DNA of 63,480 nucleotides, filler included, from Guillardia theta CCMP2712 (GCF_000315625.1; 5 parts of 5 records of this genome joined end to end with filler, not necessarily neighbours in it); one strand, 5' to 3'. Shown: positions 1 to 63,480, counted from the whole stretch's first letter. Numbers and translations: made by a program. Notes: a model not told the origin generated them from the letters alone.

Positions 1-549
1 TCTCCTCTGTCCTACGCTTGACTTCGCTAGCTCTTCCCCCCCTTCCCCTCTCTCCTTCCTCTGCTCCTCTCCTCCATTTCCCTCCTGCCTCTGCTCCTCT
101 TCCCTCCTCCAAGTCTTACCATGTTCTCTCCTCCAGCGCTCTCAGCCTCTCCAAGACCTTCAAGCTCAATCGCACGCATATGCGGCAGGAGCAGATCGAG
201 GAGGCAAGTCCAGTTACTTCCTCCTCCTCTCCTCTCCTCTCCTCCTCCTCCACCACCAACACCTTCTCCTTCTGTACTCTCTGCTCTTCCCCCCCCCCTC
301 CTCCTCCACGTTCTCTCTCCTCTCCCCCTCCACCATCCCTTCTGACATCTCGCAGGATGCCTTCCTCAAGCCCGACGCCAACATCCTCAGCGATCTGCAT
401 GCTCTTCACGAGTCGATGAAGTACGCGTGAGAGGAGGCAATGCCGCCCGTTCTACCTCCCTCCAAGGACCCCCCTCCGCTGCTCCCTCCTTCCCCTCCGA
501 CAGGGATCTTTCTCTCCTCCCCTCCTCCTTCCTCATCTCAACGACTACA

Positions 550-3500
550 TTAGCTAAGTTTATATGGTACAAGACGCCTCATCCCTTCATCGTGAACGCG
601 TTCTGCAGCAGGTGCTTGGTGGGAAACTCGATGTTGTTCATCAGCCTTGACTCCACTGCCGTCCTCCTGAAACTTTTCTGCTGGTGCTGCTCCTCCTCGT
701 TCCTCAGCTCCACATGCACCACCTGCGTCTCTCCCGTCAGGACCCTTTTCCTCTGCCTCTGCCACCTCCCTCCTGCCTCTCTCCCTCCTCCTCCTCCTCC
801 CTCCCTCCCTCCCTCCCTCCTTTTCCCTCCTCCCACCTGCAAGGTCTGCCGAATCGTCTGGTCCATGAACTTTCCAGCAGCGGACAGGCGGCGGAACAGC
901 GTCAGCATCTTCTCCGCCTCCTCCCTGAACGAGTGCGACCCCAGCCTGACGATCTTGATCGCCGGCAGCTCCTCCGATATCACGACCATGATCTGCCCCA
1001 CGACCTCGTTCCACGACCACAGCGACTGCAGTAGGTGCTCGGCCCTCCCCCTCAGCTCTTCCATCATGCTCCCAGCGTGCAGCTCCTTGAACACCAGACT
1101 CTGAGAGAAGTCGATGTTCCCGGCCTCTGCCGCCGCGCTCAGCCTCCCCTCGGCAAGCAGGTTCAGGACCGTATCCTTCACCGCGCTGATGCTCTCTATC
1201 ACCTCCTTGAGGTCCTGCTCCACCTGCTCCGATGCTGCCGAGATCATACTGATCTGGTTCGGGATCAGCTTCCCACACCTCCCTCGCACCCACACATCCG
1301 CCTTGCTCTCCTCGCTGTTGTTCAGCTGCTCCTGCACCGTCGGCATGCGCTCGGCCTTCTGCAGAGCATCCACCTCCCTCCTCTGCACATCCTGCATCTC
1401 GATCAACTGCGGGTTGTCCTTCCTTAGCCCGAACGCCGCCTCCAGCATCGCCACCGCCACTTTCTGGTCATGGCGGTACGCATCCTCGAGTGGCGTTCCT
1501 CCCAGCCGATCGACCGGGTTGATGTTGATCGGCCGCTTCAGGTGCCGCAGGAGGTAGTCGAGCACAGTCGTCTCCCCGTTGGACGCCGCCAGGTGCAGAG
1601 CCGTCCTCCTATCCGCGTCTGCCGCGTCCGGGTTTGCGCTGTTCCTGATCAGAGCTCGCAGCTGCGAAACGTCACCCTTGGCTGCTGCAGTGCACAGCTC
1701 CACAGCGATGTCCATGCCCAGCAGCTGCCCACCAGCCTCCCTCAGCATGTCCTGGATGTTCGTATGGCAGTGGACGAGCGCGTCGCACAGCGGCGTCCTC
1801 CCCAGCCGATCTCGGCAGTTGACGTCGGCAGACTTGCTCAGCAGGTACTTCACCACGTCCTCGTGCCCCTCGCATGCAGCCAGGTGCAGCGCCGTCCTCA
1901 GGTCGTAGTTTGACTCGTTGACGTTGATCCCGTTGGAGATCAGCCGCTCGATGTCCGCCAGCTTCCCGTGGAAAGCATGACTGCACAGCAATACTCCTGC
2001 CTCCTTGCCCGGGAAGTTGAGCGCCTGGTTCTGCGAGCGGAGGATGGCAGCGACGTGGTCTTGACCATGTCGAACGGCATCGTTGAGGGGAGTGTTCCCG
2101 TACTTGTCCCGCAAAGACACACTCGCCGAGTTGGTGATGAGCAGCTTCACAGCGTCGAGTTTCCCCTCGCAGGCTGCAACGTGCAGTGCAGTCCTGCCGT
2201 TTGAGTCCGTCTCGTCCACGTTAAGCCCGATCCTGAGGAACCTCAGCATCTTCTCCAGTTCCCCTCTCGATGATGCTCCGCAGAACGCAGCCACGTGCTC
2301 CGTCTTCCTCCTCTGGTTCAGGAACGCGACCTTCTGCTCGATGTTGGACAGGATGATCGCATCGTAATTGTTGTCCTCCTGCACCGACTGCCTGTACTCC
2401 GTCGTCAAACTCTTCTCGTCCGCTTCGTCCGCAGATTTCGCTTCATCCTCAAGTGCGCTGAACGCCGAAGGCGCCGCGAAGCTCGCTATGCTCTTCCCAT
2501 GTCTGCTCGTCCCCGCCGCGCTCCTCGCATGCTTCGTCAGCTGGAACTGCCGCAGTGCATTCTGAGCCACCAGCTCCTCGTCGTCTGGGTACGCCTCCAG
2601 GATCGGCATGAGCTGCGATCGGACGAGGCGGAGGCAGACGGCGCCTTGCCCGCTGCTCGCGCGAGCCGCATGAATATGGCGCATGCCGAAGAAGAAGCTC
2701 AAGTCTCCGACCGACTCCCCGGGCCCGATGTTCTTGTCCAGCACCGAGAAGCCGTCGTTGTCCTGCACCAGCTGGTCTACAGCCCCGGCGATCACGAAGA
2801 ACATCTCGTGGGCAACCATGTTCGACTGGTACAGGAACTCGTCCGAGGCGAAGTGCATCTCTCTCAGGAGCCCCTGGATGTTTGCCTTCAGCTGGGGACT
2901 GCAGGAGCGGAACAGCGCGACGTTGTCAAGGCACTCGCGCGTCATGGTGGAGGACATCTCGAGCCTCAGGGAGTGCGAGACCGAGTCGAAGATCTCAGAA
3001 GCGCTGATGAAGTTACTCCCTCCTGACGTCCCCTGGAAGTAGCGGCGGATCTCAAGCTTCAGGTCGCTCGGCAGGTCGAAGCCCTGCAAGTAGCTCTCCA
3101 CCGCCCCCAGCTCCTCCCTTGCCTTGAGCAGGCGCTCGTCTCCCTTCAGCACACCAGCAGAGATCTCTCCGATCACGTAGTTGAACACGGTCAGGTTGAT
3201 GCAGAGGAGGAAGAGGGCGTAGAAGATCTCGCCGTTGTTCTGCGGCAACATGTCTCCGATCACTCCTGTCGCTGACACGGTGCTCGAGATCCAGTAGAGG
3301 GAGAGAAGATAACGATCCCACGTCCCGGAGCTGTTGGACAAGTACATCCCGTACATGCTGTAGTCGTAGTTCCCCGACACCGCCGCTCCTCCTCCTCCTC
3401 GACGCGCTTGCCCTGCGGGCAGGTACCTGCGAGCACGCGCGAGTCAGCAGATTCCCTCATGCAGGGCGATGCTGTCTCACCAGGTGGGCTCGGAGCTGCT

Positions 3501-4245
3501 CATACCGAACCCTCTCCTCCCCAGGAAGTACCAGAAGCAGCTGGTGATATGCAGGATGGCGAGGATGACGAAGGCTAGCTTGATGTTCTGGTGCAGCATC
3601 ATCCAGTTGAAGAACCCGACCTTGGACTCCTTGACCACACTGAGGAAGTAGAGCATCTTGGGCATGCGGAACCAGCTACTGAGCTCCATCGAGGCCCCGC
3701 TCACCCACCCGAACCAGTCGAAGGGGGCAGCGCACGTCATGTCCAGCCAGAAGTCATGGCCGAGGTAGTGCCGCATGATCTTCCTCCGCTCCGAGACCCA
3801 GCGGGACCTGTCGGGGAGGGGGAGAGAGGACCGTCAGGGCAAGCATGGGCAGGGCAATGTCAAGGGCTCACTGTTTGTTCATGTAGGCGATGTTGAACGA
3901 CACCAGCACGTTGGCGAACACCAGCCCGTCCAGGACCAGCTCGGAGGAGAGGAACGAGGAGTTGGTGAGCTTGTCGTAGGGGAGGAAAGCGATCTGGGCA
4001 GGGACGTAGAGAAAGTAGGCAATGGCGCATATCTGCTGGATGGTCCTCCAGATACGCATCTGGGTGGAGTAAGGGTTGAAGGCCGAGCCGAAGCCTGCCA
4101 TGAAGAACTTTTCCTTCCCGATGTTGGACGCCCGCTTCTCTCGCAGAGTGCGCTCGATGTCTGGGTAGGAGACCGAAATTCCCTTGACACCATCAGGAGA
4201 AAACAGCTGGAGGGAACGTGAGCTCCCTCGCATGCGGCACATCAA
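550..4245 (-). CDS. Shaker/AKT-like 6TM channel repeat II + CNBD + ankyrin repeats (3' part; last exons may extend to about 116)
   Basis: S1-S2 in ORF 3868-4245 (FNPYSTQMRIW), S3-S5 in ORF 3477-3776 (FWLDMTCAAPFDW). ORF 579-3380 holds the pore (SLYWISSTVSATGVIGDMLP), S6, CNBD and about 9 ankyrin repeats. Confidence 0.85.
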
Positions 4246-4249
4246 CGGG

Positions 4250-6494
4250 TGTCACCTCCATGAACTCGTCGACGTGATAGTCGGCGATGTTGTCTTGGAG
4301 GTCCAGGAGCAAGAGTTGCAAGAACGACGTGACCTGCGTCACACAATCACACACGGCAAGTTCACAGCTGCGATTCACAACACCTGCTCTCGCTTCATGT
4401 GCTTGGTGGCATCTCCAACGATGGAGCAGAACGTGGGCTCGTATGCGGAGTTGAGCTCTTCGCTGAGGAGCATGGGGACGATGGAGGGATGAGTGAGGTG
4501 GAAGATCTTCTGCCGCGCCCATGCAAGCAGTTGCTCGTGCACCGGCAGCTCTTCCACAATGGGATGGACCTGGTGGATCTCGCTCTGAAAGCTCTCCAGC
4601 TGCCGCTTGCTGTCCGTCAGCATGCTCGCCGACTCCTCTGGTTCTTTCTCGCTCTTCGAGCTGATGCGGAACGATGCGGCGGCTCCTCCCTTGATCGGGT
4701 TCAGCCCGCCATGCGCATCGGAGTCGTCGATGTACTTGATCCAGCGGGAGAACCAGTCGGAGAGGGTCATGGTACTCTGGCAGAAGCTGTGGTTGAAGGC
4801 CGTCGCAAAGAAATTCTGCCCGACCTGCAAACTTGGAGTGAGCGCTAAGACAAGCATCCAGGTAATCAGACAGGTCGAGGGTAGCACAAGACAGGTAGAT
4901 GGAAGGGTGGTTGAGGTGGAGGGAGGGTGGTGGACAGGGTGAGACTGGGAGTGATAGGTGGGTGTGCCAACCTCGCCGAGGAACTCCTTGATGCTCGCAA
5001 CTTCATCGTACTCGATCGTTGGCAACCCGGCGGAAAAAAGTTCCCATGCTGCCTCGATCACCTGTACCCCGCTCTCTATGATCTTCCTCGTGTCATCGGG
5101 CGCGATTATCCTCTGCCGGCTCCGCTTGCTCGTCCGTGCGATCCCTCGCCATACAGAGAGGCACAGGACGAGGGACGTGCTCAGGTCGAGGCGAGACTTG
5201 TCGAAGTGGTTGTGGATGGTATCCATCAGACCTCTCACTGTCATCTCTTCGCCCTGAGGCTGACTCGAATCTCGAGGCATCAGGAGCGAGGCCTGCTCTG
5301 CGTTCTCCGCCTGCTGTGCCTGGATCGAGTCTTTCAAGATCTCCTTCTCGAACTTGTCAAAGTCCGAGTCACGCGTCAGCGCATGAGCGAACGGCACGAC
5401 CATCTGCGTCTTCGCCTGCACAAACGTCATCGTTAGCTATGGAGAGAGCCCAGCAACCAGCACGCCCCCACCTGCAGGATGATCGACAGGTCGGACTTTG
5501 ACACCTCGTACAACTCCACTTTAGTGACCGCGCGCATCATCAGGAGCGGAGCGAATCCTGTGAGCAGGAAGACTTCCCCGAAGATGGTGTTGGGCCCGTA
5601 CTCCAGCCTCACACAGATATCCTTCCCATCGTTGTGGAGCATCGTTCGAATCCGTCCCTTGATCACGAAGTACATGCAGGGCTCCTTGCAGCGGTACTTT
5701 CCTCCCTCTTCCAGCGTCACGTTCTTGCAGCGCCATGCGAGGAACTGAAGGTCGGAGAAGGACAGGACGCTGAGGACGCTCGACTTGACAAGAGTGGAGA
5801 GACGGGCCGAGTGCTCGTCCGAGTTGCGACACAGCAGCTCCCTGAACTTGCTGGAGCGGCACAGGAGGGTCTCAGGTGTCACGGCCGGGTGAGGGAGTCT
5901 GAGAGTATCCTCATCCTTGAAGTGCCGGACTTCCGCAAGCAGCTCGCGAAGGTCAGCAGGAGTAGCATCCAGCCGCATCATCTCCAACACCTTCACGATC
6001 TTGTCCATCGTGACGTAGAGCCCATCGGCATATCCCGACCCAGCGTTGGTCGTGACTGCAGCCTTCTCTCCCACCGATGCGAAGATGTTGGAGAGCTCGC
6101 TCCACGCGTCCTCAACCCGGTTGAGGTTCATCAGGCACTTGTTGAACTCCTTTGCCAACCCGATCCTGCCGTACCTGCTGTCTCTTCCTCTCTTCTCCAT
6201 CGAGGCGACGATACGATCCAGCTCTTCGTAGAGTGCGAGAGCTTCGGTGTCGACGACGTTCTGGATGTACTGTGTGGTATCAATGTCATTCTCCAGCTTG
6301 TTGAAGAACTCCTTGGCTGTGACTTCAGCTCCCTCCTTCTTCATCTCTATCACAGCTGCCACCTCCTGCTGCAGCCCTTCCATCTTGCAGCTGTTGATGC
6401 CATCAGCAACCTGCGCACAGAGGATGATGCAGTTCTTCAGGGACTCATAGAGCTGTTGCTGGGGTTTGATCGCTTCGTCAAACAGGTCAGACAC
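4250..6494 (-). CDS. Linker exons with an additional cyclic-nucleotide-binding-like domain, probably part of the same channel gene
   Basis: ORF 5433-6494 ends in a CNBD-like segment (MYFVIKGRI...FGEVFLLTG...MRAVTKVELYEV), followed by a GT..AG intron into ORF 4375-5430. Confidence 0.6.
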
Positions 6495-9400
6495 TGCTTG
6501 AACAGAGCTCTGATCTCATTCGCCAGGCCAATCATGGACAGTGTGGTCTCTCTCGCGATCAGAAACTCCTGCATGGTCGGCCTCTTCGGCTTCATGTTGT
6601 CGAGGCCCTGCGAGATGAGGTTCTTGATCACCTTACGCACTTCCTCCATGTCCAGCTCGTCTATCTGCTTGATCGCTTCTCTTCCTTCCTCCGTGTCTGC
6701 GTAGATCCCAATTTTCCCCCCCATCGACTTGATCAGCTTGGCGCACATCAGATGCCTGATGGTTCCTCCCTTGATGCAATCGTCCAGAGGCGTACAGCCC
6801 CACCTGTCCATCCTGTTGGGGTTCGCACTTGCGCCCAGCAGGTAAGAGACAGCAAGTATCCTCCCTTTGAGAGCCGCCAAGTGCAGAGGACAGCGATTGT
6901 CATAGTTCCCGGTATCTGCAAGACCATAACGTTACAGACTGTAACCCCCACCTCAACATAGGACTAAGACGTTCAGAAGGAAGCGGAACCAACCTGGATC
7001 GATGCCACAGCGCCGGAGCAGCCGCAAGTGACGCACGTCTCCTTCCGAAGCAGCTTCGCAGGCCTCCAACGGACCAGACCCTTCCTTCATCAGTCCGTCC
7101 TTGGCCCGAATCTCTTCGGCAACCTGCACGTGGCCTGCTGCTACAGCGGCTTGAAGTGGCGTGAACTTCCACCTGCGTCAAACACGATCAGGGTCAGAGT
7201 TATCCCGACAGCCTCCCTTCCCACCTGTCCACCACGTTAACGTTGCTTCCTTTGGCTATCAGGTATTCAACGATCTTGTCGTATCCCTCTGAGGCTGCAA
7301 CATGAAGGGGGGTGCGCATGTCGCAATCGCTAACGTTGGGATCGACCCCATGCTCTAGCCACAACTTCAGAGTCTCCAGGTCACCTTGACTGGCAGCCGT
7401 GCACAGGCGCGAGGATGCGTTCTCAGTGTTCAGAGTTGACTTCCACTGCACAAGGAGCTGTACCACAGGCCCTTGGTTCGCGTTCACAGCATCCTGCAGG
7501 GGAGTGTTGCCCCATCGGTCCTTCTGGTTCTTGTCTGCTCCCTCCTCCAGCAGCAACTCGACCACCCTGTAGTTGCCTTCTGCCGCAGCCATGTGCATGA
7601 TAGTCTTGCCATCATAGTTGCAGGCGTTGATTCCGACTCCCTTCCGCAGCATCCTCCTCACCTCCTCTAGATCTCCCGCTGTCGCTGCGTAGCTGAGGGA
7701 CAGGAAAGACTCTTCTCGCCTTCTCTTGACAGTATCTTTGATGAGATTGCGCAGGAAGATGGCATCCGCGTCTTCCTCCCGATCATCTGCATTTGAATCG
7801 ACATCAGCAAGGTCGTTGCCATCCTTGTCAAGATTGAAGGATTGAAGGATGTTGTTGCTGATGATCTCATGTTGCTCAGGGTAGTTCTTGAAGAGCTCCT
7901 CTGCAGATTCCTTGCTGAGCACCAGAAGCTCAATGTCAGTGTCGTACGGTGCTCTGACTGAGTACTGCTGTTGGACACCAAGGAAAAATGAAACTTCACC
8001 GATCACTGAAGGATCTTCTACATCAGACCTCACGATTCGTTTGACAGAGTCCTCCTCGACCACCTCGGCATGGCCATCCATGACAAACGACAGCTCGAGG
8101 ACCATTTCCGACGCTCGGATGAACTGATCGCCGGGCATGAAGAACACAGGCCTGAGGAGGGTGACCAGAGCGTTGAGAAACTGAGAGTTGCACTTGTAAA
8201 AGATCCCTCCAGGCTTGCAGCATTTCTCTACCGTAGGCCGGAACCTGGAATTCGCCACCTTCACCTCCAACGACCTCGGCAGTTTCAATGCAGCCGAAGA
8301 TTTGCGCTGTACACTCTTCTTGTACTGGAACTCAAAGTGCTGTATGAGCTTCTTCCTAACGGCAGGGGCGAGCCTTCTTGCTTCCGCGAAGGCCATCACG
8401 TCTGTCATCCTCTTCTTGTGCGCCTCTGTCAACGGATCCTTTTGCGAGACAAGCAGGTAATGGAAGAGACTACCGAGGATGTACGCAGAAATGAAGATAG
8501 AATTGTACATGACCATGACTCCTAGAATCATCTCCAGCGCGTTGTTTGGCACGATTGCAATGTAGCCGATCGAAGACAAGCCGTCAAATCCCTTGTAAAG
8601 GCATAAGATGTACTTCTGGGCAATCGTGCTGTTGTATATGTCGACCTGAGGTACGAAAGCTGACACCTGATCTAGCCATGTCGTACCGGAAGAGCTCTGC
8701 ACTCGTGCTACCCAGAAATAGAGAGAGCCAATCCAATGGCTGGACATTATGATCACAAGAGCGAACTTGATCAGTTGCAGTCTACTGACAGACACTTGAA
8801 GGTTCATCTCCATCGATCTGAAATACCGAAACAACCTCAGGGCCCGCGGTATGAACCGTGGAAACATGATTATCCACCATACTACTAGCGACACAGATTC
8901 TTTGGAAAAGACGAGGAAGAACACGCTCGGCAGGAGCTCGAAGGGGAAAATGTGAAAGAAATATCGCCTTGCTATCTGCATTCTGTCGCGAATCAAAATC
9001 ATCTGATCACTGTCTGCCGCCGCACCTTGCTTTGAAGTGTGCTGTAACGCTGTATTCAAGAACCGCAACCCATCGAGCACGAACATGAGATCACAAGTAA
9101 AATCTAGCAGAAACAGCCAACTGCCGTACTCTGGGCTACCCAAAGCTAGTCGAAATCCGGCTGCCCAAAATTCGTAAGCAAGTGGGACCACAAAGAGATA
9201 GAGCCATCGTGCCGTCCAAGTACCATTCGGATCGAACAGGTCAAGTTTGAATCCCAAGGTCTGCTCTTTTGGCAGGTAAAACCTCACTCTCTGCTTCTTG
9301 AGGCTCAACCCTGAGCTAGCTAAGCGTTTTGCTTCATTCTTTAGACATGGCCTCAGATGAATCTTAGTCTTCTTGACTCGCACCCAGGAATCTGTATGAT

Positions 9401-9707
9401 TAATGGTCGAGGGAGTACGTTCAAACAGGGTTCCTATGGTAACGCTCCTCCTCCTCTCAACCACGTTTCTCTTCTCCAAGAGCTTAGCCTGCTTTGCAAG
9501 CTTCTTGTCTAGCACATGTTCCTCGAAGCTCCTCTTATGCGTGCTTGCCGTTCGCTCAAGACTGCCTGTTTTCGCAGCAGCTGCCCCGCTTGCAAGCCTT
9601 TCAAACAGAGCATCGGTAGTGACGTTGGTTTTACCCTCAGTCTGCTCCTGCAGTTGGGAAAAATCGTGCACCTGGTTGTCTTTGAATTTGATTTTGAGCT
9701 GCGGCAT
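6437..9707 (-). CDS. Shaker/AKT-like 6TM cation channel repeat I + CNBD + ankyrin repeats (5' part of a probable giant multi-exon gene)
   Basis: ORF 7200-9707: six TM segments, Arg-rich S4 (PRFIPRALRLFRYFR), pore loop LYKGFDGLSSIGYIAIVP, C-linker/CNBD (VIGEVSFF) and ankyrins (GKTIMHMAA, RTPLHVAA). Spliced continuation through 6995-7172 (WKFTPLQAAV) and 6437-6915 (DNRCPLHLAA). Confidence 0.85.
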
Positions 9708-11228
9708 GGTTGTCGCCTCTCAGTGCAGCACTGAAAAGTTATCAAAACCAGCCAAGCTCAATCCAGAGACCAATCGGCACGAGAAGTAAAGCCATAAGAA
9801 ATCAGAAAAAGGACGGATCTTTCATCCAAATCATGGTAGACTTTCTTAGATGACGATATGAAGAGCCTTTGTGAGAGCCTCCTGAATATACTCACACGTC
9901 CAGTCTTTCCTTCATGTGTTTGAGAATTCAAAGGAACCTTCTTATAGGTTTCCAATATAGCCACCCTTCCCCTCTTTCATACCCTCTTGTTTCGATTTCT
10001 CTCCCCCCACCCCTGATCTGTCTCCCTTTGTTCCATCTTCCTCCTCCCCTCTCCTCCTCGTCTCGCCAGTCTTCTTCCTACCCCGCGCTCACAGCCCAAG
10101 TGCATCAAAAGGAAAATGCCATGGTCTTCAACGCCTTGCCCTCATCCCCGCACAACTTTGTAACTCAGGTCATAGGACCATAGGACCGACTTCTAGGAAA
10201 CGAAGGTTGCAGTACGTATTTGGGTACCTAGTGTCCTATGGAGGATACCATATCTTGGTGGGCAAGAAAATAGTATTTGGCGGGGGTAGTACCCGTACTG
10301 ATTACTAACTACGGCTATGGAAGAAACTGGTAGGGATAGTCAGGTACTAATGAGGTTCCTAGGGGGTAGAGCACCTCGGTCCTAGCGACATGGACCCCCC
10401 ACCCTGGTGAGTGTTTTAACTTTCTTGCTGACATCACCCCTTGAATCAATCCTAAACCACCCCCCATTTCCATTCTTGTACCCACCAGGACCACATATCC
10501 ACCCCCTCCAAGTGACCAGACTACCACCCACAGCCCAAATCTCCCATCATCTGGGTACCCTACCCCCTTTTCAGACCTTGTTTTCCTAGTACATAGTACC
10601 CCCTCCTGGGAGCCTCACTAATCAGGTGTACCCACCCCATCGAATCATCCACTTACACCAGGGACTGTTGGGTAAAGACGTAGAGATGCCTTCTGGCTCC
10701 ACAACTGCAGTCAAAGGGTGGGGTAGTAGAATGAAAACTGGGTGGTGGGGTCGGGGTATCCGAAGGATACCTTCCTCTGATAACTAAATACTTTAGCCAA
10801 TGACGAACAGTCAATCGGGCCCGGCCGGCGTCGGCGGCTGGGTCCGGATGTACTGAGGGGGGGTTTGACTCTAGTTGAGTAAAACGTGCTGGATTCCCGC
10901 CAAATGGGCCCATGAAGCTCAGCGCCTGGGAGGGGAGGGGAGGGGAGAGGGGGGAGGGGAGAGGGTGAAGGAGAGGAGGAGGGAGAGGGAGGGAGGAGAG
11001 ACAAGGACATGGAGGAGGTGCAGGTGGATGTCGAGGTGCACATTCGTGATTGGAGCACCACTCGAGTGAAATCAAAGAGGTTACGAATCTGACATACCTT
11101 CCTTTGCTAGTTGTTCTGGTCTATGCTTTGAACAGCCGTTTAGCGTACTCGGTCCTGAAAGTGGCAGGCTGGAAGCTCTTGCAAGAGCAGTTCTTCAAAA
11201 CTCGCTGTGTGCAACATTCCATCCAGCC

Positions 11229-14200
11229 ATGGTGATGAACAGAACCAACAGGGGCTCACTCTCAAGCAACAAGGACCGAAATGATGTGCTCATTGTTGGA
11301 AATGACAACCGAGGATACGGTTTTATTGTTGCTAGTCCGAACGAAGAAGAGCGTCTACTTCGAGAGGCAAGGAACGAGGCAAGGCAGGAAAGAATCAAGC
11401 AAGCAAGACTTGCTTTTAGCAAGAAGTCCCGAGAAACTATCAGGAAAAAGCAAGAGATTGAAGAGCAACGACGTATGAGTGCACAGAATATGGTTGAGAT
11501 GCAGGTGAGAGTTTGACGTTAAGATCTGTGTCTTAAGTGATTCCGACCTCTAGATGAGGGCAAAAATCGAAAGTACAATCTCTCGTGGTACCTCGCTCTT
11601 CTTTTGCGAACGTGTCGAATATTGAATCGTAATACACAGCGTCAAGAATGTCGGATGCTGCATCGGATTTTGGATCAGCGCACGTAGCAGCCCCAATGCT
11701 TGTTGCAGAGGTTCGTCGATCTTGAACCGCTGTGACTGAGTTGAGCTCAAGGCTTCGCGGAGTGCGTCTGAGAGGAGGATGGAAGACCTGGAGGCTCGAC
11801 GTATCGAGCAACTTCGGCATCAATGTGCTCCCTCCATTGCTGCAATGCCATCGTTGTCTGAGCCCTTTTGCAGTGGCTGTGCTGGACCAGAAAAGAGAGC
11901 AGTCGCAATGCCCCCTTGCAATTCAATCGAGGAATGCAAAGAGGCTTGAACGGACAAGAACCATCGAGGCAGAGAGAGAGAGGATACGAGCACAAGCTGA
12001 TCGTCGGTTACTCAGTTTCTCTCTTCTATCCTCCCGGAGAGTGACGTTGACCTTGGCAGATTTGAATCGAACAGTCTCATCCAGCAGGAGCAAGTGCAGT
12101 ACACGGCTTGTACTACGATCACGCAGCGGGTCAAGGTCTCTGAATCACAACCACTTGGAAGTCAGCCCCGTCTTCTTGCATCGAAGAAACATAAACAGGA
12201 TTACGGGCAGACAAGATTCCACGCAGTTCAGGTTTGCCCACCTTCTGCTGTCCTGATTTTGCTGATTATTGACTTGAACAACTCTACAATCGTTTCAGAT
12301 TTTCCGCCATAATCACCAAAATGTTAAAGACAATGTTCCACACAGCCTCTTCGATGCTAATGGAGAAATTTGTATCGTGAATGCACACGTGATATTTTCA
12401 TGCTTCAAGTTTCGAATGTTTCATCTGTTCACAGGAGGCAGCAAAGGCAATGAGCATGATCAATGCAAGCCAAGAAATGCAAAGAAGCATCAAATTTCAC
12501 AATGATGACAAGAAAGCAAAGCAAAGGTTTCATCATCTCTCAGCTTTTTCTGGTTTGCTGACAGCTCGGTGCAGAGAAACAGAGGCGAAACGTTGGCTTG
12601 AAAAACGAAACACAGCAAATCGAGTTATGGAAGACCTTGTCAGGCTGTCGTCGAAGCAGGAGAAATATTACAAGTATGCTGAGAACTGTGCTCCATTGGC
12701 TGATGATTGATCTCTTTTAGAAAAAGCGATTCGCCTTGGGACGCATACCATTCCAAGGAGTCGAGGAGAATGTCTATCCAGAAATCGCAAAAGCAAAAAG
12801 AGCATGACCTGATCGATGCCCTTCTTGGCCCGTTAGATGAAGATGATGGAGCTGAGCACGACCCGGCTGAACAGGCTATTACGAGAGATGACCAGTGAGT
12901 TTTAGAGCGCATGTTGTCCTCTTGTTAAGATCAGTGCAGGACTTTGGATGCCCCACAGCCGTTGAACAGGGATTGTGACCTTGAAGACTCCTTCACCTTG
13001 CGGAGGAAGGAAATTTTGCGTCAGTACGAACAAGATGGGTACTTGAGTAATGGCAAAAAGGCAGAAAACGAGCGTTTGACCAAGAACGATGAGCTCCAAC
13101 GTGACCGACAGATTGCAGATCTCGACGTGAAGAAGCCTGACGACCTTGATGTGCAGCCAAAAGCAACGAGCCACCAGGCTGTGATTGATTTGCAACACTT
13201 GCATCAAGCGCATAGCTCATCACTTGGTACAGCTTTATCTTCAGAAGACTCGCTTGATGAAGAAGAGGAAAGGCCGCTTGATGGAGGTGACCAAATAGCT
13301 GAAGAAGAGAAACAGGGAACATCGGATCATTCACGAAAGCAACATGAGTTCTTGTCTCAGATCGATCGCATCCTAACAATGCACGAAAGTCGTGGCACAC
13401 AAGCTAAAGGCTGGACACAGCCGTTGACACAAGGAGGTCAAACAATCGACCTGGGAAGTTTTCCTGCACCTCGATACAGTGGCAGCGCACTTGTGCAGGC
13501 TGCAGACGACAAAAATGTGAAGGATGATTTAGAACCCGATGTCGATGCTGATGATGAAGAATGCACTGACGAGAACCAGCCATCGCTCACGGTTGTAGAG
13601 AAAGGATGGACTTCAGAAAGGGATGAACGAGGATCTGACCTCGCTTTTCAGCCTCCCCAACCAACCCATGCTGCCGAAAGCCACAGCCAACAGCAGTTGG
13701 CAGATGATGTGAAAGAAGATAGCGAACTGAGTACTGAGGCAATCGTTTCATCTACCTATGCTGAGCGGCGAATGGAAAGCAAATGGGCTGAGTCGGGCAA
13801 GGGCTCGACTCTCGTCAATCCGGATATGGAGGAAGCAAGTCCACAGCCCTTCCCTTCAAGGCTGACTGACATGAAGCTTTCGTTCGTCGCTTCCGGTGAC
13901 GTGGCTAGAGCAAAAGACAGAAAGGAGATGGCGTCTCAGGTCGGAGGCCTCTCTGCAGCGAGTTCATCTGGGTATGAAGAGCAAAGAAACGACCTCGGAC
14001 GGAACGCATTGCATGTAGAGATAGGGAGAGCTGGGGAGGAGCTTGCAGATGACAGTGATCTAGAGCTCTCGGACACACCTCCTTCATCTCCATCCCAGCA
14101 GTCATCATCCAGCTGGGGGCTCCCTCCCTTTCAAGTGCCGGAACTCTCGTCCTCCCCTAACTCATCGAGGACATCCAAGGAGATCGGCTCTTCTCGCGAA

Positions 14201-15009
14201 AGGCACCGCACGAGCGACGAGAAGTATCGTGAAGCACAATCCCGGGACAACTACTCCTCGGTCCTCAGCTCTCTCCGATCTCTCAGTGAAGTCCCTTCCA
14301 TCGAAATGAGCCCCAGCAGCAGCGAATCCGATGGTGACGATGACGACGAGGGCAGGGATCGTGGCGTGTCAATGTCGAGGAGCGATGCAGAGGCTCAGGA
14401 TCTTGACTCCATGACAGAGCTCCGCGTCTCAGATGAGCTCAGCTCTTCCCTGCTCCACCTGAGGCTCGAGGAGCAGGAGGCAGCTGGGGCTGCAGAGATG
14501 AAGAAATGGTAGGGCTTGCGAAAGCGTTGGACTCGCTGAACCTTGTCCAGGTCTCCGAGACATGCGCTGCAAGAGTCTCAAGACTCGCTGGAGGCTTCAG
14601 AACACGAGTCGGAGGACACCTTCAGCCTGTCAGATAGCGAGCCCAGCAAGTCCCCAGCACGGCGACTACAGGTGACGCGTGTTTGCATGGCATGCTGACC
14701 CGCTGACGGGCCGCCGACAGGAGCAGAGGGGCGATGATCCGCTGACGAGACGTGACGAGTGGGACGTAAGCGAGGGTCGAGGGCTGGTTGGTCGCTAAGA
14801 AATGAATGCAGGAGTCACTGCCGGAGATGAAGATGCTTAGACAGGCACAGCTGAAGCGACAGGTGAAGGAGGAGGAAGAGACTCTAGGCGTTGACTGGGT
14901 CCAGGCGATCGAGGAGCGACGTCGGAAGATTCAAGAGCAGGAGAGGCAGCGCCGGGACAGGCTCATCCGCTCTCGCACGGGACCAGCGCAGGCCAAGATG
15001 CTTCGTTGA
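11229..15009 (+). CDS. CEP295/Ana1-like centriolar coiled-coil protein (multi-exon)
   Basis: N-terminal SPNEEERLLRE..R..RI.QAR, later DFGSAH and DYGQTRFH motifs resemble the CEP295 N-terminal region as recalled. Long acidic disordered exon 12944-14512 and a basic C-terminal coiled coil. Confidence 0.5.
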
Positions 15010-15717
15010 ATCCCGGCAAGAGAGTTGAGAGTGACCGAGCTGTAAAACCAGAAGGTGTCCATGTTGTCGTCAATGATATCTTGTAAACTTGCTAAGTCTA
15101 ACTCTGCTTGCCTCCTCGCTCTCGCCCTTCCCCTCCTTCTCTGGTTATCGTCCGACGGCGATGGCGAGCTGCTTCCTAGCAACATGACGGTAGCAGCTGC
15201 TCACACTCTTCCTTCCATCCAGAAGCCTGGAGGTTGGCATTGCAGCACCTGCTTCGGCATCTCGCAGCATCTGCAGGAGGTCAGCTGCTGTCGCTTCTGC
15301 CCTGCTGCCACGTCCTCACATGCTCTTGTCGTCTCCCAGTTTGCGGGTCATCACCAGGTCGAGCTCACACCTCAGTCCTTGCTGGGATGCGTCAGGATGC
15401 GACATAACTCCGTCCCCCGGTCCCACCTGCCGTGCGCTGCTCCTGTCGAACGAGATAATCTTCTTGCCGAAGACGTTGCCGTCCTTGTCCAGCTGCAGCT
15501 CTTGCTCCACCTGCCCATCCCGACTGCTCCCCACCTTGTACGCCAGCACTCGCTCCCTCCTCCCTTGCTCGGAGCTCTCAAGTCTTCTCAGCTCCCCCTC
15601 GCAGGCTGCATCTACCTACTGTGACTCGGAAGCCCTCGGAGCAAGCGAAGGCATCTTCCTTGGTGCAGCGAGTCCTGCCCGTGACTAACAGGTCCACCCT
15701 ATACAGCATTGCAGAAA

Positions 15718-18700
15718 TTATACAGCATTCCTGCGCACTTTCTTTGCTTGTCGACAATTCCTTTTCATTTCTTTGTTGGTTCTGATACGCTTTCCTTCCT
15801 TCTTTCCACGTTGATCTCTTCGCTTCTTCCGTTTGGGGCACTGATCATATCTTCCTTTACCGCAGAAGGGTTGAGTTTTTATTCCAATCTCAATGATCAT
15901 CAGCACTTTTCGTTTGACAGGCTCAAGCTCCAGATCAACCCCTGCTTGCTCTTGAACGCATTCTTCGTCTCTTTTCATCGTCTGATTATCATCAAATGCA
16001 TCAATCTGAAATGAAAAGGATCTCCAGCCTTCACCTTTGAGATGCAATACAAGCCACTCAGTCTTGCATTGAATGCCAGTATTCTTGATGATTCCTTTCA
16101 GATTGCTCTCTGTCACATTGATTGATATCTCCAGAACCATGCACACATTAACATCCAGATCCTGCTTCAACAGTTTAGAGAGCACCTTTGACAACTGTTC
16201 AGGGGTAAGTGCAGAATTCCAATTCTTGTACTCCGCTCCTCCCATCAATGATTTCTTGCTTGCAGAGGTTGGTCCTGTAAAGGTACCGTCCCTTTTCTGT
16301 CTGTCCTGGTTGCAGATGTAGTAGCCCATGAACGGCGAAGCTGCGTCTCTCCGCTCACTCCATCGTACAGGAGCTAAGTTGGATACGCAGGATTTGAGGA
16401 TTCGCATGAAGCATTTCTTGTTTCTGACAGAAGCAAGAATCTCACCTACACTTGGCTGGTCTTCTGGAAAGCCGCAGTGATAAGCGATATTCTTCAGAAG
16501 GTCCTCACAGGGAGACCAGCTGCTGATCATCAGGACAACTGCACCAAATGACTCTAACTCGTTCGCATCTCGCTTGTACGCATCCACATGGATGGGATTA
16601 CTCCAAACTGCCTTCTGCTTGTGGATGCCCTGCAAGACCTGAAGCGCTGATCTTTGGCCGAAAGGCCGTCCTCCCCCAGCACAAACAGCCACGGTGATGG
16701 GATCTTGCACAGCAGGTGGGAAAGACGCGGTCAGTTCTGGAAGAGGAGTGTCATGGATTCTCAATTCCACCTCGTTTTCTAATCTAGTCATTTCAGGCAT
16801 AGATTCTTTACTGCCCCGCCGTGGCAAATTGCTGTCCCACACATTTAGCTGAGCAAACCCCTTGGAGATGTGCAACTGAGAGACAGGTTCATGCGCAGAA
16901 ATCTGAAACATGCAGTAGATAGATTCGTCCTTCAGGCTCCTTTTGTCGCGCTTTACCCTAAGCAGGACCGCTCTGGAGATGTTTCGAATCAAACTGGATG
17001 GATTTTTGATTTCGGGGAATCGCCTCAAATTAGTCAAGAAAAGCGAGCAGAGCCATGGGTTGACGTTGTCCAACAGTTGAGAGACCCGTGACTCTCCGAA
17101 AAACTTCTTCAACAGCTCTTCGTCCTTGCTCGACGGCAAGATGTACCTAGGTAGAGAGCGATGAGTTAAGCATACCATTGTTCGATCTTCATCGCGACTG
17201 TACTCGGAGCTCCTTGGAATCTTATCGATATTCATGACCAAAGTGTTCGTCCCCAACATAATGCAGTGAATGTTTGCGTTTGTCAACACCCTCTTGACGA
17301 GCACCAGCTTGGCGATCGCTGCGAAGTCCTGCTCAGGAGGAATGGTCTCATCCATCAGAACCCATCGCTGTTTCCAGTTCATCGCTTCCTTGACAGAGAC
17401 AGGGGCAACGGTAGTCGTCTCCTTCCACAAGTAGCCAAGAGCTCCCAACAAATACCACTTCCTTTCACTTTCTTTCAAATCAAAATCTAATACTCCAAGA
17501 AGTTCAGTACTCAATGTAGGAGTTGTAGACCGAATCAACGAGATAAGGTCGCAGTTCATGGCCAAGCCCATCAAGTTTGTGATGCTTGACACGTTTTGGT
17601 ACAAGTTCTGCTTGTTTTCTTTCTTCGAAGGGTTGAAGAGAAAATAAATACACTGGTCTGAATTTCGCACAAAGAAATCAGCAGCACACAACGACTTCCC
17701 ACTGCCAGAACAAGCTTCAATCACGCACAAGTGAGTGGTAGCTGTTACGTCATTTGCATCCTGTACCAGTGTGTTGATTGGGTTCAATATGCTGAAAAGC
17801 CTGCTGGCTTCCCCCGCTGATGATTCCAAGCTTCTTTGCCGGTCAAGAAATCTGGCAAGGTATCGCCTCAAGGACGATATGACCTCATGCATGTCGACTT
17901 GGTTGGCAAGGTCTTGAATAGCTAGCAATCAACTGGTCAAAAGTAATCGGAACTAATACTCAGACTTACCCGTAAAGAAATTTTCTGTCCCGCTGTACAT
18001 TCGATGTGTTTTGAGAGCATACAGGCTGAAGTCGAGTTGCCTCTGATAGCGATCAACGTCGTCCTTACTTGCTTCCTTCAGCTCTTTCTGCGCAATTGCT
18101 ACCGATAATTCTAGACCTGCTTCCTGTAGCTTGTCGCGAGCCCTTGCGGCCTTGATCTCGTCGCCTGTGCTTTCAGCCTCCCGAAGCTCTGCCTCCGCGA
18201 CTTGCTGACGAGCCCTTGCGGCCTTGATCTCGTCGCCTGTGCTTTCAGCCTCCCGAAGCTCTGCCTCCCTCGTACACAACGTCAAGCCTAGCTTTGCTTC
18301 CGCGACTCGCTGACGAGCCCTTGCGGCATTGATCTCGTCGCCTGTGCTTTCAGCCTCCCGAAGCTCTGCCTCCCTCGTACACAACGTCAAGCCTAGCTTT
18401 GCTTCCGCGACTCGCTGACGAAGCCCTTGCGGGCCTGATCTCGTCGTCTGTGCTTCCAGCCTCCCGAAGCTCTGCCTCCGCGACTCGCTGACGAGCCCTT
18501 GCGGCCTTGATCTCGTCGTCTGTGCTTTCAGCCTCCCGAAGCTCTGCCTCCGCGACTCGCTGACGAGCCCTTGCGGCCTTGATCTCGTCGCCTGTGCTTT
18601 CAGCCTCCCGAAGCTCTGCCTCCCTCGTACACAACGTCAAGCCTAGCTTTGCTTCCGCGACTCGCTGACGAGCCCTTGCGGCCTTGATCTCGTCGTCTGT

Positions 18701-19291
18701 GCTTTCAGCCTCCCGAAGCTCTGCCTCCGCGACTCGCTGACGAGCCCTTGCGGCCTTGATCTCGTCGCCTGTGCTTTCAGCCTCCCGAAGCTCTGCCTCC
18801 CTCGTACACAACGTCAAGCCTAGCTTTGCTTCCGCGACTCGCTGACGAGCCCTTGCGGCCTTGATCTCGTCGCCTGTGCTTTTAGCCTGACTTTGCTCCC
18901 TCATTGCGTATAAACGATTCAGATTATATTCGCTTTGCCTTGCCATAATATCAAACTTAAGAATGTCGCTCTGATTCTGCTGCATGATGGCATTCGTGAG
19001 TTGATCTCTGCACTTCTCGACAATCTCCTTTGCAACTTCAAGGGCTACGTCCCATGCGTTCAAATCATCCGTACCTCCGTTACCTCCTCCAATCCGCAGA
19101 CACGAGTGCTGGCACACGGTTGTCTTCTTGCTATCAAGGCAGACGATATGCCGAGAAGTGAAGCACAGCCCCTGCAGTGACACCAAAGGATCAAGAATCA
19201 CCCATCCAGTTTGGAGGTCGATCTTTACCTCTGTGCTCGAAATGATAACTGAGCCCAGCAAAAGTAAACGCAAACAAGTGACGAGCGACAT
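15718..19291 (-). CDS. Crinkler/RHS-like protein: hydrophobic leader, helical tandem repeats, P-loop NTPase, C-terminal PD-(D/E)xK nuclease-like domain; one frameshift in the repeats
   Basis: Walker A (IEACSGSGKS), Walker B (WVLMDE) and RDGTF...GAEYKNW in ORF 15718-17928. GTAAGT donor near 17968 joins ORF 17953-18390. +1 shift near 18421. Confidence 0.65.
18135..18890 (-). repeat. Coding tandem repeat with 72-bp (24-aa) and 105-bp (35-aa) units
   Basis: EAELREAESTGDEIKAARARQRVA with or without EAKLGLTLCTR, near-identical at DNA level. Confidence 0.95.
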
Positions 19292-19389
19292 GGCTCCCTG
19301 GACACAGTTTGATCCCTGTTGGCAACGTGACTCAGGTGAACAAATTGTGATGTCTCCTCATTCTAGTTAAACTGCTATTCTGGTTCAAC

Positions 19390-19845
19390 TGCTATTTGCA
19401 GTAAGCGATCTCTCTTCTTCTATTTGCAGTAAGCAATCTCTCTTCTTCTATTTGCAGTAAGCAATCTCTCTTCTTCTATTTGCAGTAAGCGATCTCTCTT
19501 CTTCTATTTGCAGTAAGCAATCTCTCTTCTTCTATTTGCAGTAAGCAATCTCTCTTCTTCTATTTGCAGTAAGCAATCTCTCTTCTTCTATTTGCAGTAA
19601 GCGATCTCTCTTCTTCTATTTGCAGTAAGCAATCTCTCTTCTTCTATTTGCAGTAAGCAATCTCTCTTCTTCTATTTGCAGTAAGCAATCTCTCTTCTTC
19701 TATTTGCAGTAAGCAATCTCTCTTCTTCTATTTGCAGTAAGCAATCTCTCTTCTTCTATTTGCAGTAAGCAATCTCTCTTCTTCTATTTGCAGTAAGCAA
19801 TCTCTCTTCTCTCTTCTGCTATTTGCAGTAAGCAATCTCTCTTCT
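19390..19845. repeat. 28-bp minisatellite, about 16 copies
   Basis: Unit TATTTGCAGTAAGC(A/G)ATCTCTCTTCTTC in tandem. Confidence 0.97.
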
Positions 19846-20295
19846 GTCCATCCCAGTTCTCCTCTCTTTCGGCGCATACGACATAAGCGACATGGAGGAG
19901 GCATGCTTCAGAAAGAAGATAAAACAGTACAGCCCTTGTTCCCTAGATACCTGCTCATCATCTTCTTCGTTCTACTGATGAAGGACCATCCAGCTCTACC
20001 GGATCACCTTCACCACACAGGTAGTGCCGCACAAGCATCAGTGCAATAGTTTAATCAAAGCTAAGTTAAAATCAGTACCAGGACATGGGTAGTTACCAGA
20101 TTTCTGATACCGGGTAGCATTGACTGGCAGCTTTTACTAACTTATAAAACCTAAAACTTTCTAATTCCAAAATACTTATAAAGCATGGTTGGCCCGCATC
20201 ATTGGGCCACATCCCCAAATCGTCCATTAGTCCACATCCCCACTCATACCCGCGCTCTTCACGTGCCATGAAACGAACCGATGGAACAGGGAGAG

Positions 20296-20351
20296 AGGGA
20301 GGGAGGGAGGGAGGGAGGGAGGGAGGGAGGGAGGGAGGGAGGGAGGGAGGG
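20296..20351. repeat. (GGGA)n microsatellite
   Basis: Directly visible next to a gap. Confidence 0.95.
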
Positions 20352-20585
20352 TTACGCGTAGGACGGGNNNNNNNNNNNNNNNNNNNNNNNNNNNNNNNNN
20401 NNNNNNNNNNNTTAATTAATTAANNNNNNNNNNNNNNNNNNNNNNNNNNNNNNNNNNNNNNNNNNNNTCGTCGCTTGCTCATTGACTTTGACGTTCAGGA
20501 CGTTACGAGCTGCTTCCTCACGGCTACGTGCAGCGAGTGTTCCCTCGGGATGAAAAGCTTTCGTCATCCGCCGAGGTTGAGGGAC

Positions 20586-20660
20586 AGGAGGAGGAGGAGG
20601 AGGAGGAGGAGGAGGAGGAGGAGGAGGAGGAGGAGGAGGAGGAGGAGGAGGAGGAGGAGG
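20586..20660. repeat. (GAG)n microsatellite
   Basis: Directly visible. Confidence 0.95.
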
Positions 20661-21570
20661 GTGACGTAGCATCAGGAGTGGGCGGAGGAGATGATGAAGA
20701 AGTTGCTGGCTGTTGATGTCATTACAGCAAGCGATCGTTTCGACGTGAGTTGCTCCTGCATCTCGTCTTGCGTTTCACTTTCTCTCTCTTCCTTCTTCCT
20801 GCAGGACCTCGAGACGTGGGAGGCGCTGGTGCGGGAGGAAGCGAGCGAAGGGTTTCATCGCAGAGCTCTCGCCATGTTGCAGCAGGCAGGAAGGGGAGCG
20901 GAGTCGCTGCTGGTGCGACCAGCGAGCGAGACTCTGCTGCGTCTTGCGGTGGAGGCGTTTCAAGCGCTGCTGCTGGGGCGCGAGGGAGCGAAGCCGGTAA
21001 TGAGGAGGAGAACGTGGCAGGCGTGCAAGAACGGAGGAATCGCGGCAGAGAAGGCGTGGAGGAAGAGAATGCCGGGAGTGTCAGCGAGGCTTGTTGGAAG
21101 GTGAGAAGAGGAGGAGCAGGGGAGATACTGACGAGACAAGTTTCTTCTCCTGTTACGAGGAGCTCGGGAAGGAGGAGGATGCAAGCTACGCACCCTCCAT
21201 GCAGTATATCCAGAAGCTGCGGAAGGAGCTCGGGGAGGAGGAGAGGTGAGAAGAGAAGGAGGCGAGGGATGGTGACGATCGCAGCAGTGCCATAGAGGAA
21301 AGAAGAATCCTTCAGCTCTGCCGGCGTCTGCACGGAAGAGACGAGGAGGAGAAGTGCGTTGCGAGGATGCGGGAAAAGAGGGAGCTGTAAAGAGCGAAGG
21401 AGTGTACAGGAGGAGGGCACGATAGAAGTTGCTCGGCATGGGACGAGGAAGGGAAAGGGTCTCAGTGCTGCGTTGAGATTCGAAGCTTGGAGATGTTTTC
21501 ATCGCCTAGACATGCTTCAACAGGCCAGACGCGCGTGAGAGCTTGTCTCACATGCCTTAGTCTCGCCTGC

Positions 21571-23310
<1,740 letters not shown>

Positions 23311-23678
23311 CCTTCTCTTGAGCCTCGCAGGCGTCCCTCCGCCATGGCGCGTGAACATTTCGAGGATCCTCGGGGTACAGGAGAATTCTTTTTTTGTTTG
23401 TTTGTTTTTTCTTTTTTCTCTTTTTTAATCCGTTTTTTATTTTACAGGCGGGGCGACGGGATCATGAAAATTTCACATCTGATCAGAGGAGAGAAGAAGA
23501 GGAGAAGAGAAGAAGAGGAGAGGAGAAGAAGAGGAGAGGAGAAGAGAAGATCAAGGGCCGAGGAAGCAAGTGATAAGAGGATAGTCGAAGAATCGGGCAA
23601 AGCAGTTCAAACAGAAAGAAGCTAAGAGAGTTGTAGCAATTGTAGCAAGTGAGATAATTTACAAGACGATGACGCAGA

Positions 23679-25182
23679 ATGCTGGCGCTGGGGTTGGAAG
23701 GAAGCGCAAACAAGCTGGGGGTCGGAGTTGTGAGAGAGGATGGGACGATACTGTCCAACGTTCGTCACACGTTCGTCACCCCTCCTGGTGAGACTTACGG
23801 CAGAAACAGGGTCAGAGCTAATGCCCTCGCAGGAACTGGTTTCCTACCCAAAGAAACGGCTGAGCATCATAGGAAGTATGTCGTGCAACTAGTGCAGCAA
23901 GCAATCAGAGAAGCTTCGATCAAGCCGGTAGGATGGAAGGAGGGAGGTCTCCGAGGCTGAATCTCGTGCAGGACGAGCTCGACTGCATATGCTACACCAA
24001 GGGGCCTGGCATGGGGGGACCTCTTCGAGTATGCGCTGTCGTAGCGAGGATGCTTGCACAGGTTGTTGAGGAAGAGAGAAGCAAGCGACAAGAGAAAAGC
24101 TTGTTGTGTCAACATGTCAGGGCTGATGGAGATGTAGATGTGGAAGAAGCCTCTCGTGGGTGTCAACCACTGCGTAGCTCACATCGAGATGGGGAGGGTC
24201 GTGACGGGCGCGAGCGATCCTGTCGTGCTCTACGTGAGCGGGGGAAACACGCAGGTGATCTCCTACTCTCAAGATCGCTACAGAATCTTCGGAGAAACCA
24301 TCGACATCGCTGTCGGCAACTGCCTGGGTGCTGCTGTGCTGCCTGCCTGCCCCGTAGCGCTGAGTCTCTTCAGATCGATTCGCTCGCATCGTCATGTTGT
24401 CCAACGACCCGTCGCCAGGCTTCAACATCGAGCAAGCCGCTAAGAAGGGATCGCAATTCGTGGAGCTGCCGTACGTGGTGAAGGGAATGGATGTCTCCTT
24501 CGCAGGCATCCTGAGCAACATCGAGGACATTGCCAAGGAGAAGCTGGAGAAGGAGGAGTGTACAGTAGAGGACCTCTGCTTCTCTCTGCAGGTCTTGTTG
24601 CTCTCCTCCCTCGTGCCTGTTCAGTGTGCCACAGGAAACGGTCTTCGCCATGCTCGTCGAGACTACAGAGCGAGCGATGGCGCACTGCGGGAACACAGAG
24701 GTAAGAAAAGGAGGGTTTGCTGGGGTGAGAGACTCGTCAGGTGCTGGCGGTGGGAGGAGTCGGATGCAACAAACGGCTACACGAGGTTCCCTCCTGCTCG
24801 CTGGGTCTTCGCTGACCGAATGGTTGAAGATGCTGTCGATCATGGCGGAGGAGCGAGGAGGCCGAGCCTTTACGACGGATGATCGCTACTGTATCGACAA
24901 CGGAGCCATGATCGCCTACACGGGTTCGAGCCCAACACTTGCAACTTCTTCCGCTCACACCCTGTCAGGCCTCCTCATGTTCCGTAACGGTCACGTTACT
25001 CCTTTGTCGGAAGCTACCTGCACTCAGGTATGTCCGTATGTGACCCGCGCATTTCTCCTCTCTGCTCCCCTGCTCCTCTTCTCTCCAACCTCTCAGCAGC
25101 ATCTTCTCCTCCCTCCACCAACCACTCCTGCAGCGATTCCGAACAGACGAAGTTCTCGTCAACTGGCGAGGGAGCGAGCCTA
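23679..25182 (+). CDS. KAE1: tRNA N6-adenosine threonylcarbamoyltransferase (KEOPS Kae1/OSGEP)
   Basis: [57 protein letters not shown] and RFRTDEV across multiple exons. Confidence 0.95.
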
Positions 25183-25290
25183 AAGAGCCGGTGGATGCTG
25201 CTACCAGCTCCTGCTGTCTGACTTGTCTCAGGCGCCCAAGCAAGCGGTGTGGGCTCCTCAGCTTCCTGAAAGTTGACACCGACGCAGGGA

Positions 25291-25710
25291 TCAGCAGAAC
25301 TCGAGCATGTTAATAAGAATCTTTCGCTTTAAAGTTTCCTCGTTGAGCGTGTCGTCGCCAAACTCCACACGGCACACTTTGTCGCGAGACTTGTGCCCCG
25401 CGATAATCTGAACATCCTTGCGCTTCAACCCGCAGAGCTCAGCCACGAACTCGACCACTGCCTCATTGGCCTGCGCAGCTGGTGAGAAGCCGCTCGAGAA
25501 CACAAGCCCAACCTCTCCATCTCTCGGAGGAGCAGCGATCTGCACGTCGATGCTTCGAGCTCCTCCCTCCTTGAGCTCCTCTGAGTTCATCACCTGCGTC
25601 TTCTTCGCTCCAGGCTTCACAAACAAGCTCACCCTTGCCGCCTTCTCCCCTGCTATGGCGCTGAGAAACCGAGAAGGATCTCTGTCTTCATGTGAGCGCT
25701 TCTGCGGCAT
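25291..25710 (-). CDS. UPF0235/DUF167 (YggU-like) protein
   Basis: VKPGAKKT...IAAPPRDGE-ANEAVVEFVA...GHKSRDK. Confidence 0.85.
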   Translation of the reverse strand: MPQKRSHEDRDPSRFLSAIAGEKAARVSLFVKPGAKKTQVMNSEELKEGGARSIDVQIAAPPRDGEVGLVFSSGFSPAAQANEAVVEFVAELCGLKRKDVQIIAGHKSRDKVCRVEFGDDTLNEETLKRKILINMLEFC

Positions 25711-25767
25711 GCCCACGGCAAAGAGGAGAAGCTGAGCGAGCAGCAGGCTGAGAAGCCGCGTGATTAG

Positions 25768-25840
25768 AGGAGCTGGAGCTGGAGCTGGAGCTGGAGCTGG
25801 AGCTGGAGCTGGAGCTGGAGCTGGAGCTGGAGCTGGAGCT

Positions 25841-25887
<47 letters not shown>
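25768..25887. repeat. (GGAGCT/GGAGCA)n hexamer repeat
   Basis: Directly visible; produces the PA/AG runs in the overlapping ORFs. Confidence 0.95.
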
Positions 25888-26245
25888 GCCTACTGGACCT
25901 GTACTGGACGCTATGCAGGCAGCTATGCAGGACGCTACGGGGAAGAGCGGGGAGGAGGGCATCGGGAAAAGGAGCCAGAGAAATTGAGTGGTCGTGGTTT
26001 TAATAAGAAATGAGGAGAGGGGGAGAGAGAGCAGAGCAGAGCAGAGTAGAGTAGAGTAGAGCAGAAGGGAGGAGAAGAGACGAGCAGGAGGTGTGGACAT
26101 ATGTTGAGGGGTGGAGAAGGAAGGCGAGGAGGTGGGAATGGAAAGTGAGGGAAGACAAGAGCTGAGGGGACAAGAAATGGAAGAGAAGATATCGGCGAGA
26201 GAGGAAATAAGAGAAGAGAGCATGTCAGACAGGTGGATACCAGGA

Positions 26246-27752
26246 TGTGCTCTGATAGATCTTGTAGGATGTTGGATATTCTCAGGATGTTATTCGCTCT
26301 CGCCCTCATCGTCATCCCGGGGATATTCGTCAATGCGCTTCAAGTGCTTACCTTGCTTGTCCGACCATTTTCCCTTCCACTTTTTCGCAAGCTCAACAGG
26401 GAGCTTGTCAACCTGCACTGGCCTCTGCTGGTCTGGCTGATCGAGGGCTGGGCGGGGGTGAAGCTCAAGCTGTACGGGGACAAACTGCCGCACAACGAGA
26501 CCATGATCGGCATCCTGAACCATCGCAGCGATGTCGACTGGATGATTGGCTTCGCGTTGTGCGGGCGAAAATGCGTCTTGGGGGCGTTGAAAGTGATTGT
26601 GAAGACAGCGTGAGGTGCTGGAGGTAGAGGTGAAGAAGCCTGACGGCATGCAGGCACCTCATGATCCCTGTGTTCGGCCTCATGGAGTACTTCGTCGAGT
26701 TCATCTTCGTCAAGAGAAACTGGCAGGTCGTTGACTTTGATGCTCTATCGGGAGAGAATGAGATGTTGCGGTAGGAGGACAAGGCAGCGTTGGAGAAGGG
26801 CCTGCTCTCCTTGCAGACGTTTCCGAAACCCTTCTGGTTCATTATCTTCCCTGAAGGAACTCGTTACAGCCAGTGAGTCTCCTCCCCTTCGCCTCCTCCC
26901 CTTGAAGTCGCTGGATCGCAGAAAGAGAAAGGAGGCGAATCAGGTGTGGGCGAGAGAAAACGGCAAGACGCCGCTAGAGCACGTGCTGTGGCCGAGAGCC
27001 AAGGCATTCGTGATGGCGACGCAAACGCTCAAGGGGACGGTAGACGCGATCTACGATGCCACGATGATCTTTGAGAAGGAGGTTGGGGAGGAGCAGAGGC
27101 TTCTACGAGGTCTTGAGCAACTGCAGGTCACGTTCTTCGACCTGCTCAAGGGACGAGGCAACACGGTCGTTCACTTCTACGTAAAGAGGTGAAGTAGATG
27201 TGCAGCCCAGGGCGCGAGTGATCGCAGCCGGCAGGTATGACATGGCGCAAGTTGCAAACAAGACAGACGGGGTTTGAGCTGTGTGCTTGCTTGGGAGCGT
27301 CTTGACAGATAGCAGGAGCTGGAGGCTTGGCTGGATGAGAGGTGGATGGAGAAAGAGAAACTCTTCCACGTGAGCAAGGCTTCACTTTGACTTCACTAAT
27401 TGCCTCCAGGTGTTCAGCCAAAACTCGTCGTTTCTTGTCCCAGAGCTCAAGGACGAGCTGCCGATGAAGTCGCACTACTTTGTCGGTGAGATTCTCGACC
27501 TGCTGTTGTAGCGTGACTCACTCGCTCTCAGTCGCGTGGGTCATGGTCACCTTGAGCTTCATCACCATCACCTTGCGGTCTCTTCCTCCCATCTCTTGGG
27601 TCTGCTGCTCTTCTCCTCCTCTCCTCCCTCACTCGCTGCAGGACGTCATCCAGCATGCTGCTTTCATCGCCGTCGGCTTGAGTGTCGTCGGGATTCTCAT
27701 GCTCGTCAGTGTCTTGAGACAAACGTCTTCTTCCAAGAAGAAATCAAAATGA
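26246..27752 (+). CDS. 1-acyl-sn-glycerol-3-phosphate / lysocardiolipin acyltransferase (LPAT family)
   Basis: NHRSDVDW (motif I), FIFVKRNW, FPEGTR, HVLWPRAKAF, IYDAT; C-terminal KKKSK. Confidence 0.9.
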
Positions 27753-27999
27753 ATCTCCCACTCATCGCCTGCTGTCTTGCGGCATCACAGGAAGTAGCTG
27801 CACGACTAGTCACGACTCCGCAGCAGCATCTCCTCCTCCTCCCGCTCTCTCAGCATAGCGACGGTGCTGCCAGGCAGAATCTGCGCACGGAACTTCAGCG
27901 TTCGGAGGCGGCTCACTTCAACGGCTCACCGTCTGAGCGGAGAGATGGCGCATGCCGAGCAAGGAGTCGCGGGGATGACCACCAATCCAAGGAGACAGC

Positions 28000-29348
28000 T
28001 TACCGAAGCTTGAGTCTTGAAACCTCGAGGAGAAGTTGAAGACAGCAAACGCCAACGGCCTGGTACCTCTTCTCCAGCAGAGGCCTTGTGACTCTACTCA
28101 ATCTCTCAGCTTCTTCCATGCGGCAGTCTTGCTCCAGCAAGTAGATCTCGTCGATGCAACTGGAACAAGGTCAAGAGCGAACATGCCCCTCCATCTCTAC
28201 TTCTGAAGCTCTTCACTTGCTCGGCTTCTCGCTCCTTCATCCACATACGGCTGGACAACCATCATTGCCCTCTCTCAGTTGAGCTTCTTACCGAGTGCTG
28301 GACGAGACGCCAGCGCGTCATCCTGCAGTTGAGCTCTTCGACCTTGGGCTCTCTTCACGTGATCACAACGCTCGGCTTGTCCTCACCTGGTGAACCTCCT
28401 CCACCCTGTCGAAGCCGCAAGTGACGTAGACGTAATCTGCCATGCGCACAGCCTGCTCCCGTCAGCCTCGAATCATCGACACGCGCTCTCACTTGAGAGA
28501 AGACTCGCTCGTGCTTCATCGGCTCACACTCGCTCCATGCGTTCCTTCGCTCGTCGAAGACCTTGAGGGTCGTCACGACTCTCCTCCCATCCCCCACTTA
28601 CAACCTCCACTGTTGACAACGGCTTCGCCAAGTCATGCCCTCCAAACACATACACCCGCCCGTTCCAGGAAGCAGCAGCAGCGCCATATTTCTTCTCCCT
28701 CAGCGACGGCAACTGCATCCAGCTCTTCATGCGCAGGTCAAGTGCGAGGACGGAATCCAGTGCAGGAGACTGATCGAACTTTCCTGTTCTGCCGCCGATA
28801 CAGAAATGTCTGTCTATCGTGCTAGCTCCAGCCATCATCGTGCGAGGAGACGGGAGCTCAGGTGCAGAAGACCAGCCTTGCAGCTGCTCGTCCATTACCT
28901 CGCACGAGGACAGCACCATGGCTTCTCGGACCGGCGCATCCCCGTAACCCCCAGGCTTCCCCGTGCGGCTGCCTTGTCCTCCAAACACAAGGACGCGACC
29001 TCTCGCTGTCGTCGCTGCATGGAACGCGCGTGAAGCAGACAATGAGGGGATCCAGGTCCATCGAGGGAAGCGGCCATGCCCTGGGGTGGAGGCGCTGTAA
29101 ACCTCGCAAGACGCGATGTAGTTTGAACCATCGTGACCGCCGATGGCGAGGAGCTCGCAGCCAAGGCAGGCTGAGGCGAGGGCGTCTCGTGGGGAGAGCA
29201 TGTGCCTTGCGTCTGGCGCCATGTGGGCAGAAGAGGCGCCATCAGGACTGTAGGTCGCCACCTCCCGCCCGCAACCCCCGCCATGCCAACCGCCTAGCGC
29301 AGCGACGTACTGCATGTCGATGAAACAAGCCTGCCTCAGAGGACTCAA
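28000..29348 (-). CDS. Kelch-repeat protein
   Basis: Repeated GG...Y...W Kelch motifs (LLAIGGHDG, VLVFGG, FCIGG, VYVFGGHD). Ends are uncertain. Confidence 0.75.
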
Positions 29349-29622
29349 AGGCTCTTGTGGTGAGACAGAACGTCCTACTAGACTCCAACGGCTGATGTGA
29401 GAGACTCCGACGTCACTGCCTCACTGCCTCACTTGCCCTCCCGCTCACCCTCGGGAGTCGCGGAGTCTCAGTGAGGCATGTGATGTGATGTGAGTGATGG
29501 TGAGGCGATGTGATTGTTGCAACTAGTGGAACAGAGTCAAGTTGCAGTACACTAGCTGGACTGTACCAGCACGCCTTTTCAAATTCTCACTGGTGCCTCA
29601 TCCCCTCGCAGACCCTTCCGCC

Positions 29623-31656
29623 ATGTCTGAGGTGATCGTTGTGGTGGACAGCGAGGAGGAGTCAACGGAGGAGGAGAGAGACGGAGAGGAGAGAGGACAA
29701 GAGATCCAGCAAGACGCTGAGCTACTAGCTCGACACAAGCAGAGGACGGACCAAGTCAACTCTGAGGTGGGCGAGAGATACGAAGCCGAGAGGGAGAAGC
29801 ACTGTACATGGCTGCAGACCAAAGGCATCGACAAAAGACAAGAGCCAAGCAGAACAAGTGCGCAAAGCATTCATCCAAGCTGGGTCCCAGCGGCTCCATG
29901 CAGTGTAGTGGTTTCACCATCGCGCAGCATCGTTGAGATATCAGACAGTGACGAGGGTGAGGATGGGATGGAGAGGATGGATGAGATCGAGCTGATGCCG
30001 AAGCGGAAGGACATCGAGAACATTTACCCCGTCAGCATGAGTGATGTAAATCACCAAGACACAAGAGTTGAAAATGCGAGCGAGTCGCTCAATAGCGAAA
30101 ATGCGCAGGGCAGGAGAGATGGAAAAGCGCGCAAGGAGATGAGCAGCGAAGCACAGAAGAGGAAACAAGAAAAGATGGAAGCGAAAGAGGAGGCAAAACT
30201 AGCGAAGGAGGAGGCGAAGAGAAGGAAGCTGCAGGAGAAAGAGAACCTGGCTCTATCAAGCGGGAGGAAGGCGATGGAACATGTTCGGGTATTGATGGAC
30301 GATAGGTTCGTTGGTTACATGCGGGACAACGAGTTGCAGGGCATGGTAACCAGGATGCGATCAGAGCTGCCAGACAAGATCACTGTCGTGCTCGATCTTC
30401 GCCTCCTCTCGCCTCACACTGATGCAGGTCGAGCGGCTGGAAAGCTCCAACCTCATATGTGTAAAGCGCACAGTATTCCGACACCGAGGAAGCGAACTGG
30501 AGGAGGTGGAGGAAGTGGCGCCACAGGTGCTTCTGCTCGTCTGCTCGCTCGTCTGACACCTGTGGGGTCAGCGGCTGCTCGTCTATCCCGCGCGACAGCT
30601 CGTGCAGGAGGTCCAGTCAGATTATCTCGTGCACAACGTAGCGCAGCTGAAAGAGAAGGCGCGTCCATCAAGGTCCTGGAGCTGCGGTGAGAGTCCTGGT
30701 GCTGACGTGGCTCGCAGTCAAATCATCTTGTTCATCATCGGACTCGAGACATTCTTGAGGAGCGTCAAGGACAGGAAGAAGCTACGAACCAGCATCGAAG
30801 AGAGCTTGACCATGGTTCCCCGAGCTCGCGCGTACGAAACTTGATGCTCTTGACAGCTGATGATCTTTCAACGCGTCGGTCACCGACGAGTGGAGGACGA
30901 GGACGAGGAAGAAGAGGCAGGAGGAAGTTCTGCCAGCCTGACGACATGCAGCAGGGATGGAAAGTGCTCAAGAGAATAATCGAGGCGATCGCAGAGGATC
31001 CCTACAAGCAGCCAGTGCCACTGCTGGACAGGTCAGAACCCTCATGAGTAGTGATGGAAGGAGCTCTTCTTGCATGAAGAGAGGGAGAGATGGAGGAGGA
31101 GTACGGAGGGAGGAGAAGGCAAGCTGCGTCGGATGAGGTTCATGCAGGTTCAAGGATCAGCATTCCTATGTTGGAAACTCGTCCGAGGTCACGCCCATGC
31201 AGGCGAGGAGCTTCTGCGCTAGAGGCTTGAGGGATGAAGAAAATTCAGGCGTTTCTGCGGGCGATTCCGGGGGTCGGGGAGAAACCAGCGGCCGCCATTG
31301 CAAGCGAACATGCAAGCCTGCGGTCGTTGGCACAGATGTGAGTTGCTGGAGGGATGGGACAGACGAGGACAGAGAGGAGCAACTGAGGGCTTGTACAGCT
31401 ATGAGGACCCGACCATGAGCTTAGAGAGGAAGAGGAACCTGCTGCGAGACATGTACAACACTGCCTTCTGCTTCCTTTCTGACGTCTCACAGGCCCTTCC
31501 GATGCTCGAGCACCTCTGCGAGGGAGGAAAGGAGGGTTGGGATCCGAACGAGCGAGAAGATTTTCCAGGCATCCTCATGCTTTACAAGCTGCTCGTCTTA
31601 CCTTCGCTTTGCAGATCTTCACATGCACGGAAGGAAGTGCGATCTTCGATGGGTGA
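29623..31656 (+). CDS. EME1/Mms4-like crossover-junction endonuclease subunit
   Basis: Charged N-terminus; IEESLTM, IIEAIAEDPYK, HhH-like FLRAIPGVGEKPAAAIA, NLLRD and RRVGIRTSEKIF resemble the EME1 C-terminus. Confidence 0.6.
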
Positions 31657-31893
31657 GGGGGCGATCGCACATCAACGCAGGTCTACGAGAAAAAGAACCT
31701 CGAAAAACCTCAGCTTCTTGCAGTTCCCTCGACTACGCAACAACAAAAGTTCGTCTGACGGCCTCTTAAGTTCCAAATTGTGCGAATCGAGGATGGGGAA
31801 TCCAAAGAAAGAGGGCGGGACAAAACCACAGAGGAGGAGAAGGAGATGGGTTCGGAACAGGGGAGGGTGAAGAGAGGCTTCACTGTCAGCAGT

Positions 31894-33938
31894 CTAGAGC
31901 TTAGGAGTAAAGTCCTTGCCAACAGGCTCGGCGAGAGCTTCTGCGATAAGAACAGCGTTCAAAGCAGCGCCACGCAGGAGCTGTAGAGAGAGAGTCAGGA
32001 CAGCAACCAACAACATGCAGTGATGGCACCTGATCTCCGCACACAAAAAACTCAAGACCGTGATCTCCGAAGACAATGTTCTGCCTGATGCGTCCAACCT
32101 ACTCCCACGTCACGCTTGGCAGCAATCATGACGCTCGTCACCTCCACAGGATATTTCTTGGAAGCGGTCAAAGGCATTGGGTACTTCTTGTTTGCAGGCT
32201 CGTCGGCGAGGGCGATGCCTGTACGCTCAGTCACCCTCCTGCTCGTCGCCTCCTTGCCTTCCCCTCGTTCTCCTCCCTCCTCGTCATTACCGGGAGATTT
32301 CGCCAGAAGATCTCTTGCTTCATCCACCTACATTACGTTATTAACACAAGCGGAAACACTCGAAGCAGATCGGTAGAGGCACGATTGCCTCAGGTCAAAG
32401 TGAAGAAGTATCGCAACATGATGTTTCAGCAGCATGAATCTCATCCTTGGCACACAACAATGCAGTAATTGATGCTTCAAGCGCCTCTCTAACCTTGATG
32501 GGCTTCTCAGTCTCAACCACAATCGACTCCGCATGGGCTCTGAAGGTCGGGATTCTTACAGCAGTGCCTGTCACCAACATCATCCTTGCACACGCACTTC
32601 CTTCACTCACAAGACACAGGAAGGGAAGGAATGTCCATGATCTTGCGGCACTCCCAAGTCACCTGATCGTATGAGTCACGTGATTCTGTGTGCGTTGAAA
32701 AGAGCCAGCAGACCTTCATCTCCTCCTTGGTGTAGAGGTTGTCCTGGAAGACGTCGATATGTGGGATAAGATTGAATGGCAGCGGATGGGCGAAGATCTT
32801 GTTCTTCGCGATCGTTCCTTCGGCACTGTTTACAACCTACACAACAATGAGACCTGCAGCAAAAGATACGAGCTCTTCTTCACCTCCTTCGCTCCGTCCC
32901 TCAGCTCGTCCATTCCTTCCTGTCCGGCACCAGAGGCTGCTTGATAGGTGGACATGATGACCTTCTTGAGGCCGAACCTGCGCATGTTGAATAGAGACTC
33001 GGTCAAGCTGTCGAGACCTCTTGTGAAGAGGAAACAGCGCCATGATGCCGATGGCGGTCGTGCAGTTCGGGTTTGCAATAACCTGATATGCGTGGTGAGT
33101 ACGGACATCGACCCTTCTCGCTCTGAGGCACCTTGTTAGGATTCTTGCGAGCAGCGTCAGCATTGATCTCTGGGACGCAAAGAGCAACATCCTTATCATA
33201 ACGGAACGCCGACGAGTTGTCAATGACAACAGCCCCGTCATCGCTGCAGTGATTTGTTAGAAAAACATAAACCTTATTGAGCGGCCATCACACCCTTCAG
33301 CAATAGCCTTGGCGTACTCCTTGGAGAAATCTCCCGAGACTGAGATGAAGACCACGTCCATCTCCCTCGCCTTCTGCACGGAGAACGCCTCGATCTCAAC
33401 CTTGCCCCACTTGGTCTCCACAACTTTGCCAGACGATCGCTCGGACCCGAAAAGATGAAGCTCTTTCACAGGAAATCCTATGGTGAAATGAGCTCATGCG
33501 GAAAACACAAGGAGTCGAAGACAAGAAGAGGAATCCAGATCCTGCAAGAAGCACCTCGTGTCTCAAGAACTCCAACAATCTCCTTTCCGACAGCTCCAGT
33601 CGCACCTGAAGCATCAAGCATCAATCTTGAAGCAGAGACATCCAAAGTGAGCAGGAACAGCTCGTCTCACCGCAAATTCCAACCTTGAGAGGAGTGTTTG
33701 CTGGAAGGGCCGCCATTCTCAGGGCAGATGAGAAGGTTGAGGCTTGGCGGATCGAAGGAACTAAACGGGATTGGGAACGGCCGTTGTACGAGTTCACGAC
33801 ATGGCGACGGACAGGGAGCCTGGCGGAGGAGGAGAGGGGAGTGAAGGAGGCAGAAGAGGTCCGTTGAAGGAGGACGGACGGGGAGCTGAAGGCGGCGGCC
33901 TGAGCGACGAGCACAAGCAGAACCAGCAGGCGCTGCAT
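31894..33938 (-). CDS. asd: Aspartate-semialdehyde dehydrogenase with bipartite plastid presequence
   Basis: [17 protein letters not shown] signal, [15 protein letters not shown] (catalytic Cys), [30 protein letters not shown]. Confidence 0.93.
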
Positions 33939-34697
33939 GACGACCTGAGGGTTGCAAGGCATGGGTGGTACAGTTGCTAAACGGGGGGGGGTCGTACCAT
34001 GAGTGGGGTGGGTACAGATTGTGAGTACCGGGTAGAAGATGCGGAGATTTACGAAAAAAGCGTGGGTAGAAAGAAAATTGGTTGGTCCAAAAGAGGAAAA
34101 GACGGGTGGGGTGGTACTGTAGCAGGGTAGGGGTAGTAGCATTAGGGGAATATGAACAGAGTCAAGCAGGGGAGTTGAGACAGGGTGGTGTAGTCCAGGA
34201 TGCCAGGGGGTGGGGTGATTGAGGAACTTTGTGGGGGTAGGACGAAGGATGAAGGTGGGGTCCGGACAGAATAGTAAGTTTGAGCTATTTTCATTCCTGA
34301 GGGGGTGGGGTCATGGGTGTGGGTTCAAACGGCAAAGAAATCCGCTGGGGGGTGGGGTAGGGTGAGATGGAGGGGGTGGAAGTAGGGAATCGGGATATTC
34401 GATCTCACATGGGTGGGGGTGATGTTAAGCTACAATTTCGGGTTTTGGTGGGGGTGGGGGTGGTGTGGGGTTTCCTCGTGCAGGAGTACGAGGGGGATGA
34501 TTTGGTCCGGCCCGGAGGCCCGGAGCAGACGACAGGTTAACTAAATTAGCTCAATATCCTCCGAAATAAAAGCCTTCAGCTAAACAAATTTTCACATCCA
34601 TAATTGAGGGGGGTGGGGTGGGTGGTTGAGAAAGCGAGAAGGCAAAATGCGTTTGGTCTAGGTCGCTTCACAAGAGGAGAATGATAGGAGATGACGA

Positions 34698-34698
34698 C

Positions 34699-34746
<48 letters not shown>
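34698..34746. repeat. (CAT)n microsatellite
   Basis: Directly visible. Confidence 0.95.
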
Positions 34747-34925
34747 GAAGTTGGAAATGAAGATAATCATGAAATATATTATGATGATTATGATTATGGA
34801 GAAGATTATGATGATGGGAATGGAGATAATGGATGAGTGGAAAGATATAGATGATAGAGGTGATGTAGAAAGATAAGATAATCAATGTGGATATTGTCAT
34901 GAAGATTGTCTGCAGCGACGCCAGC

Positions 34926-36122
34926 ATGAGAGAAAGCTCCTGTGGAAGCCCCTAGAATACCTCGGAAGCAAGTGGTGGGAAGGCAGAAGCAGGGCAGCAT
35001 TCTATGAGGGAATAAGCTATTCCAGGCTTTTCGGTTGTTGAGATGTGTTGGCCGAAGCCGATCACGAGGTAGCTTTGATGAGGAACCAAAAGGAGATGGG
35101 GATGGAAAGCTGCTCAGCACAAGAGGAAGAGTAATCGAATGACTCATGTGAACTAAGTAGATCTGAGGGTTTTGGGTGGCTGACGCTTGTTGAAGGTTCA
35201 CACGTGCAATCATGGTCACGCTGAGCATCAAGTTGTCCTCGAGCTCGTTTGATGAGATACTGGGCAAGAGACTTCGAGGGAACGAGGACGTGGAAATGTC
35301 CGACGGTCTTGAACAGGTCTGCGATGATTCCGGTGCTGCTGTCATGGAAGTGGAAAATTTTGAGTCGAACCTGAAGCGACATTGCGCACGTTTTGAAATG
35401 ATCATTCCCAAACGCACACAAATATCCTTGGCGATGCCGGGGCTAGATCGTTTCGACTTGCACGCGAACGTTCACCACTTGCTACAAGATCAAGACCCTT
35501 TCTGCAGTCGCCCACTCAACCTGTGCCAACATGATTTCACCACGAACGCGGCAGGTCTGTTTCAACGGCATCTTGAATTAGACACAGATGTAAGAGCCTC
35601 CTCTTGTTGCTCCGCCTAACACTGATGTCTGCGTGCATTGCAGAAGCGGTTTCTTGTCTTGAGGTCGAACAGAGTCGATGATGGTTCCGACCACCTGGAG
35701 TCGATCCGCTTGTCTTGGGATGCTCCCACAAGCCATCGCCTCTCATCGAAGAGATAGGGAGTGAGAACCACCAGCTTCACGGTCAAAGCGAAGCAGAAGT
35801 AGCAGAGGAACCGAGGAGACTAGATGCGGCAGTTTCAGCATCAGAGCCTTGTCGACTTCTCGAGAAGCTCTCCATCACAAACTCCGACGCTCGTCAGCAT
35901 TTCCGTGCGTCTTCTTTCGACAGTTCTCACGGGTTTCTGGCGCAGCACAAGCAGAAGCCTTCCTCTCGCCCTCCCTCCTGTCTCGCCTGGAGATCTCGGT
36001 CCGCCAAGTTCGCCGGGTTGAGCATCGCGGATTCAAGCCGGCATGGAGCCGATGTCAACGACGTTTTCTCTCTTCTTACCATTCGCTCTAGCCGACCCCT
36101 CAGTGTTAGTGACGGTCGGTGA
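34926..36122 (+). CDS. Hypothetical multi-exon protein
   Basis: Coding-like ORF pieces 35212-35619 and 35715-36122 with plausible splice sites; no recognisable domain. Confidence 0.25.
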
Positions 36123-36675
36123 GCTCAATAAAGTCAAAACTCACTCGGTCCCTCAACCTCCTCGACTGGTTCTGCCTCTCTCATCATCATGACCAGCGGC
36201 ACAGCATCCGTCCTATGATGCCGTGACTGATGTAGATCATTCCATGCTGCACCAGCTCCCCCTTCCTCTACCGTTGCCGTCATCGCCGACTGACCTCTAG
36301 ACCATGTAGTTCACTTGCCGTGCCCCATTGCGACTGACTGAGCGGTCAGCCAGATACCTGGACTCGAGTTAAACTCAGTCCTCAAGCAGATGAAAGCAGA
36401 CCGTCATCCATAGAGCACACAGCAACAAACGCGGCTCAAACACACGAAACATAAGACCGAAAGTAACCAGTACTGCTGACAAAGCCAATCGAGGATGCCG
36501 TTGCAGCTACCTCCGCTATGAAGAAGTACATATTGGCTGATTTGAAGCTTGAGATTCAACCCCGCGTGGCACCAACACCCACTCCGAGATCGGACTGAGT
36601 TTAGAGTGCCCTAATCTCTCGCAGCTGAAGAAGAGCCTTAAGCGCCGTCTCAAGACTCAGCTTCTTCACTTTCAG

Positions 36676-39112
36676 TTGCGGGCGCAAGCACTTCTCGAGC
36701 CAGAGGACAGCTCCTCCTCGGACTTTGTCGAGTCGCCCGAGGAGGAGTAGTCATGGCATATGCAGCGCGATGTTTGCGAATCTTCTCAGACGCTGCAACA
36801 TGGAGGGCGTCGAGGTTGACCTCCCCCACTTGGTCAGGTCGGCAGAGCTACCAATGTAAGGGTGGACCAACGTCACGTCCGCCATCAAGCCCTCGTACTG
36901 CTCGGACCCTCGATCGCGGATTCGAGGGATGTGGATATCGCCCTTCATCTTGCGGCCATGAGGATGGGAGGGTACCTGCCGTCGAGAACGAGGATCCCCC
37001 ACTGTATCGATGACGCTATGAGTACCAGCGGCGTTCGCTGTCGACCGAATCGTACGAGTAAGGTTGTCATGCGCCGTGGGAAGCTTGGAGGATCGGCGTT
37101 TGCAGGTCTGGAGATGATGTGCAGCAACGGAGGGATCGAGCTCGCGCTGACATCCATCACATTCCGTCGGACACTGGCAGATCGGCATGCCATGGAGATC
37201 AGTACATGGATTTACTGGCAGAAGGTAAAAAGTGCCTCAAGCAAAACAAAGCAGGAACAAGCTAACCTCCAGGCACAGCGAGAAGCTGCAGATAGCAGTC
37301 GAGCATCTGAGCATAGCGGTGCGGGAAGGCCTTGAGGGGGTAGTAGCTCGAGACTCGCATCGGAGAGTGGCTCAGGTCTCGCTCAGGAAAATGAGCGAAG
37401 ATGGTACGGTAGACTGCAAGACCCTATCCTGCGACTTGAGCGAGTGTGTCCTGCGGCTGTGCAAGGTGAGGATATCACGCTGTTGATCGGTCAGCGCAGC
37501 GCGAGCATGCACATGGCGAGGGAAGACGCGCATGACAAGAGGAGTCACATTTCGCTGCGCAGGCGGCGGAATGAAGTGCTCATGAGACGAGTCGACGAGA
37601 GCGCGCAAACCAGGGATTCTGCCAGTAAATCCGTATTCCGCTTGAGGCACTTTTTACCTTCTGCCAGTAAATCCGTATCCACCCGTGACGGCGGCGATCG
37701 GACGCCGCATCAATGCCCAAGCAGTGGTCAGTCGGCTGCCTCCGGGTATCGCGTCTAAGGGATTTTCTTCCTCCTGCATGCTCCTGCTGCTTGTTGCTTG
37801 ATTGCTTGACCCTTAGGCTGCTTGTCTGCGCGGCTTCGCGCTTGGGCTGGCGATGCCGCGTCTGGGTGCCAGCAGTGCTGGTTGTTTTCGGGCTTGTGTT
37901 TTGTGTGTGATTGTGCAGCTTCTCGCTGTGGACTGTGTGCCTGCCGGTTCAGCTTGTTCCTGCTTTGTTTTGCTTGAGGCACTTTTTACCTTCTGCCAGT
38001 AAATCCTAGTCCTCCTCGCTTGATGGCGGACGTGACGTTGGTCCACCCTTACATTGGTAGCTCTGCCGACCTGACCAAGTGGGGGGAGGTCAACCTCGAC
38101 GCCCTCCATGTTGCAGCGTCTGAGAAGATTCGCAAACATCGCGCTGCATATGCCATGACTACTCCTCCTCGAGCGTTCATCCCTCTTGCCATCTCGACGG
38201 ACGGTACCCTGCATCCTGACACCCTCCGCTTCATCTGGTATCTCGCGGACATCATTGCTCAGCGCTCGATGCCTCTTGAGGATGCGGCGTTTGGTCGGCA
38301 CTTTGTGCCTGATGACGGACCTGCTGCTGAGGTCTTGGCTCGCAAACGCGCCGCCACCTATCAGCGCCTCACCATGCAGCTGACGCTGGAAGCGCTCTTG
38401 TCTGGTGCCAGGCGCATGACGCCCTTGCGGGCGCAAGCACTTCTCGAGCCAGAGGACAGCTCCTCCTCGGACTTTGTCGAGTCGCCCGAGGAGTCTTCGC
38501 CGGAGGTCTCCGACTCCGATGGGGGACACCCTTCGAGTGGCGCCGACGATCGGCGCGGAGCTGGCGAGGCGTCTCCGTCCCTCACTGTGACGTCGGGTGC
38601 CTCCGGAGAGCTCGACACCACTGGGGTGCTTGCTGCTGGTCCGAGCTCGCCTGCTTCCTCCCCGGCATCGGTCGGGTCACGCCGGTCCTTGGGCATTGCC
38701 GCGGCGTCGCCGCCGTCACGGGCGGCTACCACTGACTCGGCTCCTTGTCGGCGGCTGCCCTTTCTCCGTCCGCGGCCGCCCGCTTTGTGGCGGCAGCGGA
38801 CGTCTCGACTGACAGTGGTCAGTCGGCTGCCTCCGGGTATCGCGTCTAAGGGATTTTCTTCCTCCTGCATGCTCCTGCTGCTTGTTGCTTGATTGCTTGA
38901 CCCTTAGGCTGCTTGTCTGCGCGGCTTCGCGCTTGGGCTGGCGATGCCGCGTCTGGGTGCCAGCAGTGCTGGTTGTTTTCGGGCTTGTGTTTTGTGTGTG
39001 TTTGTGCAGCTTCTCGCTGTGGACTGTGTGCCTGCCGGTTCAGCTTGTTCCTGCTTTGTCTTGCTTGAGGCACTTATCCTATATTAGCTTTTTACTTTCT
39101 GCCAGTAAATCC
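36676..39112. mobile_element. Rearranged cluster of 5'-truncated non-LTR retrotransposon fragments with a restriction-like endonuclease (CRE/R2-type)
   Basis: CCHC knuckle + AHD + GDI...ADVT...EK..KH...FIPLAISTDGTLH split over ORFs 36751-37188(-) and 38020-38892(+). About 285-bp direct repeat 37722-38006 / 38813-39112. Shared end TTCTGCCAGTAAATCC. Confidence 0.75.
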
Positions 39113-39336
39113 TATACTCGGCTACCGCTGCCACTGTGACTCGGAGGCTAGCGAGGAGGACTACCTCAAGCGGTACCGTGTTCCTGTGTCCAGCCTCCCT
39201 CCGTCCGCTGCCCCAGGCGGCAGTGCTGGTTCTTTTNNNNNNNNNNNNNNNNNNNNNNNNNNNNNNNNNNNNNNNNNNNNTTAATTAATTAANNNNNNNN
39301 NNNNNNNNNNNNNNNNNNNNNNNNNNNNNNNNNNNN

Positions 39337-39467
39337 TCCTCCTCTCCTCTCCTCTCCTCTCCTCTCCTCTCCTCCTCCTCCTCTCCTCTCCTCTCCTCTC
39401 CTCCTCCTCTCCTCTCCTCTCCTCTCCTCTCCTCTCCTCTCCTCTCCTCTCCTCTCCTCTCCTCCTC
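39337..39467. repeat. (CTCTC)n microsatellite
   Basis: Directly visible next to a gap. Confidence 0.9.
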
Positions 39468-39478
39468 ACTTCTCGTCA

Positions 39479-40013
39479 GGTCTCGCGACGCTCTTGGGCA
39501 ACTTCCTTGTCGTTTCTCCGTTTCCTCTGGACATGAATTTACAGCTCTACACCAGGTGATGGATGTTGACAAGGCAGACTGTGGCTGGAGAGACAGAGGA
39601 GGACAGGAGACTGTAGATGATGAGGCGAGGCGAGGCGAGGCGAGGGGAGAGGAGGCGAGGGGAGAGGAGGCGAGGGGAGGGGAAAGGAATGAAGGGAGGG
39701 AGGAGGAGGGGAGGGGAGGGGAAAGGAATGAAGGGAGGGAGGAGGAGGGGAGCAAGGCACGGACTCGTTACACTCGTTGCAGCATCTGCTTCCTCCTTTT
39801 CGGCCTCTTCGCCATTCTTGTCTTCCTGCAGTTTCACGGAATGCAGGTACGAGCAGACAAATTCACGCTCCCCGTGTCAACCTGACGCTGATGTTACAGG
39901 CGGGGAGAAACTTCGGATACATGCTCATCACAGTTTATGTTGCCTTCTTCTTCACCATCCTCGGGCTGGAGATGTTGGGAGGTTCCTCTCTCCTTCACTC
40001 AAGACTGCCGTAG
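39479..40013 (+). CDS. C-terminal exons of a membrane protein, possibly a cation/Ca2+ exchanger (CCX/NCKX); 5' part not found, possibly lost at the gap
   Basis: Spliced reading GLATLLGNFLVVSPFP...SICFLLFGLFAILVFLQFHGMQ-AGRNFGYMLITVYVAFF. Confidence 0.4.
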
Positions 40014-40215
40014 TTGCAAGCAGGCGCTGTTTCCTTTGCTTTATTGATTTCACTCACGTTATGTACATTCTTGTAATCAACGTTCAACATAGCTCCTCAG
40101 GCTCACCTGTCACAGTTGAGACTGCCATGTAGTATCTTACGCTAACTCCCTCCAATCGCACATATCGCAACCATCATCATGTAGCCTCTTCTGGAGTGTA
40201 TCAAAGTGCCGTGAA

Positions 40216-40994
40216 CTACATCACATCAGCTCTATCACCAGGAGATGTTTCTTCCCTTTCGATATGATCCACCACACAAGAGAAAGCATCATCCAACAGC
40301 GACAAAACTTGCAAGTCATGAATCCTCCTCCCCGAACCAAAGTACCACAGTCCTTCCTTGCCCTCCGCTATTCGCAGCTCCCTCTCCATCCCAGCAGCCC
40401 CGTTCCTCACCCGCTCTACCTCCGCATGCTCCCCGCCCATCCCTCCCTCCACCACCCTAGGGACTAGGTGGTCAACGGAGATCCCAGGTAGCAGGGAGAG
40501 TTGTGGCGCAGCGACGACTCCAGCACCAACCCCAGCAACTACCTCCCGTCTGACCAACGTCGGCGCATCTTCTGGCAGCCTTCTAGCATCGGCCTTCATG
40601 AAGAAGAGATCGGCTGTTGTTTCTCGCGTCTCCTCTTCCTCCTTCTTGGACCGAGGGTAAGGCCAATTGTTGATCCCAACCTGTTTGCAAGCATTCTTCA
40701 ACGCCGTTAACGATATCCCCTGTAAGAACCAAGGTGAGTTGCGGGGGCGGGAGAGGAGGGAAGGGAGGACAGGGGAGGAGGACAGGGGAGGGGAGGGGAG
40801 CGCACGCTGGGAAATGGAAGTAGGAGAATCCAAGGACGGGGTAGAAGTACCAGCTGATTTGCAGCCTCGGACTGTCGGAGATGAAAGAGATTCGTGATCT
40901 CGACCGCTGTAAGAACTATCTCCTTCTTCCCTTCATCCTCATTCTCTCCCCGACGTTTCCGAGGAAATATTCTAGCAACCTTCGGTGCAAGCAT
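40216..40994 (-). CDS. RWP-RK domain transcription factor (NWPY variant)
   Basis: ITNLFHLRQSEAANQL / intron / GISLTALKNACKQVGINNWPY. Confidence 0.85.
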
Positions 40995-42199
40995 GTCTTT
41001 TTAGCTCGAAGAGTCTCCAGAAAGACTGCTGGACATCTTCACTTTCGTCGTCCTCTCCTTCAACCCGCTCGTTCCTGATCCTGTTCCTGTTTCCTGTCCG
41101 TTCCTGTTTCTGTTCCTGTTCCTGTTGCTGTTCCTGTCCTGTTCCTGTTTTGTTCCCTCCCTCTCCCTCTCCCTCTCCCTCTCCCTCTCCCTCTCCCTCT
41201 TCCCCTTCCTCCTATGGTCCCGCAAACGCGTCCTCGTTTCCGCACGTTTACTCGCGCGCGTAGTTAGTTTGGTAGGTGGGGTAGTCAACTTGTGGTGACT
41301 TGACCTAAAAGTACCGGGTACTTTGAGTGGGGAAAGAGGACTCTACAGGTGGGGTAATCAATCAGAGGGTGGGTGGGGTGCAAGACGAACGAACGTGAAA
41401 CGCCGTCTGGTGAGAATGTCAGCATAAAGTCTCAGGGTGGGTGAAAAGAGTAGGAAAGTGGGGGGTGGTAGATTCAAAAATCGTCCCCGTGATCCTTACT
41501 ACTAAACATGCATCAACAAAAATAGATCCTTTCACAAGACGAAGTCTGTCACGGCTGTCAGCAAACCTGCATGTCACGTTACCACCCCCCACGCGTACCT
41601 ACCCCCTTTCACATCAAACACTATGAAAAGTACCCCTCCATTCATCCCTAGGTTTAACCTGCTTCTTTACTACTGTAGAGAACGGTGCGGTATGGTATCG
41701 GTACGGCACACTTCCCTCATCCCCGCTCATCCCCCGCTGTACTGACACTTTTACTCAAAGTTCTGGACCGCGGCACACTGTGACCGGCGGGCCGGGCGGC
41801 CGGCCACCAGTGATTGCCCTGAGTCAGGCCCGGCCGGGCCTCACTCCCGGTCCCGGACGCACCGGACGATCGCCGGGCGGCGCCGCTGAGCCCGCCGGGC
41901 CGGGCGGCCGGACTCCCAGAGTAACTTGCCAAGCCTGACTCAGTGATGAGGCTCGCCCACTGGCCCCCAGACTCTCAAGATAGAGCCTCGGAGGTTGGGA
42001 CATTCGTGAGTTATGTAGAGCTAAGTTAAAAATCAGTACGAGGACAATGGGATCTATGTTAGGATATCCAAAGCTTTGCATCTTTGATCCCCAACTTATC
42101 ATCCCTTGCAGCAAACGAGAACAAGCATCCCGGTCGCTAGCCTAGTCATCTTCGCCCTTTCTCTTGGAGGTCAGCCTGGGTAAGGAGGAAGACATCAAG

Positions 42200-43900
42200 A
42201 CTTGTCGTCACTTCGGACACCACGACTTGTTACCATCTCAAGACGCTCATTCGCCAGCGCTACTTACAAACATCAGACAAAACACGCGCAACCTTACTGT
42301 CACCTAGCAAGGAAATCAGCGCTACTTCGGTCCTATACGTCCTTGGCCCTAGGGAGATTCCCTGCCCCAGCAGTTCACCAGCACGGCACAGAGCAGCACC
42401 GATCTCAACCTGAAAACCATGCTCCCCTAGGAGTTCCAGCTCGTACGGGTCCTGCCAGCCGGCCTCGGGCCCGACGCCGACCAAGATCCGCCTGTAGGGC
42501 TGGACGGTCAGACTGAGACCGTTTCGACGGCTCATGCTCAACCCGTTGGGCGGAACTTGAACGTCGCGCATCGGGGGTAGAGGGGGAAGCCATGATTTCT
42601 GCGGGTGACCGACCATTCTGAGATGGCGGAACGGAGGCATGTTGTGTCAGTTTGGTCGATGGTAAAGGAAAGATATGCATAGCTTGCCTGATTGTGTCTG
42701 GGCAGATTTGATCGAGTTGCTCCTCTAAGAAGTATTTCAACCTCTTTGCTACATGCACCTGAGATACACTCGTTTCAGATTTCAAGGTATGTATGTCAGA
42801 GATGAAGAGAAGGTTTGATCTCAGAAATGAAGAGAGGTATGATCTCAGATGTCAGGAGATGGTCCTCTCTTGCAAAACGCTGGCCTTACCTTCGGGAGGT
42901 ACGTCTCGCCAGCTTGTTCCAACCCTTCCTTGAGAGCCTGTCGCATTTTCGACTGGGAGACTTCAGGGATGCAACAAAGAGAACGGAGGAGGAGACCATA
43001 GGCGGTCGAAGGAGATGGGAGCCGAAGTAGTCCTGCTGTACCTGCCGCATCCTTCAATCATCGTCCTCCGCCAAAATCTTCATTTCTCACTTTGTTTGCA
43101 TTGCAGAAGATCACATTGGCAACCCCCTTCGCAAGGGTAAACTTGTAAGATCCGACGACAGAGCAACAGTCAGACAAGAAGAGTTTCTTCCATCACCATC
43201 TGTGCTGCAATCCCCAAGAAGTCCCCGAGGTTGGGCGGTCTTGGCAGGGCGATGAGAAGGTCGATGCTGGCAAGGTGGATGTCAACATACAAAAATGATA
43301 GAGAAGAGAGTTGATGTTGATGAAGGAGACGAGGATGTAAAGAAACAGAACAGACAGGCACATTGCCGATAGTTGACATCCCATGGACTTTCAAGTCATC
43401 ATGCGTCCCTTCTCACCGCGGGATCTTGTCGGCGGTATACGGAGCACACAGTTGTTCCGCTGACTGTGAGATCTGCAGCTTGAGCGAACCATCATCTTGC
43501 CATTCCAGAACTGCACGCGTGAGATTGTTCAGCACACAAGACAAGTTGGAGTTGATGATGTCAAGAATCCGATCGAGAGCAACAACAAGCACACCTGCAT
43601 CTTCCTCCTTCCCTGCATCCACGACTCCTATGCGAAGACTCTGGCCATTCTCAAGTTTCAGGATCTTCTTGATATGCTGCTGGAAGAATCAACGACTTAG
43701 TCAGCACTTCCTTCAGGAGCTCACTGTGACTCGCTTGTCACTCTTTGCAAGGTAAAGGAGACATGAACTCTGCGATGAAGGTACAACCTGTTACCACACA
43801 GGGTGTAAGATCCACTCGACAAGACAGTCGAGATCTCTCATCGACGTCCGACTGACTTCTTCTGGCTCGAACAAGAGGCGATTGAGACATCGCACTTGCA
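42200..43900 (-). CDS. rsmE: RsmE-like SPOUT rRNA methyltransferase; an N-terminal extension probably continues to about 44400
   Basis: LNRLLFEPEE, HIKKILKL..G.SLRIG, DLLIALPRP, EGLEQAGETYLPKV, VGPEAGW, SLGPRTYRTEVA. Confidence 0.8.
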
Positions 43901-44419
43901 TGTGATTCAGCCTTCTGTTCCTTGAAACACATCACTGTCAGTCAGAACGACTTTTACAAACAGCATCCTCGCAACCCTCACTTCATACAGCTACAAGACG
44001 ACTGAGGACAGCAAGGAATACCTCCTCAACGATATTGGCGGCTTCATGCCCGTCATTCCAAACCTTGCTGGAGCTGTTATGAATGCTTGTGGCTGTGAAA
44101 GCGAGAGTCTGCTCTGCCAAACTCTCTTCGAGCTAGTGCATGATGGCGTGAGGAATAGTATCATGGCAGTATCACACAGACCATGATTGTGCCGTCAAGC
44201 TCCATGACAGCGCAATGGGTGCAAACATGCTGGACCAGATCCTACCAGACTTCATCCTCCAAAGATCACGAGTACGCCTCTGCGAGGAGAATTGGTGAGA
44301 ATGATCAAAGTAGGGAGAAGCAGAGCAAGCGAGAAGAGACACGACACGCCTGCAGCTTGAAGGTATTCACGAAATTAAACGGCCACGAGCAAGAGAACGA
44401 GCAAGGAATTTGAGAGGAA

Positions 44420-44935
44420 CAGAGCAGCAGAGCAGTAGAGCGGTAGAGCAGGAGAGCAGGAGAGCGGTAGAGCAGTAGAGCAGGAGAGCAGGAGAGTAGT
44501 AGAGCAGTAGAGCAGTAGAGCAGTAGAGCAGTAGAGCAGTAGAGCAGTAGAGCAGTAGAGCAGTAGAGCAGTAGAGCAGTAGAGCAGTAGAGCAGCATAG
44601 CAGTAGAGCAGCAGAGCAGCAGGAGAGCAGGAGAGCAGGAGAGCAGGAGAGCAGGAGAGCAGGAGAGCAGGAGAGCAGGAGAGCAGGAGAGCAGGAGAGC
44701 AGGAGAGTAGTAGAGCAGTAGAGCAGTAGAGCAGGCGAGCAGTAGAGCAGTAGAGCAGTAGAGCAGTAGAGCAGTAGAGCAGTAGAGCAGTAGAGCAGTA
44801 GAGCAGCATAGCAGGAGAGCAGGAGAGCAGGAGAGCAGGAGAGCAGGAGAGCAGGAGAGCAGGAGAGCAGGAGAGCAGGAGAGCAGGAGAGCAGGAGAGC
44901 AGGAGAGCAGTAGAGCAGGCGAGCAGTAGAGCAGG
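44420..44935. repeat. 8-bp AGAGCAG(T/G) tandem repeat
   Basis: Alternating blocks of AGAGCAGT and AGAGCAGG. Confidence 0.97.
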
Positions 44936-45227
44936 AGGAACTGCATGATCAGAGATGAGGCCATCGGGCGAGCCTTCAAACTAGGGGGTAGGGGTGATCG
45001 AATTGTGATTCGGGGTGGTAAATGTGGGAATTAAAGGGGTACTATTGATATGAAAATAGGGGGTACTTCTGTAAAAAGGTGGGGTAAGTTCATGAAAGGG
45101 GTGGGTAACAAGGCAGGTAACAAGGGGGTGGGAAACTGTGGTCTACCAGCTTCTGCGGTTTCACCGAAATGCACGGCGCCTTACACTGAGGTCGTGGAGC
45201 GAAGATGCGGGGTGGTTGTTGCTCGTC

Positions 45228-46130
45228 CATGACGATGGAGGGGAAGAGGAGGAGGAGGAGGAGGAGGAGAGGGAGAGGGAGGAGAAGAGGAGAGGAGAGG
45301 AGAGGAGAGGAGAGGAGAGGGAGGAGGAGGAGGAGAAGTCTGTGGGTAAACGGATGTGGTGTATCCTAAAGGGAAAGGAACTACTCGCTCTGTCCTCGCC
45401 AGGTCTGTAATATTGTCAATGCCAGCGCATGGCACGTGATTCCGTGCTCACAGATGAAGATGTTCTGTTGAGCAAGAGATATAAGCTCAGGTACATAGAT
45501 CCTGCCTCCATAGCTTTGCACACATCGCTGGTCCGCGTTCAGACTGTGGATGGACCGATCTGTCTCAAGGCAACTTCGTGTGAGGACGGGAGCATGTGGA
45601 GGAGGTCAATACAGGACGGCATGATGCCCAACCAGAACATCCCGCTGAACTTGCAGGACCTGAAGGTAGACACCTTCCTCCCATACCTTCCTCCCATACC
45701 TTCCTCCCATACCTTCCCTCCATCCTTCTCCCTCCAGAACTCTTACCCTTCTCCCTGCCGTCGCTTGCTTCCTCTTCCGCCTTCTCCTCTCGCACGGCGC
45801 ATTCAGCCATTTGGGCAGGAGTGGCTGAAGGAGAAGGAACAATCTTACAAGACAGGATCACTCTCCCTAAAGACCTTCGAGCACTTGCTGGAAAACAGCG
45901 TCCTCCTGCTCAACAGATGTGTTGAAGGCACCGACGGTCTGAACGCATGCCACGTTGCCTGTACGACCGTGGGGTCAACCACTCCCCTCCTGGCTGCGAT
46001 CATGACCGCGTCTGAACGAGCGTCGAGGGAGCAGGATGATAGAGGATGTATACCTTTCTATCACCTCGTCAAGTGCTTTCCTATGGTAGCAGAGAGCATG
46101 TCGTGGATGGTAGAGAACTTCGCGCGCGAT
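45228..46130 (+). CDS. PH-domain protein with ankyrin-like segment, truncated by a gap
   Basis: KRMWCILKG...VRVQT..GPICLKATSCEDGSMWRRSI (PH-like); DGLNACHVAC and DDRGCIPFY (ankyrin-like). Confidence 0.5.
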
Positions 46131-46274
46131 NNNNNNNNNNNNNNNNNNNNNNNNNNNNNNNNNNNNNNNNNNNNTTAATTAATTAANNNNNNNNNNNNNN
46201 NNNNNNNNNNNNNNNNNNNNNNNNNNNNNNGTTGCGAAGAACTTGCAGACATGAATCCTGAAGTATGGTAAGCA

Positions 46275-46382
46275 TGATGATGATGATGACGATGATGATG
46301 ATGAGGATGATGATGATGATGATGATGATGAGGATGATAATGATGATGATGATGATGATGATGAGACAAGGAGAATGGATAA

Positions 46383-46413
<31 letters not shown>

Positions 46414-46508
46414 GGCAGGGGCAGGGGCAGGAGCAGGGGCAGGAGCAAGAGCAGGGGCAGGGGCAGGGGCAGGGGCAGGGGCAGGGGCAGGGGCAGGGGC
46501 AGGGGCAG
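46275..46508. repeat. (GAT)n followed by (GCAGGA/GCAGGG)n microsatellites
   Basis: Directly visible. Confidence 0.95.
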
Positions 46509-46774
46509 GTCTCACCGCCTGCCCATTCATCCCAACAGGATGGATGTTTCGCTGCGGGGTTGTCAGACTTGGAGCACAAGGAGGATCGGGACGCACGTGC
46601 GCGTACGCGGCGATGTCGAGGCCGACGCTCATCGGGTTCGTTTGCTCCCTAGGACCCAGTCAAGAAGGAAAGAAGCCAGGGAAGTGGGAGCGAAAGAAGC
46701 GAAAGTGATGGAGGAGGAGGAGCAGGAAGAGCAGGAGGAGGAGGAGGAGCAACAGCAGCAGCAAGCTAGCAGTG

Positions 46775-47845
46775 GCTTACCTCCACACGCTAGTGGGATT
46801 AAAGTCGCCGGTCTGTTGAGAGCAGAAGGTCAAGGAGGAAACAGTAGGAACTTGACCTACCCCGAAGTAGGGATGCTCCATCGCCTGCAATGCTGTGATC
46901 CGCCTGAGAGCTGGTCAGCGGGGAGGGCAGAAGCCTTGTACGCTCACTTGGCAGGGTCGAAGTTGAGAAGCTTCTTCAGGAGGTCGAGAGCATGGGTGTT
47001 CTGAAAAGAGGATGTCAGAGTCGAGAAGACAGGATGGAGCAAGGAGGAAAGACGGAGAGTAAGAAGAGAGTGGGGGAGTAGGGAAGGGGACGAGGAAAGC
47101 GGGAAGAAGGCGGGAGAAAGGAGGTTAAAGTCAAGGAGGATAAAGTGAAGGAGGAGGTGCTCGGCAGGAATTTACATGCTTCAACACGGGGATCTTGTTC
47201 TCTAGCCCCTGGTAAATCATGCCGTTCTTGTCCGGCTGTACAGGATTATCAGCTGCTCGTAGCTCCTGCCCCTTGTTGTTCTTCTTTCTTGATCATCCTC
47301 CATCCCTTCATCCTCCAGCACAGTCTCCCAATCTCCGCTCTTCCGCTTCCTTACCGCGAGCTGGACGTTCGAAATCTTCGGCCAGTCAGGAAGTTCAGTG
47401 ATCTGATGCCACTCCGTCGCTGAGGGCTTGCCCATCACCTGATACTCATCATCAAACGTAATATTCATCACTATCTCCGTCATCTCCATCATCATCTCCA
47501 TTATCACTTCTCCTGCATTCTTCGCTTTCTTGTTCTTGTTTATCACACCACCACCAGCAATATGCTTTAACTGCTTCCCGACGTACTTACTCTAAAAATT
47601 TTCTCGAGCTGATCTCGTTGGAAAGTTTTGTCTTCCTGCCCCTGGCGAGGTAGACGTGAGGAGGACGAAGGAGCGGCAGGGCTGACAGACCTGAAAGAGT
47701 GGACCAGGAGGGTTCGATAGCAACTCGCCAAAAATGCAGCCGACTGCCCACCTGTAGCACAAACACTTCAGCTACTGACCGGCTAACCGTCATCATCATC
47801 ATCATCATCATCATCGTCATCATCATCATCATCATCATCATCAGT

Positions 47846-47920
<75 letters not shown>

Positions 47921-48000
47921 TTCATCTCACAGGTCGATAGCCTTCGAGTAATGCTTAGCCCCAAGCAGAAGTTCTGGCGCACGGTACCTAAAGCAAAGAT

Positions 48001-48050
<50 letters not shown>

Positions 48051-48051
48051 A

Positions 48052-48085
<34 letters not shown>

Positions 48086-49329
48086 TCTGCCATGCGAGCG
48101 AGAGGGGGCTGGAAGGAAGGATTAGATCTTCATTCTAGCGACAAACACCGACCTACGAAGGTTTCGTGGATGCAAGTCCTTCATCTTATTGAAATACTTC
48201 TAATGCAGAACAACCCAATTGTCCCGCGAACGATACCCTTGCAGAATAATGGGGATCCCTCGTTTCTGCCACTCCCACACCNNNNNNNNNNNNNNNNNNN
48301 NNNNNNNNNNNNNNNNNNNNNNNNNNNNNNNNNNNNNNNNNNNNNNNNNNNNNNNNNNNNNNNNNNNNNNNNNNNNNNNNNGGAACACTCTTGCCATACC
48401 GAAGTCCTGAAGTCATGGCGGCAATCAGCGACATTTGCAGAAGAGAACTGAGAGATTTCACCGCGATCTTCACTCTCCCACACTGCGGCCCCTGCCCATG
48501 ATCAAGATGTTTGCTGGTTTCAGATCTAGCAGAACAACACAGCGTCAAACTTGTTGACGAGAGGATCATCCAAGGAATCAAGCAGAGGATCGAGGTTGAG
48601 ACCTCGGTGTATGATCCAGTTCTCATGGATGTAGGAGATGCCGTTGAGTAGTTGCCACATGATAGACTTCACTCCCTGACCTTGAACGTCAACCGCCCAA
48701 AAGCAAGTCAGTGACTATCACCTTCTCGCACAAAGGCATTCGCTGCCGCTCTCTATGTGATTTCTGCAGCCACAACCATCAGCCATCAGGACTTCACATA
48801 CTCGATCCTATCCACACACCAGGATCTCAGAGAGCTCGAACTCTGCCCAATCGAAGACGAGGTACAACCCCTTCGAGTCCTTGGTGCCGTCCGGGCACAG
48901 GATCACCTCCCGTAATGTCACAATGTTCTCGTGCCCTCTTCCCCGCTTTAGCTCGTTGAGCAGCGCAATCTCTCGCACAGCATCCTTGTTGAATCCCTCC
49001 CCTTCACGAGCGTTGTTCTTCGGCTTCTTGATAGCCATGAAGGTTATCTTGTTCATATCTACGTAGCTGTGCTTGTATTTCTCATAGTCGGGCTGTTGAA
49101 CGGGCGTCAGTCTCTTAACCATTACCTTGATCTTTACCTTCTCACTCATACGAATTGCTTTATATACAACACCAAATGTGCCCTCGTTAACTTTCCCTGG
49201 GAATCATTCAGCAGCTGCACCGGATCCGAACTTTGCAACGAGGATTACCAAGACATGAAACTCGTCGATTGTTCTCCCGTTCACTGACCTGATCGTCCGT
49301 TTCTCCTCACGTGCAATCGCGTCCACCAT
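46775..49329 (-). CDS. Cyclin-dependent kinase, CDK8/CDKE-like (multi-exon, spans a gap)
   Basis: [87 protein letters not shown]. Confidence 0.8.
47789..48083. repeat. Compound (CAT)n, (CAG)n and poly-G tract, probably intronic
   Basis: Directly visible. Confidence 0.9.
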
Positions 49330-51122
49330 GTTGAAGCTCCAAGAATTTGTCGGTTCAGCAGTGAGCTCTCAAGGGAATGGGCACGTCATCGTCTGGCTCG
49401 ATCGCTTGTACTCGATTACTGGCCCAGTGAGCTCGATCAAGAGCGGAGAGACACAAGGGGCTACAAACAACATCATTCACGTCCATCCAACCCTCGTCTC
49501 ACCTCCATGATGAAAATTTCTATCACAAAGAGTTCAATGCCGTCACCTGGCCATGCAAGCCTTCACTTTCCTGGAGCTGCACCAAACCAAGGTGTGAGAT
49601 CAAACCGGCAGCACATGTCACAATGTTCAGAGGTTGAAGGCGAAGGAGAGTGATAGGACAAGGCATCGAGCGAGAAGACAACGGGATGGCATGCGTGTAA
49701 GATTGATTTGCTCATGTTGACCATGAGGATGGAAGAGCAAAGGCTGGCAGCAGGCCAGAAGACATAAGAGGAAAAGCAGAGGAGCAAGTCGGCAAGGACG
49801 AAATATCTCTCATCTCAAAACATAGCAGAATGGCGAGATCAAGAATATGATCAGAGGATCAAGATCCATGAGTATCAGGAAGGGGGAGCAAGGGGCTTCC
49901 TTGGGAGGGGGGGGAGGGAGGGTTTGTAGGAAGGATAAGCACGTGGAGTGAATGAAACATTGAGGAATTGAAGACGGAGGAAGAAGCACTTCAAGGAATG
50001 ACATGACATCGCAGAAATGTTGTGGTATGAAAATTCAGAATTGCAAATGACATAAGTGAAAAGGAGAGAAGATATGGAAGATCGGACGAGAAAGAAAGGG
50101 AGGGGCTAAATGAGAAACAGCGATGGCAGTGACGAGCCAGCACGTTAGAGCACAGGAAGGAAGATACTTTGAAAGGAATAGGATAGCAGAAAGGAGGAAA
50201 ATTATCAAGATCTACGAGGGTCGGTGGGGGGGGGGGAGGGGGGGTGGCAGAAGGAGGAGCAAGTGGAGGAACTTGCGCTGGCGATGGCGCAATTATGGCA
50301 ATGGTGGAGAGAGTTCTATCGTCTTAGAGGAATGTTGTCCAGACCTCCAAATCCATGTGTGTTCAAAAGGTGGGTAGTGTAAACATAATTCGAGGGTGGG
50401 GGTGTGGTCAACACAACAGATCCCCTCGTTCTATTGTCCCTCTTTCACCCCTGCTTCCTTCCCAGTAAAAAGGGGTCATGAGTCCTACCCCCAGGGGTAC
50501 AGTACCCCCACCTACTATTGTCATATGAACAGAAGGGGTTAAAGGTATCAAGAAACTGAGAGGAAATGTGAGGCTGGTATCCACCGGTGGTATTTACCTG
50601 AGCTATCAGGATAACATGAGGGGTCCTTGAGATGCCGCGTCAAATCATGCCAGTGACCGTACTGTGACTCCGAGGCTCAGTTCATTTAATTACTCGGACT
50701 CGGCCTCGGACTCGGCCCGCTGGCCGCGAGGCCGCACACCCCGGCGGAGTCCAGGCCCGGCGGTTCGCCGATCATCGGATGATCCGGCCGGTAGTCACGA
50801 TCGGACGGTCGTGTATCTGGCCGCATAGTATCGGATTTGACTACCCGGTCACACGCACGGTGCTCAGCTCAGCAGCAGAGTCACTGGCAACTGCCAGTCG
50901 GAGTGGGACCGTGGCTTGAAAACGCCGCTGTGCCATCGAAGCCAAGCGGCAATCAGCCTGCAGCACTCAGGGATTTTGAGCCAAGCCCCTGACCGTGACG
51001 GTGGCAACTTGAATGAACAAGCAGTGATGCCATGATGATTGATCGCATTATATGTATCTCAAGAAGTATAGAACTTCGGAAACTGACTAACCTGAAGCAC
51101 TAACACTCGTGCATTAACCTCC

Positions 51123-53155
51123 TCACTTGCCGTTAGATTTCCTGTTGTCGGAGCCAGACTCGTCAGTGAAGGCTGGCATCTTCGGGAATTTATATTCTTG
51201 CTTCGCTTGCTCTTGTGTCCACCAGTCCATGTCTTCAGAGTTCCAGATGACAGGTCCGAAGTGCTTGATGGGAGCGCCGTGGTGAAACCTGACTGGCTCT
51301 GCTGCTTGCTCATACAGTGGTTTGGGAAGAGGCAAAGCTGGAGGAGGAGGCACTTTCGGCTGAGGCTGCGGTGGAGGAGGAGGAGTCATCGGTCTCTGCA
51401 CCACCGGCTGAGGTTTTGGGATCGTGGGGGGAGGCACGTAAGGAGGCTCACGATGGATCGCCGGCAAGAAGACCACCACCAGGATCATCAGGAGGAGGAA
51501 GCCCGCAATAGGAATGCAAATGTACACCTCCATCCCCGCGCTTGTTGCTTCCTTCTTCACGGGCCCCGCAGTGATGGCTGTCGATCGCAGGACGGTATAC
51601 TCAGAGAATCCCGTGATGGGTGAAGTCACCACTGCTCTGTGCTTGCCGTTCCCAAGCTTGACAATGACGACATTTGCCCCAGCAACTGGTTTCCAGGTGG
51701 ATCCAACAGCCTTATGTATCATCAACTTCTCGCTGCTGGAGAATTTGGCATCCGCATCCATATCAACAGCAATCTGGAGGGTTACTGCACCTGTGAAGTT
51801 CAAGCCCGCTGGATGAAACTTCAACACTGGAGAAGCAACGAAAGCCTGACTTGGAATTGGAATGGAAGGCTTGTGCAGACGGGTTACTTTCATTCTTCTT
51901 GCTTCGTTGTCTGAAGGAATATGCCTCTTCTTCAGATATATCTGTGCATCAAAGTCAATTCAACTATGACACTAACTGCGCAAAACATACCCCATGCCCA
52001 TTCACAATCGACATGTTCAAATGATGATCGCAGTCCCCAGCGCATGTTTTCAATTCCATTCCTTTGGATCTCACAGAACGTCCGTAGCATGGAAATTGAC
52101 TCGAACATCCTAAAGTGCTTCGGCAATAATCTTTGACTTGCTTGTTTTCGCTGCCAAGGACCTTTCCAGTAGGTGTCGAGCACCCCATGGTGCCATAGAA
52201 CTCTTCACAGTAGCTGCAGCACATCGGCATTTCTCGTGACACAACAGGATTGGAGGGAAGCTTGGCCCCGTGCATGCCTGAGCCTGGAATGGTTGCATCA
52301 GCAGCAGAACATTCACTGTCCATGTTGCAAGTCGCCAGGTTGTCAATGCCAACAAATGCAGTAGATGGCGATTCAGAACAACAAAGCATCTGTTTCTCAA
52401 CAGCAGTGGCTGTAGGAAGAGAAGGATATCCAACAGCATCAGCAGCTCCGATTGCCTTGCAGCTTGAAGTAAGCGAGGCTTCACATCTCGCAGCCTCAGT
52501 GAATTTCTGTCCTTGTACATATGCTCGAACTTCATCTTGGGACTGTGCACACATCTTGACTTGATACTCGCCCGCACAAAATCCATCAGAAGAATGGATT
52601 GTCACCGAGTGACAGCCCAAGACGGCAATGCCCGGCCAGTGTTCGATTGGATGGAACACTGCCAAGTGGACAGGCTCTTGCTTTGAATGAAGAGACACCA
52701 TGAATTGCTTTCCAAGTGCTTGATCGATCCCCTTCTTAGGTGTGGAAATTCTCCATGATGATTTCAACGTGACTGCAACTTCATCACCTGCATTGATGCT
52801 CTTGAGGGCAGTCAGAGTCAACAGTCCGTCGACAGTCCATTCGAACATCCAGTCTGAATCGATTTGGCCAGACTTTGGCAAGCCGCCGAATCCTGGAATT
52901 TTCCATAGAATCTGGTCATTGGTATGAATCTTTTGGTTTGAGGTAAATCCAAGGATGATTTCAGAGTCTTTTCCTGGAAGCCTTGCATCCTTGACCTTGT
53001 AGTCGATTGAAGTAGAAAAAAGTGCACTTGACCCTGCGTTTCATCCGAAGAGCAGTCAAGAACTCACACAGCTGTTAAGAAGAAAGGATGTTACCAGCAC
53101 GTACGAAAGTTGCAGAGGCAAGGACGATGCATACCAACAACACTAAATCCTTCAT
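51123..53155 (-). CDS. Type I membrane protein: signal peptide, Cys-rich ectodomain, ZU5-like domain, TM helix, Pro-rich tail
   Basis: MKDLVLLVCIVLASA; ORFs 51964-52881 and 51123-51893; SPVLKFHPAGLNFTGAVTL...ITGFSEY; TM VYICIPIAGFLLLMILVVVFL. Confidence 0.6.
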
Positions 53156-54826
53156 CTGCTCAAATTCAAATCACGGCACGAAAATTCAAACAGAAGTGAA
53201 GGAATCCAAGCTTACCATCTCTTCGGGGAGGTTTTCTTATGAGAATCACAGGGCAGGAAATCAAAGTATCCACAGCTCAGCGTCAATGTCCCTCTTTCTT
53301 CCTCTTCCTCTACCTCTACTCCCTCACCAAGCTCTCTTGCATGGCGCGCCTTTCCAGTGCCTCTCCTACACCACCCCACCCCACCCCATCGTACTCCCCG
53401 GGGGCCTAAAGTTGATACATCCCCACCCCACCTTTTTCCGCGACAATTGTACCTCCACCCTCCCCCTTTGTTCGGAAGCTGCCAGCCACCCCGTCCAGAT
53501 ACTCATTCAGTACCCCTATTTCTGTGTTTCTACCATTACAAGTACCCCCTGGATTCTCCTCCACCGTTTGCTGTTCCCACCCCACCCCTCGTTGTGTTTG
53601 AAAACGGCTAGAACTGAGATTGACTATGGAGATTCCTAGTAGCAATCAACCTTGACTAATACCCTTCAATTTTGATTTTTCATTTTGACAATAACGTTGT
53701 ACTCTTTGACTTTAACACTTGCATTGTATATGGGCATATTGACTACTACTCAAATATTTGACTATGAAAATACTCCATTGACTACAAAACCAGCAAATCG
53801 GGACCTACCAGCCTCTCGCGCGAATCTTGACTATAGCCCTTATATTGCCTGCTACAGCCGCCGAGCAGTACCCCTCAGCCCCAATTCGGACCCGGGTCGG
53901 TCGGGGAAGGGGGGGACTCGGAAGGGCAGGTCTGCCGAACTTGAACGCTTCGGACGAGTCTTCCGATGTCCGGGCCCAGTCGGATCCGGCGGGCGGCGGG
54001 CGGCCGCCCGGTCACTGTCATCCGAGTGAGTGCCAACAGCAGTCCGATCGGAGCGCGGATTCGTGACGTGCACGGTGACGGCGGGGCCCGGCCGGGCGGC
54101 GCCCAGCCGCCCAGCCGGGCCGCCCAGCCGCCCAGCCGCCATAGACAGTGCAGGTGCGAGCCAGTAGTGCGGCCGCGGCGGCAGCCGCCGCCCCGGGCCG
54201 CCGGGCGGCCCACTGCAGTGTCCCGGTCCGGCGGACCCGGTCCGATCATCAGTGTGACTCAGCAGTGAGCCGGACTCGAAGTGCTCCCTCATCCCCGCTC
54301 ATTTCAAGCTTGGAGGTACGAACAAGACCACCCCCACCCCGACATCAGACCAACTTAGTACCCCTTGGATCCGTGCGACAGGTTGAAACGGTCGGTTCGG
54401 TTGGCCGGCATGGAACGAATGCGATCGAGGAGAGGAGGGAAAGGACGGCGAATGAGAAGAAATTTGAGAATGAACAATGAGTGAAAGCCAGACTTGTGTT
54501 GAATGATCCTTGGACAGATGGACATGAAATATTATGATTCTTGTCGTTTCAAGCTATCGCACAAGCCGAAAGCAAAACAGGAATTGAACTGAGGGCATAT
54601 GGAAAGAGGAAATTAGAAATCAATCAAGAAGGGAGGCAGTAGATAGGCATATGACGTCCGAATATGGATGACATGGTTTTGATGGGAGGGTGTAAGAAGC
54701 TTTCCCTGCAAGAATTGAATGCTTCCTCTGCCTCCAGGTGGAGCGAAGAGCGGATAACGAGCAAGGATGCCGTCAACGAAGAGAGCGCCGAACCCACTTC
54801 TTATCACAGCAGAGGCATGCTTCCTG

Positions 54827-55883
54827 TCGCGATCTGTCTCGTGACTTGCTGTGCCCGACTACCTGTTCCTATATGCCTTCTACTGCACCCCCATTTCTCT
54901 TCGTCGCTCGTTTGATTCTCCCTCTCATTGGCTATGGTGGGCAGGTCGGAAAACCGAAACCATCAACGATGAATCTGCCACCCCCCGAGCATGTCTACGG
55001 GTACAAGATGATGTTGGACGCCGCGGGAGCAGGAAACATCATCGGGGGGTGGATGGAGCACACGTAAGGGCGCGCTTGCGCTTGTTTTATGCTACTCTTG
55101 CTGACGGCAGGCAGGCCCAACGAGGCGACGCAGCCAGGACGAGACTTCAAGAAACTCAATAGAATGGCGATCATCAAGGGCTCTGGGCTTACTCCCTCTC
55201 AGGTTCATTCTCTCCGAGCCCCAACCTGGTAGCTCATCCTGTTCCAGGTGGCAGACTTCCGGAGGACACACGATGCGCGGCTGAGAGGAGGAAGCATGCA
55301 GCATCAGCAGGTGCGCTGCATGGACCTACATCTCTCATCATGGCGCTCACAACCTTGCCAGGCGATCGTTCTCCCCTCCTCCCGTGACCCGGAGTTTGCG
55401 TATGGGGTGAAGAATGTGTACGGGACTGAGATGGGAGCGCTGATCAGCAACCAGTAAGAATGAGAACAGCAAAGCGAGCTCTGATGTCTGTTTGAAGGTA
55501 CATGCGAGACTTCATTCAGAGTCAGCAAAGGAAGGAGACTCAGAGTAGGATGGCGAGCAAGAAGATCCCTGTCATGGTAAGAAGCCACCTTCTCGCTTCT
55601 GCCCTCATCTCACTTGCTCTCTTACAGCACACCAAAGCTTCTCTTGGTCATAGGTGACATCCCCTCCCCTAATCTTCACCTTGAGTTCTTTCTCTCCCTC
55701 CTTCTCTTTCCCTTCCCCTCGTTCCCATTCTCTGCTCCGCAGCAGCCCCTCCCCCCTCCCTGTTTCCCCTGCTGTCTAAATGCTCGGCAGGTACGTTGAA
55801 GTCATGCCCGACGATCGCACGCCTTTCAAGATGAAGAGATTCCTCAACGTAGAAGGAAAGTTGTCGCGCGACCAGAGCAGGTG
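54827..55883 (+). CDS. CFAP77/C9orf171-like flagellar protein
   Basis: GKPKPSTMNLPPPEHVYG, GGWMEH, GRDFKKLNRMAI, DFRRTHDARL, FAYG...MGALISNQY. Confidence 0.75.
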
Positions 55884-56677
55884 AAGGAAGTTGTGGGCAG
55901 GGGGGGAAAGCAGGGAGGGAGGAAGAGGGACGGGCAAAATTGGGATTGTTGGCGGCAAGGGAGATTAAGAGAACTTGGGTGGTTTGAAGTTGACGAGCAT
56001 GCTAGCATCTCGAAGATGACCAGCAAGTCGATACTTGAAGGATGATGTAACTTGTGGATCATCGAAGATGATGAAGAAACAAGATGAAGAACAAGGAAAA
56101 CACAACAATTCAAACTCATCTACGAAATCATGTTTTTATCTATTCTCTGACATGTAAAACCCTCTCAAACAATAAATCGGATATTCCTCCCCTACCCCCC
56201 CTTCTATGTACATAGTTTCTTTCTTCCATTCCCCCCGATTCCTGCCGCTCTATCTCCACCTCCCTTGCTGGCTTGTAAGCCCACGCCATCTCCCTCATGT
56301 TCTCCTCAACCATCTATCGGTCGCCCACATCCCCACCGCCGTCATCCCTGCAAGGAGCACTGACAGCAACGGCACCTTCCTCATGAGCAGCGACAGCCCC
56401 ACCCCTGCCATCATCCCTATCCCCTGCTCGAGCATTAGAACCTTCTTCCTGCTCCTCCTCCCTCCCCCCCCCCCNNNNNNNNNNNNNNNNNNNNNNNNNN
56501 NNNNNNNNNNNNNNNNNNTTAATTAATTAANNNNNNNNNNNNNNNNNNNNNNNNNNNNNNNNNNNNNNNNNNNNTATGTCTTGTTGCTGCCTTTTGTGCA
56601 TTTGGTGCTGATGGTCTGAGGCGGGTGGCTTTCTACTAGGGAGAGGACCAAGGGGATCAAGGGGGGAACCAACGACA

Positions 56678-57247
56678 TTGGCGACAAGAAGAAAGACTGG
56701 ACATACAGAGCTGCAGGATCTAAGGATAGATTGCAATCATTTCAAGATATCTGATCAAGAAATGACAACGTGGATGTCTTATGCGCAAAAAACGAAACTG
56801 AATCCTTTGATTGTGAAGTTCAACAAGATCAATCTTGAGAACTCTTGCTTGAGTGATGTCAAGGACATCATCTTTGATAGGTACATGGAGTTGTGCAAGA
56901 CAGAGATCAAGGAATTCAACCTTGACAACTTTATGTGCCAGATTTGCTGCTCTTGGACACCTTGTAAAGAGCGGAATATATCGGATGTGTGCAAGACCTG
57001 CAGAGATAATTATTTTGTATGGAGATGCTCTATGTGTGATGATGATGTGTTTGAGCACCTCGACGCAATAGTAACCGCAGAATATCTGTGCGATGGATGC
57101 TATATGGAGGTGCCATACTGCAAGAGATGTTACGAAGAGGAGCTCGAGTTCTCATGCTGGAAATGTGGAGACATATACAAGCTGTGTAATGGATATGATG
57201 AGGACTGTTGCTCATATGGTTGCACGTCTGGAGACGAATGGTGGTAG
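56678..57247 (+). CDS. Intronless, AT-richer Cys-rich (multiple CxxC) hypothetical protein
   Basis: 189-aa ORF with CQIC, CKTC, CSMC, CDGC, CKRC and CWKC. Confidence 0.55.
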   Translation: MATRRKTGHTELQDLRIDCNHFKISDQEMTTWMSYAQKTKLNPLIVKFNKINLENSCLSDVKDIIFDRYMELCKTEIKEFNLDNFMCQICCSWTPCKERNISDVCKTCRDNYFVWRCSMCDDDVFEHLDAIVTAEYLCDGCYMEVPYCKRCYEEELEFSCWKCGDIYKLCNGYDEDCCSYGCTSGDEWW

Positions 57248-59145
57248 ACAACAAGGATCCAGGGGGTTACATTTTACAAACTGTGCACCTTCAATCCAAG
57301 CATATTTTTTCATCAATGTTTGGATGTTCATTCTTACAAATCTCCAATACACTCTTCACAATCTAGCCTTCTTCTCTTGTGGCTACATTGTTCATCTTCA
57401 CAATCTAGCCTTCTCCGTTATCTACTCTCCTCTCCGGCAGCTTTTCCTCTGACCTGATCTTCTCATCTCTTGGATCTGCTCTCCTTCACTGGTTTCCCTC
57501 TCCTCTCCTCTCGTGNNNNNNNNNNNNNNNNNNNNNNNNNNNNNNNNNNNNNNNNNNNNNNNNNNNNNNNNNNNNNNNNNNNNNNNNNNNNNNNNNNNNN
57601 NNNNNNNNNNNNNNNNNNNNNNNNNNNNNNNNNNNNNNNNNNNNCCCCTTGTCATTTCACTCCACTACCTCCCCCCTGTCCATTCCTCTTCTCCGCTCTC
57701 TGCTCTCTGCTTCTCCCTGCCCTGCTCGTNNNNNNNNNNNNNNNNNNNNNNNNNNNNNNNNNNNNNNNNNNNNNNNNNNNNNNNNNNNNNNNNNNNNNNN
57801 NNNNNNNNNNNNNNNNNNNNNNNNNNNNNTCTTCTCCTCCTCTCTCCTCTCCTCTTCCATCTGTTCCCTTTGCTTTTCTGATCGCCTTTCTACTCTACTG
57901 GCTGAGGCTTGAAGAGAAGCAGCTCGACAGGTAAAACCAACGAGAGAGAAACGAGAGAAGAGAGAAAACGACAAGGGAAGGGAGAGAGAGAGGGTAAGAA
58001 AGGGGAAGATGAACAAGCCAGTAGACAACGAGAGATGTTTACAAGATGTTTAGGAGAGGGTGAGAAAGAGGGGAAGAGAAAAGAGCAGAATCACGACCAG
58101 CAGCCAAGATGCAGAAAGAGAAAGAGACAGAGAGACAGAGAGACAGTGAGAGACAGACAGACAGACAGACAGACAGAGACAGCGAGACAGAGAGATAGAG
58201 AGAGGATAAGACGTGAGGTATGTNNNNNNNNNNNNNNNNNNNNNNNNNNNNNNNNNNNNNNNNNNNNNNNNNNNNNNNNNNNNNNNNNNNNNNNNNNNNN
58301 NNNNNNNNNNNNNNNNNNNNNNNNNNNNNNNNNNNNNNNNNNNNNNNNNNNNNNNNNNNNNNNNNNNNNNNNNNNNNNNNNNNNNNNAGCTGTACTGCAA
58401 CAAACATCAAGAAAGTCATATCTAGAGAGAGACAATGAGAAGAAGAAAAAACTAGGAGGAGGAAGAAAAGGATCAAGAAAATTAAGGAGAGGACGAAAAG
58501 AAAGAAGCAAAACCAAGAACCANNNNNNNNNNNNNNNNNNNNNNNNNNNNNNNNNNNNNNNNNNNNNNNNNNNNNNNNNNNNNNNNNNNNNNNNNNNNNN
58601 NNNNNNNNNNNNNNNNNNNNNNNNNNNNNNNNNNNNNNNNNNNNNNNNNNNNNNNNNNNNNNNNNNNNNNNNNNNNNNNNNNNNNNNNNNNNNNNNNNNN
58701 NNNNNNNNNNNNNNNNNNNNNNNNNNNNNNNNNNNNNNNNNNNNNNNNNNNNNNNNNNNNNNNNNNNNNNNNNNNNNNNNNNNNNNNNNNNNNNNNNNNN
58801 NNNNNNNNNNCATCACTCTCAGACCACCTACCCCTCTCGTCCCTCTCCTTCATGTACCCTCTACCCCCCTCCCATCAAGAGAGGTCAATCTTTTCTTCAT
58901 TCGAGCAATACACCCTGACACTGAGTGCCCTCAGTGACCGGGCCTGGCCCCGAGGCCCCGGGGCCGCGGCCCGGTGCTTCAGCTACTCCCGTCCCGGGCC
59001 CGAGGAGGGACTCCGGTGAGTAGAGGATGAAAGCTGCGGGGCTGTACAAGACATGTGCTATCCGAGTCATACGGCAGTAGATGGCTCACTAGTGCAAGCA
59101 CAAGCGATGAGAGGCCTAGACCAGTCTCCTCGCATGTCTCCCTAG

Positions 59146-59950
59146 TCACGAGTAGATCCTGCACATGCTCGTCCCGCTCGAGCGACACATCGGGCATGAC
59201 CTAGACGTCGCTGCCTCCTTGCAGTCCTCGCACAGACACTTGTGACCACAGGGGATCAGCGCCCATTCAGCTCTTCGATCCATGCAGACGACGCATGGCT
59301 GCCCGCGCTCTCCGACGGCATCATCGTATCGCTGCTGAAGCTTCTTCCGCAGCTCGCTGAAGCTCGGCCGCTCCTTGATCTTCTCCCGCCAGCACTCTCG
59401 CATGATGGCATACACTGCTGGAGGGCATGCAGCAGGAGCCGCTAGTCGCTCCCCGTCCACAACCTTGGGTCCTACAAGCTCATCGTCGGTGATGGCCCAG
59501 TAAGGGACTTTGCCGTAAGTCCAGACCTCCCACAGCGTCACCCCGAACGCCCACACGTCGCTCTTCTCCGAGTAGCGATGTCTCAGCAAGCTCTCCGGCG
59601 CCATCCATCGCGCCCGTCCAGCCCTCGAGCCTGCCGAGCTCTCGCTCCCTACCCGACTCACTCCGTCACCGCGCGAGCCCATGATCCATCGCCCGTAGTC
59701 GGCTACCTTGACTCTCACCCCGAGGTGATCCTGCCCTTGCAGACTCCACACAAGCACGCTCCTCGCCGCCAGCTCCCGGTGTACAACATCGTGCAGCGAC
59801 AGCTGCTCCATCCCGTCGCAGATCTGCCTCGCCACCTCCAGCTGCACCAGCTCGCCCATCGTCTCCTCCTCCTCTGCGAAGCTGCGCAAGGTCCTCTCGA
59901 GAGAGCCCTGGCAAGCGTACTCAGTCACCAGGCAGTAGTCGCCAGAGCTT
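59146..59950 (-). CDS. Tyrosine-kinase-like C-lobe + C3HC4 RING (N-lobe absent; probably a disrupted gene end)
   Basis: LVTEY, HRELAARSV, KVADYG, RWMAPE, SDVWAFGVTLWE, RPSF; CVVC...PCGH...C..C...CPMC. Confidence 0.85.
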
Positions 59951-60646
59951 GGCTGCTGGTGTTGCTGCTGGCGCTTGCGCTTCTTCGTCTTGTACAGCCT
60001 GAGGGAAGGACTTCTTCTTGTCCTGCGTCGAGTCTTGCCCTTGTACAGCCTGAGGGAAGGACTAGCGCTACTGCTCCTTGCTGCTCGAGCTCACTCGCCT
60101 CGTGCCAGCTCTCGCTCCTCGCAAGCTTCTGCTCCTTGTTGTATCCATGAGGATCCGGAACCACGGATACTCGTCGGATACTCTGCCGGATATTCCCTAT
60201 ATAGGCGGATGCATCTCGTGCGGACGGCCTCCTGAATTTCCCCCACTTGCATGCACAGTGAGTGTGGTGGTTGTGCGTAGTTTACCTCCTAGTAAACTTA
60301 GAGACTTCTATTTCCTGCTTCTCTATCTTCTTCATCCTTACTTTACTCCTCGTCCTACCAGCAGTGAGGGGAGCCACCCGTACTTGCTAGTCTCTCTCAG
60401 GCACCAGGGGTCATCCTCCCGAGCACATCTAGTCGTTGTATGCATCAAGCGCTTTGAGAGTCGTTTGCCTGACTTGGAGTGCTGTCCCTTAGCTGGGGTA
60501 GGTGCAGTCTTGAGGTCAGCTCGCTTTTACTAGGGCTCTGATAGATATGAGAGCGATTTCTATGGCTGCAGCTTGTTGGCTCAGTCTTAGTCCATACCTT
60601 AACTTGTAAGATAATCCTTAACCTCTGACTTAATCGCCAAAGTCAA
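59951..60646. other. Non-coding insert/replacement between the ankyrin array and the kinase, possibly a mobile-element fragment
   Basis: Abrupt loss of coding frame on both sides; internal 23-bp direct repeat TTGTACAGCCTGAGGGAAGGACT (59990, 60041). Confidence 0.35.
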
Positions 60647-61840
60647 GCATGTTTTGCCGTCGTTGTCCTTCTCGCTCAGACCTCCTCCCCGCATGTCTCT
60701 GCAAGGTACCGCAGCACCTCCAGGTGCCCTCCCTCACTCGCATAGTGCGCGCATGTCCTGCCATACTCGTCCTTCTCCCTCAGCAGCTCCTCCTCGCATG
60801 TCTCCGCCAAGTACAACAGCATCTCCAGATGACTCGCCAAGTGCGCGCATGTCATGTCGAAATCGGTCTTCTCGCTGAGCAGCTCCTCCCCGCATGTCTC
60901 TGCAGCATACCGCACTACCTCTAAGTAACCTCCCTAGCTAGCAAAGTGCGCGCATGTCCCGCCGTCATTGGCCTTCTCCTGCCGTTGTTGACCGTCTCCC
61001 TCAGCACCTCCTCCCCGCATGTCTCTACAGCATACCGCACTACCTCCAAGTGCCCACCTGCACTCGCCAAGAGCGCGCATGTCTGGCCGTCTATGGTCTT
61101 CTGCCTCAGCAGCTCCTCCCCGCATGTCTCTGCAACATACCGCAGCACCTCCAAGTGCCCTCCCTGACTCGCCAAGTGCGCGCATGTGATGCCGTACTGG
61201 TCCTTCTCCCTCAGCACCTCCTCCCCGCATGCCTCTACAGCATACCGCACTACCTCCAAGTGCCCTCTATAACTCGCCACATACGCGCATGTGTAGCCTT
61301 CCTTGTCCTTCTCCCTCAGCACCTCCTCCCCGCATGTCTCCCCAACATACCGCAGCACCTCCAAGTGCCCTCCAGCACTTGCAAAGTGCGCGCATGTCCT
61401 GCCGTCTTCGTCCTTCTCCCTCAGCACCTCCTCCCCGCATGTCTCTGCAGCATACCGCACTACCTCTAAGTGCCCTCCATGACTCGCAAAGTGCGCGCAT
61501 GTCATGCAATGCATGGCCTTCTCCCTCAGCACCTCCTCCCCGCATGTCTCTGCAGCATACCGCAGCACCTCCATGTGCCCTCCCTCACTCGCCCAGTGCG
61601 CGCATGTCCTGCCGTCATTGGCCTTCTCCCTCAGCATCTCCTCCCCGCATGTCTCTGCAGCATACCGCACTACCTCCAAGTGCCCTCCATGGCTCGCCAT
61701 GTGCGCGCATGTGTAGCCTTCCTTGTCCTTCTCCCTCAGCACCTCCTCCCCGCATGTCTCTACAGCATACCGCACTACCTCCAAGTGCCCTCTATAACTC
61801 GCCAAGTGCGCGCATGTCCTGCCGGCATTGTCCTTCTCCA
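60647..61840 (-). repeat. 105-bp coding tandem repeat (about 12 ankyrin units)
   Basis: KxxxGxTCAHxASxxGHLEV(V/L)RYxxETCGEE(V/L)LRE with 105-bp period. Confidence 0.95.
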
Positions 61841-63480
61841 TCATCAAGGTCCTCAGAGTCTCTTTCCCGCATTCTTCCTCTACCGTCTTCAGCACCTCCA
61901 CATGCCCATACTCCGCCGCCCAGTGCACCATCGTCTCCTCTGCCCTGTCCTTCGCTCCTACCTCTGCTCCTGCGTGTATCAGCTCCCTCACGCTCCCCGC
62001 CCTCCCCAGCATCCCCGCTACATGCAGCCCTGTCCTCCCGTCCTTCATCCGCTCGTCCATGTCGTATCCGCCCGCCTTCAGCAGCCCGATCAGCTCCCCC
62101 TGTCCTCGTACCACCGCCGTCACTGTCGGCGGCTCCCCGTGCTTGTCCGACCTTGACATCGACAAGCCGTACATCCCGCACAGCCTCTTGCTCTGCTCTC
62201 GTCTGCCGTCATCGCCTGCTGGAGTCCGCGAGCTAATCTCGTACATCAGACCCGCCATCGTCTTCCAGTACACTGACTGCATCGGCTCGCCTGCAAGGGC
62301 TACACATTTAAGGTCTCCCTGGGTGTCTTCGATCCAGTGCCTGAGCTTGTTGATCGCCATGTCCTTGACTCGGTTCGACAGCTCGATCGCCTCCTTGTAT
62401 CTTGACTCGTCGTTGTACCAGCCCGACTCCCTCCCCCTGCTCGCCTCCACCAGCCCCCAGCACTCCCTCACGATCGACCTCACAAGACCCGGATGGTTCT
62501 GTCTAAAAGAGTCGAATGGTGCTGTCCTGAGCCGCTCCTGGATCCTCCCCTCCCACCCCCTCACGTCTCGCTCTACCTCCCTCGCCAGGTTCTCCATCAG
62601 CCCTACGTACAGCTGCTTCCTCTTCCCCACAAAGTCCTCGATCGTCAAGCTCATCGTGTTCGCGTTGATCTTCAGCTCCAGCACCTTCACCCGCCTCCCC
62701 TCTACCTCCCTGTACCGCGGCGTCTTCACCACCTCCAGGTACGACAGCGGCGGATACAACATCTCCCCCTCCCCCGGATACTGAGATACAAACGTCAAGC
62801 TCGCCCCCCGGTCGATCGCCCCGCAGCTGATCTCGAACACCATCGACTCTCCCTCCTCCCCGGCGTACTGCATCGCCGTCCTGACGTCCGTCGTCGTGCT
62901 CAGCAGCCCGTACTCGACTCCTCCGGACACCCCGAGCTCGTCCACGTTGAGGAAGCTCTCCGGCAGCCTCATCCCCTTCAGCCCCCTCCACACCCGCAGC
63001 CCCTCCGGCAGAGGCGTGTGACGAGACAGCTTGACGATGCCGCTGACGATGCAGTGGATGGTCGTCGTGTACTTGTTGGGGACCTTGTTCGAGTCTCGGA
63101 GGAGCTCGTTGGGAGCTCGAAGAACAGAGTTGTACTTGAAGTACATCGGCCCTGTCATAGCAACCCTCTTGTCAGCCATCTCACGCTCCCCTTGCTCCTC
63201 TCTCCTCCCCCATGCTCCTTCTCCCTCTCTCGCTATCTCTCTCTCTTACCTGTGTAGAGCTGCAGCGCGATCAGCTCTGCCTCCTGTAGCCCCGCCTTGA
63301 TCGCCGTGTCCAGCGCCTTCAGCTCCTCCATCCCTCGGATCACCCGCGTCCCGTCCGACAGCCTCCGCCTCCTCTCCGGGTCTGTCACGTTGAGCCACTC
63401 CTCCTTGGCTGTCGTCGTGATGTTGTAGTTGCTCGTTGTGAACGCTTCCTCCGCGTCCTTGCCCTTGATCGTGACGTGCG
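60647..63480 (-). CDS. ADP-ribosyltransferase (R-S-E clade) + ankyrin-repeat protein; 5' end outside the window, 3' repeats disrupted
   Basis: Upstream exon FTTSNY...LQLYT/GPMY (intron about 63153-63250); VWRG, LSTTT, QYPGEGEMLYPP; 35-aa ankyrin repeats; frameshift near 60978 and TAG near 60935. Confidence 0.85.

Follow-up and report, generated by a model that had tools for sequence, protein, structure and literature searches.

Organization of the locus

The window analysed here is a stretch of 63,480 nt from Guillardia theta CCMP2712. Its last piece (56575-63480) is eukaryotic, has a right half of about 60% G+C, and carries on the minus strand a gene in which an ADP-ribosyltransferase (ART) domain, an all-helical linker and a short ankyrin segment precede a tandem array of 105-bp ankyrin-variant units (Table 1). 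The left of the piece contains AG/TC-rich simple repeats and runs of N; the scaffold is short, rearranged and repeat-rich, and the neighbouring gene is a truncated kinase-RING fragment accompanied by repetitive intergenic DNA. The principal open reading frame comprises 752 codons (63179-60921, minus strand), of which the first nine are intron, the coding part of this frame beginning at 63151. Plus-strand ORFs over the array (e.g. 61229-62236) were rejected as mirror-frame by-products of the repeat.

Table 1. Features of the ART-ankyrin gene and of its unit array (positions in the window)
Feature	Position	Strand	Basis or state
Upstream exon segment (KGKDAEEAF...LQLYT), N-terminal part of ART domain	63250..63467	-	Translation; 95% identity to paralogue L002
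GT..AG intron, 98 nt	63152..63249	-	Skipped exactly by contigs of RNA-like runs X2 and X9
ADP-ribosyltransferase core	62655..63151	-	Invariant residues, Pfam, profile, homologue fold
ART motif, Arg	62987-62985	-	Family alignments
ART motif, Ser-Thr-Thr	62900-62892	-	Family alignments
ART motif, Glu-x-Glu	62771-62763	-	Family alignments
All-helical linker, enzyme to ankyrin domain	62145..62654	-	AlphaFold2 helices 180-336, pLDDT about 80-93
ANK1-3, two ankyrin repeats of the canonical 33-residue length plus a transitional unit	61833..62144	-	Pfam Ank/Ank_2, pLDDT above 90
U1-U8, eight intact 105-bp (35-codon) ankyrin-variant units	60993..61832	-	Register alignment, repeat finding, structure model
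20-bp unit remnant, codons 1-5 (VNNGR) fused to final 5 nt	60973..60992	-	Tandem 20-bp match
U9	60868-60972	-	Out of frame
Stop TAG closing the open frame after the out-of-frame tail VNNGRRRPMTAGHARTLLAREVT	60921..60923	-	ORF translation
U10	60772-60867	-	Out of frame
U11	60668-60771	-	Out of frame
Former C-terminal capping repeat (DNDGKTCLTLAIKSEVKDYLTS) and original stop	60599..60667	-	Out of frame now

Gene structure and the ADP-ribosyltransferase domain

Similarity to the paralogue, as to every run contig, begins at 63467, a position at which contigs have loose ends in all four of the public runs, and no match was obtained for the terminal 13 nt of the piece (63468-63480). The idea of an intron acceptor close to 63463 was rejected, since L002 shows continuous coding sequence there. 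The 98-nt intron falls at the same codon (LYT/G) as in the G. theta homologue GUITHDRAFT_119904 (P0001), and its removal is observed directly in a near-identical transcript: spliced contigs, 98.4% identical to the window, join the 63151 side to the upstream exon. Differing from the window at about 1.5% of sites, these contigs may come from a sister copy or from another strain.

The catalytic signature (R65, S94-T95-T96 and E137-G-E139) is invariant across the 13-15 relatives in two family alignments. The ART fragment of the window, taken without its first exon, matches PF03496 (E 9e-4) and PF01129 (E 9e-3) at 19.0 and 15.9 bits against Pfam cut-offs of 23.4 and 22.3, values that apply to a domain lacking that exon; the full domain of P0001 scores 35.1 and 29.9 bits, above both cut-offs (PF01129 / PF03496). 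A profile of the family matches HopU1 (1e-8), SpvB, Tre1 and Vis. Foldseek searches with the P0001 ART model (pLDDT 82) returned Plx2a, VIP2, C3, HopU1 and Tre1 (E 3e-9), so that the fold is seen on the homologue, the N-truncated domain of the window itself having modelled poorly. By motif and profile, the partner enzyme is an arginine-type (R-S-ExE) mono-ADP-ribosyltransferase of predicted activity. The linker that follows it has no Pfam family on the equivalent stretch of P0001 (residues 480-700) beyond the first ankyrin repeats.

The ankyrin solenoid

Tandem Repeats Finder reports a 105-bp period with 8.2 copies and 82% matches at 60980-61843, and a degenerate continuation of the same repeat over 60647-60979. 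Brought into register on the minus strand, U1-U8 are among the units described in the earlier note as near-identical in framework, at the DNA level included. Their consensus reads D-x-x-G-x-TCAH-x-AS-x-x-GHLEV-[VL]-RY-x-x-ETCGEE-x-LREK, and their amino-acid identity averages 74% with a maximum of 83%. Two subtypes, with VV or VL at codons 19-20, alternate from U2 to U8, which suggests that the array grew in two-unit steps. The unit is 35 residues (105 bp) rather than the canonical ankyrin 33, and this variant is common to the whole cryptophyte family.

The Pfam models Ank_2 (148.8 bits, cut-off 27.3) and Ank_4 (141.1 bits) both match the ORF. An AlphaFold2 model of the window protein, built with 12 relatives, has pLDDT above 90 across the array and predicts in each unit two helices, spanning positions 7-14 and 17-27, and a short additional turn (30-33). 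Using Foldseek, the array model superposes on Espin1-AR (TM 0.92, rmsd 2.0) and also on AnkB, AnkR and many DARPins. With Pfam models above their curated cut-offs and a predicted solenoid of this form, the array is placed in the ankyrin repeat superfamily. The variable positions map to the beta-turn (1, 2, 3 and 5) and the inner helix (10, 13 and 14), with little variation in the outer helix. Located by homology and secondary structure, not by coordinates, the hypervariable residues would line the concave binding face, on which beta-hairpin and inner-helix variation has been described for fungal NLR arrays (PMC4986451).

Distribution of variation among the units

One amino acid is used across all eight intact units at 18 of the 35 codons, and at codons 6, 7, 8, 18, 25, 27, 29 and 30 a single codon occurs in 11 of 11 units. 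DNA identity among U1-U8 is 89-98% in the framework and 38-86% in the variable codons. The hypervariable codons, a set chosen partly after inspection of the data, are 1, 2, 3, 5, 10 and 13 and, less so, 14: six to seven residues are found at positions 2, 3, 5, 10 and 13, three at position 1 and two at position 14. Every beta-turn string listed in the earlier note was recovered (in U1-U8, U10 and U11), as was every helix-1 string (in U1-U8 and U11), and the sub-blocks said to recur in new combinations do so, with DKEGY joined to M-HG in U2 and to V-YR in U6, and DNAGR joined to YR in U1.

Of the eight positions that vary most in a set of 15,497 natural repeats, six (2, 3, 5, 13, 14 and 33) are those randomised in DARPins (PMC1261162). 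In the array these six positions, the last being 35 here, account for 49% of the entropy in amino acids (permutation tests, P = 0.00024 in U1-U8 and P = 0.0005 in U1-U11), in agreement with the claim of a constant scaffold with hypervariable contact positions. Because any ankyrin array varies more at DARPin positions, five ordinary arrays of the same family were compared; the contrast in variability between these positions and the rest is 4.6-fold in the array and 1.4-2.2-fold in the ordinary arrays. The variable positions are as diverse as in the old arrays, and the framework is far less so.

Substitution rates among U1-U8 (Nei-Gojobori) also differ along the unit: dN is 0.75 in the variable codons, and the framework has a dS of 0.094 and a dN of 0.063, with 8% of four-fold sites different. 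For DARPin codons defined a priori, dN is 0.66, compared with a dS of 0.093 in the remaining 29; the DARPin codons' own dS is also high (0.40), from very few sites. Since dN in the variable codons exceeds the synonymous divergence of these young units roughly eightfold, relaxed constraint alone is insufficient, and neutral drift accounts poorly for the contrast as read from these sequences. The gene has a strong bias in codon usage (GC3 = 0.79).

Family copies and relatives

The gene is multi-copy in G. theta CCMP2712. Besides that of the window, family loci are those on JH993400.1 and JH993026.1 and GUITHDRAFT_119904. Two partial gene models, P0321 and P0322 (loci L002 and L003), were found with a 175-residue query; protein searches with the whole ORF and with the array region had missed these close paralogues because their gene models are short fragments. 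L002 (GUITHDRAFT_83504, P0321) lies on an 8-kb scaffold. Between 63467 and 61629 its DNA, with the intron, is 94% identical to that of the window; the N-terminal region is present in it, and its array is cut short by the end of the scaffold. L003 is a degenerate copy without the enzyme core, interrupted by stops and frameshifts, which has its cap and 3' flank in common with the window. The cap at 60599-60667 is homologous to those of L003 and P0001. The latter (GUITHDRAFT_119904, locus L001) shows 74% DNA identity to the window (dS 0.56) and possesses only four units with 63-77% DNA identity; this old four-unit array and the dS of 0.56 indicate that the expansion and homogeneity of the window array are recent.

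Relatives in Guillardia theta, Hanusia phi and Hemiselmis share the architecture and the 35-residue unit, in some cases with EF-hands, while those in the haptophyte Emiliania huxleyi combine the same enzyme with leucine-rich repeats instead of ankyrin. Metagenome scans with the DNA pattern of the unit framework and with the enzyme-plus-linker protein gave no match. With U1-U8 as the query, an exhaustive search of representatives gave nothing but giant generic ankyrin proteins, at no more than 42% identity, a result uninformative on close copies. No paper on this family turned up in the literature collection that was searched.

Comparison of the window with L002

Over 440 codons the window and L002 are separated by 57 substitutions, with no indel and no stop. 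The whole pre-array region has a dN/dS of 0.83, which is unequally distributed: 0.26 in the enzyme core (dS 0.042, dN 0.011), 0.72 in the helical linker (dS 0.076, dN 0.054) and 2.4 in ANK1-3 (dS 0.030, dN 0.074). The difference between ANK1-3 and the core has a Fisher P of 0.02; the ANK1-3 value above 1 is on its own not significant against neutrality (P 0.14). The changes in ANK1-3 cluster in beta-turn positions (e.g. GGY to TEC and RAEE to DEWK).

At U1-U2, 12 of 14 hypervariable residues differ from L002 (dN 0.92). The framework dS of these two units is 0.15, and that of the flanks 0.05. Since the framework exceeds the flanks, the first two units are perhaps not positional orthologues, which would itself imply unit turnover; part of the U1-U2 contrast may thus reflect replacement of units rather than point substitution. 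As judged from these rates, the enzyme core is under purifying selection while the putative ankyrin contact residues turn over.

Possible shuffling of units

U6 has the form of a mosaic, its codons 1-8 being those of U2 and its codons 11-35 those of U1, with all 11 informative sites in two blocks. The uncorrected P value for this mosaic is 0.004, and significance is lost on correction for 429 triples. The four-gamete test is failed by 17 of 36 site pairs; PHI-like permutation testing gave no significant signal (p 0.6 and 0.11). Mantel comparisons show no correlation among the distances of the framework, the helix-1 block and the beta-turn block (r -0.07 to -0.03). Comparison across loci gives framework identities to the window units of 94-98% for the L003 unit and 86-93% for the L002 units, with flank identities in the opposite order (92.1% for L003 and 94.6% for L002).

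For the view that the array is recombination-diversified, advanced in the earlier note, the evidence is suggestive only: the mosaic U6, the uncoupled blocks and the units that do not follow their flanks favour it, while the PHI-like test and the corrected mosaic test are non-significant. From these comparisons, unit exchange within and between family members is likely but unproven. In one RNA-like run a contig joins the pre-array in register to U11, skipping 1061 nt that correspond exactly to U1-U10; it may stem from an allele or from a paralogue, or have arisen as an artefact of reverse transcription. The summed depth of public contigs over the array is 5-30 times that of the flanks, a value that does not give copy number, as units and loci share words.

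Damage at the 3' end

The array is broken, which the earlier note does not mention: a frameshift and a stop remove its last third from the frame. The 20-bp remnant results from an 85-bp internal deletion in a unit, which shifts the frame after U8, and the ORF ends 24 codons past this deletion without a C-cap. The units beyond are more diverged in framework (77-94%) and carry lesions of their own: U9 has a TAG at its codon 13 (60936-60934), U10 a 9-bp deletion between 60829 and 60828 that removes GGH, and U11 a 1-bp deletion between 60680 and 60679. A 132-nt contig of public run X1 matches 60892-61023 without difference, so that the deletion junction and the stop are present in reads and not in the assembly alone, and a contig of the RNA-like run X2 matches 60728-60907, in the U10-U11 region, exactly. 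A frame-restoring intron across the lesions was rejected, as no in-frame GT..AG pair was seen by eye and the RNA-like contig retains 60728-60907 with no joint there. All later lesions lie downstream of the first frameshift (chance P 0.02-0.003), and the 2.2 kb upstream of it are still open; together these favour a truncated but constrained gene over a fully dead one.

Interpretation

We regard it as reasonably probable that the array is a diversifying target-recognition solenoid for an ADP-ribosyltransferase, in a young multi-copy family of cryptophyte nuclear genes. The family protein consists of an N-terminal region, the R-S-ExE mono-ADP-ribosyltransferase, the helical linker and the ankyrin solenoid, the greater part of which is made up of a lineage-specific 35-residue unit. 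In the window copy a recent tandem multiplication, which probably went by two units at a time, has given at least 12 of them; the framework has stayed near-identical, synonymous sites included, while beta-turn and inner-helix residues of the presumed concave face were replaced repeatedly. Most likely, the solenoid would serve to recognise the target and so to deliver a protein substrate or partner to the enzyme, and its contact residues may be under diversifying selection, as opposed to a mutational process, aided by duplication and loss of units and probably by their exchange within or between family members. The present copy has lost 85 bp in one unit, so that its frame ends after U8; decay is under way in U9-U11 and in the cap, with 2.2 kb upstream remaining open. 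The finding is limited by the broken 3' end and the short scaffold.

The main rival is that the locus is a dead, decaying duplicate, its pattern produced by recent tandem duplication and relaxed surface constraint with no current function or selection. The frameshift, the early stop and the two additional deletions among the 3' units are of the kind expected from such a locus, as are the dN/dS of 0.83 over the whole pre-array region, the state of the sister locus L003, which is clearly a pseudogene, and the truncated kinase-RING neighbour with its repetitive surroundings. Yet an eightfold excess of dN at seven codons over the synonymous divergence of the units cannot come from neutral drift; the ART core has kept a dN/dS of 0.26 relative to L002, with no indel or stop among the 57 substitutions in 440 codons, and the confinement of later lesions to the 3' side of the first frameshift (P 0.02-0.003) fits an ORF that is truncated but maintained. 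We consider this explanation unlikely.

It is very improbable that the array is partly an artefact in which reads of near-identical family members were merged by the assembler, giving rise to apparent mosaics and perhaps to the deletion. Such merging would suit a short scaffold with runs of N whose last 13 nt have no match, public-run contigs that differ at about 1-1.5% of sites and exist in many variants, and a paralogue scaffold (L002) that breaks off inside its array; but exact public-run contigs span both the junction with its stop (60892-61023) and the U10-U11 region (60728-60907), the distinct combination of variable codons in each unit would anchor an assembly, and the hypervariable pattern recurs in the separately assembled units of L002 and L003. 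As little credence is given to the proposal that the near-identity of the frameworks arises from constraint at the DNA or RNA level, or from homology-limited gene conversion, with the variable codons as islands that conversion did not cross and without selection on binding. Frameworks at different loci are indeed 86-98% identical without tracking flank similarity, and the codon bias (GC3 0.79) is of the sort that this proposal would predict. Conversion tracts, however, would be expected to carry variable islands of 3-15 nt along with them unless this was selected against, the islands coincide with known binding positions (P 2e-4), and the same positions also diverge in ANK1-3, which is not repeated.

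Comparison with known systems

The closest known kind is that of the fungal NLR-type ankyrin arrays (PMC4986451). As in these, the frameworks of the units are near-identical, variation and apparent positive selection are confined to concave positions of the beta-hairpin and inner helix, the family is multi-copy, and there are hints of units that do not follow their flanks. Unlike them, the Guillardia array has an ADP-ribosyltransferase and not a NOD as its partner, resides in a cryptophyte and not a fungus, and is built from a 35- and not a 33-residue unit. The fungal arrays were defined by repeats more than 85% identical to one another over 100 residues or more (PMC4986451), and the mean amino-acid identity of the Guillardia units (74%) lies below this value. 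The fungal type is further marked by polymorphism in repeat number and by exchange of units within and between paralogues, to which the mosaic U6, the uncorrelated blocks, the units that depart from their flanks and the 1061-nt skip are leads here. Neither the ORF nor the full-length P0001 nor any other relative yielded a NOD domain (NACHT/NB-ARC). The kinship with fungal NLR-type receptors suggested in the earlier note is on both grounds not borne out.

With DARPins the array shares a fixed, consensus-like framework and variation at positions 2, 3, 5, 13 and 14, and its model superposes on DARPin crystal structures. It differs in being natural, in varying at positions 1 and 10 while the equivalent of position 33 is constant, in a loop two residues longer that forms an extra helical turn in each unit, and in having its C-cap out of frame. 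Its nearest likenesses in architecture, intron position and 35-residue unit are P0001, L002 and the relatives in Hanusia and Hemiselmis, although P0001 has four old units and the window at least 12 young ones.

The enzyme resembles the R-S-E mono-ARTs (HopU1, C3, VIP2, SpvB, Tre1 and Vis; PF01129 and PF03496) in its Arg, Ser-Thr-Thr and Glu-x-Glu motifs and in profile and fold matches. In contrast to those toxins and ecto-enzymes, it forms part of a eukaryotic, intracellular-looking multidomain protein with a recognition solenoid of its own, and its activity and residue specificity are putative. By analogy, the arrangement would resemble in principle that of tankyrase, where substrates are brought to an ADP-ribosylating domain by an ankyrin domain of the same polypeptide. 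Tankyrase, however, belongs to the H-Y-E PARP clade and not to the R-S-E type, and its conserved ankyrin clusters bind a fixed peptide motif, whereas the Guillardia array is hypervariable. The array is a member of neither the DARPin nor the tankyrase class, though it may work like both.

Significance

A constant scaffold with hypervariable binding residues is a hallmark of diversifying recognition systems. In this cryptophyte lineage the array signature is coupled to a conserved ADP-ribosyltransferase. Ankyrin versions have so far been documented in fungal NLR-type proteins, and the cryptophyte case would extend them to another eukaryotic supergroup and to another output domain. More speculatively, and with rather long odds against it, the genes could constitute an NLR-independent family in cryptophytes, and perhaps in haptophytes with leucine-rich repeats, in which the hypervariable solenoid senses non-self or a fast-evolving partner and the conserved arginine ADP-ribosyltransferase executes the response. 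Were this true, candidates for such a partner would include viruses, effectors from bacteria, and factors of mating or allorecognition, and the family's diversification by duplication and exchange of units and by positive selection would be a convergent counterpart of repeat evolution in fungal NLRs and a natural analogue of DARPin libraries. With a handful of loci in a culturable and sequenced alga, the family offers a testable system for the targets of such arrays and for the part that ADP-ribosylation may play in recognition-triggered responses of protists.

Copies and possible contraction of the array

A degenerate copy of the ADP-ribosyltransferase and ankyrin-array gene is present at the Guillardia theta paralogue locus L003. 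Its enzyme core has been deleted and it carries stop codons and frameshifts; it retains a single intact unit, together with a cap and 3' flank that match those of the window gene, and it adjoins small fragments of U-box and protein-kinase genes. One contig from X2, an RNA-like public sequencing run, contains a joint (60766/61828) at which the pre-array sequence is fused in register to unit 11, omitting 1061 nt which correspond exactly to units 1-10. This joint could possibly represent a contracted allele, a paralogue with a short array, or a template-switching artefact.

Features of the gene neighbourhood and of the L003 locus
Feature	Location	Strand
Degenerate gene copy, Guillardia theta	L003:7700-8700 and L003:4442-5473	
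Tyrosine-kinase-like kinase C-lobe, then C3HC4 RING finger	window 59146-59954	(-)
Cysteine-rich ORF, 189 codons, many CxxC pairs	window 56678-57247	(+)

Genomic surroundings

In the kinase-RING fragment beside the array gene, the catalytic HRD motif reads HRE. Contigs from all four public runs, including DNA-like data, agree with the window until approximately 59954, beyond which they run on into sequence that is not in the piece (window 56575-63480). Since these contigs depart from the window at this point, and no kinase N-lobe was found anywhere in the piece, the fragment is a truncated copy or marks a rearrangement breakpoint. The adjacent intergenic sequence at 60000-60430 behaves like a dispersed repeat: contig depth is several-fold higher than in its flanks, and loose ends and joints are numerous. 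It includes two copies of a 27-nt direct repeat (at about 60010-60066) beginning GTCCTTCCCTCAGGCTGTACAAG.

The 84 nt which open the piece (56575-56658) are 93% identical to L003:1578-1662 and form a further repeat common to both. The cysteine-rich ORF, for which there was no Pfam match, lies in sequence of 42% G+C. From 57500 to 58850 several runs of N alternate with AG/TC-rich and AGAC microsatellites, and the G+C content is well below that of both neighbours (42% on the left, 60% on the right), which suggests scaffold gaps separating unlike sequences. At the right end, the final 13 nt (63468-63480) are without a match in the run contigs or in the 94%-identical paralogue, in which the equivalent position is continuous coding sequence; they may be either junk at the edge of the scaffold or the result of a 5' truncation of the window gene copy.

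Module combinations in other algae

Among the relatives of the window protein (P0008, P0013, P0017 and P0019), the Hemiselmis-type proteins possess a pair of EF-hands N-terminal to the enzyme, and in those of Emiliania huxleyi leucine-rich repeats replace the ankyrin repeats. The ADP-ribosyltransferase is thus joined to differing regulatory or recognition modules from one of these algae to another.
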